From Candidatus Latescibacterota bacterium (lineage in GTDB: Bacteria; Latescibacterota; UBA2968; GCA-2709665): 64,000 nt of DNA. The notes beneath the pieces are model-generated. The model ran no database searches, was not told the origin of the DNA, and saw only the letters and a program-made list of their open reading frames with translations. The DNA lies in the NCBI GenBank assembly GCA_965203805.1, contig OZ241917.1, forward strand, positions 352,001-416,000, written 5' to 3'. The position numbers and the translations under genes are program-made. Each line of letters opens with the position of its first letter. Position 1 is the stretch's first letter. This document shows, piece after piece, positions 1 to 64,000 of this stretch.

Positions 1-1
1 G

Positions 2-295
2 GACGCGGCCGGCGACAACCCCAGGACATTCGATTTCTCAGCGAGCAAATATGAGATTTCGACGTCCGCGATTACGCGTTCGCGGTATCTGCTCATGCGG
101 CAGGGTTACCGTTCGTCATCCGAATCGCCGATCACGATATACCATAAGGCCAAAGTCGAAAAGGGCAAGATTACGCTGGAAGACGGGCTGATTCGCATCT
201 CGCACGAGCGAGGGTACAGCGAGGAATTCGGGGGCGATCGGATGGTCGCGTCGTTTCCCGGTGTATTTGTGGATACCTGGAAGCGGGTGCGGTAG
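2..295 (+). CDS. Hypothetical protein, 3' part (runs off window start)
   Basis: Frame 2 is open from base 2 (DAAGDNPRTFDF...) to TAG at 293-295; no recognisable motif. Confidence 0.55.
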   Translation, partial: DAAGDNPRTFDFSASKYEISTSAITRSRYLLMRQGYRSSSESPITIYHKAKVEKGKITLEDGLIRISHERGYSEEFGGDRMVASFPGVFVDTWKRVR

Positions 296-450
296 GGTGG
301 GTGGCGGCACGGCGGGCAACCCCGGGCAGCCGCGGTTCGCAGTGACGACGTGACAAACGACAGTCTCGGAGCGTCCTGAATTCCCGCTGGACGCGCTGGT
401 TTTCCGAAGAACGAACGTCGTCTGAATTGCAGCAGAACGGGAAATGAATC

Positions 451-480
451 AGGCCGGACAATTCTCCGAGCCTTTTTTTT
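451..480 (+). terminator. Intrinsic terminator
   Basis: AGGC-CGGA/TCCG-A-GCCT hairpin followed by a run of 8 T. Confidence 0.65.
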
Positions 481-563
481 ATCTATTACACCCATTCGGA
501 CCGCCCGTGGGACGGCCTGGCGGACGTACCACAGGCGATGGCGAAGCCGCAAGGAGATTGGTT

Positions 564-1985
564 ATGGCGGGGTTCTTTGAGCCACTGAAAGGCTTCGAAG
601 TCAGAAAGATGCCGGCACGAAAACCGTCTTTCTGGAAACTGGCCGGTCCTGGCGCCATTCTGGTGGGGCTTTCCATTGGTGCGGGCGAGATCGTCATCTG
701 GCCGCGCATCGTCGCGGAATACGGGGCGAGCATGGTGTGGGCGGCCTGTCTCGGCATCTTTTTGCAGCTCTGGATCAACTTTGAAGTGGGGAGATGGACC
801 GTTGCCACGGGCGAAACGGTATATACGGGGTACAGCAGGGTGTGGCGCGGATTCGCTCCCGTATTTATTCTGTTGACGATATTCAGCTGGATCGCGCCTG
901 GTTGGGGCCGCGCGTCGGGGTTGGCCCTGAAAGCGCTGCTGGTGGGGCCGCACGGATGGGGTTCGGATACATTCTGGACGATCATCACCTTTGCGGGAGT
1001 GGCCCTGATTCTGTTCGGTCCGAAGCTCATCTACCAGTCCGTCGAGCGTAGCATCGAACTGCTCGTGGTGGTTGTGACAGTCGGTCTGATTGTGGTCGCG
1101 TACGCGGTTGGGTCGGCGGAGACCTGGACCTCGCTGGGGAGGGGTGTTGTCAATGTCGGCTACATCGATCCGGGCATGAGCGTCAAGGCGATGTTCATCG
1201 CCCTGGTATTTGCGGGCGCCGGCGGCACGGCCAATCTCTTCTATACATTCTACCTGCGGGACAAGCATATCGGGATGGGAGCGCATTTGCCCGAAATGCG
1301 GAACCCGCTCCGGGGGCGGACCGAGGCGGTGCCCTCCACCGGGTTCCGGTTTGAGGAGACCGACGAGAATATCGGTCATTTCAGACACTGGTTCGACTAT
1401 GTGAAGAAAGACCAGATGCTGTTCTTCTGGGCCCTGAATTCCGTAACCATCCTGCTGTTTATCTTTGGCGCGCTCGCAGTCCTGCATCCGAACGGGATCG
1501 TCCCGGCCGGGGGCACGCTGATCTGGGACGAGGCCGAGGTCCTGGCAACGGTGTGGGGCGAGACGGGGAGATATGTCTTTCTGGTGGTGGGACTGGCCAC
1601 CCTGTTCAGCACACAGCTTGCGCTCGTCGACGGGGTGTCGCGGTCCATTGCCGACATGGTGTACACCAATTTCAGAGGTGCGAGGAAGCGGGAATTGAGC
1701 TGGTGGTACCTGGTCGTGGCGGCGACGTGGATTGTGGCCGGCTGCGTCATTACCTATGTGATGGAAGCCCGCGGGGTGAGCGAACTGGGATTCCTGTTCA
1801 ACGCCGCCTATATTGGCGGTTTCGCGATGGCGATTTATACCCCCCTCACGCTCTTCATCAACCATCGCCACCTGCCGGCGGCGGCCCGGCCCGGATGGGT
1901 GTGCACCCTCATGATGGGAATTGCATCGCTCGTGTACATTGTATTCGCCGTGGCTTGCCTGCTCTGGGAATTCGGGTGGATATGA
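564..1985 (+). CDS. Nramp-like (APC superfamily) membrane transporter
   Basis: About 11 hydrophobic segments; GPG(x7)GAGE start typical of Nramp-related transporters; AAGGAG RBS before ATG 564; canonical DPGN metal motif absent. Confidence 0.8.
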   Translation: MAGFFEPLKGFEVRKMPARKPSFWKLAGPGAILVGLSIGAGEIVIWPRIVAEYGASMVWAACLGIFLQLWINFEVGRWTVATGETVYTGYSRVWRGFAPVFILLTIFSWIAPGWGRASGLALKALLVGPHGWGSDTFWTIITFAGVALILFGPKLIYQSVERSIELLVVVVTVGLIVVAYAVGSAETWTSLGRGVVNVGYIDPGMSVKAMFIALVFAGAGGTANLFYTFYLRDKHIGMGAHLPEMRNPLRGRTEAVPSTGFRFEETDENIGHFRHWFDYVKKDQMLFFWALNSVTILLFIFGALAVLHPNGIVPAGGTLIWDEAEVLATVWGETGRYVFLVVGLATLFSTQLALVDGVSRSIADMVYTNFRGARKRELSWWYLVVAATWIVAGCVITYVMEARGVSELGFLFNAAYIGGFAMAIYTPLTLFINHRHLPAAARPGWVCTLMMGIASLVYIVFAVACLLWEFGWI

Positions 1986-2015
1986 GTGTGATCCGAGTGT
2001 CGGGAGTCCGAGAGA

Positions 2016-3080
2016 ATGTCGTCCCACGGCGCAATCTTCCGCGTGGCGCTGACCGCCGATTTCTACGATGCTGACGGAACGTGCAAATTTACCGATATGG
2101 GCCTTTCCGTATTCGACGACCATGCCCATATCCGGACGTCGGTATTTCGCGGACATCGGCCGGAGATCGGTCCTGATCAGGTAGAAAACGTCCAGGGTGT
2201 CGTCGTACTAACGCCGGCCGTTACCGCGGCGACGGTTTCGACATCGGAAAACCTGCTGGCCATCGGCCGTTTCGGCGTGGGGTACGACTCGGTCGACGTG
2301 GCGGCATGTACGGAGGCCGACGTGGCCGTACTCATCACGGCCGGTGCGGTAGACCGGTCGGTGGCGGAGGCAACCGTGGGCTGGATGATCGCGCTCACCC
2401 ACCACATGCGCGTCAAGGACCGGCTGGTGCGTACCGGCGGGTGGGATGAACGAACGCGATATATGGGAAGTGAATTGCGTGACCGCACGTTCGGCGCAGT
2501 GGGGCTGGGCGGGATCGCACGGGAGACGGTGCGGTTGCTGGGGACGTTCGGAATGGGTCCGCCTCTCGCATTCGATCCGTACGTCGATCCGCGGGAGGCG
2601 CGGAAGCTGGGCGTGACCCTGGTGTCGCTCCCGGATCTGTTGTCCGCTTCCGATTTTGTGTCCATCCACTGTCCGTTGACCGACGAGACGGAGGGCCTGA
2701 TCGGCGCGCGGGAGCTGTCCCTGATGAAACGCAACGCCTATCTGATCAATACCGCGAGGGGCGGGATCGTGGATGAGGACGCACTGTTCGACGCCCTGGA
2801 AGCGGGCGCGATCGCGGGCGCGGCGCTGGACTGTTTCGCGGTGGAACCGGTTGTGAAGCCGCAACGGTTGGGCGGATTCGATAACGTTCTGCTTGCGCCG
2901 CATTCGGTTGCGTGGACGGATGAGTTGTTCCGCGACATCGGACGAGCGGTCTGCCGGAGTATGGTGGCGCTGTCTCTCGGAACGAAACCACCCGGCGTTG
3001 TGAATCCCGACGTCTTCCGCCGCCGCGGATTTCAGGAGAAGTGGTCCCGGCTGCGTTGGAGACAAGCCGCCGGCGCGTAA
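2016..3080 (+). CDS. D-isomer-specific 2-hydroxyacid dehydrogenase (SerA-like)
   Basis: GVGYDSVD, GLGGIA, HCPLT.ET, INTARG, ALDCF..EP and PH motifs. Confidence 0.92.
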   Translation: MSSHGAIFRVALTADFYDADGTCKFTDMGLSVFDDHAHIRTSVFRGHRPEIGPDQVENVQGVVVLTPAVTAATVSTSENLLAIGRFGVGYDSVDVAACTEADVAVLITAGAVDRSVAEATVGWMIALTHHMRVKDRLVRTGGWDERTRYMGSELRDRTFGAVGLGGIARETVRLLGTFGMGPPLAFDPYVDPREARKLGVTLVSLPDLLSASDFVSIHCPLTDETEGLIGARELSLMKRNAYLINTARGGIVDEDALFDALEAGAIAGAALDCFAVEPVVKPQRLGGFDNVLLAPHSVAWTDELFRDIGRAVCRSMVALSLGTKPPGVVNPDVFRRRGFQEKWSRLRWRQAAGA

Positions 3081-3143
3081 GCGGTCATTACCGCCGGTTA
3101 CCTGCTCATTCGAGCCGCATTCACCCGAATAAGGGGACGGACT

Positions 3144-4616
3144 GTGTCTGAGGTCATTCGAATTCACCCCGATAACAGAAAGATCTTCGACTATCGCGGA
3201 CGCGCGCTGGTGCTGGTCTGCGCGACCGAGCACTACGGGGCCGTGATGAACAGGCCGTTCCGGTTCGAACGCTATCTGCAGGACGCCGCTGCACGTGGGC
3301 AGACGCTCACACGGTTGTTCACCCTGTTCAGAGAATTGCAGACGCCCGTGAATCCGTACTCGACCTGCAAGCCGGAATCGCCGGACTATATTGCGCCGTT
3401 CGAAAGGACGGGGCCCGGAAACGCTCGGGACGGACAGCCGCGGTACGATCTGACGCGCCGGAACGCCGAGTTTTTCGATCGGCTGCATTCGTTCCTGTCT
3501 CTTGCGGAGTCGTATGGGATCATCGTGGAGGTTGTGCTCTTCAGCAACACGTACAAGGACGAGGTCTGGGCGCTCAATCCGCTGAATCCCGCCAACAATA
3601 TAACCATGGAGCCGCCGGATCATCCGGTGCCCTGGCAGGAGTATATGACGTGCCGGCGCAAGGACCTGCTGGACTGGCAGCGCGCGCACGTACGCCGTAT
3701 CGTCACGGAGACCAACCGGTACGGGAACGTGATCTACGAGATCTGCAACGAACCGTGTCATTTCCCCGGTCCTGACGATCTGCCCGGATCCGAAGAGGTG
3801 AATGGCTGGCAGGCGCAGTTCATCGAACAGATTCGTGAACTGGAAAGCGGGATGCCGAAGCAGCACCTGATTGCGGGACAGGAAGCGATGACGATCAGGC
3901 CGTTCGATCAGCCTTCCGACGGATCGTTCCGCGCCATGGATTTCGACGTGGTGAATATACACCCGCTGCCCAATACCCTGTGCGACGGTCGAAGTTACGA
4001 TCTTGGCGACTTCATGTCCAAGCAGCTCAAGCTTAGGCCGTTGCGTGATTTTTCCCTCGCAGCCTACGAACGGTCGAAACCGCTGAATCACGATGAGGAC
4101 AACATCGCAACCCAGTACAAGGAAGTCGAGGGATGGACGGTCCATCGCAAGCGGGCCTGGACCTCGCTGTTTTCAGGGGCCCATTACGATATGATCGACT
4201 TTTCCATCCTGCCGTATCTCGAGGCGGGAACGCCCGAGTCACGAAACGGGATTCGAAGGTGGATGGGCAACCTGTCCGGATTTATCCACTCGATCGATCT
4301 TGTGAGGGCGCGCCCGTTGATGCCGGGATGGCTGAGGGAACGGCCCGACCACACGCTTGAATCGGTATTCGCGGTTGCAGGCGAGGACTACTGCATCTAC
4401 CTGGCCGACGACCGCGAGCGCGAGGAAGCCGGATGCGGCGATCCGATTGAGGGACGGCTTTGCATTGACCTGCCGCCAGGCGCGTTTGAAATGTGCTGTT
4501 TTTCGCCGGTAGACGGCGTCTATTCTCCCGGTGTGCCAATCGACGGAGGCTTGCGCCGGCTGGTTGTGCCGCCGTTTCGGCACGATATTGTCGTTCGCGT
4601 GACGAAAGTGGAGTAA
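3144..4616 (+). CDS. Putative TIM-barrel glycoside hydrolase (GH5/cellulase-like) with C-terminal beta domain
   Basis: YEICNEP acid/base motif, FFDRL..F..LA...GI.VEV pattern, PL..DE putative nucleophile region. Confidence 0.65.
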   Translation: MSEVIRIHPDNRKIFDYRGRALVLVCATEHYGAVMNRPFRFERYLQDAAARGQTLTRLFTLFRELQTPVNPYSTCKPESPDYIAPFERTGPGNARDGQPRYDLTRRNAEFFDRLHSFLSLAESYGIIVEVVLFSNTYKDEVWALNPLNPANNITMEPPDHPVPWQEYMTCRRKDLLDWQRAHVRRIVTETNRYGNVIYEICNEPCHFPGPDDLPGSEEVNGWQAQFIEQIRELESGMPKQHLIAGQEAMTIRPFDQPSDGSFRAMDFDVVNIHPLPNTLCDGRSYDLGDFMSKQLKLRPLRDFSLAAYERSKPLNHDEDNIATQYKEVEGWTVHRKRAWTSLFSGAHYDMIDFSILPYLEAGTPESRNGIRRWMGNLSGFIHSIDLVRARPLMPGWLRERPDHTLESVFAVAGEDYCIYLADDREREEAGCGDPIEGRLCIDLPPGAFEMCCFSPVDGVYSPGVPIDGGLRRLVVPPFRHDIVVRVTKVE

Positions 4617-4619
4617 CGG

Positions 4620-5007
4620 ATGGGACGCATGGACGGACAGGTCGCCTGGGTGAGCGGGGGCGCTTCCGGAATGGGAGAGGCCACGGCCGAACTGTTCGCT
4701 TCCGAAGGCGCCGGCGTCGCCGTTGTCGACATCCAGGAGGAGCGTGGCCGCTCGGTGGCGCATCGTATCAGGAAACGGGGCGGTGAGGCGATCTTTCTGG
4801 GGTGCGACGTTGCGCAGGAAGAGCAGGTGCGGGAGTCCATCGAGGCGACGGTGGCGAATTTCGACGGCCTGCAGACAATTGTCAACTGTGCAGGAATCGT
4901 GCATGTCGCGTGCCTGCACACGTATTCCGGGAGGGACTGGGACCGTTTGATGGGGGTCAATCTCAAGTCCGTTTTCTTTTCGGTCAAGTACGGTATTCCG
5001 CACTTAC
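4620..5007 (+). pseudogene. SDR oxidoreductase, N-terminal half (interrupted by IS1380)
   Basis: SGGASGMG, NCAG, VNL motifs; homology stops at TTAC 5004-5007. Confidence 0.9.
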
Positions 5008-6688
5008 CCCCAATTATTCACAAAAAAGGTAGTTTCCATACCCAAGTCATTGTATTATATTGTGGTTACGCAAATAACCATAACACAATGAAACAGGAGG
5101 AAACTACCGTGGAAGTTCAAGATAAACAAGCCGCACTTCCTTTCGCAAGTATTTCTGGCAAGCAGGTAGAAGCGGTCTTCGATGGCGGTGTGCTCACCAG
5201 CGATATGGGTTTGATGCTGCTTCGAGAGGTGGAGTCCAAAAACGGCATCCTGTCTCGGATCGTCGAGGCGTTGCCGGACCGTCGGCATCCCAGTTACGTG
5301 GATCACCCGATGGCGGATCTGATCAGCCAGCGTGTCTTTCAGATCGCGTGCGCGTATGAGGATGCGAACGATTGCAATTTGCTGCGCTTTGACCCTGCGT
5401 TCAAGGCGGCCTGTGATCGGTTGCCGATATCAGGGGCGCCGTTGGCCAGCCAACCCACGATGAGTCGATTGGAAAACGGCATTCGTCGCCGGGACTTATA
5501 TCGCATTGCCGAGGCCCTTGTGGACGGATTCATCGCGTCCTACGATAGGCCTCCCGAAGGGGTCGTTCTGGATATCGATGACACCGATGACGAGGTTCAC
5601 GGCAAGCAACAGTTGTCGTTTTTCAATGGCTATTACAATGAACGCTGTTATTGTCCCTTGCACATTTATGAAGGCCGGACAGGAAGACTGATCACGACGC
5701 TTTTGCGTCCGGGCGCCCGTCCTACCGGCAAACAGATTGTCAGCATTCTCAAGCGACTGGTGAAAATGCTTCGTGAGGCGTGGCCGGACGTGGGTATCTA
5801 TTTACGTGGCGATGGCCATTTTTCCTGTCCTGAGGTCCACGACTTTTGCGACGAGCAAGCGGTGTATTTTACGCTGGGACAGACGGGCAATGCCAGGCTT
5901 GCACAACGGGGACACGCGTTGATCGAGCAGGCAAAGGCCCGGTATCGGGAAACCGGACAGCCCGTGCAGTTATTTGCCAGTTTCGATTACCAGGCAACGA
6001 CTTGGGCCGTGCCAAGACGCATCATCTACAAAGCTGAAATCACCGCCTCGGGGCAAGCCAATACACGCTTTGTCGTCACCAACCTGAAAAGTAGCCAGCC
6101 CTCATTCATCTACAAAACCGTCTATTGTGCGCGCGGCAGGATGGAAAACTTCATCAAGAATCACAAAACCTTTCTCCATTCCGATCGCACCTCCTGCCAC
6201 ACCTTCGAAGCCAATCACTTCCGTCTCCTGCTGCATAGTGCCGCTTATGTCTTGATGCACACCCTTACCGAAAAAGGACTCCGGACCACCCAATGGACGC
6301 ACGCCCAGTTTAATACCATTCAGAATCGCATCCTCAAAGTCGCAGGGAGCGTGTCCGAACTCAAAACCAAAATCAAACTCCATTTGCCAACCTCATTTCC
6401 CTTGAAACACCTCTATGACACCATCCTCTGTAATTTGGCAATGGCAGTTCCATAACGCCGCTTCACGCAGGTCCCGCCATCCCTTGATCATAGCCGCCAG
6501 GTAAGACCAAGGCATCCGTCCGTCCTCTCAAACCACAAATTCACGAACTCGACACCCCTTGATGCTGACGGCCCAACCAAAATCACTCATCAACCCGCCA
6601 ACAACACCTCATTCTATTGTTTTCTCTTCTACAGAACACTTCCTACTTCCAAAAATACTGTTCCGGTCAATTTCATGAATAGGTCGGG
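5008..6688 (+). mobile_element. Complete IS1380-family insertion sequence, 1681 bp
   Basis: Imperfect terminal IRs CCCCAATTATTCACAAAA and CCCGACCTATTCATGAAA (reverse complement of right end; 13/18 identical); 4-bp target duplication TTAC at 5004-5007 and 6689-6692; lower GC than flanks. Confidence 0.93.
5109..6455 (+). CDS. IS1380 family DDE transposase
   Basis: GG.LTSD.G..LL, DIDDT.D..HG.QQ, RGD.HF, RG.MEN.IK motifs; AGGAGG RBS before GTG 5109 (alternative ATG 5088). Confidence 0.93.
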   Translation: MEVQDKQAALPFASISGKQVEAVFDGGVLTSDMGLMLLREVESKNGILSRIVEALPDRRHPSYVDHPMADLISQRVFQIACAYEDANDCNLLRFDPAFKAACDRLPISGAPLASQPTMSRLENGIRRRDLYRIAEALVDGFIASYDRPPEGVVLDIDDTDDEVHGKQQLSFFNGYYNERCYCPLHIYEGRTGRLITTLLRPGARPTGKQIVSILKRLVKMLREAWPDVGIYLRGDGHFSCPEVHDFCDEQAVYFTLGQTGNARLAQRGHALIEQAKARYRETGQPVQLFASFDYQATTWAVPRRIIYKAEITASGQANTRFVVTNLKSSQPSFIYKTVYCARGRMENFIKNHKTFLHSDRTSCHTFEANHFRLLLHSAAYVLMHTLTEKGLRTTQWTHAQFNTIQNRILKVAGSVSELKTKIKLHLPTSFPLKHLYDTILCNLAMAVP

Positions 6689-7114
6689 TTACGGAAGCAT
6701 CGGCGAAGTTATATGGTGAATATCGGATCGGTCGGCAGCTTTATCGGTCAGGCGAATACGCCCGCCTACACCACGTCCAAGCACGCGGTTCTGGGATTGA
6801 GCCGGTCGATCGCGCTGGACTACGCCAGAGACGGGCTGCGCTGCAACTGCATCTGTCCCGGCATTACGGACACGCCCATGTTACGGTACCATCTGAATAC
6901 CACGCCCGACCCGGAGGCCACGCTGGCGCAGCGCCTGCAGCGCGTCCCGACGGGAGCCGTCATCAGACCCGTGGACGTGGCACGGGCAGCGCTTTACTTC
7001 TGCACGGAGGCGTCCGCCGGAATCACCGGCACGTCACTGGTCGTCGATGGCGGTTACATCGCTGCGGCGGAGTGGGAGACGGCGGGTCCGACACGTTTTG
7101 CGGAGGAACCGTGA
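6689..7114 (+). pseudogene. SDR oxidoreductase, C-terminal half
   Basis: VNIGS, YTTSK catalytic motif, N.ICPG, ITG..LVVDGG; joins the N-terminal half in frame when the IS and one TTAC are removed. Confidence 0.9.
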
Positions 7115-7116
7115 CC

Positions 7117-7947
7117 ATGAATCTGGCGTGCTCGGATTTTACGTTTCCCCTGCTTCCGCACGACGGGGCGCTTCAACTGGTCTCGATGCTGGGGTTCGAG
7201 GGTGTGGACATCGGTCTCTTCGAGGAGAGGTCTCATCTGTGGCCTTCGCGTGAGTTTCACGACGTGCCGCGCTCCGCCGGCAGACTCAAAAGAAAGCTGG
7301 ACGGTTTCGGACTGAAGCCTGCGGATGTTTTCTTGCAGACGGCGATGGATTTCGTGCCCTACGCCATCAATCATCCGATGGAGGCGCGACGCCGGAAGGC
7401 GCGCGACTGGTTTCTGAAGACACTGGAATACGCCGCCGAGTGCGGTTGCGCGCACGTCACGACGCTTCCGGGTGTGTATAACGAGGGCGAGTCCCGCGCG
7501 GATTCGTTCAGCCGGGCCGTCGATGAATTGAACTGGCGTGTGGCGAAGGCGGGCGAGTACGGCATCGTCTTCGGCGTTGAGGCGCACGTCGGGTCTCTCG
7601 CTCCCCGTCCGAAATCGGCATTGCGGCTGGTACGGGCCGTCCCCGGCCTGACGCTCACGCTGGATTACACGCACTTCACGAAAGCCGGCCTTCCGGATTC
7701 CGACGTGGAGCCCCTCATGGCATATGCCAGCCACTTCCATGCACGCGGCGCACGCAGAGGCAGGATACAGACATCCTTCGATCACAACGTCATTGACTAT
7801 CGGCGGGTTGTGGACGTGATGAAGGCGACCGGATACCCGGGATGGCTGGGCGTCGAGTACGTCTGGATCGACTGGGAGCATTGCAACGAGTGCGACAACG
7901 TCTCGGAGACGATCCGGTTCCGCGATTTTTTCAGGTCTCTGGACTGA
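7117..7947 (+). CDS. Sugar phosphate isomerase/epimerase (AP endonuclease 2 TIM barrel)
   Basis: GF.GVD, VEAH, LDYTH, HFHAR, GY.GWLGVEY motifs. Confidence 0.85.
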   Translation: MNLACSDFTFPLLPHDGALQLVSMLGFEGVDIGLFEERSHLWPSREFHDVPRSAGRLKRKLDGFGLKPADVFLQTAMDFVPYAINHPMEARRRKARDWFLKTLEYAAECGCAHVTTLPGVYNEGESRADSFSRAVDELNWRVAKAGEYGIVFGVEAHVGSLAPRPKSALRLVRAVPGLTLTLDYTHFTKAGLPDSDVEPLMAYASHFHARGARRGRIQTSFDHNVIDYRRVVDVMKATGYPGWLGVEYVWIDWEHCNECDNVSETIRFRDFFRSLD

Positions 7948-8049
7948 ATGGCAGTTCGGCGCCAACGGTCCGGCGGCAGAGAACGGCCCGGCCCGGTGTG
8001 AGACTTCCACGACGAACCAGAGTTGCTTTTTCATCGAATTCGTGTCGAG

Positions 8050-8182
8050 CTGCCAAACGCGGGCCTGATAATAGCCTGTGATATTGGCCCCTGACAGTTG
8101 CAATACGGCACGCCCATTCTCATCGGTTGCATTGTACGCTGAGTATTCCGCAACCCATCCAGAAACAGACTGGGCAAGGCAT
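8050..8182 (-). pseudogene. Probable fragment of a secreted-protein beta domain
   Basis: Minus strand reads LAQSVSGWVAEYSAYNATDENGRAVLQLSGANITGYYQARVWQ, protein-like (TDENG.A carboxypeptidase-regulatory-like pattern), with no clean start or stop. Confidence 0.35.
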
Positions 8183-8333
8183 AACCCCCATTCGTTGGGT
8201 CAGCTTCCAAGGACTACTCCGATAGAATAAATGCCTCTTCAAATACGAGGAAGTCTTGCGCCCCCTGCGTGCCATACCAGTGCACAACAAACGACAATAG
8301 GCCCGTAAATTGTAATCGCGAAGGGAATCGTGT

Positions 8334-8864
8334 TTATCGAGTTCTTACGGGCGGTTGTATAGGCGCTTGTTTTGGCAGGGTAGTTTCCTTTTCCAGACAG
8401 TATGACCTATTGAATTTGGTCCACTCATCAACAAATACACCTGTGTATTTGTCAACCATTCGTAAGACAAACTGGTTTCGAAATCCGTGTACACCTAACA
8501 CACCGATTCGCCAGGTGACGGCGTATTCCTCTTGTTCAGAATAGTTGTCGAGGACAACCTTCCGCAATTCAATCCCAAGACTGAAGGCGGTTCTGGATAC
8601 ATTAACAACTACATATAAGATTGGGTGAAAATCCCCACCTTGTTCAATCGTGAATTCTCTAGGTACGAGTAATTTGGCCGCACGAAGTTTATCTTCTACG
8701 ATTCTCACTATTTGATTTCTTGTCAATCTGATTCGTTCTGCAGAATTTGGTAATTCCTCAACTCTAAGGTGCACTCCAAGACACTTCGTATATAATTGAA
8801 ACTGCGCCATATCAGATTTGGCTTCGATGGATTGAAGCGATAAAAGAAAAAATAGGACAATCAT
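8334..8864 (-). CDS. Hypothetical secreted protein, low GC
   Basis: Open frame in an AT-rich patch; hydrophobic N-terminus MIVLFFLLSLQSIEA resembling a signal peptide; start could be further upstream (8903). Confidence 0.7.
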   Translation of the reverse strand: MIVLFFLLSLQSIEAKSDMAQFQLYTKCLGVHLRVEELPNSAERIRLTRNQIVRIVEDKLRAAKLLVPREFTIEQGGDFHPILYVVVNVSRTAFSLGIELRKVVLDNYSEQEEYAVTWRIGVLGVHGFRNQFVLRMVDKYTGVFVDEWTKFNRSYCLEKETTLPKQAPIQPPVRTR

Positions 8865-9020
8865 TGCTTTTTTATCCTTGAAGAATTGATTGGATCTTTG
8901 CAATAGAAAAAGCGTTTCGAGATAAGTCTTTAAACCGGACAGCTTCGGGCAGACTCGCCTGGGTCGGGCTCGAAACCGACCGCTACACCCGGGCGTTCGT
9001 GTCGCACCGAGGCACGCACA

Positions 9021-9250
9021 TCATGCTCCCGGACCGGGCGGCGGCTGTCGTGCGTCCTGCGCAAGCACGGCGGCTATCACGCTGTTCCTGTGGACATCTA
9101 TCCCGACGTACGCCTTGGTCTTTCTCTTCATAGGGTCGGTCTCCTCTTCCGGTTGCGTCTTCATCACGTCACACGTCGCTCTGGCGCCTCCGCCCACCGG
9201 GGCGATCACCCGCGGTAATACAGGGAAGGTCCGGCCCTACCATAGCTTCC
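9021..9250 (-). mobile_element. IS110-family remnant: left non-coding end plus first ~30 codons of the DEDD recombinase
   Basis: ATG 9131 after GAGGAG RBS gives MKRKTKAYVGIDVHRNSVIAAVL (IS110 N-terminal G.D.H motif); stop at 9021; upstream stem 9131-9139 with 9231-9239. Confidence 0.75.
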
Positions 9251-9471
9251 AGGAAGGAGTCCGAGATGACGACCGACAAGCATCCACAACCGCCGAGCAG
9301 CCTGTCCGGGAACTTCCGCATTGCGGGCGCAGTTGCAGCTCGGCTTATCGTCCCGGTCCGGCCCACGCCGACACGCCAGCGTGGGTCTCCGCCGTGGCGC
9401 ACAACCCGGCTGTTGTCCAACGCCATTCGGCGAGCGTGGTCTCGGGACACGGAAAGCGGTATGGCTTAGGC

Positions 9472-12400
9472 TTACCGCCTTGGGTCCGCATCATCCGGGT
9501 CCTTGATGACGTCATCCGGGATGCCGCGACTGAAGAGGACCTCGAGGCCCTGCGGCGCCGAAATCGCGGCCAATGCGGCATGCTGTGCGACGGCAGCCCG
9601 CGGCAGGTCACGGAAAAAGCCCCGTACCCGTCTCGTCCGGACATCGCGCACGATGGCCATGGGGCGGTCGCTGTCCCCGTCCAGAGTATCGGAGCCGCCG
9701 GGACCAGAAAGCTCGATGCTGGCGACGTCGGCGTCCCACGCGGGGTCGATGGGCACGGAGAAGACGAAAGACCCTCTACCGTCACCATCGGCCGTCATTG
9801 GCACGTGGAAGCGCATTGCGAACAATACGCGCCCGTCGTCGGCACGCCCGGCGAGCTGGTGTTCTCCGGTTCCGTCAGAGCGCGGCAGCGCCGGCGGCGC
9901 CACGATGACGAAGGCAGGCTTCAGTCGGGGAACGCCATCCGCGTCGACGTCGCCCCACAGGAAGAGCGATCGTGACGGCGCCCCGACAACAGCAGTCGAG
10001 GCCTCTTCCTCACCTTCGACATTGAGGCGAAAGTGGCACGCCTTGGTAAAGAAGTAGCCTGCAATCGACACATTCTCGCAGTAACCCATGATATCTTTAC
10101 TGTTGGGCGGTACCAGCCTGCCTGCCTCGAAGTCGTAACCCCATACTCCGATAGTTCCGTCGGGCGTGGGATAGGCAGGGTCCGGGCCGCCCGCCCCGCC
10201 GCAGGGCGCGTGCGGCAAACTGAAACTGTGTCCGAACTCGTGCGCGATGACCCACGCATCGTTGATGGAAAAGCTACTCTTGCCACCGATGAAGGCAACA
10301 CCCTCAGGGCCGGTTACGTCTCCTGAGAGCATACCCATCCAGTATCCGGTCCCGCCCTCGATGACCCGAATCGCGCGGGTCTGGTCAAGCAAGTCATAGG
10401 CGTTGTTGCTCGAGCTCATTACCTTCTCGTGCGCGGTCAAGCCCAGTTCACCCACCGGGAGCAACGTACGGGTGGGATCCAGCATCTCGTGGCCCTTGGG
10501 ATCGGCGGACATTCCGCGGACCGCCTCGAGTACCGCAGCGTCCTGCTCCTCCGTCCACAGGAACGGCACAAGTGTGAGTTCAAAAAGGGGTATGGAACGC
10601 ACATCGACATCCATGCGGCCGGTCTCGGGGATGCGTGTGGCGACGCCCAAGCCGGGGTCCAGCGTCCCTTTCGGATCCACCTCGATCTCCATCTCGAGAC
10701 CGGGCTGAATCACATGTCCCGCGACCTCCGCGTTGGCCGACGTCGACAGACTGCTTTCGTCAATCCTGCTCGGAATCGGATCGGACTTGCCGGGGATGTA
10801 TTGCACGTGTGTCTCCCTGCCGTTGACGAAGAAACGGGCGCGCACTGCCGGAATGCTCTGGCCGGTGGCCTGATTCGCTGTTGGAAATACGCGCAGCAGG
10901 GCCTTCTCACCTGCGACCAGCGGCACCGGGAACTCACGCGCCTGGACGGCCTGGACGAGATACGCGATCGGGAGGTCGCCGCCGCAGGTGACCAACCGGC
11001 GAATCGGCACGCCTTTCAGCCAGCCGAGGAAGCCCGCGTCAGAAGGCGCGCACAGACCCGTGCCCTCGACCTGCAGCACCTCAAGATTCAAGAGATTCAT
11101 TAGGCTTAGTGGTAAGGCTCCGGACATGCCGGAATTCCTCTGAAGAGCGAACGTGCGCAGGCCCGTTAGGTCGCCCACCTTCGACGGGATAGTCCCCGTC
11201 AGTTCGTTTCCGCCAAGGTACAACGTTTCGAGGTAGGCGAGGTCGCCGAGCTCGGGTGGGATCGAGCCCGTGAGCCGATTCTCCGCGAGGTTCAGATCCA
11301 ACAGCACGTGGAGGTTGCCGAGCTCGGACGGGATCGGCCCCGTCAGTCTGTTCCTGCCGAGGTGCAGCCTCTCCAGGTTGATGAGGTCGCCGAGTTCGGG
11401 CGGGATCCGGCCCGAAAAGCCGTTGCTGCCAAGACTCAGGTTCATAAGCTCCGCGAGCTTGGAGAATTCGGGAGGAATCACGCCGGTCAGTTCGTTTCCA
11501 TTGAGAACGAAATCCTTGAGTTTGGCGAGGTTGGCCAGTTGCGGTGGGACGGTTCCGGCAAGGTCGTTTCCAGAGAGATTAAGGACCTCCAGATATGCCA
11601 ACCAGGCAAGTTCGAGCGGGATTGAGCCCTCGAGTTGGTTTGCGGATAGTTGCAGTAACCTCACTGTGCCTTGCTCGTCGGCTTCGACGCCGTACCATTC
11701 TCCGAGCGGTGCATCCGTCATCCAGTTCTCGCTGTGACGCCAGTACGCCCCGCCGGTCGCCACGTACAGAGCCTCGAGGATCTCACGTTCCGTCAGCGGT
11801 GGGCATTCGGCGCCCGTACCTTTGTGGGAACGGATCGAGCCCAGCCAGTCCCTGAAAAAAGCAGCGCTAGAGGCGCACAGGCTCGTACCCGAGTAGTGAA
11901 ACGTCCTGAGTGAGAGGTCGATCAGCGTTAGTGGGAGACGGCCTGTCAGGGCGCTGTTGTCGCCGAACCTCAACTCGGTCATGTCTGCCAATGCTCCCAG
12001 GTCTCGCGGTAGCCGTCCAGCCAGTCCGTTGCGCGTCAGGTCGAGGGCGGTTACTCTGCCAAGGGAATCGGCGGTGACACCGTGCCATGCCTCCACCGCC
12101 TCGTTGCCCGACCAGCCGGAGGATTCGGTCCATCCCGCCCCGCCGGTGCTTTCATACAACGCCTTCAGCGCCTCCACGTCGGCAGCGTTGCAGAAAGTAT
12201 CCCAATCTTTAAAGTCTCCGATTTTTCGCAGCCACGCGTCGAAAGCCGAAGTCCCGGGGACGCACAACCTGTCGTTTCCCTCGACGTGAAGCCTAAGAAG
12301 CTCGTCAATTTGCAGGAAGCTCTGCGGGATCGCGCCTGAAAGATCGTTGCCGCTGAGGAATAAGGATTCCAGGCTGGAAAGCATGCCTAGTTCCGATGGG

Positions 12401-13152
12401 ATGGGACCCGAAAGATTGTTGTCGCTGAGGTATAGGTATCTGAGATTGGAAAGCCTGCCGAATTCAGGAGGGATCGGACCCGAAAGATCGTTGCCACTCA
12501 GGTCTAAGTGTTCCAATCTGGCAAGTCTGTCCAATTCAGGAGGGATGGGACCCGAAAGATTGTTGCCACCGAGGTCTAAGGATCTCAATCTGGCAAGCCT
12601 GCCGAGTTCAGGAGGGATCGAACCCTTCAAGCCATGAGGTCTCAGATCTTCTGCTTCGCTGTCATAGACCGCACGGAGTTCAAGGCCCTCAACGCGTCCC
12701 GAGTAGTCCTCGATGTAGACGCCGGTCCACTCACCCAGAGGTGCGTCGCTCAGCCAGTTTTCGCTGTTGACCCAATTCGGGCCGTCCGTCGCATGGTATA
12801 ACGCCATCAGTACTGCACGGTCGTCTGACGGCACGTCTTTGCCGAAGTGCTGCGCGAAATCCACAAAGTCAGCGAACCCGATAGCACCGTCGCCGTTCAG
12901 ATCGTACTGCGGGTCAAATTCGTTATCGCCCTGGCTGAAGCCGAACTTCGCTGAAAACATCACGAAATCGGCAAATCCGACCGTGCCGTCGCCGTCGAAA
13001 TCCGGAAGGGGTGTAACGTGGCCATGGGCGTTTGCCGTGACGGCATCGGATGCCGCGGTTACCTCGCCGGTCGCGGATCCCACGGCGCCGTGACATAACA
13101 ATGCCAGGAGCACGAAAACGGTAATAAACAGCAGTCGTGTGTGTGATCCCAT
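9472..13152 (-). CDS. Secreted multidomain protein: dockerin-like EF-hand pair, three LRR blocks, M66-like zinc metallopeptidase
   Basis: Signal peptide; DFDGDGTVGFADF and DLNGDGAIGFADF; repeats of L..L.L..N.LSG.IP.ELG.L; three LRR caps (AL..LY.AT.G..W.....W......W.GV); HEFGHSFSLPH zinc motif. Confidence 0.88.
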   Translation of the reverse strand: MGSHTRLLFITVFVLLALLCHGAVGSATGEVTAASDAVTANAHGHVTPLPDFDGDGTVGFADFVMFSAKFGFSQGDNEFDPQYDLNGDGAIGFADFVDFAQHFGKDVPSDDRAVLMALYHATDGPNWVNSENWLSDAPLGEWTGVYIEDYSGRVEGLELRAVYDSEAEDLRPHGLKGSIPPELGRLARLRSLDLGGNNLSGPIPPELDRLARLEHLDLSGNDLSGPIPPEFGRLSNLRYLYLSDNNLSGPIPSELGMLSSLESLFLSGNDLSGAIPQSFLQIDELLRLHVEGNDRLCVPGTSAFDAWLRKIGDFKDWDTFCNAADVEALKALYESTGGAGWTESSGWSGNEAVEAWHGVTADSLGRVTALDLTRNGLAGRLPRDLGALADMTELRFGDNSALTGRLPLTLIDLSLRTFHYSGTSLCASSAAFFRDWLGSIRSHKGTGAECPPLTEREILEALYVATGGAYWRHSENWMTDAPLGEWYGVEADEQGTVRLLQLSANQLEGSIPLELAWLAYLEVLNLSGNDLAGTVPPQLANLAKLKDFVLNGNELTGVIPPEFSKLAELMNLSLGSNGFSGRIPPELGDLINLERLHLGRNRLTGPIPSELGNLHVLLDLNLAENRLTGSIPPELGDLAYLETLYLGGNELTGTIPSKVGDLTGLRTFALQRNSGMSGALPLSLMNLLNLEVLQVEGTGLCAPSDAGFLGWLKGVPIRRLVTCGGDLPIAYLVQAVQAREFPVPLVAGEKALLRVFPTANQATGQSIPAVRARFFVNGRETHVQYIPGKSDPIPSRIDESSLSTSANAEVAGHVIQPGLEMEIEVDPKGTLDPGLGVATRIPETGRMDVDVRSIPLFELTLVPFLWTEEQDAAVLEAVRGMSADPKGHEMLDPTRTLLPVGELGLTAHEKVMSSSNNAYDLLDQTRAIRVIEGGTGYWMGMLSGDVTGPEGVAFIGGKSSFSINDAWVIAHEFGHSFSLPHAPCGGAGGPDPAYPTPDGTIGVWGYDFEAGRLVPPNSKDIMGYCENVSIAGYFFTKACHFRLNVEGEEEASTAVVGAPSRSLFLWGDVDADGVPRLKPAFVIVAPPALPRSDGTGEHQLAGRADDGRVLFAMRFHVPMTADGDGRGSFVFSVPIDPAWDADVASIELSGPGGSDTLDGDSDRPMAIVRDVRTRRVRGFFRDLPRAAVAQHAALAAISAPQGLEVLFSRGIPDDVIKDPDDADPRR
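12397..12612. repeat. Three tandem near-identical 72-bp units encoding 24-aa LRRs
   Basis: Units begin at 12397, 12469 and 12541; each has GGGAT.GGACCCGAAAGAT.GTTG and ends ...TTCAGG. Confidence 0.85.
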
Positions 13153-13373
13153 CTCGGTACTTGTTTCTTCGCTGCCGATCCTTTTGCAGTCGTTGTCTTG
13201 GCAACACCCTCAAGTCTTCCATGTATAGCGAAAAAACACCGTCCGGGGTAGCATATTTTATCTGAAGCCCGTGGGTCTTCCTTCACGTGTTGAACAGGCA
13301 GGTAGCGACTTCATTTCCCAGACGATATTACTCGTTGAGCGTAGTTGGCACTAAACAAAAAACAGGAGGTTCT

Positions 13374-13478
13374 ATGACTATTTCACTGGAAATGATCGAA
13401 CGAGTGGTCAAAGGAGATGACTCGAAGAAGGTCGTAAAGGCGTTCTTGGGAGGTTCTCAAGAAAAGGTAGCACCTATA
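13374..13478 (+). pseudogene. N-terminal stub of an unknown gene cut by IS630
   Basis: AGGAGG RBS, MTISLEMIERVVKGDDSKKVVKAFLGGSQEKVAP, then TATA at 13475-13478 just before IS630 sequence. Confidence 0.5.
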
Positions 13479-13997
13479 GACTTCTTAAGGTGGGCATGCC
13501 TATAGTATGCTGTCTCCCCTTAAGAGGAAGGAGCCATGGGCATGCCGAAGAAATACATTGTGCGTCTGACGCCCGAAGAACGCGAGCGTCTGCAGGATCT
13601 GGTAAGCAAAGGCAAGACGCAAGCCTACCGAATAAGACACGCCCATGTGCTTCTCAAGGCCGATGCAGAGGGTCCGGCGTGGCTGGATCGACAGATCACG
13701 GAGGCCTTTTCGCGCAATCGGTCAACGGTTGAGGGCATCCGTAAGCGTTTTGTGATGGAGGGCCTGGATTCAGCCCTCGAGCTAAAGAAGCGCGCGCATC
13801 CTCCCACACCAAGAAAGCTGGATTGTGCCAAGGAAGCCCGTTTGATCGCGTTGGCTTGCAGTGACCCTCCAAAGGGACGTAAGCGGTGGACGCTGAAGCT
13901 GTTGGCCGATGAACTGGTGGCTTTAGAGATCGTCGATAGCATTTCATACCGAACGGTGCAACGGACGCGTAAAAAAACAAACTTAAGCCTCACCTGC
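13477..13997 (+). mobile_element. Truncated IS630-family element (left part only)
   Basis: TA-type junction; ORF A; slippery A7C at 13971-13978; -1 frame reads KNKLKPHL and then loses homology; no DDE domain. Confidence 0.8.
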
Positions 13998-14012
13998 TAC
14001 GAGGCGCTTTAG
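13536..14012 (+). CDS. IS630 transposase ORF A (HTH part), catalytically incomplete
   Basis: KKYIVRLT.EER..L, RWTL.LLA..LV.L.IVDSISY.TV.R motifs. Confidence 0.85.
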   Translation: MGMPKKYIVRLTPEERERLQDLVSKGKTQAYRIRHAHVLLKADAEGPAWLDRQITEAFSRNRSTVEGIRKRFVMEGLDSALELKKRAHPPTPRKLDCAKEARLIALACSDPPKGRKRWTLKLLADELVALEIVDSISYRTVQRTRKKTNLSLTCYEAL

Positions 14013-14083
14013 CCGTCAATGGGTAGTAGATGCGGAACCGTGTCTCGAAAACAGTCAAAAGAGGTCGTTTATTCCGGGCTCTG

Positions 14084-14112
14084 TTGACAACCCGGTGAAT
14101 CGAGAGTATATT
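14084..14112 (+). promoter_or_regulatory. Sigma70-type promoter of ssb
   Basis: TTGACA-17-TATATT. Confidence 0.75.
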
Positions 14113-14185
14113 CGATTGAACGCTATTTCGCCAGGGATTGTGCCATCGTCCATAACAGATTGGTTTTATTTAAAGGAGATTAGCC

Positions 14186-14689
14186 ATGGCACGTGGTGGA
14201 GTGAACAAGGTGATCCTCATTGGCAATATCGGGGCGGATCCGGAGCTGCGATACACGCCGAACGGGTCGGCGGTGTCGAACTTCAACATCGCGACAAACG
14301 AGAGTTGGAACGATAAATCCGGCGAGCGCCAGGAACGTACCGAGTGGCACCGGATCGTCGTATGGGGCAGGCTGGCGGAAATCTGCAATCAGTACCTGCG
14401 GAAGGGCAGCAAAGTTTTCATTGAGGGGCGCCTGCAGACCCGTAGCTGGGAAGGACAGGACGGGCAGAAGCGCTATACGACCGAGGTGGTTGCCAGAGAT
14501 ATGCAGATGCTGGACTCCCGGGACGATCCCGATGCCGGTGGCGGTTTTTCCCAGGGGCAGCGTCCCCCGGCGGACGAAGCTTCCGGCAATCGGCAGGGTT
14601 CCGCCGAAACGGGCGGCGGTCCGGACGCGGGACAGGGCGGGTCGGGCCCGCCGGCCTACGGCGGCGCCGACGACGATCTCCCGTTCTGA
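14186..14689 (+). CDS. ssb: Single-stranded DNA-binding protein
   Basis: [21 protein letters not shown], acidic DDDLPF C-terminus. Confidence 0.98.
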
Positions 14690-14867
14690 ACGCGGAGGTC
14701 TCCGGCATCGCGAGAGCGTCTGGCAACTTTCGAAATTGCAGGGCTGCGAATTCTTTTTGCAGCCCCATGCTTTGTACGTAAATTGAAACCGTTCGCGCGG
14801 CCGGGATGAGTCCCGCATCCGCCTGCCGAACGAACATCCGGCAGTTCCGGGTCGACTAAGGTCTGGT

Positions 14868-15470
14868 ATGTTGAAGCTGATTGCTTTTTTTTCAGGCGCC
14901 GCGTTGATGGGGCTTGAAATCGTTGGGAGCCGGGTACTTGCGCCGTATTTCGGCAGTTCCGTTTTCGTCTGGGGCAGCCTGATCGCGGTGGTCCTGGCCG
15001 CGCTGAGTCTGGGCGCGTATTCCGGGGGCAGGCTTGCGGACAGGATGCCTTCAGGCCCGCCGCTCGCCGCGTTGCTGGGGCTCGCGGGCGTGACGGCGTT
15101 GTGCCTGCCCTGGGTGGCGGGGGCGGTGAATCGCGCCGTTTTTGTCATGGATGCGGGTCCGCGGGGCGGGCCGCTGCTGGCGTCGATCCTGCTGTTTGCG
15201 ATACCGGGTGTGGCGCTGGGAGCCGTCACGCCCTTTATCGTCCGGATGCTCGCGGATCGGGTCGACAGGGTCGGCGGCGTCGCGGGCACGGTATCCGCGT
15301 TGTCCGCGGCGGGGAGCATCGCCGGGACGCTGGGTACGGCGTTCTATCTGATTCCCGCGATGGGGGTACGGCACATACTCCACCTGATCGGAGCCGTACT
15401 CCTGGTGCTGGCGGCGATGGCGATGTGGGGTACGCACAAGTGCGCGGTATCGCTCGAAGACCGATCGTAA
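14868..15470 (+). CDS. Membrane domain of the 'fused MFS/spermidine synthase' family, stand-alone
   Basis: F.SGA.LM.LEI.G.R.LAPYFGSS.FVW and GSI.GT motifs; about 6 TM segments. Confidence 0.85.
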   Translation: MLKLIAFFSGAALMGLEIVGSRVLAPYFGSSVFVWGSLIAVVLAALSLGAYSGGRLADRMPSGPPLAALLGLAGVTALCLPWVAGAVNRAVFVMDAGPRGGPLLASILLFAIPGVALGAVTPFIVRMLADRVDRVGGVAGTVSALSAAGSIAGTLGTAFYLIPAMGVRHILHLIGAVLLVLAAMAMWGTHKCAVSLEDRS

Positions 15471-15594
15471 CAAAGCGCACGCGGCGGACGAGACGAGAGA
15501 GAGTATGAAATTCATTCGCGCATTGTCGAAAGCGCAGGACAGGGCGGGATGCGCCGCCTCGTATGACACGCCGGGTGTACCCGATCATCGACCA

Positions 15595-16524
15595 GTGATC
15601 AAGCGGTTCCCGTGCGGCGTTCTGGCTCTGGTCTGTTCGGTTTTTCCCCTCGCGGCATGCGACGTCCGGCCGGAAATCCCGGAGCAGGAAAAGCTGGTCT
15701 ACGTCCACGACTCACTGTACAATCACATCGTGGTTTCCGAAGACGTCGAAGCCCGCTACCTCAGGTTCGGTTACGGCGCGAAACAGAGCGCGATGACGCT
15801 CGGAGACCCGACTGCGCTTCGCGTTCCGTACACGGCGTGCCTTGCGCTGGGGATGGCATTTACACATCCGGAGCGTGTGCTGATGATCGGACTCGCGGGG
15901 GGATCGGTCGCACGATTTATACGGTACGCCCGTCCGGAGGTCACGGTGGACGTGGTCGAACTGGACCCCCACGTGGTTGGCGTGGCCAGGCGTTTTTTTG
16001 GCGTCGAAGCCGACGCCGCTCTCAGAATCCACGTGGACGACGGGCGGATGTTCGTGAAACGGACGGGCGAACGTTACGACTGGATCGTACTGGACGCGTT
16101 TCATGCGGACTCCATGCCGCACCATATGGCAACGGAGGAATTCTTCAGGGAGGTGAAGGGAATCCTCGCGCCTCGCGGCGTTGTGACCATGAATGTGGCG
16201 CCGCTCGGGCCGGGTGTCCTGTACCTCTCGGTAATACGGACGCTGGCCCGCGTTTTTCCACAGGTTTACCTGTTTCAGGTGCCGGAGCGGAGCAACATTG
16301 TGGCCGTCGCCACGCTGGATGCAAACAGGCGTGACGGAATTGAGATCGCACGGGCGATACGTGACTTGAAATCGGAAATCGGCGACGCGTTGGAACTGCT
16401 GATCCCGATGACGCCTTTCGGCGAGCGCAAGCCCGTGGTCCGGGGCGCGCCTGCGCTGACGGACGACTATGCGCCTGTCGACTGGCTGCGATTCTGGCGG
16501 GCGCCCGGGGCAAGTATAAGGTAA
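15595..16524 (+). CDS. Spermidine synthase-like SAM-dependent transferase, probable lipoprotein
   Basis: VLMIGLAGGS, VDVVELDP, DGR.FV, IVLDAF, LTDDYAP motifs; from GTG 15595 MIKRFPCGVLALVCSVFPLAAC ends in a lipobox; ORF could start at 15505. Confidence 0.8.
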   Translation: MIKRFPCGVLALVCSVFPLAACDVRPEIPEQEKLVYVHDSLYNHIVVSEDVEARYLRFGYGAKQSAMTLGDPTALRVPYTACLALGMAFTHPERVLMIGLAGGSVARFIRYARPEVTVDVVELDPHVVGVARRFFGVEADAALRIHVDDGRMFVKRTGERYDWIVLDAFHADSMPHHMATEEFFREVKGILAPRGVVTMNVAPLGPGVLYLSVIRTLARVFPQVYLFQVPERSNIVAVATLDANRRDGIEIARAIRDLKSEIGDALELLIPMTPFGERKPVVRGAPALTDDYAPVDWLRFWRAPGASIR

Positions 16525-16585
16525 ACGCGGCATCGGGCCGTGGCTCGGTACACGGCCCGGCAGCCCAATTGGAAGGAGCTATCGG

Positions 16586-18241
16586 ATGGCAGAGGTATGG
16601 AGTCCTGAACCGGAGTTGCTGGCGTCGCTGGATGCGGCTGTACCGGAGATCCTGGCGTCTCAGAAAGAAAACGGACAGTTCGGTACGGAGCCGTGGATCT
16701 GTGGCGACCAGAACGTGATCTTCCCCCTTGCAGCGGCGTGGCATCTGAACGACAGCCGGTACCATGGGAACGAGGAGGTGCTGGAGGCGATCGTTCGGGG
16801 CGGCGACGCGCTGATTCACGCGCAGGATGAGGAAGGGAAGTGGACGTTTCTGAAGAAGGACTATTCGGAGTGGGGCCAGATCCTGATGCCCTGGACCTAC
16901 AGCCGCTGGATCCGCGCGTATCAGATCGTCCGGGACGCATTGGATGCAGATGCGCGCGCCCGATGGGACGATGCGTTGCTGCTGGGGTTCGACGGCATCG
17001 CCAGGACGTGTCTGGGACACGTCCACAATATTCCCGCGCACCATTCGATGGCTCTTTTCTGCGCCGGTACGGTGTTCGGCCGGGAGGACTGGCGAAACCA
17101 GTCGCGGGCGTTCATGGCGAAGGTGGCCGGCGCGCAATCGCCCCACGGCTGGTGGCCGGAGCACAACGGTCCCGTCGTGGCGTACAACTACGTCTATTCG
17201 GAATCTCTGGGCATCTACTACGGGATGTCCGGCGACGGGGAGGTGCTGCCCGCGCTGGACCGGGCGGCGCGTTATCACGCGAGTCTGACCTACCCGGACG
17301 GCAGCCCGGTAGAAACGGTGGACGGACGCAATCCGTATCACGAGGGAATTCGCCTGGGTAATGCGGGTTTCAGCCACACAGCCGCGGGCAGAGGGTATCT
17401 GGCGCGTCTGCACGGGCTGTTTCTGGCGGAGGGCGCGCGGTTCGATCCGGACTATGCCGCGAACCTGCTGCTGAACGGCGGCCGCGGAGAGGCAGAGGAG
17501 ACCACTGCCGGGCGTTCCCGGCACGTTTACCGGATGGGGGACGAGGCGACCGCGGTGAGGAACAGCCCCTGGTTCCTCTGTCTATCGGCCTTTGTCGTGG
17601 ATTTTCCCCAGAACCGGTGGGGCCAGGACCGGCAGAATTTCGTCAGCGTGTTTCACGACAGCGTGGGGCTGGTGCTGGGCGGCGGGAATACCAAGTTGCA
17701 GCCTCTGTGGAGTAACTTTACCGTGGGCGACAAGGGACTGCTGGCGCACACGCCCGGAGACGAGGATCCTGAATTCGACGTGCCCGCCGGATTAATCCAC
17801 GTGCCGGATGAACTCTCGTACGATTCGGACGAAGCGGGCGGGCGGCTGGAGATGCGCTACGGTGAGGAGACCTGCGGGGTGGAGGCGAGGATCGAGTCCG
17901 AAACCGAGTTGACGCTGGTGTTTAGCGCCACGGCGAATTCCGGTTTGCCGGTAGACGGACACGCGACGTTGATGCCGCACCTGGATCGGGAGGTGAGATT
18001 TGCGTCCGGAGAGGCGACGATGCTGGGTGAGGAGGGGGCGGAATGGGCCGGCGAGGCGTGGCTGGAACATGCGGGCTGGCGATTGCACCTGCCGCCCGGC
18101 AGCCGCGTGGTCTGGCCGGCGCTGCCGCACAATCCCTATCGAAAAGCCGGGGATTCGACCATCGAGGAAGCGCGCCTGGTGGTGGTCCTGTCCTTCTCCG
18201 CGGACGTGGACCGGCATGTGCTGAAACTGGAGGTCCTGTAG
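16586..18241 (+). CDS. Conserved-looking hypothetical protein (helical toroid plus beta-sandwich, heparinase/lyase-like architecture)
   Basis: 551-aa ORF, GGAAGGAG RBS, host codon usage; Q..HG.W.EH.GP...YN pattern. Confidence 0.7.
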   Translation: MAEVWSPEPELLASLDAAVPEILASQKENGQFGTEPWICGDQNVIFPLAAAWHLNDSRYHGNEEVLEAIVRGGDALIHAQDEEGKWTFLKKDYSEWGQILMPWTYSRWIRAYQIVRDALDADARARWDDALLLGFDGIARTCLGHVHNIPAHHSMALFCAGTVFGREDWRNQSRAFMAKVAGAQSPHGWWPEHNGPVVAYNYVYSESLGIYYGMSGDGEVLPALDRAARYHASLTYPDGSPVETVDGRNPYHEGIRLGNAGFSHTAAGRGYLARLHGLFLAEGARFDPDYAANLLLNGGRGEAEETTAGRSRHVYRMGDEATAVRNSPWFLCLSAFVVDFPQNRWGQDRQNFVSVFHDSVGLVLGGGNTKLQPLWSNFTVGDKGLLAHTPGDEDPEFDVPAGLIHVPDELSYDSDEAGGRLEMRYGEETCGVEARIESETELTLVFSATANSGLPVDGHATLMPHLDREVRFASGEATMLGEEGAEWAGEAWLEHAGWRLHLPPGSRVVWPALPHNPYRKAGDSTIEEARLVVVLSFSADVDRHVLKLEVL

Positions 18242-18276
18242 CAACGTGACCACTCCGGTCCAACGGGTATTCGCCC

Positions 18277-19149
18277 ATGGAACACAGCGTTGAGGACGGT
18301 TGGTTCAGGATCGACGTGAACCTGCCGGCGTCCGCGTCGGATGCGGTTTCCGAACTACTGTTCCGCCTGGGAAGCTGCGGCCTGGAGGTGCAAAGTGGCG
18401 CCGCAGGCGGTAAGTCCGGACTGAAGGCATACTTTCCCGCTGAAAAACACAGCGTCCGCGTGGTTTCCGGCCTGTGGAGCGGACTGGTATCGACGTTCGG
18501 AGATCTGCGGTCCGTGCGCGTGGAAGTGGCGGAGGTTCCGCCGGAGGATTGGGCGTCGTCGTGGAAGTCCCGTTTCCGGCCCGTTTACCCGGTTCCGGCG
18601 GTTGCGGTCTGTCCGCCCTGGGAACGCGTCGACGATCCGGAAGGCGGGTTTACGCTGGTCATCGAACCGAAGACGGCCTTTGGAACCGGTCACCACGAAA
18701 CGACACGGCTGGCGCTGAAGATGATGCACGCTGTCGTGAAACCGGGCGACACGGTATTGGACGTGGGCACGGGCTCAGGGATCCTGAGTCTCGCCGCGGC
18801 CGGGCTCGGCGCTGCGCGGGTGACGGGCATCGACGTCGATCCGACGGCCGTTCAGAATGCCCGGGCGAATATGAGCCTGAATGAGATTGCCGGCGACGTG
18901 GCATTCCGCGTGGGTACCGTTGAAGGCGTTACCGGTGATTTCGACGTTGTCGTGGCCAATATCGACAGCCGGACGTTGCGCCCGTTGCTGCCCTCGCTGG
19001 CCTCACGCGTGGCGGCGTGCGGCAATCTGATCCTGGGGGGCGTGCAGGTTCGGGAACGGGCGACGTTTCTGAAGGCACTACGGCCGGCCGGTCTAAGGGT
19101 GGTGGAGGTCCTGGACGAGAACGAGTGGCTGGGCATTCGGGCGGCGTGA
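18277..19149 (+). CDS. prmA: Ribosomal protein L11 methyltransferase
   Basis: DW..SWK..F.P, P..AFGTG.H.TT, VLDVGTGSGIL, VANI motifs. Confidence 0.93.
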   Translation: MEHSVEDGWFRIDVNLPASASDAVSELLFRLGSCGLEVQSGAAGGKSGLKAYFPAEKHSVRVVSGLWSGLVSTFGDLRSVRVEVAEVPPEDWASSWKSRFRPVYPVPAVAVCPPWERVDDPEGGFTLVIEPKTAFGTGHHETTRLALKMMHAVVKPGDTVLDVGTGSGILSLAAAGLGAARVTGIDVDPTAVQNARANMSLNEIAGDVAFRVGTVEGVTGDFDVVVANIDSRTLRPLLPSLASRVAACGNLILGGVQVRERATFLKALRPAGLRVVEVLDENEWLGIRAA

Positions 19150-19176
19150 CAGCTTCCGGTTTTTATCCGCGCAGCG

Positions 19177-20295
19177 TTAGCCGTCGGCCAGTTTGAGCAT
19201 TTTTTCTGTCGATTTGAGTCCGTGTCCCGTGAGTGGCGCAACAATACACTCGTCAACGGACGCCGTGAATTTACCGAAGGCCGCGATGGCGGTTGCCGAG
19301 GTGGGTTCGGCGTAAAGGCCCTGGTTGCAGATTTTCAGCAGGGCTTTTTCAATTTCGTGGTCGGTCACGGAAACAACTTCGCCGCCGGTCTCCCGAACGA
19401 TGTCGAGGATCTGCGAAGCGCGCGTGGGTTCGGCAATGGCAATTCCCTCGGCAACGGTATCCCCGGAGGACGCAGGGGGAATTTCTGGGAGTTGATCCCG
19501 CCACATCCGGTAGATGGGGGCGCAGCCCGCGGCCTGCACGGCGATCATTCTGGGTAGCCTGGCGATCAGGCCGTTCTTCAGGAGGTCCTGGAATCCAAGA
19601 AAGGCGCCGATCAGCAGGGTGCCGTGCCCGGTGGGGACAATCAGGGCATCCGGCGCCGTGAAACCGAGTTGCTCCCAGATCTCAAATGCGTATGTCTTGG
19701 TCCCCTGAAAGAAAAACGGGTTCCAGACGTGGCTTGCATAGAAGTGGCGTTCGGCCGCATCCATTGCCGCACGCGCCGTGGCTTCCCTGGTGCCGGGAAC
19801 ACGGATCAGCTTTGCGCCGTAGAGTCGTATTTGCGCGAGTTTACCGGGTGAAGTGGACTCGGGGACGAATATTTCACACGCCATACCCGCCTTTGCCGCG
19901 TACGCGGCGACGGCGGCGCCGGCGTTGCCGGAGGAATCCTCCACGACTCTTTCGACACCCAGCTCGAGCGCGCGACTGATGAGTACGGATGCGCCGCGGT
20001 CCTTGAAGGAACCCGTGGGGAAGAGGTTCTCCTGCTTTAAGGTAAGGAGTCGGCCGTCGATCCGCACCTGAATTAGCGGCGTAAATCCTTCGTTGAATGA
20101 GACGACGTGGTGATCCGCGCTGACCGGCAGCGCTTCCCGATATCGCCACATTCCGGGAGGCCTGCCGGCAATCCGGCGCGTGTCGATGGCGCCCTCGAAA
20201 TCGACGTCGAGGGGCGCGCCGCAGACGCATCTCCAGCGTCCGGTCGCTTCGGGATGAATGGCGCCGCATGCCCGGCACACCATCTGCACTGTCAT
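19177..20295 (-). CDS. thrC: Threonine synthase-like PLP enzyme
   Basis: EG.TPL, PTGSFKDRG, SSGNAG, PTG.GTL, EPTSA, LTG.GLK motifs; N-terminal Cys ribbon. Confidence 0.82.
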   Translation of the reverse strand: MTVQMVCRACGAIHPEATGRWRCVCGAPLDVDFEGAIDTRRIAGRPPGMWRYREALPVSADHHVVSFNEGFTPLIQVRIDGRLLTLKQENLFPTGSFKDRGASVLISRALELGVERVVEDSSGNAGAAVAAYAAKAGMACEIFVPESTSPGKLAQIRLYGAKLIRVPGTREATARAAMDAAERHFYASHVWNPFFFQGTKTYAFEIWEQLGFTAPDALIVPTGHGTLLIGAFLGFQDLLKNGLIARLPRMIAVQAAGCAPIYRMWRDQLPEIPPASSGDTVAEGIAIAEPTRASQILDIVRETGGEVVSVTDHEIEKALLKICNQGLYAEPTSATAIAAFGKFTASVDECIVAPLTGHGLKSTEKMLKLADG

Positions 20296-21080
20296 CGCTG
20301 GACTCTTCCTTTCAGCATGCGTGAGGTGATGGCGATCGCCGTGCGGCGCGGGATGAACCTTCCCGTGAAATTGAGCATCCTGTTGACGCGTCCATGGATC
20401 ACGGATGGCCTTTTTCCAAGGCTCCTCAAAGCCAGGGCCACGACGGCATCGGGCGCGGCCTCTCTGAGGCCGCTCGCATCCTTCATGCGGGCGACGCGGG
20501 TGAATTCGGTTCTTGTAAAGCCGGGCGAGAGCGACAGCACGTCGATGCCTTCATTTCTGTATTCCTTCCAGAGGGATTCGCCCATCAGAAGATTGAAGGC
20601 TTTCGTGGCGCCGTAGACGCCGAGATACGGGGTCGCCTGGTACGCGGCGGTCGATGCGAGAAAGATCAGCCCGCCGCGACCTCTCTCGAGCATACGGGGC
20701 AGGTAGTGGTTGGTGAGCTGTACCGGCACGACGCAGTTCAGCACGGTCATGTTTACGACGCGGCCGGGATCCAGGTCCGTGTAAGCGCCGGAGAGGCCGA
20801 AACCGGCGTTGTTGACCAGCAGCCCGACTTCAAGGTCGCCGGTCCGGTCTTCGATCCGCGAGCAGGCGTTGCGGTCCGTCAGGTCTACGGATACGACCCG
20901 CGTCTGTACGCCGTGAGCCCGTCGGACGCCGTCGGCCAGCGCCTCCATTCGTTCCGCCCGGCGGGCGACGAGCGCCACGTTCAGACCCATGGCTGCGATC
21001 TGCTTCGCGAATTCGGCCCCAAGGCCGGATGACGCGCCGGTGACCACGGCCCATTCGCCATATTTCTCCCGCCATCTCAA
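20292..21080 (-). CDS. SDR family oxidoreductase
   Basis: TGASSGLG, NNAG, YGATK. Confidence 0.92.
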   Translation of the reverse strand: MRWREKYGEWAVVTGASSGLGAEFAKQIAAMGLNVALVARRAERMEALADGVRRAHGVQTRVVSVDLTDRNACSRIEDRTGDLEVGLLVNNAGFGLSGAYTDLDPGRVVNMTVLNCVVPVQLTNHYLPRMLERGRGGLIFLASTAAYQATPYLGVYGATKAFNLLMGESLWKEYRNEGIDVLSLSPGFTRTEFTRVARMKDASGLREAAPDAVVALALRSLGKRPSVIHGRVNRMLNFTGRFIPRRTAIAITSRMLKGRVQR

Positions 21081-21163
21081 GTGTACTCCTCCTCAATAGC
21101 CAGTTGGACCAATGCCGTGACAGAACTCGCGAAACCGGGTCGGATATCTTCCATTGGGACCGA

Positions 21164-22015
21164 CTAGCATTTCAGCGCGGATTCGGCCAACGCGTTCGTA
21201 TCGGTCACCATCCCGGCCCATGCGCTGTCGGTATAGTCGGGACCGAAGTCGAAGGGCGGGGTTTCGATGCACATGGTACGTTCGTAGCCGATGTGCGCGG
21301 CATGCCGGAAGAATTCACGCCAATCCACTCTGCCGTGGCCGGGGGCGAGATGGGAATCGCGGTCGCCCGCGTTGTCCGCCAGATGAAAGGCGACGATTCG
21401 GGGTCCCATCACCTCAAAGAAGCGGTGCGCATTTCCACGGCCGGCAACCAGCGCGTGGCCGGTGTCCAGGCAGAACCCGAGGTTGGGATGGGCGAAGTCC
21501 CTGATGATCCGCTCGAAATGTTCCGGCCTGGACGTGAAACGACCGCCGTCGGAAGGCAGCATATTCTCCAGGGCGATCGTGAAGTCGAGGGCTTCAGCCT
21601 CCCGCAGCAGCGTGTCGAGGCTCTTTCCGATCTGGCGGAAATAGGTCTCGAGGCCCTCCACGTCGGCGTTCGTCCGATTGGTCGTTGGATGCTGGATGCC
21701 AACGGTGGCCCCGAGCAGCGACGCTTTTCCCATCCAGAATCGCATGTTGTCCACGGCCCGCCGGCGTGTCGTCTCATAGAAGGAAGCGATGTCGTCGTCG
21801 GCAGAAAAGGGCAGATGAAACGTCTCGATGCAGAGGCCCGCGTCACGATAGCTGTCGCCCAGCATTTGGAGTTCGGTTTCCGGCTTTCCTTCAAAGAGCG
21901 GCGGTGAGCCTTCGATGCCCGCCAGACCCGCGAAGCGACAGGTTTCCACGATCTCATCGTGGGACTTCCCGGCCAGCGTATAACCTGTCGTGGTCCACGT
22001 CCATGCCTTTCGCAT
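21164..22015 (-). CDS. Sugar phosphate isomerase/epimerase
   Basis: ALENM, CLDTGH, HLADN.G..D.HL.PG.G motifs. Confidence 0.88.
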   Translation of the reverse strand: MRKAWTWTTTGYTLAGKSHDEIVETCRFAGLAGIEGSPPLFEGKPETELQMLGDSYRDAGLCIETFHLPFSADDDIASFYETTRRRAVDNMRFWMGKASLLGATVGIQHPTTNRTNADVEGLETYFRQIGKSLDTLLREAEALDFTIALENMLPSDGGRFTSRPEHFERIIRDFAHPNLGFCLDTGHALVAGRGNAHRFFEVMGPRIVAFHLADNAGDRDSHLAPGHGRVDWREFFRHAAHIGYERTMCIETPPFDFGPDYTDSAWAGMVTDTNALAESALKC

Positions 22016-22091
22016 GATGGTTTCCTTCCTGAATGCGTGAAACGCGTGTGATTGTGGGCCAACTCCAATGGTCGGCCGCTACAACGGACTG

Positions 22092-22868
22092 CTACGCCTT
22101 TGCCGCCTGCGCCCGTTTTGCCTCCCAGCGATCGTACCAGTCCAGCAGTTGGGGCGTTGGCGCGAAGTCGTGTATGGTCACCCGTTTGCGTCCGGGCAGA
22201 TAATTGCCGATATGCCATCCGTTGGGATGGTAGAGCGCGAAATCACCCGCGTCCATATACAGCCGCTCCGAACGCGGCATCGCCTGAGTATACTCCAGAC
22301 ACGCGCGTTCCCGTGCTTCGTACGGTACGTCTTCCGGAGGCAGGGGAGCCCCGGCCGCCTCTGTTTCGTCGGGCAGATCGTCTCGCAGGTAGCTTCCCGG
22401 CACATACCACGTGCAGTTGTCCTCGTAGAGCGGGCAGTTGATCTGGTTGAACCAGAGCGGATCGTGGTTCACGCGGCGAAACTCCTCCACGTCTGGTACG
22501 TTGGATGTTTCCCGAAGGTCCCGGTGCCAACGGGTGCACCAGGGCTGGTCCCCTGGCTCCAGCAACAGCCCCATTCGCTTGAGTTCGCTATTGGCGATTC
22601 TGTGCTCGGGGGTGAGCACCCTGCTGACGGCGTCAACCAGCGGGGGAAATTCCGCATAGTCGTGAAACGGCCGCATATCGATATCGTAATTGGCAATGGG
22701 CTGGAGGCGCTGAGCCTGCGGGCCCCGTTTTTCACGGGCACAGACGTGCGCCTTCGCCGCGGCACGACGCAGGTCGCCGATGAGCGACGGCGGCAGGATC
22801 TGCCGAAAGATCACGCAACCCCTTGCTCGGTAGTCGTGGATCATCGAGTCCTGGAATCTGAATCCCAT
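22092..22868 (-). CDS. Phytanoyl-CoA dioxygenase family (Fe/2OG) protein
   Basis: WHRD, VPGS, GD......WH.G......R motifs; GAAGGAGG RBS before ATG 22868. Confidence 0.82.
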   Translation of the reverse strand: MGFRFQDSMIHDYRARGCVIFRQILPPSLIGDLRRAAAKAHVCAREKRGPQAQRLQPIANYDIDMRPFHDYAEFPPLVDAVSRVLTPEHRIANSELKRMGLLLEPGDQPWCTRWHRDLRETSNVPDVEEFRRVNHDPLWFNQINCPLYEDNCTWYVPGSYLRDDLPDETEAAGAPLPPEDVPYEARERACLEYTQAMPRSERLYMDAGDFALYHPNGWHIGNYLPGRKRVTIHDFAPTPQLLDWYDRWEAKRAQAAKA

Positions 22869-22878
22869 TGCGCCTCCT

Positions 22879-23439
22879 TCACGACACCTTCCTGACGCCA
22901 TCTCCCACCCGAACCGTGCCCGGCCGGACCACGCTCGCATTGAGACCGCGAAGCCGGAGCCGCTTTCCCGCGAGTGAGTTGACGAACTTCATCGCATCCG
23001 CGCCAAAACGGGATACGAATTTGCGGCAGCCGGTATGGGGTTGCTCGGAAATCCGGATCACAGCACCGCCGATCGCCAGCCGGGTACCCGCCGGCAGATT
23101 TTCTTCGCTCAGATCCAGGTCCACGTACAACTGGTCTCCGGCGAGTTGCCAGCGGCTGTCGTCCTGCGCAACCAGGGCGGCGCACCGGGCGTTCATAACG
23201 TTGAGTTGCATGTCGGGGTTTGCGGATCCGTCGGGGGTGCTGGAACTACCGCGGGTCTTCCAGTTGTCGCCGACAAGTCCCTCTGCCGGGTGCAGTTCGC
23301 CTTCGGCGAGGACCTCACGCTGGTCGGTTGCCGGCCGCCGCACGATCAATTTCAGGACGCCCGCGTCGTCCGGTGAATTTCGCACATGGCCCAGTCCCGC
23401 TTCGAGTTCTTTCATTGTGAGGTGTCTTGCGTCGTCCAT
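22879..23439 (-). CDS. MOSC domain protein
   Basis: GL.GD.W, GDQL.VDLDLS..NLP.GTRL.IG, PH.GC.KF, RG.NA.V...G motifs. Confidence 0.88.
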   Translation of the reverse strand: MDDARHLTMKELEAGLGHVRNSPDDAGVLKLIVRRPATDQREVLAEGELHPAEGLVGDNWKTRGSSSTPDGSANPDMQLNVMNARCAALVAQDDSRWQLAGDQLYVDLDLSEENLPAGTRLAIGGAVIRISEQPHTGCRKFVSRFGADAMKFVNSLAGKRLRLRGLNASVVRPGTVRVGDGVRKVS

Positions 23440-23543
23440 ATCCGCCCTCCGTTTTCGAGTTTCACAACAGTTGGAATAATGCCGTCCCGCGCGGACTGCC
23501 CCCGGTCCGGCTTCGCGCGGCAATGCTGTTCCCGGACAATCTT

Positions 23544-24230
23544 TCAGGTTGGAGACGCAGGCCAGTCGAACCCGTAGCCGACCCCTCTAACCGTGGAAAT
23601 GACGCCGTTGAAGCCGGTCAACTTCGCCCGAAGCCGCGCCACGTGGACGTCGACGGTGCGCATGCCGCCGTGATAATCGTAACCCCAGATGCGGTCAAGC
23701 AAGTCCGAACGGGTGAAGACGCGTCCCCGGTGGACGACAAGGTACTTCAATAGCTCGTACTCCTTCAGCGTCAGGTCGACGAGCGCCCCGCCGATCCTGA
23801 CTTCGTACCGGGCCAGGTTGATGACCAGGTCGTCCAGCCGGATCGCATCCCGTTGGTCCCCGCGTCCGAGGATGAGTCGCAGGCGGGTTTCCAGTTGCCC
23901 GGGGGAGTAGGGACGGGTGATGAAGTCGGTTATTCCGGCGGAGAAGTCGAGGTTCGAGACGCGAGCTTCGTCGGTGATCAGCAGCAGTGGCGTGTTTCGT
24001 GCGCCCGGAGACCGGAGCAGGCGTTGAACGCGATCAGGCAGTTCGCCGGGGAACGTCTCGTCGTCGACGACAATCAGATCAGCGGGATTGCCCGGCACGC
24101 TGGGGGCATCGGGCATGACCGTGAAATCCGGGTTCCAGGCCGGGCGAGTCACGGTATGACCGATCGATTCCAGGTCTGACTTGAGTTGTCTGCCCTGTGT
24201 CTCGCCGGCAAGCAGCAGGATGTGGGACAT
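23544..24230 (-). CDS. OmpR-family response regulator with atypical receiver (GlnR-like)
   Basis: Winged helix LT.KEYELL..L, RTVDVH..RLR.KL, TVRGVGY; receiver lacks the beta1 acidic pair and has R for the conserved K. Confidence 0.88.
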   Translation of the reverse strand: MSHILLLAGETQGRQLKSDLESIGHTVTRPAWNPDFTVMPDAPSVPGNPADLIVVDDETFPGELPDRVQRLLRSPGARNTPLLLITDEARVSNLDFSAGITDFITRPYSPGQLETRLRLILGRGDQRDAIRLDDLVINLARYEVRIGGALVDLTLKEYELLKYLVVHRGRVFTRSDLLDRIWGYDYHGGMRTVDVHVARLRAKLTGFNGVISTVRGVGYGFDWPASPT

Positions 24231-24575
24231 AGATTCGGCGTGGCGTCTCGGCGCGGTTGCATGTTGGCAACCATTCCGGCTATGAAACCAGCGGTCCGGT
24301 CCGCTTCGTCCCGCTGGTGGTGGGACCTGCAGGCCGAGGGCGGAAAACTACAGTTGGCGGCGCGGTCTTGTCAAGTCCTATCTCAGCACCCTGAAACACC
24401 GGACTTTTGGGACACGCGGCGGTGAAGACGAGACTTTCTGCTGCCGTTGCGACGCAATGTACACAAAGAAGAAGGCCGAAGCGGCTCGCGGCCCCGGCCC
24501 TCTGGCAGATAAAAATATAACAAGAACCGCAATCGAAGTCAACAAAAATAAATCCTTTAAAAACATAATATTAAA

Positions 24576-24604
24576 TTGACTTTTTCAATTTCATTTCGTA
24601 TTTT
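24576..24604 (+). promoter_or_regulatory. Sigma70-type promoter with AT-rich upstream tract
   Basis: TTGACT-17-TATTTT preceded by an A/T-rich UP-like region. Confidence 0.6.
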
Positions 24605-24686
24605 CGGTCGTAGAGGAGTCGTTTCTTTTCCTGCCCTTCAATTCCGGCGGTTGCTTTAGAGAGCGTTCCGTGTTTGCGGACAAGGG

Positions 24687-25691
24687 GTGTCAATGGATCG
24701 GAAGCCGGTCATTCGCGAGCAGAAGCCATGTGCGGTCTGCGGAGCGGCGATTCCGGAGGATCGCAGGGCGGTCATGCCCGGCGCGTCGACGTGTGTGAAA
24801 TGCCAGGAGGAGCGGGAACTGGCGAACGGGACGGACGACGTTCGAGAGGGGATCTCCGGCACGTCGGCGTCCGCTGAACCGGGTTCGGTGGAAGTCAGGG
24901 GGAATCTGGTTCTGTCGGGAAATTGGTCCGGTAATCTGATGGACCTGATCGGGCGTGAAAGCGAGTTCAGGCAGTTGTTGGCGTCCGGCGACGTCGAGCG
25001 GGTGCGATCGCTGATGCAGGCGCTCCCCGTGGAGGAGCAGGCCGCGCTGGTGGCGATGAGCGACGCACCGGAGGAGATGCTCTCGATGACCGGCGCCGAT
25101 CGTTCCGGCGTACCCGGGTACAGCCACAGGGTGGTGGAGCTTCTGCCCGCCGAGACCCTGGGCAGTCTGGTTTCGGTAAATCCGGATGAATGGAAGTTCA
25201 ACACGGAACTGATCCGGGCGATGTCACCGGGTGTTCTGCGTCGCACGATGGCGGAAACCCTGGACAGTGTGGACAATCCCGCATTGCGCACCCTCGTGTC
25301 CTGGGAGTGGCTGAAGGCCCTTGCGACGCTCAAGGAGTTCGACCGACGGGCAGCGTTGCTGCGCGCCGTGGACCCTTCGCTTCTCGAGGATGCGTTGCTG
25401 GACCGCATGGATGATCTGAATCTGAATGAGATCGTCGGGCCGCCTGGTTTTCAGGTCTATCGTTTCAGGCTGTTTTCTACGGAAGGGCTGGGCGGGATCC
25501 GCCCGAGCGCGTTTATCGACGATCCGGAGACCGGCATCGTTCTCGACGCGCTGTATGAAGCCGCACCCGCGCTGCTTTCCCGTGTGATTCGGGGAGCGTG
25601 GGAACGGTCCGAAGACGAGAAGGGGGAAGACGCGGAACCGTCGCAGCAACGGGAGAAGAATCAAGCGGACACCGGGGGGCCAGACCAGTGA
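24687..25691 (+). CDS. TraR/DksA C4 zinc finger fused to an unknown helical domain
   Basis: CAVCGAAIPEDRRAVMPGASTCVKCQ at the N-terminus, then about 280 aa unassigned. Confidence 0.8.
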   Translation: MSMDRKPVIREQKPCAVCGAAIPEDRRAVMPGASTCVKCQEERELANGTDDVREGISGTSASAEPGSVEVRGNLVLSGNWSGNLMDLIGRESEFRQLLASGDVERVRSLMQALPVEEQAALVAMSDAPEEMLSMTGADRSGVPGYSHRVVELLPAETLGSLVSVNPDEWKFNTELIRAMSPGVLRRTMAETLDSVDNPALRTLVSWEWLKALATLKEFDRRAALLRAVDPSLLEDALLDRMDDLNLNEIVGPPGFQVYRFRLFSTEGLGGIRPSAFIDDPETGIVLDALYEAAPALLSRVIRGAWERSEDEKGEDAEPSQQREKNQADTGGPDQ

Positions 25692-26590
25692 ACCCTTTGG
25701 CGGTTGTCGACCTGGAGGGGCTCAGGCTCGATTCGGAGGGCTTCTTGGGCCAGGCGATTGCGTTGGGCATGAAATATGACAGACTCCCACAGCACGCCCC
25801 CGACGTACTGCTGGCTTATTTGCGAACCGAAGGCGCCAGGTTTGGCCGGCGGTACCGGACCGGGATCGCCGTCTCGCGAGATGTCCTGGTTCAGGGCGTG
25901 CGCCAGGCGCTGGTCAGCCTGGAACTGGGCCTGACGGTCTCTGCGGGGAACGATCTCAACCGGGCCGTGGATCTGCTTGCAAAGCCGGAATTCGAGAAAA
26001 TACGCAAACGGGGCTGGGAGGAAGCGTACGTGCGTCTGGAGGAGATGAGACGGGTCTGCCGCTCGATTTCGGGAAGGCCGGAGGCGCATCTCCTGCAGGA
26101 TTGCGGCTGGCAGATCGATCGCTGGTCCCGGGTCGTACCGGAGACATGGACGGTTTCCGGCGCGGAGGACGACGAGGTCGCGGAAGTGGACCCGCTGCAG
26201 GATTACCCGCAGTTTCTGGCGCTGCGCGCCAGGTTGAGCTTTATGCGGCTTCTGCCATCGCGCGTCCTGCGGCCATTTGCCGCGGCGGTAGACGAGTGCG
26301 GATTCCGTGATTTCCTGCGGCACCTCGTTCTGGCGCTGGCGCTGGAACGGGATAGACTCGTCCCGGATGCATCTGCCACTGTTGCCTTCGAGTCCGAATG
26401 TTTCGGTTCCGAAGGGATGGCGCCGTGGGCGCGGGACAAGGTGATGAGGAAGGTGGAGGAAATGGCGTGCGACGCGGTGGACGATTCCAATCTGCGGATG
26501 CTGCTTGTTCAGGACGTGGCAGCGGAGATCGATTGCCTGGAGGAACTCGCGGCCGGTTCGCTTGCGGACCACTTCGTCTCTGATGCCTGA
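25688..26590 (+). CDS. Hypothetical protein (possibly DUF6178-related)
   Basis: GTGA start/stop overlap with the upstream gene; L.LGL....G.D...A..LL....F......GW pattern recalls DUF6178 (from memory). Confidence 0.7.
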   Translation: MNPLAVVDLEGLRLDSEGFLGQAIALGMKYDRLPQHAPDVLLAYLRTEGARFGRRYRTGIAVSRDVLVQGVRQALVSLELGLTVSAGNDLNRAVDLLAKPEFEKIRKRGWEEAYVRLEEMRRVCRSISGRPEAHLLQDCGWQIDRWSRVVPETWTVSGAEDDEVAEVDPLQDYPQFLALRARLSFMRLLPSRVLRPFAAAVDECGFRDFLRHLVLALALERDRLVPDASATVAFESECFGSEGMAPWARDKVMRKVEEMACDAVDDSNLRMLLVQDVAAEIDCLEELAAGSLADHFVSDA

Positions 26591-26629
26591 ATCGGTCAGT
26601 TGGAGGCGTTGAAAGGGGCACATCCCGGT

Positions 26630-28129
26630 TCAGGATGCCGATTTTCCGAAATGCCTTGCGAGGACCAGGAAATCCGGGAAATTGACGTGTCCGTCCCGAT
26701 TCAGGTCGTATACAGGATCGAAGTCTGGCACGCCCTCCTGCCTTCCGAATTGCCGCGCAAACAGCAGGAAATCATTGAAGTCCACCTGCCCGCTGCCATC
26801 GAAATCGACGCTGACGATCGCCTCCCGCTCCCAGGTGCGCACCCTCCGCATGAACGCGAGCATCGCTTTCGAATCGACGAAATCATCACTCTCCAGTATC
26901 AGCACGTCTCTCCCGTCCTGCGAAACGGCAATGGATCCGGTGTCGGACGGATATTTGTACGTCTGCAATTCACGATAGGCATCCGCGAAGTCGTCCGCGT
27001 CCTCTTCCGTATCCCAACTCGTATACACCAGAAGCAGCAGGTCCCGTCCGTTCCGCGACCGGAAGACCATGTACCGGTCTCCGTTCCATCCCTGCGACGC
27101 CGGTTCTCCGCGGACCTCCATTTCAAACTCGGTAAAGATGATCCGCCACGTCAATTCTCCGATCGTATCCTCGTCCAGCAGCATCCATTCGTCGAACAGA
27201 CCCGATTCCTGAATCGGCGGCCACACCAACCGGTCCGGTTTTTCTTTGGTGATCCATTTTTCCGGATGCAGGATCTGTTCGGTGGAAACCGGCGGTTCCG
27301 AGTAGAGCTGATTCACGGTGTCCCATCCGTACCCCTGAATCTGGTGAACAAAGTCCATGCCGAAGATGTACACGATGGCCTGCTGCAGGATCATGAAATC
27401 AGGTAGCTTGTCGATTGTCTGCAGTTCCCGCGGCGAACTGCCCTGCAATCGTGCAACCAGCTTCATCTCTTCCCGGTTCGCCTCGACGTCAATCTGCATC
27501 TCTCTGCGGATCATGCTCTGCAGCAGCCCGCGTCCCGGCATCCGCCCGCTCTGGTTCTTAAGGTACCAGATGGTTTCGACGTACGTGGCCTCGCCCTCCA
27601 CGACCGCCTGTCGCGCGAGCACTTCGTCGGTATTCAACGAATCGACTTGCGCGGGCTGGTACCGGTTCAGATCGAAATGCTGGTCCTGCAGGCCATGACA
27701 GAGTTCGTGAGCCAGAACGACGTCCAGCAGTTCTGCAGGCAGGTTTTGTTTCAGGACGTGGAACTTGTCTGCGTCCGGATCGTAATATGCCAGCGCCCCG
27801 GCTTGCAGAAAGGAGAGCACGAGAGAGCGATCCAGGACAGGCTCTCCGTTGTACAACCCCAGTTTTCGAATAACCGGATCGTAATACGCCCACTCCATAG
27901 CGGACAATTGTTGATCCATCTGGCGTTCGGCGTACGCCTGAAACTCGGACGGGCTCTGTACCGCGACGTGGATAGACCCCTTGAACGGAAGCTCCCGGAT
28001 CTGTGAAACCTCGCCCTCGATTTCTCTGGCTCTGTGCCTGAGTTGCGCAAGATCCTGCGCCCTTGCCGGGACTTCCGAAAGGACGACTGCAAGAACAAGG
28101 AACGGTACCTGACGTTGGATGCGCCTCAT
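26630..28129 (-). CDS. Secreted putative zinc metalloprotease with C-terminal dockerin-like EF-hand pair
   Basis: Signal peptide; HELCHGLQDQ.F, EGEA, PP.STEQILHP, GW.GDR motifs; DFDGSGQVDFNDF and DLNRDGHVNFPDF. Confidence 0.85.
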   Translation of the reverse strand: MRRIQRQVPFLVLAVVLSEVPARAQDLAQLRHRAREIEGEVSQIRELPFKGSIHVAVQSPSEFQAYAERQMDQQLSAMEWAYYDPVIRKLGLYNGEPVLDRSLVLSFLQAGALAYYDPDADKFHVLKQNLPAELLDVVLAHELCHGLQDQHFDLNRYQPAQVDSLNTDEVLARQAVVEGEATYVETIWYLKNQSGRMPGRGLLQSMIRREMQIDVEANREEMKLVARLQGSSPRELQTIDKLPDFMILQQAIVYIFGMDFVHQIQGYGWDTVNQLYSEPPVSTEQILHPEKWITKEKPDRLVWPPIQESGLFDEWMLLDEDTIGELTWRIIFTEFEMEVRGEPASQGWNGDRYMVFRSRNGRDLLLLVYTSWDTEEDADDFADAYRELQTYKYPSDTGSIAVSQDGRDVLILESDDFVDSKAMLAFMRRVRTWEREAIVSVDFDGSGQVDFNDFLLFARQFGRQEGVPDFDPVYDLNRDGHVNFPDFLVLARHFGKSAS

Positions 28130-28142
28130 TCGGATCGTACCC

Positions 28143-28553
28143 TTACGTTGCGGATTCTTTCTCGGCGGCGCGTCGGCGGGATTCCCGGCCCTTGTCGGGC
28201 GTCGGGTCTTTTACCAGGCCGTAGGATTCCCGGCCTTCGTGTCCTTCAGGAAGGTATTCGGTGACGGGCAGGCCTTCGGGGGTGACGAAGAGGAGGCAAT
28301 GGCAGTACTTGTAGATTTTCATCTCGTCGCAGGCGCAGATCCACTCCCTGCTGCGTTCCAGTTCCGCTTTCTTGTCCGGGTAGAAATTGCACGGACACAG
28401 CGGACGACCGAGCTCGTCGACGTGTGCGGCCAGGCCGTTGACGACGGCTTCCGTGATGCCCCGGTCGGGATGGCCGGTGGTGCCGGTTTTTTCGCAATAT
28501 TTCTCGAAGTAGATCCACATCCGCTTCAGACTCTTTTCAGACGGCTGGTCCAT
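28143..28553 (-). CDS. Ferredoxin:thioredoxin reductase catalytic-subunit family protein
   Basis: GL.......G...CPC, CAC and CHC.LF motifs. Confidence 0.9.
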   Translation of the reverse strand: MDQPSEKSLKRMWIYFEKYCEKTGTTGHPDRGITEAVVNGLAAHVDELGRPLCPCNFYPDKKAELERSREWICACDEMKIYKYCHCLLFVTPEGLPVTEYLPEGHEGRESYGLVKDPTPDKGRESRRRAAEKESAT

Positions 28554-28730
28554 TGGGGATCTCCGGTGTGTCGGGGGTTTGTCAGTGCCGATCGATACGG
28601 CGACGTCGCAAATCGCCCGGTCTCCCGGGGTGCTTGCGCACGCGGCTTGATTCCGAGACTGAACGTGCCGGAATCAGGAAGCGGCATCGGCAACCCGTGC
28701 CAAATTGTAAACGACCGGACCGGCCGGACC

Positions 28731-29546
28731 CTATTGCAGACTGTCAAGGTAGTCCATCGATTTCCTGAGCTCGGATTTGGGATCGCTTCCCTGCGGGATT
28801 GCGCATTCGAATCCGCAGTAATGTCGATAGCCGATACCTTCGAGAGCCCGGAGCGCGGGTCTGAAGTCGGTGTGCCCGTATCCCGGCAGGATTCGGTTGC
28901 TGTCGGCCAGGTGCACGTTGGCGATCCGTTCGCCGCCGCTGTAAATGGCTTCCGCCATATCGGACTCCTCAATGCTCATATGAAAGAAGTCGGCCATGGT
29001 GGTTACACCCGGACTATTGACGGCGTCGCAGATCTCCAGCCCTTCCGCGACCGTGCACGGCCACCACTGTTCGTACCGGTTGAGCGGTTCGATAATGACG
29101 CTGCACCCGCAGGATTCGGCGTGCGGGGCGATATCGCGCACGAGAATGTCGGTGAGCAGGCCGGACTCCACCTGCGCGGTGGTTGCAAACGGGGAGAGAT
29201 CCGGAATTCGATGACCACCCTGAAGCTTAATTGCGATCAGCGGCGGGAATATGACACCGACGCCACCAAGGTCGCCGCACAGTGTAAGCGCGTCTTTCAG
29301 GTCTTGCGTCGCCTGCCTCCGTTCAGTGAGCCTCGCATCCAACAGGCCCATGGTTCCGCGGATCGAAAAGATGTTGGGGGTGACGCCGGTTTCCGCGGAC
29401 GCCTGACGGATCTCGTGGGCGTACTCCACGGAACTGCTGCTTGTGATCTCGATGCCTTCGATGCCTATGTCAGCGAGGCTGCGGAATTTCTCCAGGATGG
29501 AATTTCCCGGCGCCATGTTTTCACGAATGGAGTATTTCAGGGGCAT
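28731..29546 (-). CDS. Sugar phosphate isomerase/epimerase
   Basis: EPLNRYE, D.FHM.IEE, HLADSNR..PG.GH.DF, GFEC motifs. Confidence 0.92.
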   Translation of the reverse strand: MPLKYSIRENMAPGNSILEKFRSLADIGIEGIEITSSSSVEYAHEIRQASAETGVTPNIFSIRGTMGLLDARLTERRQATQDLKDALTLCGDLGGVGVIFPPLIAIKLQGGHRIPDLSPFATTAQVESGLLTDILVRDIAPHAESCGCSVIIEPLNRYEQWWPCTVAEGLEICDAVNSPGVTTMADFFHMSIEESDMAEAIYSGGERIANVHLADSNRILPGYGHTDFRPALRALEGIGYRHYCGFECAIPQGSDPKSELRKSMDYLDSLQ

Positions 29547-29744
29547 ACGGGTTTCCCGGAATGGCTGGGCACTGGCAGGCGGTTCGACCTGAAACGGCCG
29601 CGGCCGCCATGCCGATGGGGGTCAGTCGCCTTACGGATCGAGAAATATAGGTGTTGTACGGTGGCGTGTCAAGGAAAGCGCCGTCCATTTTTGCGGGGCC
29701 GTTCGATCGCAGCCGGCAGCGCTCCCTTGAAGGCCGATATCGCA

Positions 29745-32297
29745 TCACCCTGCATGAGAAGGGGTCAGCCTCGCGCTCCGAATCCTGTCAATCCGGAACG
29801 TCCGCTCGCCTTTGCGGTGCCTGCAAAAGCCGCAAAGTACGCCATGATCTTCAAAGATCGGTTCGATCGAACGAGATGAGGTTCTCGCGACGCGTTCGTC
29901 GCGGTAGTCGATTTCCAGGCCGAGCCGATGGTCTATGGCGTATCCGATGAGGAATTTCACGTCGGCCTCGGCGGTGGCCGGATTCGCGCCGGGGTATCGC
30001 CTGAGGGCCTGGAATCCGTCGTGCGGCCGCCCGCTATTGAACAGGGTTTCAAAGGTCTCGCGATAGTCGCTCCGGGCGTCCTGGCATTCGCTGTCCGGAA
30101 TGCTTCTCAGGCTTCGGCGGAGACGTCTCAGCAGACGTTCCAGGCCCTCAGGCAGCGGAACCGACCTGGCGGCGAAGGTCTTTGCCGCGGTTTCGAGAAA
30201 CCCCGCCAGCTGTAACAATTCCGGACCCTCCAACACCATCCGTTGTTGTTCTTCGTTTGATTCTTCGGCAGTAATATTCGGCATATAGCCGCACCCGTTC
30301 AAGGCATCCACGAGTTGCTCGACGCGCGTAGACGGGTCGAGCGCTGCCGCTGTGGGTGAGAGTCGAACGCCGAGAAGGGATGAGATCTTGCTCTGAACGA
30401 AGAGTTCGTCCAGCAGTTCGGGCCGTTCACTGACGAGATAGCCGGACGCCTGCGCGATTTCAATTTCACCGTGTTTGCTTTCACACTCCCGGAGCAGGGC
30501 GTCCACCACCGACGGCAATCCGGTGGCGCTGTGGTCCCGAAGAAATGCTCTGAGTGAGGCGCCGTCCCAGCCCCTGCTCATGGCCATGTGAACGGATTGG
30601 GGAGATATCAGGAATTTTGCCAGGACGTCGACTTCCTTGAGTTCCGCTATGGAAAAGAGTCGGATGTACAGGGCGGATGGCAAATCCGGCGGAGAGAGAA
30701 TCTCAAGATTTGGTTGCAGGACGAAATTTCCGTCGGTGCGGCCCGCGGTCTCTACCGACGTACTCTCAGGTTTTCGTCCGTTGAGAAGCGCTGCGCCCGG
30801 GCCGGTCAGTCTGAAGACTGCGGGGTGCCCCGGTTCGAGGGCCTCACCGAACGATTCAGGATTTCCCAGGCCGATCAGCCCCATCCATGTCAGCGCCGAC
30901 ACGAAGATGCGCCGCAGCAGTTCGTCCGCGCCGCCGCCGATCAGGTTCCGCCCGGACGGGGGACGTCCATCGAGATGTGCGAATGTCTCGGACCGGCGCG
31001 CCAGCAGGACGTAAAAATCCGGGTACGAGATCCAGCTGTTTTCGGGACAGCGGGCAAGGCAGTCGAGCAGGTCGCGGCGAAGGGCTTTCAGGGTGTCATT
31101 CCTGTTGCGGATGCGCGCGCCGGAACGTTCGGTGGTCCACTCGTTCCATCGATCGGATTCGCGCCAGAGTCTGAGTACGGCGTTTCGGATGTCATGGGGG
31201 CGGGAAAGCCGGTCGGCGGCGTCTTCCGCAAGCCGCCATATTCTCGCGTCGCAACGGATGAGTCCGGCGGATTCCGCGAACAGGAGCAGGAATTCGGAGT
31301 ACCCCGGTTCCGCGTGTCCCCGGTAGTATTTACTGACGTCCCGAAGCCGGGCCCGGGATACGCCGCCGTGTTTGAGTGCGCGCGGCCTGCGCTGCTCGAT
31401 GAACCCGAGAAGCGTGCAGAGATCGGGTACCAGGCAGGACGTCTGCTCCCGTGTTCGGGAGGGGTTCGGTCCGCTGCTTGCAACGACCGACTCGACCGTG
31501 TCCTCGATCCTGTCATCAAGGGCCTGAATCTCAGGCTTCAGGTCTGAAGCGAGTTGGAGGGGCGTATCTGCCAGGAGCCGATCCGTGGTGTGGAAAAACA
31601 AAGGCGTCTTCCAGACGATCTCGTCCAGTGCACGAAGCCCGCCCTCTCCCATGTCACACATGATTTCATCCTGGGTGATGGCATCCCTGGCCAGGACACG
31701 ATCGAGGATGGCTCTCTTGGCTTCCGGCAGATCGATGATGTAGGCCTTCAGATGATCCGGATCCAACAACCGCTTGCGAACGGCGCGCGTCACAAAGACA
31801 CGGCGGGAGTCTTCGAACGGGCAGCCCAGTTCTCTCGCAAAGTCGCGAAGCAGACCGACGGATCGAGATTGCATCACGCGGCGGAGCCGACCCTGGTTCC
31901 CGGCTCTCAGTGGGATTGCCTTGAGGACCGATTCCGGAATGCCGACCAGGCAATGGTCCGCCCCGAGTGTTTCGACGTCTTCGAAGACCAGACCGAGTTC
32001 GGAAACCGCGTCTTGCATGGTCTGGAAGCGGTGGGTGAATCCCGCGCCTAACTCGTCAATGGCATCTTCCTTGAGCAACTCGCCTCCCTCCTCGGCGAGA
32101 CTGACGACGTACTCCCGATGTCCGGGCTGAAGCGCGTCGAGTCGTTCGCGGACCCGCGCCGGGTTGGAAAGGTGGCGACAAAGCTGGTCTATCAGCACCG
32201 CCTTGTTGGCGCCGCGGTGAATCGGGAGGTGTGTCGAAGCAGCGATGCGGTGGAGCCTGTCAGTGGACTGGTGGCTGAGGACGGCTCGCAATTTCAT
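29745..32297 (-). CDS. XPB/Ssl2-like helicase-associated domain protein with C-terminal WYL domain
   Basis: LQPN.EI..P.........L..IAE.........IS..SV..A...G......FL...S...LP..V (Helicase_C_3-like); C-terminal AI.....LEI.Y......R.IEP......L.GFC..R..ERTFRIDRI (WYL); no Walker A or DExH motif. Confidence 0.85.
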   Translation of the reverse strand: MKLRAVLSHQSTDRLHRIAASTHLPIHRGANKAVLIDQLCRHLSNPARVRERLDALQPGHREYVVSLAEEGGELLKEDAIDELGAGFTHRFQTMQDAVSELGLVFEDVETLGADHCLVGIPESVLKAIPLRAGNQGRLRRVMQSRSVGLLRDFARELGCPFEDSRRVFVTRAVRKRLLDPDHLKAYIIDLPEAKRAILDRVLARDAITQDEIMCDMGEGGLRALDEIVWKTPLFFHTTDRLLADTPLQLASDLKPEIQALDDRIEDTVESVVASSGPNPSRTREQTSCLVPDLCTLLGFIEQRRPRALKHGGVSRARLRDVSKYYRGHAEPGYSEFLLLFAESAGLIRCDARIWRLAEDAADRLSRPHDIRNAVLRLWRESDRWNEWTTERSGARIRNRNDTLKALRRDLLDCLARCPENSWISYPDFYVLLARRSETFAHLDGRPPSGRNLIGGGADELLRRIFVSALTWMGLIGLGNPESFGEALEPGHPAVFRLTGPGAALLNGRKPESTSVETAGRTDGNFVLQPNLEILSPPDLPSALYIRLFSIAELKEVDVLAKFLISPQSVHMAMSRGWDGASLRAFLRDHSATGLPSVVDALLRECESKHGEIEIAQASGYLVSERPELLDELFVQSKISSLLGVRLSPTAAALDPSTRVEQLVDALNGCGYMPNITAEESNEEQQRMVLEGPELLQLAGFLETAAKTFAARSVPLPEGLERLLRRLRRSLRSIPDSECQDARSDYRETFETLFNSGRPHDGFQALRRYPGANPATAEADVKFLIGYAIDHRLGLEIDYRDERVARTSSRSIEPIFEDHGVLCGFCRHRKGERTFRIDRIRSARLTPSHAG

Positions 32298-32349
32298 AAG
32301 GCACCGTTGGACGTTTCGTTGTCGAATCCGGAGCTGTGGGCAATAAATG

Positions 32350-32443
32350 AAAAAAACCGACTTTCACACGCCGGTCGTTCATCCCGACGCCCTGTACGGA
32401 CATCGACGGCCAGAAGGGCGACCATCTTTCCGGAACAGGACGC
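32350..32443 (-). ncRNA. Candidate ~94-nt small RNA or attenuator leader
   Basis: Begins 7 nt after a consensus-like -10; long three-segment hairpin with CCCUUC loop, then ACCGGC/GUCGGU terminator and U-run. Confidence 0.55.
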
Positions 32444-32449
32444 TAAAGC

Positions 32450-32478
32450 AGTATATATTAATCAGTAAGCCTTGTCAA
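32450..32478 (-). promoter_or_regulatory. Strong sigma70-type promoter
   Basis: Minus strand TTGACA-17-TATACT. Confidence 0.8.
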
Positions 32479-32600
32479 GCTGCAATGCCCGGGTCCGGCC
32501 TGAAGAGAAAAGAGACGGAATTAAGGCAGTCAGTTCGTATATTGTCGCGCCATTTTTACCGTTGTTGCGCGCGCAATAACGGAAATCACGCAGAGGACCG

Positions 32601-33200
32601 ATGCGACGACTTCATGCCCGGCAGGTTGTGGCAAGGACGCTTTCGGCGGTATTCAGTCCCCCGCTGGCAGCGGCCGGCCTGTTGACGATGCTGATCTGGC
32701 GGCTCCCGGCGCCAACGATGCAACGCGCCGGCTGGCTGGGCGCCGGTTTGCTGTTTGCGACCTGTCTGCCCACGCTGTACGTGGGTCTTCTTGTCGCGCG
32801 CAGGGAGGTGGATGGATTCTATATTGCGGTGCGATCCCGCCGGCGGAAGCCGCTGCTGGTGAGTTCCGCGAGTTGCCTCGCGGGATTTGTCGTATTGTGG
32901 GCGACGGATGCGCCGCCGCTGATAAGCGGTTTTCTGCTCGGCTGTTTTTTCCTGGGGTTGGTTGCCGCCTGGACGACCGTGCGATGGAAGATCAGCCTGC
33001 ACGCTGCGGGTGTGTGCGGCCCCCTGGCGATGCTGCATCTCTTGCTCGGACCTTCGTCCGTCTACTGGCTGCCGCTGCCGCTGGCGGTCTGTTGGGCGCG
33101 CGTTGTTATTGGCGCGCACTCGATGAGGCAGGTTGCAGCGGGGTGCGGGGTGGGCTTTGTCGTTGTTTGGGTTGTGGCCGCCATATATCTGGCCGCCTGA
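32601..33200 (+). CDS. PAP2-like membrane protein
   Basis: WKISLH and WARV....HS..QV..G motifs; multiple TM segments. Confidence 0.8.
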   Translation: MRRLHARQVVARTLSAVFSPPLAAAGLLTMLIWRLPAPTMQRAGWLGAGLLFATCLPTLYVGLLVARREVDGFYIAVRSRRRKPLLVSSASCLAGFVVLWATDAPPLISGFLLGCFFLGLVAAWTTVRWKISLHAAGVCGPLAMLHLLLGPSSVYWLPLPLAVCWARVVIGAHSMRQVAAGCGVGFVVVWVVAAIYLAA

Positions 33201-33429
33201 ACCCTCGCAATTGCCTTCCGCCCGGATTCACCGGCATAAGCCCCGGACTGATAACCTCAACTCAACAAAGCAGCATCGCTGTTCCCGCGACAAGACCCTC
33301 CGAATCGGGCCGAAGAGGTCGTCGAAATGGACATTTTTCCGTTTACGTCCTGTGACCTGAAGGTTCCTGAAAATCCGACGTTTAATCGCCTGAAAAATGA
33401 CGAATCAAGGTGAGGCGTTGAAGGATGAG

Positions 33430-34662
33430 CTATTCTGCATACACTTCCGTGTCCTGCCAGAACGTGATCCAGGCAAACCAGAACGCACCGTGCCCGGGTA
33501 TCTGCTCCAGGACACTGTCTTTCAGGGGACCCGCGATGGCCCGGCCCTTCAAGTCCCATGTGGTCCCGGTTTCCCGGTCCCGCAACATGAAGGGATAGGT
33601 CTGCGACGTAGACGGGATCCTGTCGAAGTTCAGGGTCTGCCGTGCGTAGTTCCGGCTGAAGGCGGCGGCCATCCGTTCAGCGCCATACCATACCACCAGG
33701 AGGTCTCTCTCCGCCAGCGTGTCATTGATCACCGCCGCGTCGCCGAGGGCCGATGCGGGATATGCCTTCGCCTTTTCGATAAACCGAACCCCGAACGTGT
33801 GCTCCTTCGGCGAAAAGAGACTGGCGAGCGGATTGTCTTCAAGACGCGGAAACACCCGGAACCGCGGTGCGGACTCGGGATCGCGGTATAGTCCGTAGGG
33901 ATATATATTATAATCACTTGCGTCAAAAGCGCCCGGTGTGTTTATACTGATGACGAATGTGTCGGGATAGAGCTGTTTCCAGTATCTCCAGGTGGTTTCG
34001 ACGAATGGCGGCGTATTCAGGACCCATCCGGCCCGGACGCCCGAGATACCGGTATGGGTCATCTGGGGATAGCGAATCTGGTCGTCGTTCAGATCGTACA
34101 TGATCAGGTTGTTGTTGAAGAGTTCACCGGATGCGCCGAATTTAAGCCGGTTGATCGCGCCCCCGCTCCAAGCCGCGAATACGATGCCGCTACCGGTGAG
34201 CGGCGAGAATGTGACCGCGATGGGCTGGCCTCCGATGCGGTCGTTGACGATCTGGTGGTACCACGCCATCTTGTGAGGATAGGCTTTGGAAATGCCGTTC
34301 AGGCGCACGCCGATAACCAGGTCTTCGTCGGACAGATACCGGGCCTCGGCCGAAGCGGCGGGAACAAACCGTGGGTCGATCAGTGCCCGCGTGGCGTCCG
34401 TGCGGTAAACCTGTTCGATTCTGTGGTGGGGAAACGTCAGCGGGTTGAGAAAATTTCGCCCTGTGAAGTCGACAGGCCTTGCGCTGCTCGTATCCGAATT
34501 TCCGCCGCCGTCGTCCTGCAGTACGGTCTTGAATGTCCGGCCGCCCGAGTTTTCGGATTCGTCGGTTGAATCGACGGGTGTTTCTCCGCCGCACCTGAAG
34601 ACGCCAATGAGAATCAGGGTGAGGCAGAGGCCGAATGGAAATCGCGAAAATAAAGCAATCAT
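33430..34662 (-). CDS. DUF3179 domain lipoprotein (Ser variant)
   Basis: KAYP.....H.IVND, VTFSPLTGSG, FG.SG.L.NNNL.MYD, TTW..WK..YP.T, FWFAW..F. Confidence 0.88.
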   Translation of the reverse strand: MIALFSRFPFGLCLTLILIGVFRCGGETPVDSTDESENSGGRTFKTVLQDDGGGNSDTSSARPVDFTGRNFLNPLTFPHHRIEQVYRTDATRALIDPRFVPAASAEARYLSDEDLVIGVRLNGISKAYPHKMAWYHQIVNDRIGGQPIAVTFSPLTGSGIVFAAWSGGAINRLKFGASGELFNNNLIMYDLNDDQIRYPQMTHTGISGVRAGWVLNTPPFVETTWRYWKQLYPDTFVISINTPGAFDASDYNIYPYGLYRDPESAPRFRVFPRLEDNPLASLFSPKEHTFGVRFIEKAKAYPASALGDAAVINDTLAERDLLVVWYGAERMAAAFSRNYARQTLNFDRIPSTSQTYPFMLRDRETGTTWDLKGRAIAGPLKDSVLEQIPGHGAFWFAWITFWQDTEVYAE

Positions 34663-34786
34663 GTCGATTTTCCATCGTCGCGGGTGCGAAATCGCCGGTC
34701 GCAGCAGGCCCTTTCACGGCCCCAACCTGCCCGGCAGTGCAAATGCCGGGCCGAACCTGGGGCAATTCGTCCTGCCGGGGCCTGCC

Positions 34787-35410
34787 TTACCGGAAGAACA
34801 TCGATACGCCGACCGTCGCAACATGACGGTTGAAGCGATTGCCCTCTGTAAATAGCGCAACGTATGCGTAACGGGTGGTGAGTGCCGTCCGGTTGGAGAG
34901 TGCGCGCCGGAACCCGACGCCACCGCCGACTTCGCTTACGCCGGACCACCCCCAGTAGTCTCTGGCGGCGAATGCCTCCAGGAACGGCCAGGTGCGCCTG
35001 TCCACTCTCAGCGGAATGTTGAGCCGATAGAAGCCGGACAGCGAGGAGCCGAATCCGTCTTCGGCGGACGCGGGATATCCGGCTCTGGTCCGCAAGGGCG
35101 GCTGCGGTGTCTGGATGATTTCGGTTCGGTCGTCCCAGCGATTGTCAGCCCGGTTGCCGACCACAAAGGCGCCGCCGACCTGGTGCAGCCGGCTCAATGC
35201 AACCCCGATCGACACGCCGCCGTGGTAGACCACCGAACCGTCGGACAGACCGACCGACAGAATGGGGATGACCTCCAGACGGCCGGCGCGAATGGGATTC
35301 AGGGTCACGCCCGCTTCACTTTCGGGTTCTTCTCCCGGAAATATGTCGGCGTACGCGGGGCCCGCCCAGGCCAGCAAGCCGGCTGTCAGAAACACAACTG
35401 AGATTCTCAT
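34787..35410 (-). CDS. Hypothetical secreted protein, probable small outer-membrane beta-barrel
   Basis: Signal peptide ending AYA; alternating beta-strand pattern; C-terminal VGVSMFFR. Confidence 0.65.
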   Translation of the reverse strand: MRISVVFLTAGLLAWAGPAYADIFPGEEPESEAGVTLNPIRAGRLEVIPILSVGLSDGSVVYHGGVSIGVALSRLHQVGGAFVVGNRADNRWDDRTEIIQTPQPPLRTRAGYPASAEDGFGSSLSGFYRLNIPLRVDRRTWPFLEAFAARDYWGWSGVSEVGGGVGFRRALSNRTALTTRYAYVALFTEGNRFNRHVATVGVSMFFR

Positions 35411-35449
35411 GGTAGGACTCCTTTCGTCTGGAGGAATTCGAACCGCTTC

Positions 35450-36214
35450 TCAGATACAACCCGGTATGGAGGCCCCCCTGACCAGCATGGCGTCGTTTTG
35501 TTCGTCCGGGCCCGTAAAACGGCACCTCGCGCTGACGTAGTGCGTGGCATATCCGCGCCGGCGCAGGTTGGTCTGATTCGGCCTGCTGCAGTGAAGAATC
35601 AGGCCATGATGAAAACTGCAACTACCCGCTTTCAACTCGATGGCCCGTTCTTCCGGCAGTCTGCCGTCGAGTGACATCTGTTCATAGTTCGCCCATTTCT
35701 CATTGGGGATGATTCCGAACCGGTGGGTGCCCGGCAGCATCCAGAGGCAACCGTTTTCCACGGTCGCGTCGTTCAGCGCGGCCCAGCAGGTGACCATATC
35801 GGGTGGATCGATTTGAAATCCGAGCGGCATGTCCTGATGGTAGGGCTGCCGGGAGCCGATCCTTGGGGGTTTCATGAACCACTGGTCCTGGTAGAGCTTC
35901 AGGTCCGGGCCGAGCAGGGACTCGATTACGTCCAGAACCTTCGGGTTGCGCGCATGGGCCTCGAATACGCTGTCGCAGAAAGCGAGATGGCTCATCTTTC
36001 GCAGAGAGTCCGCATAGGTGTCCGCCGCCGCTCTTCCCGCGTTAACCTCGGGTTCCAGCTGCAGACGCTGCTTTGAAACGTGCGGCGCACCGCCGCTGGC
36101 CACCCATTCGGCCCTTGCAAGCAGAACAGAGACTTCATCGGCGTCAAGCAGGTCCTCGACCACCAGCACCCCTTCATTCCGGAACCTGTTCACCTGGGTT
36201 TCCGAGAGTTTCAT
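35450..36214 (-). CDS. Phytanoyl-CoA dioxygenase family protein
   Basis: F...G.L, KPP, HQD, W.AL.DAT.ENGCL...PGTH, HCS.PN.....RR. Confidence 0.92.
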   Translation of the reverse strand: MKLSETQVNRFRNEGVLVVEDLLDADEVSVLLARAEWVASGGAPHVSKQRLQLEPEVNAGRAAADTYADSLRKMSHLAFCDSVFEAHARNPKVLDVIESLLGPDLKLYQDQWFMKPPRIGSRQPYHQDMPLGFQIDPPDMVTCWAALNDATVENGCLWMLPGTHRFGIIPNEKWANYEQMSLDGRLPEERAIELKAGSCSFHHGLILHCSRPNQTNLRRRGYATHYVSARCRFTGPDEQNDAMLVRGASIPGCI

Positions 36215-36366
36215 GCCATCCCCTTCTTTCTCCCTGATCCGGGTGCGATTTACCGGAAGCCCGGTCCCGTGCCGGTCTTGCACGGTCCGCCCGCGCGTTA
36301 CCGTGCGCTGTCGATAACGCCGGGGTGCGAATTCCCGATATCCCGGACGTACCGGATCGGGACCGT

Positions 36367-37314
36367 CTATCTCGCGCCGGCACTGTTGTTCCGCGGAAAT
36401 GGTCTTCCCGAATAAGAGAGACCGAGAACCGCCATCCATCCGGCCGGATAGTTCCGGCCGCCGACGGAGATGTTAACGGCCGTCTCCACCGTAAACCCGC
36501 GCAAAGGTCCCAGGTTGATTAGCGGAGAAACATAAGTAATACGCTTGACGTCGGAGTGGATCCTGGTACCGAAGACGGTAGCAGCCTTGCCCCGGATGCC
36601 ATGGATCCTGATTCCGAACAGCGCGAACCGGCGCACCTTGAAGCCGCCTTCCGCGATGAAGAACCATTCGTCGCCGGGGTCGCGGTCGATTTCATCGTTT
36701 CTGAGGCGTATCCGGTAACCGACGTCCGAACCGACGTATGCCGGGACCGGCCAGAAGGACCGGCCCAATTGAACGACAGCGTCGAAATCCCACTGTCCTT
36801 CACCGACGGGAATCAGCCCGTCTTCGTTCACGAATTCGCCGGTCGGCGCCTTGAAACCTACTCTGATCGCGCCCACGGTGCGCCGGTTCAACAGCTTGAC
36901 TTTCAGGAACCCGCGGATATCTCCGAACCCGGTTGCTCTCCGAGGTTCGCCGAAGCCGGTAAGGAGGGCGGCGTCCTGATATTCCTGTCGGAAGAAGGGT
37001 ACCTGTATTCCGACATCCACTCTGTCCGTCGTACCGTAGAAGAGATCGAAAAACAGGGCGCGGGAACGATACCTGCCGTCAAATCGATACCTGGCGCGGT
37101 TTCCTTCGTGGTACACCCTTCCGAGGTCCGGCCCTCGTCCCGATCCGGCGGCGCCGACGTATTCTTCGTGGGTGGTCTGACCCAGAAAGGCGACCTTGCA
37201 CCAGACGTGATTCCTGGGCAGCGTCCAGGCCCCCGCGATCACACTGTTGGGAACATGGCAGACGAAGACCGAGAAAAGGGCGGCCGCAAGCCGCCTGTGG
37301 CGCAATGGGGTCAT
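36367..37314 (-). CDS. Putative outer-membrane transporter-like beta-barrel
   Basis: Signal peptide then AGAWT.P; G.GD, K.PTG, G.G..D motifs as in MetA/SphA-type barrels. Confidence 0.65.
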   Translation of the reverse strand: MTPLRHRRLAAALFSVFVCHVPNSVIAGAWTLPRNHVWCKVAFLGQTTHEEYVGAAGSGRGPDLGRVYHEGNRARYRFDGRYRSRALFFDLFYGTTDRVDVGIQVPFFRQEYQDAALLTGFGEPRRATGFGDIRGFLKVKLLNRRTVGAIRVGFKAPTGEFVNEDGLIPVGEGQWDFDAVVQLGRSFWPVPAYVGSDVGYRIRLRNDEIDRDPGDEWFFIAEGGFKVRRFALFGIRIHGIRGKAATVFGTRIHSDVKRITYVSPLINLGPLRGFTVETAVNISVGGRNYPAGWMAVLGLSYSGRPFPRNNSAGAR

Positions 37315-37433
37315 GGTACGGACCGCGGGTCGGGACCGGGACGCGTGAATGTCCTCATCGATGCCGGTTTTGCGGAAATGGCCAATTGTACATCCGTCCG
37401 GACATGGCGCACCGGGTATTCTGTATACGACGG

Positions 37434-38609
37434 TCAGGGCGAGTAGACGCCGGTGTCCTGCCAGAAGGTCGCCCAGGCGAACCAGAATGCGTTGTGTGCG
37501 GGAATCTGATAAAGCTGGCTGCCTCTGAGCTCACCCGCCAGTGCCTGCCCCAGGAGGTTCCAGGTCGTGCCGGTCTCCCGGTCTTTCAGCATAAAGGTGA
37601 ACCGCCGGTCCGAAGATGGCACATTTTCGAAGGTCAGTGTCCGATTGCCCACGTCCCGACGGAAGGGCAGCGCCATCCGTGCCCCGGCGTCGTAGACCAC
37701 GAGGACGTTTTCGTCTGAGATCCGATCGTTGATTACGGCCAGATCGTCGCCCATTCGGGAAAAGGGGTAGGCCTTTGCGACGTTCCCCAATCGAACGCCC
37801 AGTACGATTTCCTTCGGGGGAAAATCGAAGATGATGGGATTGTCGTCCGGTTCCGGAAACAGGGGGAACAGCGGCGCCGATGCCGGGTTTCGGTAGCCGG
37901 TGTAAGGATACGTTGTATAACGTTCCGTGCGGAAGGTTCCCCTCGACGCGGAACTGACGACCAGTGTGCCGGGGTACAGGCGTTTCCAGTTGCCCCACGT
38001 GGTTTCGACCACGGGAATCAGCTTGAGTTCGTTTTCGGTACCGAATCCTTTAATGCCGATATGCGTCATCTGCGGGTAGAGAGTGTCGTCATGCCGGCGG
38101 TCGTACATGACCAGGTTGTTATTGAACAGCAGCCCGGATACGCCGAACTCCAGACGCTCGTCGTCCTCTCCCTGGCCGTCGAACACCATTCCTGTGCCCG
38201 TGAGCGGGCACAGCGTGACGACCACGTGCCGGTCGCCGGTAGCGTCGTTGACGATTTCATGGTGCCAGCCGATATTGTGCGGGTAGGCCTTGGCGATGCC
38301 GTTGATGTAGAGGCCAAGTACGAGATCCTCGTCGTTCAGGTACGAGGCATCGGCGGACCGCTCCCGGACAAAGTCCGGATCCGTAAGCGCGGGAATGCCG
38401 TCTTTGGCCACGCCGCCGCTGACCACGTGATTCATGGGAAAACGCGAGACGTCCAGGAAGTTCTTCGACGGCGGCGCCGTGATCCTGTCGGCCTGGCCGT
38501 TGCCTTCCGTTCCCGTTGGAGGCGCCGGAGGGGAGGGATTCTTCCCGCCGCAAGCCGCGAATGCGCCGGCGATCAGGAACGGACACGCGAAATGGCGGAG
38601 ACGGATCAT
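37434..38609 (-). CDS. DUF3179 domain lipoprotein (Cys variant)
   Basis: FAAC lipobox; SGG..KDGIPAL..P.F, WHEIVND, VTLCPLTGTG, FGVSG.L, FWFAW. Confidence 0.9.
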   Translation of the reverse strand: MIRLRHFACPFLIAGAFAACGGKNPSPPAPPTGTEGNGQADRITAPPSKNFLDVSRFPMNHVVSGGVAKDGIPALTDPDFVRERSADASYLNDEDLVLGLYINGIAKAYPHNIGWHHEIVNDATGDRHVVVTLCPLTGTGMVFDGQGEDDERLEFGVSGLLFNNNLVMYDRRHDDTLYPQMTHIGIKGFGTENELKLIPVVETTWGNWKRLYPGTLVVSSASRGTFRTERYTTYPYTGYRNPASAPLFPLFPEPDDNPIIFDFPPKEIVLGVRLGNVAKAYPFSRMGDDLAVINDRISDENVLVVYDAGARMALPFRRDVGNRTLTFENVPSSDRRFTFMLKDRETGTTWNLLGQALAGELRGSQLYQIPAHNAFWFAWATFWQDTGVYSP

Positions 38610-38938
38610 ATCGTGCCGGTTCGACGTTGGGATGGTGTCAATGAATGGCCGTGAGTCGCGCGGGTTCAACGGACGTCGTCGCGCCTCTCTGCATGAAATC
38701 TAAGCAGATTGCACCGGAAAAAAAAGTACATTAAGCGGCAGGATCCCGTTTTTTCGTGGCCGGTGCCGGCGATGAACATCCGCCGCGGGTCAGACGGCCT
38801 CGTACCGGCGGACAATCCTCTGTCGCGTCGACGGGCCGGGAAACTTCGCATAGTTCTTGCTTTTGCATCGATCCATGTCTAAATTATCTATACATTTGGT
38901 CACTGTTTTTCGGCTGTGTAACGTTCACGAGGTCGACG

Positions 38939-40954
38939 ATGACGAGATTCCGGGTTCAGGCGCCGTTTGAACCGGCGGGCGACCAGCCGGAAGCCATCGA
39001 CGAATTGCGCGAGGGTGTCCGGAGAGGCGACCGTTTTCAGACGCTCATGGGGGCGACCGGCACCGGCAAGACGTTTACGATTTCGAAGGTTATCGAGGCG
39101 GTACAGATGCCGACCCTGGTGATCTCGCACAACAAAACGCTGGCAGCTCAGCTATTCGGCGAATTCAAGACGTTCTTTCCGGACAACGCCGTGGAATATT
39201 TCATTTCCTATTACGACTATTATCAGCCTGAGGCGTATAAGCCGGTCACCGATACGTTTATCGAAAAGGAAGCGGATATCAACGATGAGATCAACCGGCT
39301 TCGCCTGCGTGCGACAAGCGCGTTGATGGAACGACAGGACGTGATTATCGTGGCCAGCGTATCCTGCATTTACGGCATCGGCAATCCCGAGGAGTACGAG
39401 GCTATGCACGTCATGATCGACCGGGGGGACATGCTGGACCGGGACGAACTGCTTCGCCGACTGGTGGATATTCACTATACGCGGAACGACGTGGACTTCG
39501 GTCCGGGTACCTTCAGGGTACGCGGGGACGTCGTGGAGATCTATCGCCCGGATCGGGACGAACCGGTGCGCGTGGAGTTTTTCGGAGACGAGGTGGACGC
39601 GATCAGTGTGGTGCAGCCGGTGACCGGCGAGGTGCTGGATACGCAGGAACGGGCGGCGATTTACCCGGCGCGGCACTTCGTGACCAGCGGCGAGCGGATC
39701 GAACGGGCGATCGTGCAGATCGAGGTTGACATGGCCGCGCAGCTGGAAGCATTCAAGAACCAGGGAAAACTCCTGGAAGCCCAGCGGCTGGAGACACGCA
39801 CGCGGTACGACATCGAGATGATGCGAGAGATCGGCTACTGCGCGGGAATCGAGAATTATTCGAGATATATCGACGGGCGGGAACCCGGTCAGCCGCCTCA
39901 CGTGCTGCTTGATTATTTTCCGGAGGAATTCCTGATTGTGATTGACGAGTCGCATGTGACGCTGCCGCAGGTCCGGGGGATGTGGAACGCCGATCGATCG
40001 CGAAAGACGACGCTGGTCGAACACGGATTCAGGCTGCCCGCCGCGCTGGACAACCGCCCGCTCTATTTCGAGGAATTCGAAGGCAAGATGCAAACGGCGG
40101 TCTTTATGTCCGCCACGCCCGCGGACTACGAACTGGAAAAGTCAGAGGGCATTGTCGTCGAGCAGATTATAAGGCCTACCGGCGTTCTGGACCCCGAGAT
40201 GCTGGTGCGTCCGGTCCGCGGGCAGGTGGACGATCTGATCGACGAGGTCCGCGATCGGGTCGGCCGGAAGGAACGGGTGCTGGTGACCACGCTGACCAAG
40301 AGAATGTCGGAGGACCTGGCCGAATACATGCGCGACCTGGGGATCCGTGCCCGCTATATGCATTCGGAAATCGACTCACTGGAGCGCGTTGAGATCGTGA
40401 GGGGATTGCGGCTGGGTGAATTCGACGTTCTGGTGGGGGTGAATCTGCTGCGGGAGGGACTGGATCTGCCGGAGGTATCCCTGGTCGCGATTCTGGATGC
40501 GGATAAAGAAGGCTTCCTGCGCTCGACGCGTTCCCTGATTCAGACGGCGGGCCGGGCGGCCAGAAACCTGGCCGGCAAGGTCGTCCTATACGCGGACGAA
40601 GTCACGGATTCCATGAGGCGGGCGATCGAGGAAACCAGTCGCAGGCGTCAGGTACAGCAGGCGTACAACGAGCGGCACGGTGTCGCGCCGCAGACGGTCT
40701 ACAAGAGCAGGGACGAGATCCTGCAGGCCACGACGGTCGCCGACACCAGGCAGGAGGAGGTACCGCTTGCCGCGGAAGAGACGTCCGGGTACGAGGCCGG
40801 CGCGAATCTGGTCGACGTCATCGCGGATCTCGAAGATAAAATGGCCAGGGCCGCTGCGGAACTGGCATTCGAACGGGCGGCCGAATACCGGGACGAAATC
40901 ACCAGGCTGAAAGCCGGATTGAAGAGGGTCTCGGACGGCGCCGCACAGGCGTGA
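38939..40954 (+). CDS. uvrB: Excinuclease ABC subunit B
   Basis: [37 protein letters not shown]-terminal UVR coiled coil. Confidence 0.98.
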
Positions 40955-40958
40955 TGGC

Positions 40959-41822
40959 ATGGCGAACCTGACGGAATGGGACGGCATCGACCGTGTCGTG
41001 GACGCGGCGATCCAGGAAGACGTCGGCGCAGGCGACATTTCGACCGCATGGACGGTGCGCGAGGCGGTTCAGGCGCGGGCATTGCTGATTGCGAGGTCGG
41101 CGGGTGTGGTCGCGGGCCTGGCTGTGGCGGAGCGGGTATTTCGGCGGGTCGATTCACGAATCCGGTTCGCGCCGCGGATCGATGACGGCGCGCGCGTTGA
41201 AGGCGAGGATGTCCTGGCGGACGTCGCGGGTCCCGCCCGGGGCATTCTCACGGCCGAGCGGACGGCGCTGAATTTTCTCCAGCGGATGTCCGGGATTGCA
41301 ACGACGACGGCAGCCTACGTGTCCGCCGTCGGCGGGACCGGCGTGCGGATTCTGGATACCCGGAAGACGGCCCCCGGGCTCCGGATGCTGGACAAGTATG
41401 CGGTTGCCGCGGGGGGTGGATCGAACCACCGGCTGGGACTCCACGATATGGTGCTCCTCAAGGAAAACCATATTGAAGCGGCGGACGGCATCGGTCCGGC
41501 GGTGGCCGCGGTGAAGTCGGCGATGGCCCGGTCCGGAAGGACGGTAATGATCGAAGTGGAGGTGAAAACACTGCGCGAACTGGACGACGCGCTGGCTTCG
41601 GGCGTGGACCGGGTGTTGCTGGACAATATGGATCTGGACACCACGCGGCTCGCGGTGGCGACGGCGAAGGCCTTCGGGTCGGAGAGCCCCGCTCTTGAAG
41701 CATCCGGCAACGTCACACTCGAAACCGTTCGAGCCCTGGCTGAGACCGGCGTCGACCTGATCTCTGTGGGCGCGTTGACGCATTCGACGACTTCAATGGA
41801 TTTGAGCCTGCTGTTCCAATGA
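40959..41822 (+). CDS. nadC: Quinolinate phosphoribosyltransferase
   Basis: ER.ALN.LQRMSGIAT, DTRKT.PG, HR.GL.D..L.KENH, LLDNM, EASG. Confidence 0.96.
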   Translation: MANLTEWDGIDRVVDAAIQEDVGAGDISTAWTVREAVQARALLIARSAGVVAGLAVAERVFRRVDSRIRFAPRIDDGARVEGEDVLADVAGPARGILTAERTALNFLQRMSGIATTTAAYVSAVGGTGVRILDTRKTAPGLRMLDKYAVAAGGGSNHRLGLHDMVLLKENHIEAADGIGPAVAAVKSAMARSGRTVMIEVEVKTLRELDDALASGVDRVLLDNMDLDTTRLAVATAKAFGSESPALEASGNVTLETVRALAETGVDLISVGALTHSTTSMDLSLLFQ

Positions 41823-42853
41823 GCGGAAAATGTCCTGATTCTTCCGCGGGAGCATCCCCGTGCAACGGGGGTGTCGCGACCCCCATTTCATATCGCGTAC
41901 TCGAAGCGCTTGGCGGACAACGGGCCCGGCGCGCACCGGTCGAAAGTCTGGCCGAAAGGCTGTCTTGCAAGCCGGACGATATCCGCGTCGCCATAGACGC
42001 GATCCGGCGCCTCGGGTATTCGGTTTCGGATCGACCGGGCGCAGGGTTCCGCCTGGACACCCGCGCGGACGTCATCGTCCGGTCCGACCTTCTCCGACGC
42101 CTGAGGACCCGTGCGCTGGGTCGTTCTCCCGTTTGCTTCCTGGAGTTGGAGTCTACAAATGCGCTCGGCATGCGAGCCGCGCTCGCCGGCGCACGGCACG
42201 GAACGGCGGTTGTTGCGGAACATCAGACGGCCGGGCGCGGGCGACTCGGCAGAGCGTGGTTTTCGCCGCCCGGGGTGGGACTCTGGTTTTCACTCATTCT
42301 CCGTTACGAACTGGAAATTTCACGCGCCTGGATGCTTACGCTTGGCGCCGCCGCCGGCGTCGCAGAAGCCGTCGAGGCTTCCACCGGCGCATGCCCCGAG
42401 GTCCGCTGGCCGAACGACCTCTACCTGAACGGCCGCAAGCTGGCGGGCATCCTTACGGAGGCGAGGGTCGGCGTTGGAGGACTGCGTTTCGCCGTTCTCG
42501 GGGTCGGCATCAATGTCAACCACGAAGCGGTGGATTTTCCCGGCGGTCTGCAGGATACCGCGACGTCACTTCGGTGCGGCACGGGCCGGGAACACGGTCG
42601 GACGAGACTCCTGGCGGAGATCTTTCTGTCGCTCGAGCGGACCTATAACGGCCTCGACGCCGAGAGGATCAGGGCCGCGTGGAAGTGCAGAGCCCGGATG
42701 CTTGGCGGGCCGGTTCGCGTGAAGACGGCCGAGGGGCCGGTCAGCGGCGTGGCGGAGGACGTGGACACCGACGGCGCCCTCCTGGTACGGGATGTCGATG
42801 GCGGGACCACGAGGGTTACGATGGGCGACGTGGGAGGCGAAGCAACGCGTTAG
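41819..42853 (+). CDS. birA: Biotin protein ligase with N-terminal HTH
   Basis: STN, AE.QTAGRGR.GR.W.SP, WPND....GRKL.GIL.E, G.GINVN. Confidence 0.93.
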   Translation: MSGKCPDSSAGASPCNGGVATPISYRVLEALGGQRARRAPVESLAERLSCKPDDIRVAIDAIRRLGYSVSDRPGAGFRLDTRADVIVRSDLLRRLRTRALGRSPVCFLELESTNALGMRAALAGARHGTAVVAEHQTAGRGRLGRAWFSPPGVGLWFSLILRYELEISRAWMLTLGAAAGVAEAVEASTGACPEVRWPNDLYLNGRKLAGILTEARVGVGGLRFAVLGVGINVNHEAVDFPGGLQDTATSLRCGTGREHGRTRLLAEIFLSLERTYNGLDAERIRAAWKCRARMLGGPVRVKTAEGPVSGVAEDVDTDGALLVRDVDGGTTRVTMGDVGGEATR

Positions 42854-42926
42854 CCAGGCGCCGCAGGTGAATTCCCGCCTGTAAGCGCAGGGTTTCCCGG
42901 CCGTTTGCCTAAAACCGGGGTATCGA

Positions 42927-43700
42927 GTGTTTCTCGCGATAGACATCGGGAATTCCAGTATCGGCTGCGCCGTATTCGACGGCAGCGGCATGCGGACTCG
43001 CTGGTTCATGGATACGGATACCGGGCTGAGCAGCGCGGACTACACGTCGCGCCTCGACACGGGGTTCGAACAGGCGGGCATTGAAATCCGGGCGCTGGAC
43101 GGGGCGATCGCGTCGTCGGTGGTTCGTGGCATGACACCCGTGATGAGCCGGGCGGTCCGGGCGCTGTCCGGGCGCCGGCTGATCGAGGCCGATCCCGGAA
43201 CCGATCCCGGAATCGACATCGCGGCGCCCCGGCCCGAGGCCGTGGGCGTCGACCGGCTTCTGGCGGCAGGGGCGGCTTTCCGGCGGGTCCGCGGCGCCGC
43301 CATTGTGGTCGATGCCGGAACCGCTCTCACGGTCGATCTGGTCTCAGCCGGAGGGTGCTTCCTGGGCGGCACGATCGCGCCGGGCCTGAGGGCCATGGCG
43401 AATGTGCTCTCGTCGGGGACCAGTTTGCTGCCGGAGGTGAAACTCGAAGCGCCGCCATCTGCGTTGGGGCGGGATACACGGGAGTGCATTCGGGCGGGGG
43501 TGGTTTTCGGGGCAGCCGGAGCCGTAGACCGTTTGGTGGAAGAACTGATTGCCGCCGTGGACGCGGCGCCGCGTGTCCTCCTCACCGGCGGAGACGCGCC
43601 GTTCCTCTCGCCTTATCTGAGATCGCCGCACGATTCCGAGCCGGACCTCGTGCTGCATGGATTGGCATACGCGTTCAGGAGACGGAATCACGCCAGGTAG
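42927..43700 (+). CDS. coaX: Type III pantothenate kinase
   Basis: DIGNS, SSVV, G.DR, VD.GTA.T.D, GG.I.PG, TGGDA. Confidence 0.94.
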   Translation: MFLAIDIGNSSIGCAVFDGSGMRTRWFMDTDTGLSSADYTSRLDTGFEQAGIEIRALDGAIASSVVRGMTPVMSRAVRALSGRRLIEADPGTDPGIDIAAPRPEAVGVDRLLAAGAAFRRVRGAAIVVDAGTALTVDLVSAGGCFLGGTIAPGLRAMANVLSSGTSLLPEVKLEAPPSALGRDTRECIRAGVVFGAAGAVDRLVEELIAAVDAAPRVLLTGGDAPFLSPYLRSPHDSEPDLVLHGLAYAFRRRNHAR

Positions 43701-43727
43701 GATCGAGCCAGGACCGAAAAATCATAC

Positions 43728-43764
43728 AAATCCCGCGAACGGCGACGCCTGTAGCGGGATTTTT
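43728..43764. terminator. Probable bidirectional terminator between convergent genes
   Basis: AAATCCCGC...GCGGGATTTTT inverted repeat. Confidence 0.6.
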
Positions 43765-43805
43765 GCGTACGCATACGTTGGAACGCACCGTTTTTCCGCG
43801 CCCGT

Positions 43806-44645
43806 CTATGAATTCGCGCTCCAATCGGATTCCGAGCCAGCCGACTCGACCAGGGATTTCAGGGTTCTCAGGTTGCGTTCCGCGGTCGATACCGCGTCTT
43901 CCAACGGAGGCGTCTCAAAGACGAGCGGGCCGCTGTATTCCACGTCGACCAACGCTTTCAGGCAGGCCTTGAGGTCGATGTCGCCTTCGCCGACGTAACA
44001 CGGCGTCCTGTCTTTTCGCGGGTCTTTGATGTGGACCTGTACGATCCGGTCGCCCAGGCAGTGGATATCGGTGACCGAGTTGCTGCCGAGCATCTGCGCG
44101 TTGCCGACGTCGAAGTAAGCCCCCACGTACGGATTGTCCACCGCTTCGATCAGTTCCCGCATCTGTTCACCGGTAACGACGTGGCTGCGCCCCACGTTTT
44201 CCAGGCCGATGTAGATGCCCATGCCGGCCGCCTGCGCGGCGACGGCCCTGCTCTCGTACGCCCAACGATGGGCGGCTTCTTCGGCGGGCAACGCCAGCGG
44301 ATTGGTGACGGGGATGAGTATGGTGCCGATGCCCAAAGCCTTGCAGGCGTGTATGGCGTGAAACGCGATCTGTTTGGCCATGAAGCGGTTCGCGACGTCC
44401 GGGTCTGCAAAGGAATACTGCCAGAACGTGTGCAGGCAGAGGGAGAAGATGGGTATGCCCGCGGATTCGGCGCGCTGCCCCAGGGCTTCGATCCCTCCCT
44501 CAATCCAGAGGTCTGAGGCGCGATAGGTGTTGCCCCGGATGCCCAGTTCGACGCCGTCGTAGCCGAGCGCTTTCGCTTTCGGGAACACATCCACCCAGTC
44601 CGAACGAAGAACGTCTTCCAGAATACCGAATTTGAACCGGTTCAT
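43806..44645 (-). CDS. Sugar phosphate isomerase/epimerase (UlaE-like)
   Basis: GYDGVEL, LENV, YFDVGN, HIKD, Y.G....ET. Confidence 0.88.
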   Translation of the reverse strand: MNRFKFGILEDVLRSDWVDVFPKAKALGYDGVELGIRGNTYRASDLWIEGGIEALGQRAESAGIPIFSLCLHTFWQYSFADPDVANRFMAKQIAFHAIHACKALGIGTILIPVTNPLALPAEEAAHRWAYESRAVAAQAAGMGIYIGLENVGRSHVVTGEQMRELIEAVDNPYVGAYFDVGNAQMLGSNSVTDIHCLGDRIVQVHIKDPRKDRTPCYVGEGDIDLKACLKALVDVEYSGPLVFETPPLEDAVSTAERNLRTLKSLVESAGSESDWSANS

Positions 44646-44819
44646 TGCTTCCTTTCAGTTATCGATCGATCCATTTTCCGAAGAGATCCAACGTCCGTTA
44701 TACGAGGTGACGTGGTCCGCGGATCGCGCGCGGGGACCGCGGTTCGCCAAACCTCGACTCGTAGCAGACGGAACGGACCACGGAGTGGTCCGGACCGTGC
44801 GACGCCACTGTGTTTCGCT

Positions 44820-44848
44820 AAAGTACAAAAGGTCCGGAGTCCTGTCAA
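44820..44848 (-). promoter_or_regulatory. Sigma70-type promoter
   Basis: Minus strand TTGACA-17-TACTTT. Confidence 0.6.
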
Positions 44849-45003
44849 CAGGATCGTGAATTTGCATAAGTCCGGTGTCTCGCGGCCTCTTCCACCGTCC
44901 TTTGTTGCCCGTTTGGCGTGAAGGCGGGTTCGCGTACGCGCCGGACGGATTTCCGGTGGCGCCGCCGGGACCGGCTACCGGCATCGGGAGACGTTCATTC
45001 GGT

Positions 45004-45032
45004 TTGACATCGGGTGGCGGCCGGGGTATTAT
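45004..45032 (+). promoter_or_regulatory. Sigma70-type promoter
   Basis: TTGACA-17-TATTAT. Confidence 0.75.
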
Positions 45033-45058
45033 AGTTCGATTTCTGCGGAGGCCCGACA

Positions 45059-45841
45059 ATGAAGACTGCACTGTGTACCATTGCCTTTAAAGACCGGCCG
45101 TTCAAGGACGTCCTGGATCTCGCGGTCCGGGCCGGTTTCGACGGCGTCGAACCATGGGGCAAACCGGACCACATGCCCGGCAGCTATAGCGCGTCCGACA
45201 ACCGGCGCATTGCCGCGGCGATTCGGGCGAGAGGGCTGGAGGTGTCGCAATACGGGTCCTACATCAATCCGGTCGCCGGCGATTTTGCGCGTGAGGTGTC
45301 GGAAGGGTTGGACACCGCATCGGATCTGGGGACGGAGACGATCCGCGTGTGGGCCGGGTCCTGCGGCTCGGCGGAAGCGACGGATGAGGACTGGCGGACC
45401 GCGATCCGGGGATTCCGCCGTTTCGCAGACATGGCGGCGGACCGGGGGATGCGTCTGGCCGTGGAGATGCATCTGGGGTACCTGTCCGATACCGCGTGGG
45501 GCAGCCTGCGCCTGGTCGAAGGCGTGGACCGGCCCAATTTTCTGCTGAATTTCCAGCCGATGTATACGGACGGCGCCGACCGGGTGATTTCGGTGGCGCG
45601 GCAGGTTGCGCCTCGGGTGGTTACGGTGCACGCGCAAAACTATACCGCTCCCGGGCGGAACGAACGCAGCCTGATTTCCGCGGGTTACGTGGACTATCCC
45701 GCGGTCGTCGGGGAACTCTCGGCGGCGGGTTTCGACGGATTTCTGGAGGTCGAGTTTGTCAGGGACGACGACCCCGAGGCCGCGCTGATGGCGGATGCCG
45801 CGTTTCTGCGCGTGTTGTGTGGGAAAACGGATGCAAAGTGA
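45059..45841 (+). CDS. Sugar phosphate isomerase/epimerase
   Basis: GFDGVE, YGSY, IRVWAG, E.H, EF motifs. Confidence 0.85.
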   Translation: MKTALCTIAFKDRPFKDVLDLAVRAGFDGVEPWGKPDHMPGSYSASDNRRIAAAIRARGLEVSQYGSYINPVAGDFAREVSEGLDTASDLGTETIRVWAGSCGSAEATDEDWRTAIRGFRRFADMAADRGMRLAVEMHLGYLSDTAWGSLRLVEGVDRPNFLLNFQPMYTDGADRVISVARQVAPRVVTVHAQNYTAPGRNERSLISAGYVDYPAVVGELSAAGFDGFLEVEFVRDDDPEAALMADAAFLRVLCGKTDAK

Positions 45842-45865
45842 GCTTCCATAACAGGAGGTCGGTCA

Positions 45866-46621
45866 ATGGAATATCTGCTGGCGGGTCTTGCGTTTGTCTT
45901 GGTTTTGTTGACGGTGGATGCTGCATTTGCCGGAGGTCGACCGAGCTATACCATCTACCGGGCCGGGACCCCGATTGCGGTCGACGGTCGGCTGGACGAG
46001 CCCGCGTGGGTGGCTGCGCCCGACGTAGGCGCATTCGTGTTCCCGTGGTACAGCGACGGCAGGCAGGAACAGACGGTGGCAAAGATGCTCTGGGACGAGA
46101 CGCATCTCTACGTGGCATATATCTGCGAAGACTCCCACATCTGGGCGGACCACACCGAGCGCAACAGCGACGTGTACGACGACGACTGCGTGGAGGTGTT
46201 TACGGCGCCGGATCCGGATCTGCCGCACGTCTACTTCAATATCGAAATGAATGTGCTGAGTATTTTTCTGGACCGGTTCAATCCCAGGGGTGCGGGCGAA
46301 GTCGTCGATACGGGATGGCGGGTGCAGGGACTTCAGGTTTCGACGTTTATCTCGGGCACGTTGAACGACGACACGGATACCGATTCGTACTGGGTCCTCG
46401 AGGCGGCCATTCCGTTCGAGAATTTCGCCGGCGTCGCGAAGAACACGCCCCCCACGCCGGGCGACGTCTGGCACCTGAACCTGAACCGGCTTGGCGGCAG
46501 AACCAACGCGCAGTTCAGCCAGTGGTCCGCCAGCCGGACGCCCGAGCCGCAGTTCCACGCGCCGGATGATTTCGGCCGGGTCACGTTCTCCGATGCGGCG
46601 AGTCCGTTCTGGAAACGATAG
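45866..46621 (+). CDS. Secreted CBM9-like carbohydrate-binding domain protein
   Basis: IAVDGRLDE..W, T.AKMLWD...LY, DD.VEVF, W..E.AIP, W..N.NR. Confidence 0.82.
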   Translation: MEYLLAGLAFVLVLLTVDAAFAGGRPSYTIYRAGTPIAVDGRLDEPAWVAAPDVGAFVFPWYSDGRQEQTVAKMLWDETHLYVAYICEDSHIWADHTERNSDVYDDDCVEVFTAPDPDLPHVYFNIEMNVLSIFLDRFNPRGAGEVVDTGWRVQGLQVSTFISGTLNDDTDTDSYWVLEAAIPFENFAGVAKNTPPTPGDVWHLNLNRLGGRTNAQFSQWSASRTPEPQFHAPDDFGRVTFSDAASPFWKR

Positions 46622-46687
46622 CGAATGAATGGCGCGGTCAGGCTACCGGCAGGAAGCCGAATCCGGAGTTAAAGAGGAGAACGCTCG

Positions 46688-47731
46688 ATGGCTGACGGGA
46701 GCGATGCAGTAGGCTTTCATCGGGACGCACTGGTGATCGATTCACACAACGACGCGATTGTCAATCATATTCGCCGGGGGAATCTGGGGTTTTCAGGCAA
46801 TCCGCCAACGGACGGGGATCGACGGAACGGAACGGTCGCGTATTTCAGAGGGCGTCTGGACCGGCAGGCCCTGGAAGCACCGGTACAGATCGATTTTGTC
46901 AAGATGCGCGAGGGGGGCCTGGACGCCGCGTTCTTCGCCGTGGACGTAACCCTCGCCCTGAAGAACCATCTGACCTATGCGCTCGACGCCGCAGGGTTCT
47001 TCGACTCTGAACTGGCAGCACACGGAGCCGAAGTGGTCCTGGCGAAGTCCGCCGGAGACATTGTGCGCGCAAAACAGGAAGGCAAACTGGCGGTCGTGCT
47101 GGCGATCGAGAACAGCGACGGGGTGGAGGGAAGCGTGAACGTGCTGCGCATGCTGCACCGGATCGGCGTCCGTTCGATCGGCCTGACGCACGATGTCAGC
47201 AGTCTGGCCGCGGACGGCAATGCCGAGGCGCGAAGCCGCGGCGGACTGACGCGCTTCGGCGTTCGGCTCGTGGAGGAGATGAACGGCCTCGGCATGCTGG
47301 TGGACGTGTCCCACGTCAGCGAGGCCGGGTTCTGGGACGTGATGGACGTCGCACGAAAACCGGTGATCGCGTCGCACAGCAACTGCAAGGCGTTGTGCGA
47401 CCACCCGAGGAACCTGAGTAACGAACAGATCAGGGCGCTTGCGAAGAACGGAGGGACGATGGGCGTGACGTTCGTGCCGCGTTTCGTGGATTCGACAAGG
47501 CCCACGCTACCGCGTCTCCTCGACCACGTGGACCATGCCGTGCAGTTGGCGGGCGTGGAGCACGTAGGCATCGGTTCGGATTTCGACGGCGGCGGCACGC
47601 TGCTGGACGATGCGACGTCATTTCCCCGAATTACCGAGGGATTGCTGGCCAGGGGTTTTTCGGCGGTCGATGTTCGAAAGATCCTCGGCAAGAATCATCT
47701 GAGGGTGATGAGCGAAGCCATCGGTAGCTGA
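46688..47731 (+). CDS. Membrane dipeptidase (peptidase M19)
   Basis: DSHND, IEN, VDVSH, ASHSN......HPRN, GIGSDFDG. Confidence 0.93.
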   Translation: MADGSDAVGFHRDALVIDSHNDAIVNHIRRGNLGFSGNPPTDGDRRNGTVAYFRGRLDRQALEAPVQIDFVKMREGGLDAAFFAVDVTLALKNHLTYALDAAGFFDSELAAHGAEVVLAKSAGDIVRAKQEGKLAVVLAIENSDGVEGSVNVLRMLHRIGVRSIGLTHDVSSLAADGNAEARSRGGLTRFGVRLVEEMNGLGMLVDVSHVSEAGFWDVMDVARKPVIASHSNCKALCDHPRNLSNEQIRALAKNGGTMGVTFVPRFVDSTRPTLPRLLDHVDHAVQLAGVEHVGIGSDFDGGGTLLDDATSFPRITEGLLARGFSAVDVRKILGKNHLRVMSEAIGS

Positions 47732-47810
47732 ATGCACCCCATGACCGTGGGACTGGGCCAGCGAGCAGATTGCGCTCGGGTGTTTCACGACGGGTCCCGT
47801 CGGCGTGCCG

Positions 47811-48680
47811 CTACCCGATGGACGGCACGTCGATTTTCTTTTTCCGGTCGATGGATTTCTCAAGCGCTTCCAGGACGGCAACCGGCATGAGCATCGACTC
47901 GCGCGTTTCGTCGGTAACCCCGGTCTTGAACATGTCGCAGAAGGCCTCTGCGCCGCCCAGGTATGGGTTTTCGTCGTACCCGATCGCGCGGTCGACCCGC
48001 CCCTTTTCGCAGATGACCGACACGTGAAAGGCGCTGTGCCCTTCGGTGAAGAGATTGAGCGTGGAGACGGCGCCGCTGGACGAATACAGAGTGCCGGTAT
48101 GGTTCTTCTCACCCAGGTTGACCTGCGCGTGGGTGACGTCGTTGTCGAGCAGGCGCACGGCCATATCCACCTGGTGGATGCCGTAGAAGAAAACACCGCC
48201 CCACTCGGATTCGATGTCGCACGGTCCGGTCGTGATGACGGAAACAACCCTACCCAGCCCGGCGATGTCCTGCTTGAGCTGGCTGAAGGACGCTTGTCTG
48301 GGCAGCACCGAAAAGGAGCAGACGGGGACATCCAGCTCCGCCGCGCGGTCGAGGAATCGTCTGCCCTCCGAGACGCGGTAGCAGAACGGTTTGTCGACGA
48401 AGACGGGAATACCGGCCTCGATGAGCGGCCAGACCGCGGGCAGATGGTATTTCGCGTCGCGATGATCCACGCACGCGGCGTCCACGTGACCGATCATATC
48501 TTCGGGGTTTTCGACGATATTCGGAATCTGTCCCCGATCCTGGGCGTCTTTGGCGTACCGGGCGGCTTCACCCCAGACGTGGGTGACGCGGCAGCCCGGT
48601 ACTTTTTTGTCGATGTTCAACGTTTTCGAGATGGCGACGGTGTGGCTGTTTTCCGCGCCGACGATTCCTATATTGAGCAT
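47811..48680 (-). CDS. Gfo/Idh/MocA oxidoreductase
   Basis: IGIVG...SH, VDKP, YGIH..D. Confidence 0.82.
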   Translation of the reverse strand: MLNIGIVGAENSHTVAISKTLNIDKKVPGCRVTHVWGEAARYAKDAQDRGQIPNIVENPEDMIGHVDAACVDHRDAKYHLPAVWPLIEAGIPVFVDKPFCYRVSEGRRFLDRAAELDVPVCSFSVLPRQASFSQLKQDIAGLGRVVSVITTGPCDIESEWGGVFFYGIHQVDMAVRLLDNDVTHAQVNLGEKNHTGTLYSSSGAVSTLNLFTEGHSAFHVSVICEKGRVDRAIGYDENPYLGGAEAFCDMFKTGVTDETRESMLMPVAVLEALEKSIDRKKKIDVPSIG

Positions 48681-48759
48681 TCGGGTCCTCCTGATTTGGG
48701 ACTGCGTTCGGGGCGTTCGTTCGTCGACTGACGAAACATCTGTGCTGACGGTCCGGACG

Positions 48760-49959
48760 TCAGGGCCTGGCGGGCGTGCCGTCGGGCAGGCGGGCCTGCG
48801 TCCAGCCGATGATCTCGTCCTGGCAGGGATATCTGGCGGCGAGTTCCTCGTCGACGTCGATTCCGAGGCCGGGTCCGTCGCCGGGAACCATGTAACCGTT
48901 CCTGACTTCCGGGGTTCCGGGGAAGATTTCGTACACGTGTTCGTCAAATCGGCACCACTCCTGGATGCCGAAGTTGGGCGCCCATAGATCCAGGTGCAGA
49001 TTCGCGGCGTGGCCGACGGGCGAAACGTCGCCCGGACCGTGCCACGCGGTGCGGATGCCGTACATGTCCGCAAGAATCGCGACGTTTCGGGCGGGCGTCA
49101 GGCCGCCCATCTGGCTGATGTGCATTCGGACGAAGTCGATCAGCCGGTCCTGCACGAGCGGGGTCCACTCCCGCGGGTGGTTGAAAAGCTCCCCCATGGC
49201 GATGGGCGTGGCGCATTGCCGGCGGATGTTGCGGAACCACTCGAGGTCTTCCGGCGCCAGCGGGTCCTCCAGGAAGAAAAGCTTGAAGGGTTCCGCGTCT
49301 TTCGCGAATTGAACCGCGTCGATCGGCACGAGGCGCTCGTGAACGTCGTGGAGGAGTTCGAGGTGCGCGGCGGTGTTCGCACGGACGTGTCCGATCATGT
49401 CGAGGACCCCGCGAGCGTATTCCCGAGGGTCATAATACGCGCCGTCCTGCGCGCCTTCCGGACCGCGGAGGCGGGACGTCCTGCCGCCGTAACCCCCCAT
49501 CTGAACGCGGATGTGCTGGTAGCCCTGTTCCTGGAATTTCAGGACGTTGGTCAGGACTTCCTCCTTGTCGAGGCCGTCGGCGTGCGCGTAACAGGCCGCG
49601 GCTTCGCGGCATTTGCCGCCCAGGAGCTGGTACACGGGCATGCCGGCGCGTTTGCCCTTGATGTCCCACAGGGCGATGTCGACGCCCGATATCGCGTTGT
49701 TGAGTACCGGTCCGTTGCGCCAGTAACCGTTGACCATATTCATCTGCCAGATGTCTTCGATACGGTCCACGTCCCGGCCGATGAGGAAGGGTTTCAGGTG
49801 TTTCTCGAGGGCGGTGTGGACGGCGCGGAAACGCTGGGTGAACGTGGCGCATCCGAGGCCGTACAGGCCCGGCTCGGACGTCAGGACTTTGACCACGATC
49901 AGGCGCGATCCCGCCGGCTGGGTGAGGACGGTCCTGACGTCGCGGATGGTTACGGGCAC
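48760..49959 (-). CDS. rspA: Enolase-superfamily sugar-acid dehydratase (RspA/mannonate dehydratase group)
   Basis: YWRNGPV, WDIKGK, LHDVHERL, FLED, GELF, HGPGD.SPVG, IQE. Confidence 0.88.
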   Translation of the reverse strand: MPVTIRDVRTVLTQPAGSRLIVVKVLTSEPGLYGLGCATFTQRFRAVHTALEKHLKPFLIGRDVDRIEDIWQMNMVNGYWRNGPVLNNAISGVDIALWDIKGKRAGMPVYQLLGGKCREAAACYAHADGLDKEEVLTNVLKFQEQGYQHIRVQMGGYGGRTSRLRGPEGAQDGAYYDPREYARGVLDMIGHVRANTAAHLELLHDVHERLVPIDAVQFAKDAEPFKLFFLEDPLAPEDLEWFRNIRRQCATPIAMGELFNHPREWTPLVQDRLIDFVRMHISQMGGLTPARNVAILADMYGIRTAWHGPGDVSPVGHAANLHLDLWAPNFGIQEWCRFDEHVYEIFPGTPEVRNGYMVPGDGPGLGIDVDEELAARYPCQDEIIGWTQARLPDGTPARP

Positions 49960-50119
49960 GAATGACTCCGGGGCAATGAAGATGGACAGGACGTCTAATC
50001 CGCTGTCCGGCCCTCTTTAATAAGGTTTGTACGGTGGAATGTCCACGGATATTTTCAGGCGTGGCCGGGGATCGGCGCCGGGCCGGTCCCGCCTTCGATC
50101 GGTCCGGTCCTGAAGCGGA

Positions 50120-51424
50120 CTACAGCCGTCCTTCTTTCTGCAGGATGTCTCCGGCGATCGCGTAGGTCGTGCCGTGCATACCGATCACCACGAGGCCCAG
50201 GCCCTCGGCCAGGTAACCGCCGGGGTATAAATCGGGTATCGTCGTGGACTCGTAGTTGTGGGGATGCGTGGGCAGTTGGTGCACCTGGAAGCGGTAATTG
50301 TCGTATTTGTCCACCGGACGAAGCGGTGGAAATCCTTCGAAAAGCGAGTAATCCGCGATGCCGCCGATTTCCAGGATGGCGTGGTCGATCTCCAGTGTTT
50401 CTCGGGAGCCATTGCGGCCAAGTGTGGCAATGCCGCTGGAATCCGCCTGCTCGAAACCGAGAACCCGGGTCTCGTAATGAGTATTCAGCCGGGGAGACCG
50501 GCTTTCCATGATATCGGCGATGCGCGCGTAGTAGGGCAGGCCGTCGCGGCTGTCCGATATGAGGCGCCAGTGTCGTTCGAAGGGCTGGCGCATCACGTAG
50601 TGGACCTGTTTGCCGGCGTCGTGCAGTTCGGTCGCGGCCCAATCCGCGGATCGGCCGCCTCCCACGACAAGAATGCGCTCTCCCGGATAGCGTTCGGGTT
50701 GATCGTAGCCCGAGGATACGAACGGGAGGTGTTCGCCCGGCGCTCCGAGTTCGCGCAGAATGCAGCGCTGTCCCGCCGCGTAGACCAGGTACTTGCAGGT
50801 GTAACGACGGGTGACATCCGTACCCGCGGCGCTGGATGTAAGCAGAAAACCGGCGTCGTGGGGCTCGATGCGGGTCACGCATTCGTTTGTGCGAATGCGG
50901 TCGGCGACTTCGAAACGGCCCGGCACGGCGTGGTAGTAGTCGAGGAGGTGACGTTTGGCGATCAGAGCGTTGACGTCGAGATCGACCCCTCGTTCGCGGC
51001 AGTGCCGGTCGAGAGGATGGAAGGCGAATTCCATCCATTGCCCGGGCGACAGCGTGAGCATGTTCTTTGGCACATTGTTCCACACGCCGCCGACCTCTTC
51101 CCGGGTGATGAGCAGGACGTCGACGGGTTCGCGGCGGCGGAACTGCAGGGCGATCTCCCGTTCGCCGCGAAACTTCAATCCGGGATGGTGCAGCAGGCGG
51201 AACAGGTCCACGGGCCGGATGCCTGCGTTCACCACAGCTCTGAAATCGAGGCCGAGCAGCGTGCCGCTTTCGCCGCGAAGGGCGCGGTCGACCTGCTCGT
51301 ACCGATTGCGGAAGAGGTCTCCGCCGCGATAATAAGGATGCCATCCGCCCAGTACAACGGCCAACGGCAGCCCGGCAGGGCCGCCGCCCACGATGATAAC
51401 GGTATGGTGTTCGGGTATGGCCAT
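50120..51424 (-). CDS. FAD/NAD(P)-dependent oxidoreductase, OSGIN-like flavin monooxygenase
   Basis: GGGPAG and GGGRSA Rossmann motifs, GG.W, LG.PGE.LP; pattern matches animal OSGIN1/2 as recalled. Confidence 0.8.
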   Translation of the reverse strand: MAIPEHHTVIIVGGGPAGLPLAVVLGGWHPYYRGGDLFRNRYEQVDRALRGESGTLLGLDFRAVVNAGIRPVDLFRLLHHPGLKFRGEREIALQFRRREPVDVLLITREEVGGVWNNVPKNMLTLSPGQWMEFAFHPLDRHCRERGVDLDVNALIAKRHLLDYYHAVPGRFEVADRIRTNECVTRIEPHDAGFLLTSSAAGTDVTRRYTCKYLVYAAGQRCILRELGAPGEHLPFVSSGYDQPERYPGERILVVGGGRSADWAATELHDAGKQVHYVMRQPFERHWRLISDSRDGLPYYARIADIMESRSPRLNTHYETRVLGFEQADSSGIATLGRNGSRETLEIDHAILEIGGIADYSLFEGFPPLRPVDKYDNYRFQVHQLPTHPHNYESTTIPDLYPGGYLAEGLGLVVIGMHGTTYAIAGDILQKEGRL

Positions 51425-51587
51425 GGGTTCTCCGGGACTGCGGTCGGTCGGCAGGCCGGTCGCCGCCGGACGTCGTCCGTGGGACGCACACGAAGGTCCG
51501 GACGCCTGTCTGCCGGCCAGGCAGGCAGCCCGGATGGACTTTATCAGCAGGCTGTTAAGGTACGGCCCTTTACGAGCGGTGTTGACC

Positions 51588-51616
51588 TTGACTTCAGCCG
51601 TTGAATACCGTATGAT
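51588..51616 (+). promoter_or_regulatory. Sigma70-type promoter
   Basis: TTGACT-17-TATGAT. Confidence 0.7.
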
Positions 51617-51701
51617 GGGTCACCTGAAAGCGCGGCTGAAAAGTAGATCTGATGCCGTGTGGAGTCAAGCCGAATATCGTCAATGAGACCGGGAGAAGCC
51701 G

Positions 51702-53069
51702 ATGCCGGACGAACGTCAACTGGATGTAGGAGAGATTCGGGCGCAGGACCGCGCGCACGTGTGGCATCCGATGGTACAGCACCGGACTCTGGAACACCGG
51801 GACCTGATGGTGGTCCACAAGGGTAAGGGAACCACGGTCGTGGACGCGGAGGGCCGGGAGTTCCTGGATGCTTACTCGGGCCTCTGGAACGTCAACGTCG
51901 GATACGGCCGCCGGGAGATTGCGGAAGCCGTATATGAACAGATGCTGCAGCTTTCGTATTATCCGCATCTGCACGTCAATCTGCCCGCCGCGAAGCTGGC
52001 ATCCAGGCTGGCTGATCTGCTGCCCGGTGATCTGAACCATCTCTTCTTTTCCAACAGCGGCTCCGAAGCGAACGAGACCGCGCTGAAGATCGCCAGGCAG
52101 TACGGCCGGCAGAAATTTCCGGGCGAGAACCGCTTCAAGGTGATTGCGAGATACCAGGGTTACCACGGTTTCACTTTTGGCGCGATGTCTGCGACGGGAC
52201 AGGTTGCCAGGCGGGCCAGTTTCGAGCCGCTGATGCCTGGCTTTTTGCACGTGAATCCGCCCTGGTCTTTTCGCTTCGGGAATAAACTGACCTATCCCGA
52301 CGGCGGTGTGGCCTGTGCGAACGAGGTCGAAGAGGTCATTGTCCGTGAGGACCCCACAACGGTTGCGGCGGTCATTGCCGAGCCGATCATCGGCGGCGGC
52401 GGTGTGATCGTCCCGCCGGACCGGTACCTGCCGCGCCTTCGTGAAATCTGTGACCGATACGGCGTGCTGCTGATCCTCGACGAAGTGATTACGGGATTCG
52501 GCCGTACCGGCAGACTGTTCGCATCGGAGCACTGGGGTGTGGTCCCGGACATGATGACCATGGCGAAAGGCGTGTCCAGCGGATACCTGCCCCTCGGTGC
52601 ATGCGCGGTGACGCCGGAGGTGTTTGAAACCTTCATGGGCGAACCCGGTGAGCATCGGGAATTCTCCTCGGTATCCACCTACGGCGGTCATCCGGTCTGC
52701 TGTACGGCGGCCCTGGCGAATCTGGACATTCTGACGGCCGAACGACTCTGGGAGAATTCGGCGGAAGTTGGCGCTTACCTTCTGGATGCGCTGGAACGAC
52801 TGGATTCTCCGTTCATCGGCGAAGTGCGGGGCAAGGGACTGATGATCGCCGTCGAACTGGCGGCGGAAAATGGAGACATGCTGGACTCGGACCGTGTCGC
52901 GGCGGTCCAGGCCGGCATCCTTGAACAGGGCGTGATCGTGGGACGCATGAGCCACGTGATGCAAGGCCCGGAGAGTATTTTCTTCCTGGCGCCGCCCCTG
53001 ATCCTGACCCGGCGTGAAGCGGACCGGATTGTGTCGGCGTTCGATACAGGTCTCAAACGCATCTCCTGA
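51702..53069 (+). CDS. Class III (omega-amine) PLP aminotransferase
   Basis: SGSEANE, YHG, EP..G, DEVITGFGRTG, AKG, TYGGHP. Confidence 0.93.
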   Translation: MPDERQLDVGEIRAQDRAHVWHPMVQHRTLEHRDLMVVHKGKGTTVVDAEGREFLDAYSGLWNVNVGYGRREIAEAVYEQMLQLSYYPHLHVNLPAAKLASRLADLLPGDLNHLFFSNSGSEANETALKIARQYGRQKFPGENRFKVIARYQGYHGFTFGAMSATGQVARRASFEPLMPGFLHVNPPWSFRFGNKLTYPDGGVACANEVEEVIVREDPTTVAAVIAEPIIGGGGVIVPPDRYLPRLREICDRYGVLLILDEVITGFGRTGRLFASEHWGVVPDMMTMAKGVSSGYLPLGACAVTPEVFETFMGEPGEHREFSSVSTYGGHPVCCTAALANLDILTAERLWENSAEVGAYLLDALERLDSPFIGEVRGKGLMIAVELAAENGDMLDSDRVAAVQAGILEQGVIVGRMSHVMQGPESIFFLAPPLILTRREADRIVSAFDTGLKRIS

Positions 53070-53125
53070 CCGAGGACGTTTCGACGAACCACCGCGGACC
53101 ATCCGATACGTCTAGCGGGAGGGCA

Positions 53126-54697
53126 GTGCTTCCTGTGAAGGCCTGTTTTCGACACTATGCCGCCCTTCGGAAGGAGATGGACGCCTGGCTGGCGCAGAGC
53201 CGGCGCATGGATCCGCCCGGGCGGAATCGCGGCGGCGAGGACGAAGCCAATTATGCGCTCGCCTGGTTTCCGCACTATCTGGCGACGGGCAGCCGGGCCT
53301 TGGCGGAACATTTCCAAACGCTCCTGGAACAGCTTGCGGGCTGGGTCCGGCGGGAATGCCTGCACGGATACGAGCCGGTGGCCGAGGCGCACCACGGCAC
53401 CGAACCGTTTCTGCTTTTTCTCCCGCGCTATCTGGGTCTGTTTCCCGGGGACCCGGTGGCGGCGGGACTGCTTTCCGACGCGGCTGAACACATCGGGAAC
53501 TGGGTGGAGGGGGTTCCGGCCTGGTTCGACTGGGACGGAAACCGGTTCTACGGGTACCACATCGGAACACGGACCGTGGGGCGGGACCCGGAGCATGCGG
53601 TGGAACTGGCGGAGCACTTCCGGTTCATTCACATCGCCCTGGCCGCGTATCGCGTATCGAATCAGGAGCGTTATCTGGATTGGGCGTTGCGGTACGGCCG
53701 GCGCCGGGCGGCGATGATCGTGGCCGCGCCCGAAGGCCCGCTGCCATTGATGTGGGGTCCGGACGGCAAACCGCTTGGCGTCGACGGGCACACCGGATCC
53801 CGGCGTCGGATGAGCGGCGCGAGCCACCATATGCCGGGCGATCCGGCCAGGGGCGTGGAGGTGCTGCTGGCTTCCGGCGCGGTAAACGCGCTGGGCGATC
53901 TGTTTCGACAATCCGGCGAGCAGGTCTTTCGCGAAGCGGCGTTTCGGGTCGTCGAGCCGCTCGTCGACATGCTTCACGACCCCTATTGCGATCCCGGCGC
54001 CGCCGCGATTTCCTTCTTCCGCGGCGCATTTGGCGACGACACCCTGGATGGCCGGATCCGGGAAATGGTCGAGCGGTTTCCGGACGTGGAACGCGGCGAA
54101 CTCGTGCTGATGGTGCCGGAGATTTCGAGGATGGTCCAGCCCGGCGTCGGCAAGCGGGCGGATATGCTGCACTGGGGCGTGCAGGCAGGGGGCATGGAGC
54201 GGATTGTTCCAACGCGCGAGCCCTGCACGGCCGCGTTGACGCTTGCCTACCAGATAACCGGCGACGTGTCATTTGCATCGCGGGCATTGAAGCAGGCGAC
54301 GCGGAAGTTGACGGTGGCGCGGCGGGTGTTGCGGGGCGGACGGGAGCACGCGGACATGGGCGGAGCGGTGTGCTCCGTGGCCGCCGGACATGGGCGGAAT
54401 TGGGGTACCGGAGCGGTTACCGGATGCTACGGTCCCCTCTTGCTGGGAGCCGCGGAACGCCTGGGCGCGTTGATGCCCGCGGTGGAGTTCCGCCGGTCTG
54501 ACGGGAAACCCGGATTGCCGGTGCAGGTGGTTTCCCTTGTCGTTCCAGCAGGCCCGTCGACGGGAAACGTCCGGATCTACAACGGCGGTGACGAGGATAT
54601 GGCAATGTCGTGGAGGCGGCCTGGAACGGCGTGGCAGGACGTCTCGATCCCGCCCGGCGGCGAAACAAAGGCGGCACTGGAGGTGTTTACCCGATGA
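53126..54697 (+). CDS. Hypothetical protein, probable (alpha/alpha) barrel
   Basis: 523-aa ORF with host codon usage, ATGA overlap with the next gene; repeated AY..TG...Y/F helical-hairpin patterns. Confidence 0.65.
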   Translation: MLPVKACFRHYAALRKEMDAWLAQSRRMDPPGRNRGGEDEANYALAWFPHYLATGSRALAEHFQTLLEQLAGWVRRECLHGYEPVAEAHHGTEPFLLFLPRYLGLFPGDPVAAGLLSDAAEHIGNWVEGVPAWFDWDGNRFYGYHIGTRTVGRDPEHAVELAEHFRFIHIALAAYRVSNQERYLDWALRYGRRRAAMIVAAPEGPLPLMWGPDGKPLGVDGHTGSRRRMSGASHHMPGDPARGVEVLLASGAVNALGDLFRQSGEQVFREAAFRVVEPLVDMLHDPYCDPGAAAISFFRGAFGDDTLDGRIREMVERFPDVERGELVLMVPEISRMVQPGVGKRADMLHWGVQAGGMERIVPTREPCTAALTLAYQITGDVSFASRALKQATRKLTVARRVLRGGREHADMGGAVCSVAAGHGRNWGTGAVTGCYGPLLLGAAERLGALMPAVEFRRSDGKPGLPVQVVSLVVPAGPSTGNVRIYNGGDEDMAMSWRRPGTAWQDVSIPPGGETKAALEVFTR

Positions 54698-55674
54698 GAT
54701 ACCGCATGTTGGGACAGACCGGACTGATGGTTTCGGAAATCGGACTCGGCGCCTTTCCGATTTCGGGCATGCAGGCCCGGGCCGATGGCACGACGTTCGG
54801 ATGGACGGGCACGAACGATAACGAATCCATGGCGCTGATCCATCGCTGCGAGGAACTCGGAATCAACCTGATCGATTCCGCGGAGAGCTATGGCGATGGT
54901 CACAGCGAGGTCATTACGGGCAAAGCGCTGCGTGGACGCAGAGACAAATGGATCGTGGCCACCAAAGTCGGGCCGAACGCGGGTATCGATCCAGAAGCGC
55001 GGGATGTGTCGGCGGTCCGGCGTCGGATTACCGAGGCATGCGAGCTCAGCCTCAAGAGGTTGGGGATGGACCACATCGACGTCTACCAGCTGCATGCCGT
55101 ACCGTACGAGTGGGCGATGCCGGCGGTCATGGACGCGCTGGCGAAGCTCCGTCAGGCCGGCAAGGTGCGGTGGTACGGTATTTCGACCAACGATCGGCAG
55201 GCGGTCGAAAGGCTAAGGACGCTGGGGCCCGTACACATGTTGCAGGTGGGCTATAATCTGCTCGAACGAACGGCCGACGGTCTATTGCACTGGGCGAAGG
55301 ACGAGAACATCGGCACGTTGATTCGCGTGCCGCTGGCAAAGGGGCAACTGACAGGCAAGTATTTCGGCCCGGAAGCGCGATCGATTCCGGAAAACGACGT
55401 ACGATACGAACGATTCAACAAACCCGAAACGGTCGACGGGCTGAAACGGTTGCCGCAGTTGCTGTTCCTGCAAAACCGGGCGCGATCCATGGCCCAGGCG
55501 GCACTGCGTTTCGTACTGGACCACCCGGGCGTGTCGTGCGTGATCGCCGGGGCCAGGAACCGCCGGCAGGTGGAGGAGAACGCCGGGACCGTGGAAATGC
55601 CGCCCTTGACCGATGCGGAGCTCGAACGGGCGATCCCGGTCGCGGATACCATCGGTACGCCGGGATGGATTTAG
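54694..55674 (+). CDS. Aldo/keto reductase
   Basis: R.LG.TGL.VS.IGLG, DSA..YG.G.SE, TK, SLKRL..D.ID.YQLH. Confidence 0.93.
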   Translation: MRYRMLGQTGLMVSEIGLGAFPISGMQARADGTTFGWTGTNDNESMALIHRCEELGINLIDSAESYGDGHSEVITGKALRGRRDKWIVATKVGPNAGIDPEARDVSAVRRRITEACELSLKRLGMDHIDVYQLHAVPYEWAMPAVMDALAKLRQAGKVRWYGISTNDRQAVERLRTLGPVHMLQVGYNLLERTADGLLHWAKDENIGTLIRVPLAKGQLTGKYFGPEARSIPENDVRYERFNKPETVDGLKRLPQLLFLQNRARSMAQAALRFVLDHPGVSCVIAGARNRRQVEENAGTVEMPPLTDAELERAIPVADTIGTPGWI

Positions 55675-55687
55675 CTGGAGATCGTAT

Positions 55688-56950
55688 ATGTCGTCTGCGG
55701 TTCGAATTGGCGTTGTGGGTTGCGGGCGGATTCTGAACGCGCATCTGCGCGGGTTCCGAATCCTGCAGGAAAAGGGATTCGGGGATCTCTTCAGGGTAAC
55801 GGCGCTTTGCGCGAGACGAACCGAAGATGCCCTCCGATTTCGAACGCGGGGCGAAGGACCGGGACCCAGGCCGGCGCCGGTGGAGGCCCCGGGCGATCCC
55901 TTGAACGCGCCCCACGCCTATATAAGCGATCTGCATCCCGGGGAGGAAGCGGCGATTTTCACGGATTATCGTGTAATGCTTGAACGCGGGGCGGTCGATG
56001 CGGTGTGCGTCCTGACGGGGCACGACAACCATCACACGATTGCCATCGATGCCATGCGCGCCGGAAAGCATGTCATTGTGGAAAAGCCGATGGCGATTTC
56101 GGTAAGGGCCGCGCAGCGCATGTGTGATGTGGCGTCCGAAACGGACAGGATATTGAGTGTTGCGGAGAACGTGAACTTCAATCCTGCGGTCCGGGCAAGC
56201 GCATGGGCGGTGAGGCATGGATTGATCGGCGAGGTGCAGATGGTCTACCGCGGAGCGATCGGGTTCCGGTCGCACCGGCCGGACCTCGTGGCCGCGCGAA
56301 CCCCCTGGAGGCAATCGAAACTGGGCGCGGGCGGCGGCGTGTCCATCGATCTGGGCGTGCATCTCTTCAACGGCGTTCGGACGACTTGCGGACCGGTGCA
56401 GTCGGTGCAGGCCGTGTGGCGGATTCTGGAGCCCGTAAGGGTGCTGATGTCGGACGACGACCGCAGGGTCTCTCACGAGGTGGAGAACCAGGTGGACGAC
56501 GTGTTCTTCACGAATTTCAGGTTTGCGAACGGCGCCATCGGGCATATGGCGGTGGCCAGAAGCGCGAGGGGAACGCAGATCGGGGTGCCGGGAGGAACGA
56601 ACGTATTCGGGAGCGAGGGGGCATTGTCCGACGGAAAGGTCTTCAGCGGGGATGGGGAGGCAGAAGACGTTCTGGATCGATTCAGGCGGGAAGCCCCGGA
56701 GAGGGACCGGGAAGAAGCGATGCCCGCGGGGATCACGGACGCGTTTGCGCTGGAAAACCTGGACTGGCTTCGGGCGATACGCGACGGATCGCCGGTGCGG
56801 ATGTCCGGGGAGGAGGGGACGATCGATCTGGCGCTGAGCTACGCCATCCTGGAGTCGGGGCTGCTGGGCCGCGAAGTGACGCTGGACGAGATGTTGACCG
56901 GAAAGGTGGACGGCTACCAGAAGCCGATCAACGCGCACTACGGGTTGTAG
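55688..56950 (+). CDS. Gfo/Idh/MocA oxidoreductase
   Basis: VGCG.I, GKHV.VEKP, D.GVH. Confidence 0.9.
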   Translation: MSSAVRIGVVGCGRILNAHLRGFRILQEKGFGDLFRVTALCARRTEDALRFRTRGEGPGPRPAPVEAPGDPLNAPHAYISDLHPGEEAAIFTDYRVMLERGAVDAVCVLTGHDNHHTIAIDAMRAGKHVIVEKPMAISVRAAQRMCDVASETDRILSVAENVNFNPAVRASAWAVRHGLIGEVQMVYRGAIGFRSHRPDLVAARTPWRQSKLGAGGGVSIDLGVHLFNGVRTTCGPVQSVQAVWRILEPVRVLMSDDDRRVSHEVENQVDDVFFTNFRFANGAIGHMAVARSARGTQIGVPGGTNVFGSEGALSDGKVFSGDGEAEDVLDRFRREAPERDREEAMPAGITDAFALENLDWLRAIRDGSPVRMSGEEGTIDLALSYAILESGLLGREVTLDEMLTGKVDGYQKPINAHYGL

Positions 56951-56970
56951 TGTGAACGTCTCAAATGGCG

Positions 56971-56991
56971 AGGCCTTCGCGAGGCCTTTTT
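56971..56991 (+). terminator. Intrinsic terminator
   Basis: AGGCCT-tcgcg-AGGCCT followed by a T-run. Confidence 0.7.
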
Positions 56992-57020
56992 GTCTGCGTG
57001 TGCTGAAGGCAGAACGATGT

Positions 57021-57308
57021 TTATTGCCTCGACACGGCGATGACGACTGAAATTGCCGTGCCGACGTTGGCCAGTAGAACCGTAATCAGCAGACCGACAA
57101 TCCACCTGAAATTGCTGGCTTGTCGATTTTCCATACTGGTGAAGCGGTTGTCCATGTTGTTCAAGCGGCTGTCCACGTCGCTCAAGCGGCTGTCGAAGCG
57201 CGTCTCAAGGCTGGTCAAACGGCTTTCGATGCTGCCCAATCGCTCGTTGATTTGCGCCTGAACAGCCTCAAGAGAAGCAACGCGGGTTTCGAGGCTCGGA
57301 ATCTGCAT
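57021..57308 (-). CDS. Small coiled-coil protein with C-terminal TM helix (XhlA/DUF1640-like)
   Basis: Heptad repeats (SRL..L/V), FRWIVG then hydrophobic tail; AAGGAG RBS. Confidence 0.75.
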   Translation of the reverse strand: MQIPSLETRVASLEAVQAQINERLGSIESRLTSLETRFDSRLSDVDSRLNNMDNRFTSMENRQASNFRWIVGLLITVLLANVGTAISVVIAVSRQ

Positions 57309-57401
57309 GGTGTTTCTCCCTTCGCACGGTGGTAAGCGCGCCGCTTGCCATCCTTACTCCATACAGACGTAAATATACTGAATATCCGCTGATCTGCCAT
57401 A

Positions 57402-57488
57402 ATGAAAAATCAGACACCAGAGATTGCCACAATCCCTGTTATTGACCTATTTGCCGGGCCAGGTGTTCTTCCGATCCAACTTGCATAG
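57402..57488 (+). pseudogene. Stub of a C5 DNA cytosine methyltransferase
   Basis: MKNQTPEIATIPVIDLFAGPG carries motif I (DLFAG.G), then diverges and stops at codon 29. Confidence 0.65.
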
Positions 57489-57870
57489 AGAGTCGTGGTC
57501 AGGGTCCTGATTCGTGTAATTTGGGCGCCTGTCATGCGTGTGCTCTTCTGCCTGAAACTTCCTGTGAGGAGGGAAACCGTCTGCTGGACAGGGCGATGGT
57601 AGTTGGGTTACCGGAACAACCTGAGTTGGGGTTCTTCTCAGACTATCTGCGTAGCCTTTCGTGAACAGATGAGGTCGATTTCCCGAGAGAGAGTCTTACT
57701 CCATGTGGTCCCGCACGCCGCACGGGCTCTGATAGGTTGACTACCTTGCGCACGACACCCGAGACAGCAATAGCGGGATTCAGTCGGCTGTATGAGAATG
57801 TGATTATTGTATAGGGTAAGATGAAGTAAGACGCAAACAAGAGCGCAAAATGATACGCAATTACCGCGAC

Positions 57871-57900
57871 AGCCCACCTGCCACGGAGCGGGTGGGTTTT
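57871..57900 (+). terminator. Intrinsic terminator, plus-strand polarity
   Basis: CCCACCTGC/GCGGGTGGG hairpin plus TTTT; lies just past the stop of the convergent DUF1080 gene. Confidence 0.6.
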
Positions 57901-57913
57901 CTGTTGGGATGGG

Positions 57914-58492
57914 TCAGCGTTTTTCGATGACGATGTTGCGGAACCAGATCCGGCTGTTGTGGTCCTGCAGGCCGATGTACCCGGTTTCGGTCATTTCGCA
58001 ATACGCGCGGTTGAATTTGTTGGGCGTGCCGTCCGGGTTCCGTCCCGGTGTGGTCCACCCTGCGAGGTTCATTTCGGTGACTTGTTCGCCGTTCAAAGTG
58101 ACCCGGATGTCATTGTCCACGGCGTAAATCTCCATGTCATTCCACTCGCCCGCGGGTTTGCAGGCGTTGTGCGTGGGGGCCTGTACATCATACACCGCGC
58201 CGCAGCATTTCGTGGTTGCGGGTTCCCGTCCGTGCGTATCCAGGATCTGAATTTCAATGCCGGTCTGCACGGGGTCGTCCAGATCGGTCCATCGGAAGAA
58301 CACGCCGCTGTTGGCCCCGGATGGGTGCCTGAACTCCAGCGATAGCTCGAAATCCCTGAACAGGTCGTCCGTATAATACAGGTAGTCTCCCTTTTCCGCG
58401 GTGCAGAAGATACACCCTTGATCAATCGTCCAGCCATCGGGATTGCCTGTGGCTGCCCAGCCGTCGAGGGTTCTACCGTCGAATAGTTGCAT
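57914..58492 (-). CDS. DUF1080 / 3-keto-disaccharide hydrolase family protein
   Basis: LFDG.TL.GW, DFEL.LEF, NSGVF.R, EIQILD, GEWN, G.IGLQDH....WFRNI. Confidence 0.92.
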   Translation of the reverse strand: MQLFDGRTLDGWAATGNPDGWTIDQGCIFCTAEKGDYLYYTDDLFRDFELSLEFRHPSGANSGVFFRWTDLDDPVQTGIEIQILDTHGREPATTKCCGAVYDVQAPTHNACKPAGEWNDMEIYAVDNDIRVTLNGEQVTEMNLAGWTTPGRNPDGTPNKFNRAYCEMTETGYIGLQDHNSRIWFRNIVIEKR

Positions 58493-58649
58493 GGATCGTC
58501 CTTTCTGAGAAACTGAATCGGAGATCTTGCACCGGAGTGAGCGCCGGTCCGGCAGCGACGGCTGCGCGAACGCGGAACCATTACGCGGCAATATCGGTTA
58601 AATTGGACAGAAAATAAAGTGAAAGTCACACACTTCGGGAGGGAACCTC

Positions 58650-59951
58650 ATGGTCAGGCAATTCACGTGCGTGATGTGTTTTCTGACGCTTTTCCCGCTC
58701 TGCATTTACGCAGATAACTGGCCCGAGTGGCGCGGGCCGCGGCAGAACGGGGTGAGTTCCGCCCGGAATCTCCCCACGTCATGGAGCCTTGAAGAGAATA
58801 TCGTCTGGAAGGCCGGATTGCCTTCGTGGAGCGGCAGCACACCCGTTATATGGGAAGACCGCATCTTCCTCACGTCGCCGTCGCCTGCTCAAAGGCCTGA
58901 GGAGCGGGAACCGGGCGGGCCCGAGATATACATCCTGTGTCTTTCGAGGAAAGACGGCAATGAGCAATGGCGGTACAAACTGGGCGATGGCAACGTATTG
59001 TGGCGCAAACACAACAGCACGTCCCCCTCTCCGGTCACCGATGGCGCGCACGTGTGGGTGGTCACCGGAAACGGGGTGGTGACGTGCCTCGATATGGACG
59101 GAAAGCCGATCTGGACGCGCGATATTCAAAAGGACTACGGAGATTTCGGTCTGAATTTCGGGTATGCGTCGTCACCGATCCTGCATGATGGCAAGCTCGT
59201 CCTGCAGGTGCTTCACGGATCGTACACGGATGATCCCTCGTATATCGTCGCGCTGGACGCCGCCAGCGGAAGGGAAGTCTGGCGCGAAGCGCGCGCGACC
59301 GATGCGGTGCGGGAGTCTCCCGATTCGTACACGACCCCCGCGCTGCTGGAGCACGACGGCGGGACCCAGATCGTCATTACAGGCGGGGATTGCGTGACGG
59401 GGCACGATCCGGCTACGGGGCGTGAAGCCTGGCGGGCATACGGGTTGAATCCCGAGCGCAGGGGCAATTATCGGATCGTGGCGTCGCCCGTGGTGGTCGA
59501 CGGGATGATTTACGCGCCGACCCGGCGGCGCCCCCTGCTGGCCCTGGCTGCCGGCGGGACCGGAGACGTTTCACGGAACGTGAAGTGGAAGTGGGAAGGC
59601 GCCGGCGCGCCGGATGTGCCCACGCCGGTCTGTGACGGGAAGTACTTTTACATGGTGGATGACCGAGGTCTGGCGACATGTCTCGACGCGAAGACCGGCG
59701 CCGTCGTCTGGGGACCGGAGAGGACGGCGCAGGGCATCGTGAGCGCGTCGCCTCATCTCGCCGACGGCAAGCTGTTTCTGCTGAACGAATACGCCGTGAC
59801 GACCGTGCTGGCCGCCGGTCCCGAGTTCAAGGTCCTGGCGACCAATGAACTGGACGATACCTACACGCTTTCATCGCCGGTGTCCGCGGGATCCCGGCTC
59901 TTTATACGGACGGCGACGCACTTGTATTGTATCGGGCATAAGACCGAGTAA
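58650..59951 (+). CDS. Secreted PQQ-like beta-propeller protein (BamB-like)
   Basis: Signal peptide, WP.WRG, repeated SSP/TP and D..TG...W blades. Confidence 0.9.
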   Translation: MVRQFTCVMCFLTLFPLCIYADNWPEWRGPRQNGVSSARNLPTSWSLEENIVWKAGLPSWSGSTPVIWEDRIFLTSPSPAQRPEEREPGGPEIYILCLSRKDGNEQWRYKLGDGNVLWRKHNSTSPSPVTDGAHVWVVTGNGVVTCLDMDGKPIWTRDIQKDYGDFGLNFGYASSPILHDGKLVLQVLHGSYTDDPSYIVALDAASGREVWREARATDAVRESPDSYTTPALLEHDGGTQIVITGGDCVTGHDPATGREAWRAYGLNPERRGNYRIVASPVVVDGMIYAPTRRRPLLALAAGGTGDVSRNVKWKWEGAGAPDVPTPVCDGKYFYMVDDRGLATCLDAKTGAVVWGPERTAQGIVSASPHLADGKLFLLNEYAVTTVLAAGPEFKVLATNELDDTYTLSSPVSAGSRLFIRTATHLYCIGHKTE

Positions 59952-60133
59952 GAAAGGGGCATCGTTGCGAATTAGGATAGCCGTTGACACGTTGATGCAG
60001 AATCATATATTGATGCGGTTTGCGACGTGCCGTACGGATAACAGGTTGCCTGCATCGTCGGCAGATTGGCGGGGTATGTTCGGGACAGGGCGCCGATGCG
60101 GATTCGAACACGGAATTGTAAAAGGGGGAATCT

Positions 60134-61297
60134 ATGAAACTGAATATCGGCCTTCTGGGATATTCGTTCATGGGCAAGGCGCACAGTAACGCGTTCCGGA
60201 AGGTCCCGATGTTTTTCCCGGATACGGGCGTCGAGCCGGTGATGAAGGTGATTTGCGGTTCCAACCGGGAGAACGTAGCTGAAGCGGCGCGCACGTTCGA
60301 CTGGGAGGAGTACCATACGAACTGGGAGGACGTGGTCGCCCGCGACGACATCGACGTGATCGATATCTGCACGCCCGGAAACCTGCATATGCCGATGGCG
60401 ATCGCCGCCCTGGAGGCCGGGAAGCACGTCATCTGCGAAAAGCCGCTTGCGAATAATCTGGACGAGGCCAGGGCCATGCTGAGGGCCGCCGAGAACTCCC
60501 GCGGGAAGACCATGGTCGCGTACAACTACCGGCGCGTGCCGGCCGTGGCCCTCGCGAGACAGTTGATCGAGGAGGGGAGAATCGGGGAAATCTACCACTG
60601 GCGGGCGGTGTACCTGCAGGACTGGATCATCGATCCCGGCTTCCCGATGGTGTGGCGATTCGAGAAGGACAAGGCGGGTTCAGGGCCGCACGGAGATTTG
60701 AATGCGCATATCGTCGATCTGGCGCTGCATCTGGTGGGGGATATCGATTCCGTCGTCGGGGCCGACACCACGTTTATCAGGAAACGCCCGCTGGCGGAGT
60801 CCATCGATGCCTCACTGGGCGCCACGGGAAGCGCGTCCGAACGCATGGGAACCGTTACCGTGGACGATGCAACCCTGTTCCTGGCGCGATTCCGGAACGG
60901 TGCGCTGGGGTCGTTCGAAGCCACCCGGTTTGCGGCCGGCAGGCGCAACCACAACCGGTTTGAAATCAATGGAAGCAAGGGCAGCGTGGCGTTCAACCTG
61001 GAAAAGATGAACGAGTTGCAGTTCTATTCCCGGGAGGACGAGGGGCACATTCAGGGATTCCGTGAAATCATCGTGAACGAAGGCGAGCATCCGTACATAT
61101 CGGCCTGGTGGCCGCCGGGCCATATCATCGGGTGGGAGCATACGTTTGTACATGAGGTCAAGGACTTTTTCGAAGCGATCGCCAACGACCGGGAGGCGTC
61201 GCCGAATTTCAGGGAAGGCGCAAGGGTCCAGGCGGTGCTGGAAGCGACGAGCGATTCGGCGCGATCGGACCGGTGGCGGGACGTCCCGGAAGTGTAA
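60134..61297 (+). CDS. Gfo/Idh/MocA oxidoreductase (glycoside 3-dehydrogenase-like)
   Basis: G..FMG.AHS, CEKP, NYRR.PA, YLQDW, DL.AH..D, WWP.GH..G.EH.F. Confidence 0.92.
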
Positions 61298-61365
61298 CCT
61301 GCTCCGCCCGCCCGGACGCATTGCATCGGAGGCGGGGCCGGGAGCATCTGGAAGGAGTTACGGTT

Positions 61366-62364
61366 ATGGCAAGGCCCTGTACATTGTTCACCGGTCAGTG
61401 GGCGGATCTCCCCCTGGAGGTGATGGCGGAGAAAGCGGCCGAATTCGGATACGACGGTCTGGAGCTGGCCTGCTGGGGAGACCATCTCGACGTTCGTGAG
61501 GCGGCCTCCAGCGATGGATATTGCCGGAGCCGGCACGAAATACTGGAAAAGCACGGGCTGAAGTTCTGGGCGATCAGCAATCATCTCAGCGGGCAGGCGG
61601 TATGCGACAATATCGACGAACGCCACCAGGCGATTCTGCCGCCGCACGTGTGGGGGAACGGGAATCCGGACGACGTGAAACGGCGGGCGGCCGAGGATAT
61701 GATGACGGCGGCCGAGGCAGCGAGGGCGCTCGGGGTGCGCGTGGTCAACGGCTTCACCGGGTCGTCCATCTGGCACTTGCTCTATTCGTTCCCTCCGGTG
61801 GGTCCCGATGCGATCGATGCGGGATTCAGGGATTTCGCGGATCGATGGAATCCCATTCTCGACGCATTCGAAAAGAACGACGTACGGTTTGCCCTGGAAG
61901 TGCATCCCACGGAAATCGCGTTCGATGTCTCATCCGCCGCGCGGGCGGTACAGGCGCTGGGAGGAAGAAGCGAGTTCGGATTCAACTACGATCCCAGCCA
62001 TCTGGTCTATCAGAACGTGGATTACGTGGCGTTCATCCGGGAATTCAGTGATCGCATCTACCATGTGCACATGAAAGACGCGTATCTTTCGCCTCTGCCC
62101 ACGCGAGCGGGAGTATTCGGCGGGCACACCGAGTTCGGCGACCCCGATCGTTCGTGGGATTTCCGGTCCCTGGGCCGCGGCAGCGTGGACTTTGAAGAAA
62201 TCATCCGCGCGTTGAACGACATTGGCTACGGCGGGCCCCTTTCCGTAGAGTGGGAAGATTCCGGAATGGACCGGGAACACGGGGCCGCCGAGGCTTGCGC
62301 CTTCGTAAACAGCGTGGATTTCGAACCGTCCGCCGTGGCATTCGACGCGGCTTTTGCCGAATAG
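61366..62364 (+). CDS. Sugar phosphate isomerase/epimerase (3-ketoglycoside lyase-like)
   Basis: [45 protein letters not shown]. Confidence 0.9.
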
Positions 62365-62452
62365 GTACCGGACGTTTACCACACGTGACGCTCGCGGTCG
62401 GCAGGGCGTGTCATAGGGCCTGCCGACCGCTCTTTCGTACGGAGACTTTATT

Positions 62453-64000
62453 ATGCGGATGTTTGTCGTTCTGCTGATTCTGTTATCGACCCTGATCGCC
62501 TGCGTTGAAGAGCGCCCCCGAACCCTGGTATTCGGAAGGGGCGGTGATACCGTGGGTCTGGATCCCGCGCTCGAGACAGACGGCGAGTCATTCAAGGTAT
62601 GCGACAATATATACGATAACCTTGTCACGTTTCAGCCGGGAACTACGGAACTGGCGCCGGGTCTCGCGGAAGCGTGGAAGGTTTCGGAAGACCTCAGGAC
62701 GTGGACGTTTCAACTCAGGAAGAACGTGAGGTTCCACGACGGTACCCCGTTCAACGCGGACGCGGTGGTCTTTTCGCTCGCCCGGCAGTTCAGACCCGAC
62801 CATCCGTTTCATCACGTCGAGGGCGCGTATCAGTATTGGAACAGCATGTCGATGAGCGACATTGTCAGCGACGTAAAGAGGGTGGACGACCACACGGTCG
62901 CCATTGAGCTGTCCCGTCCGAATGCGCCGTTTCTGTCGAATCTCGCCATGAATTTCTGTGGCATCGTCAGTCCCTCCGCCGTACGGAAACACGGCGCCGA
63001 CTTTCCCCGGCACCCCGTGGGCACCGGTCCGTTTCGGTTCGTTCAATGGATCAAGGACGACCGTGTGGTGCTGGAGCGATTTGCCGACTACTGGGGCGAT
63101 GCGCCGCAGATCGACCGGTTGATTTTCAGAAGCATTCCGGAAAATTCCGTGCGTCTGATTGCCCTCATCCAGGGTTCGATTGACGGAATGGATCACCTCG
63201 TGCCCGATTTCATCCCGAATATCGAAGGGCATCCGGAGCTTCGGCTTCTGACTCAGCCGGGGATGAACGTGGGGTACCTGGCAATGAACATGGACCGGGC
63301 CCCGTTCCATCTCTTAAAGGTGCGGCGTGCGGTGAACCACGCCATCAACAAACAGGCGCTGGTGGATAATCTGTACCAGGGTCTGGCGCTGCCCGCGGTG
63401 AATCCGATTCCGCCGTCGATGTGGAGCTATCACGAAGGCATCGACGGCTACGCCTACGATCCCGAACGCGCGCGCGAGCTGCTGGAAGACGCCGGATACG
63501 CGGAAGGATTCAAGACGACGCTGTGGGCCATGCCCGTGCCGCGCCCTTATATGCCGCAGCCCAGGAAAATAGCCCAGGCCATCCAGGCCGACCTGCAGGC
63601 GGTGGGTATAGAGGCGGAAATCGTGAGTTACGAATGGGGAACCTATCTGGACAAGGTTTCGCGAGGTCAGCATGATATGGCGCTTCTGGGCTGGACCGGA
63701 GACAACGGCGACCCGGACAACTTTCTTTACGTCCTTCTGGACAAGAGCGCCGCGCAACATCCCGCCAACAACATCGCGTTCTACCGCAGCGACGAACTGC
63801 ATGACGTGCTTGTGCAGGCGCAGAGGGAAGTCGACGTCGACGTCAGGACCGGGCTTTACCGCAAGGCGCAGGAGATCGTCTTCCACGATGCGCCCTGGGC
63901 ACCCCTCGTGCACGCGGCCCAGACCGCCGCTTTCAAGAAGACGGTGACCGGCTTCACCCTGCATCCCACCGGAAGCAAGTGGTTCCAGCACGTTCGTATT
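62453..64000 (+). CDS. ABC transporter substrate-binding lipoprotein, family 5 (DppA-like); runs off window end
   Basis: LIAC lipobox, PGLA..W, F.LR..V.FHDG.PFNA..V.FS, GTGPF, VR.A...AINK, GWTGDNGDPDNF. Confidence 0.93.
   Translation, partial: MRMFVVLLILLSTLIACVEERPRTLVFGRGGDTVGLDPALETDGESFKVCDNIYDNLVTFQPGTTELAPGLAEAWKVSEDLRTWTFQLRKNVRFHDGTPFNADAVVFSLARQFRPDHPFHHVEGAYQYWNSMSMSDIVSDVKRVDDHTVAIELSRPNAPFLSNLAMNFCGIVSPSAVRKHGADFPRHPVGTGPFRFVQWIKDDRVVLERFADYWGDAPQIDRLIFRSIPENSVRLIALIQGSIDGMDHLVPDFIPNIEGHPELRLLTQPGMNVGYLAMNMDRAPFHLLKVRRAVNHAINKQALVDNLYQGLALPAVNPIPPSMWSYHEGIDGYAYDPERARELLEDAGYAEGFKTTLWAMPVPRPYMPQPRKIAQAIQADLQAVGIEAEIVSYEWGTYLDKVSRGQHDMALLGWTGDNGDPDNFLYVLLDKSAAQHPANNIAFYRSDELHDVLVQAQREVDVDVRTGLYRKAQEIVFHDAPWAPLVHAAQTAAFKKTVTGFTLHPTGSKWFQHVRI

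Follow-up and report, generated by a model that had tools for sequence, protein, structure and literature searches.

The stretch of DNA upstream of an 850-aa gene with Helicase_C_3 and WYL domains holds a promoter, a strongly folding segment and a terminator, and this locus raises the question of whether they form a new structured RNA beside a nucleic-acid-sensing protein or a leader that controls the gene itself. The preliminary description had seen in them a 94-nt structured RNA of no recognised family and had offered an attenuator, an independent small RNA or an RNA ligand of the WYL protein as explanations. Our answer is a correction, in which the apparent structured RNA reads as a promoter and a short terminator with the probable relic of a mobile element between them. 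We analysed the window, i.e. the whole stretch of 64,000 nt, and compared the upstream regions of the 30 best orthologues of the gene, 15 in the genus of the window and 15 in other genera. The features on which the argument rests are the following.

29745..32297, minus strand: gene of 850 aa whose Pfam domains are Helicase_C_3 at residues 526-646 and, near the C terminus, WYL at residues 787-843
32298..32349, minus strand: stretch of 52 nt between the T-run and the ATG
32350..32376, minus strand: intrinsic-terminator-like hairpin (GACCGGC, 8-nt loop, GTCGGTT) with a run of 7 T, from a pattern scan
32385..32443, minus strand: imperfect palindrome of 59 nt, a three-stem hairpin of -30.7 kcal/mol, from the fold and the comparison with relatives
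32450..32455, minus strand: -10 hexamer TATACT after a 17-nt spacer, from reading the sequence and a consensus scan
32473..32478, minus strand: -35 hexamer TTGACA, from reading the sequence and a consensus scan, present in 15/15 genus genomes
32601..33200, plus strand: divergent ORF of 199 aa with a weak PAP2 match, whose opposite-strand start codon is also found in relatives

Since the neighbour on the plus strand diverges, the promoter and terminator lie between two divergent genes, in about 300 nt of intergenic DNA. The promoter, first described as TTGACA-17-TATACT, was confirmed at the minus-strand coordinates given above and agrees with the consensus at 11 of 12 positions with a spacer of 17 nt, as in sigma-70-type promoters. 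It was the sole sigma-70-like site found by the consensus scan within 31800-33300 (shuffled sequences yielded 0.3 +/- 0.6 sites), GCTTTA lies directly 3' of TATACT on the minus strand and is followed by the long imperfect palindrome, and transcription is predicted to start near 32444-32443. TTGACA-N16-18-TATA[AC]T occurs at just 22 sites in the genome of 5.87 Mb, and 129 sites reach at least 11 of 12 promoter positions. Moreover, 16 of 51 tRNA genes have a promoter match of at least 10/12 no more than 120 nt upstream (random 120-mers, 11 of 2000), all 16 with a perfect TTGACA and TAnnnT and nearly all with a 17-nt spacer, which indicates that the promoter of the WYL gene is of a type in use in this organism, as ahead of tRNA genes.

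The terminator also stood as first described, with its stem at 32376-32355 and its T-run ending at 32350 on the minus strand, 52 nt from the ATG (32297), and it is conserved in the genus. It has the G+C-rich stem-loop and the U-run directly after it that define an intrinsic terminator, and six core stem pairs form in 14/14 distinct terminator sequences from the 15 genus genomes; four of the six pairs never vary, and the other two vary between A-U and G-U only. No covariation in the stem above shuffled controls was found among the 14 distinct sequences, and the predicted hairpin is backed by conservation and wobble-compatible changes only. Hairpin energies run from -7.5 to -11 kcal/mol across the genus. 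The U-run reads UAUUUU in 4/15 genomes, in three of which the A pairs with U and lengthens the stem, and termination may be weak or absent in these four genomes or in G006, where the hairpin follows the -10 most closely. As for terminators elsewhere in this genome, a T-run of at least five lies within 60 nt downstream of 17 of 51 tRNA genes (random 60-mers, 164 of 5000).

Between the T-run and the ATG, the 52-nt stretch holds no clear Shine-Dalgarno sequence, as had been claimed, and M1, K2, L3 and R4 of the encoded protein are invariant in 15 aligned homologues. The claim that the gap holds no second promoter likewise agrees with our scan, which detected no sigma-70-like site in it and found the conserved promoter to be the only such site upstream of the gene in 4/4 genomes scanned (G000, G013, G008 and G014), with the limit that weak promoters or promoters of other sigma factors in the gap would escape detection. 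In G013, an insertion of about 330 nt parts the terminator from the gene and has no sigma-70-like site inside it, and in G008 the ATG comes only some 30 nt after the T-run. Because there is no other sigma-70-like promoter in the four genomes and the gap in G008 is so short, the mRNA of the gene most likely starts at this promoter and reads through the terminator.

A pattern search recovered the promoter together with the 6-bp hairpin/U-run terminator ahead of the 850-aa gene in 15/15 genus genomes. No promoter-terminator module was seen by reading (no formal scan) at the 15 loci of other genera, and the gene there closely follows a co-directional ORF, or a tRNA gene in G024. Of the 168 genomes of the phylum, 53 have the gene, among them 21/21 of family f1 and 31/31 of family f2, and the other 115 lack it. 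Within the genus, the terminator stem starts at the following distances from the -10 hexamer, counted from the last base of the hexamer.

15 nt, 9/15 genomes: ancestral layout
5 nt, G006: about 10 nt of the leader missing
74 and 75 nt, G000 and G001: hairpin of 59-60 nt
86 nt, G007: diverged homologous hairpin
204 nt, G005: unrelated MITE alone
239 nt, G012: hairpin of the 59-nt type plus the unrelated MITE

Leader insertions of 59-190 nt thus sit at the transcript start in 5/15 genomes. The ancestral transcript would be about 35-40 nt long, made up of some 10 variable nucleotides, the 6-bp stem with its purine-rich loop of 7-8 nt, and the U-run. Invariant in the 47-column leader alignment are the columns of the stem, some of those of the loop and four T in the run; the 5' leader columns vary, and a conserved single-stranded 5' seed is absent, as columns 1-13 differ among the genomes. 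RNAalifold, run on seven uninterrupted leaders up to the ATG, returned the terminator hairpin only and no conserved alternative (antiterminator) fold. A conserved leader peptide is absent from the alignment of genus leaders as well: the ATG of GGATGG is replaced by ATA in G008, and the other leader type, found in eight genomes (G010, G014, G007, G004, G002, G005, G006 and G009), lacks it. By BLAST, the 146-nt element has no second copy in this genome (best other match, E 0.21) and no copy outside the genus among the 61 genomes searched. As a side observation made by eye, a -10-like pause element, TAGGAT, occurs in the leader of some genomes.

We favour, with a probability of about one half, a promoter-proximal terminator that attenuates the 850-aa gene and carries a mobile-element (MITE) relic in its leader. 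The near-consensus sigma-70-type promoter would drive the Helicase_C_3/WYL gene throughout the genus, the transcript would meet the short intrinsic terminator almost at once (ancestrally starting 15 nt after the -10), most transcripts would stop at the U-run, at about 35-40 nt ancestrally and about 94 nt in this genome, and read-through RNA alone would reach the 850-aa gene. Since the leader has neither an alternative fold nor a leader peptide, read-through would be a fixed leak that sets low expression, or it would be raised by a trans-acting factor. The MITE would have inserted at the 5' end of the transcribed region, lost its central part and be decaying there as a tolerated passenger. The sequence features, the pattern in which they are conserved and the status of the hairpin as an insertion are shown by the data, whereas we infer the start site, termination, read-through and the MITE origin of the window's copy. 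Of the explanations offered earlier, attenuation is the best remaining one. The promoter is real and the terminator conserved; the seven uninterrupted leaders contain no cis switch.

The hairpin between promoter and terminator is the most striking part of the locus. The predicted fold of the 101-nt RNA reproduced the claimed stems of 9, 4 and 8 bp, with hairpin pairing from G32443 to T32387, together with the terminator, and at -45.8 kcal/mol it is far more stable than shuffled sequences (-30.9 +/- 3.1 kcal/mol, z -4.79, 0/200 as stable). The lack of a known RNA family was borne out too, as Rfam 15 gave 0 matches at gathering scores in the whole window and a relaxed search of 32200-32650 gave two matches only, at the chance level (E 4.7 and 6.6). 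The hairpin is present in G000, G001 and G012 only, whose proteins are 88-93% identical, and a diverged homologue occupies the matching leader position in G007, whose protein is 72% identical; it is absent from 11/15 genus genomes, in which the gene and the promoter-terminator module are intact. The site is therefore polymorphic, filled in G000, G001, G012 and G007 and empty, with a 15-nt leader, in 9/15. Within the G000 clade, the closest one, the aligned sequences show 7 and 9 changes in 60 positions of the hairpin, 4 and 5 in 52 of the UTR, 1 and 0 in 35 of the promoter and none in 35 of the terminator, so by these counts the hairpin is the fastest-changing leader segment there. The idea of a conserved 94-nt structured RNA is contradicted by this distribution and rate of change and by the homology of the hairpin to a MITE derivative. 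An alignment of orthologue upstream regions with a covariation check, as proposed in the preliminary description, upheld the conservation of promoter and terminator (15/15) but gave no covariation and no conservation of the hairpin.

When characterizing the origin of the hairpin, we found its stem motif CTGTYCCGGAAA in 16 copies in the genome and the reverse complement in 20, with about 0.7 expected for each. A full repeat copy of about 165 nt with terminal inverted repeats matched 75 BLAST segments in this genome, at least 10 of them full length, and a profile built from 11 copies found 63 loci at E <= 0.001, 27 of which are at least 140 nt long. The G007 hairpin matched this MITE profile (nhmmer E 8.1e-6, search space about 6 Mb) and scored 56-68 against all 11 full copies, where shuffled sequences scored about 17 +/- 3 and 0/1000 reached the score for each; from these matches it is clearly an internally deleted MITE copy. 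The window hairpin aligned locally with the G007 hairpin, flanks excluded, at a score of 38 (shuffles 13.5 +/- 2.5, 0/5000). Against the profile, it had no match at E <= 10 in the genome search and a weak one (E 2.6) in the right place and orientation when the window alone was searched; against the 11 individual copies, it clearly outscored shuffles in two cases only (0 and 5 of 1000 as high), the remaining nine giving 29-154 of 1000. Because the direct profile match is not significant, the MITE origin of the window hairpin rests on transitive homology via G007. No target-site duplication is visible at the window hairpin, which has TA on the left side only, and full MITE copies mostly carry TA on both flanks. 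Set against the ancestral leader of 15 nt, the hairpin is inserted sequence, and from the comparisons above it is probably a decayed, internally deleted MITE copy.

In addition, a second, unrelated MITE lies directly after GCTTTA in G012 and G005. Two unrelated MITEs at one spot of the leader favour an insertion hot spot, which would be more economical than an ancestral RNA domain lost many times. Copies or remnants of the second MITE are also present elsewhere in the intergenic region of G009 and G006. Separately, sequences like the ends of this second MITE were noticed by eye upstream of the promoter in G013 and G004.

The opposite view, that the 59-nt hairpin is an ancestral functional RNA domain (a sensor, a protein-binding site or the partner of an antiterminator) that was repeatedly lost, draws on its very stable fold (z -4.79), on energies that still lie between -27 and -35 kcal/mol in each of the three carriers after 7-9 changes, on the homologous hairpin at the same leader position in the distant G007 and on a possible alternative pairing with the 5' arm of the terminator. 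This pairing of GCCGTCG with CGAC(C)GGC is possible in the sequence, as first noted, but it lies outside the minimum free energy and centroid structures and is not conserved, the segment reading GCCATCG in the two closest relatives (G001 and G012). The C-rich loop CCCUUC, for which an anti-SD-like role had been suggested, fared no better, as it reads CCCGUCG in the same two relatives. With the hairpin absent from 11/15 genomes that keep the gene and the module, with a G007 copy that is a clear MITE derivative and an unrelated MITE at the same spot in G012 and G005, and with the fastest evolution of any leader segment and no Rfam match, we consider such a domain very improbable. A humbler role of the hairpin, such as 5' stabilisation, may nevertheless exist.

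Further, the promoter and terminator might together be an independent gene for a small RNA acting in trans, as a regulator or as a ligand of the WYL protein, about 35-40 nt long and about 94 nt here. In its favour, the promoter matches those of tRNA genes in strength, the terminator follows cleanly, the module is linked to the gene in 15/15 genus genomes, the terminator loop is purine-rich and moderately conserved, and WYL domains bind single-stranded nucleic acids according to the excerpts of the literature consulted. However, the single-stranded 5' part is variable and is split by the insertions of 59-190 nt in 5/15 genomes, the invariant stem and U-run are what termination itself needs, dnaN-recF and a GmrSD_N gene share the layout without a WYL domain, the 850-aa gene has no other sigma-70-like promoter in the 4/4 genomes scanned, and BLAST found neither a second copy in the genome nor one outside the genus among 61 genomes. 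Since only the stem and U-run are constrained and 5/15 genomes tolerate insertions, a trans-acting small RNA is the less likely reading, and we regard it as rather unlikely. The inverted repeat ACCGRC-N7-8-GTCGGT could also be a DNA operator or a 5' stabilising stem without meaningful termination, for which its highly conserved half-sites without covariation, its position at about +16 to +35, suited to a repressor roadblock, and the hairpin only 5 nt after the -10 in G006, awkward for a terminator, would speak. Yet in 7/15 genomes the stem carries A-to-G changes that preserve pairing in the RNA, as G-U, but leave the DNA repeat asymmetric, and loops of 7 as well as of 8 nt occur across the genus, two points that favour an RNA hairpin over a DNA operator; moreover, the T-run after the stem is conserved with four invariant T, and an operator needs none. 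An operator or stabilising stem thus seems improbable to us.

Promoter-proximal terminators that depend on a trans factor are known from PR'-tR' of phage lambda with its Q protein and from antitermination by cold-shock proteins in E. coli. The attenuating terminator proposed here would resemble them in its strong promoter, its early hairpin with U-run and its lack of an alternative fold, whereas its terminator, at about +16 to +40, lies much nearer the start, and no antiterminator gene or loading site was identified here. With no alternative fold in the leader RNA, control, if there is any, has to act from outside it. With classical attenuators, riboswitches and T-box leaders, the locus shares a terminator between promoter and start codon, but it has no conserved antiterminator pairing, no leader peptide and no Rfam match, and a ligand-binding domain would not fit into an ancestral leader of only about 15 nt. 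A riboswitch, a T-box or a leader-peptide attenuator was considered and rejected, as neither a cis switch nor a leader ORF nor an Rfam score was found. The promoter and terminator are thus real and are kept throughout one genus. They represent a known kind of leader control, and what stands out most, the hairpin, is probably the relic of a mobile element.

Many MITEs and palindromic repeats of bacteria, such as Correia elements, REP/BIME, ERIC and RUP, are transcribed with neighbouring genes (PMC3184786). The family found here is like them a short, non-coding, multi-copy element with terminal inverted repeats that sits in an intergenic 5' region and forms a long RNA hairpin when transcribed, but it is unrelated to them in sequence, as far as looked, and the window copy is deleted, decayed and without a target duplication. 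MITEs land repeatedly at the very start of a transcription unit in Latescibacterota, and the locus gives one of the few concrete views of promoter and terminator usage in this uncultured phylum.

Other genes show the same arrangement. Upstream of dnaN-recF there is again a near-consensus promoter, followed by some 16 nt of leader, a short hairpin and a T-run; this upstream region had a BLAST match in 15/15 genus genomes, with the module read in the 12 recovered by pattern. In this genome, a comparable module is also found roughly 300 nt upstream of a GmrSD_N gene. Genome-wide, the layout of promoter plus early terminator is rare: of 635 promoter-like sites that agree at 10/12 positions or more, 11 have a terminator-like hairpin that starts 5-40 nt after the -10. 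Because dnaN-recF and GmrSD_N share it, nothing ties the leader to the WYL domain, and the excerpts of WYL-domain literature consulted likewise give no reason to tie a leader RNA to this domain. The leader of the WYL gene should therefore not be chased as a new RNA-protein system on structure alone; an early terminator without a cis switch, found before dnaN-recF as well, leaves the modest question of how read-through is set. It is conceivable, though a long shot, that a small DNA-metabolism set (the p52-like/WYL gene, dnaN-recF and the GmrSD-type nuclease), each behind a near-consensus promoter with a terminator about 15 nt downstream and no cis switch, is under a shared trans-acting antitermination or nucleotide-sensing control of replication and repair genes, in which the abundant tiny terminated RNAs might be signals, e.g. 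WYL ligands.

The encoded protein scored above the Pfam cut-offs for both Helicase_C_3 and WYL (WYL 27.2 bits against 21.8) and had a weak NCBIfam match to the N-terminal part of XPB. Its C-terminal WYL domain is what it has in common with PafBC, DriD, CapW, BrxR and the Cas13d accessory protein WYL1, as these are described in the excerpts consulted; unlike the short wHTH-WYL regulators, it has 850 aa and combines an XPB N-terminal-like domain, Helicase_C_3, with roughly 500 N-terminal residues to which no domain is assigned. The predicted structure is of low confidence (pLDDT 62.8, pTM 0.35), and Foldseek with this model found nothing at E <= 0.001; its weak rows to DriD, PafBC, CapW and BrxR appear to rest on the C-terminal part. 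There was no PDB sequence match at E <= 1 and no Tfb2/p52 Pfam match at E <= 10, so, with no solid Foldseek match either, a likeness to p52 is only a lead.

Five RNA runs contain part of the stretch, and contigs of four were placed on it. They gave pieces on the 850-aa gene, reaching 32321 in a relative about 91% identical, and on the divergent gene from 32594 or 32622, with none on 32322-32593; these are low-depth contigs and are uninformative on starts, ends and short RNAs. Downstream of the 850-aa gene, the same strand carries a gene for an AP_endonuc_2 TIM-barrel protein and an FeThRed_B gene.

Ahead of dnaN-recF in the genome G000, to which the window belongs, we found a promoter followed by an early terminator.
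G000:C1:3638861, minus strand, outside the window: dnaN-recF promoter/terminator module (loci L065 and L067).
TTGACA-17-TATATT is followed by a ~16-nt leader, then by a short hairpin of the GGCC type and a T-run; the UTR after these is about 85 nt long. The upstream region had a BLAST match in all genomes of the genus (15/15), and the promoter, including its spacer, showed no differences across the 12 genus genomes in which the module was read.

Similar layouts were also observed at two other places in G000.
G000:C1:5499641, plus strand, outside the window: module upstream of a GmrSD_N gene (loci L066 and L082).
Window ~24542 (G000:376542), minus strand: promoter-like site TTGACT-17-TATATT.
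The first, a near-consensus promoter with a short hairpin and a T-run, is located about 300 nt upstream of the gene, which encodes a 572-aa GmrSD_N (type IV restriction-like) protein. At the second, a 10-bp G+C-rich hairpin begins 13 nt on and is followed by a T-rich tail, and this candidate promoter-hairpin site lies about 240 nt upstream of a response-regulator gene (23544-24230). In addition, two near-identical candidates for small RNAs, both about 70 nt long, were detected.
G000:C1:3439868, plus strand, outside the window: candidate small RNA.
G000:C1:5605497, minus strand, outside the window: candidate small RNA.
Their promoter-like sites match at 11/12 and 10/12 positions, respectively. 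In both, the stretch CCUCCCUCC resembles an anti-Shine-Dalgarno sequence, the terminator stem has 9 bp and there are eight consecutive T.

The region between the 850-aa gene and its divergent neighbour contains a further conserved element, which most genomes of the genus carry some 75 nt ahead of the -35.
Window ~32545-32560, and the same place in relatives, minus strand: conserved block GACAATATACGRAT.
This block may represent either the divergent gene's promoter or a site for a regulator. The same intergenic region has received repeated landings of a second MITE family in relatives.
L035 (genome G012), L045 (G005), L047 (G009) and L046 (G006): second MITE family in the intergenic region.
Members of this family are about 160 nt long with ends AAGCTGTTTCAAAAT..., and G000 holds 16 BLAST segments, four of them full-length (for example, G000:4600778-4600938). 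At L042, a locus of the relative G013, the conserved terminator and the orthologue of the 850-aa gene are set apart by about 330 nt of inserted sequence, and a scan of this insertion for a sigma-70-like promoter found none.

The MITE family of about 165 nt has 63 loci in the whole genome G000, of which 27 are near full length, with inverted ends GTGTCCTGTCCC... and flanks that are mostly TA on both sides. The window's share is one weak fragment.
Window 60051-60094, minus strand: weak fragment of the ~165-nt family (E 0.0027, window searched alone).

For the 850-aa protein (window 29745-32297, minus strand), a low-confidence structural model weakly matched chains of the TFIIH subunit p52 in Foldseek (E 2e-3 to 1e-2). 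WYL regulators were also matched weakly, and the C-terminal part seems to account for these latter matches. A true XPB helicase is encoded in G000 far from this gene (5403325-5404959; 854 bits vs a cut-off of 610). One possibility is that the 850-aa protein represents a bacterial, p52-like XPB partner with WYL fused to it. An orthologue with 43% identity was found in G024 (L031 / L061), whose genus lies in the sister family. Ahead of this orthologue is a tRNA gene that has a TTGACA promoter of its own, and a run of eight T is located about 90 nt before the ATG of the orthologue.
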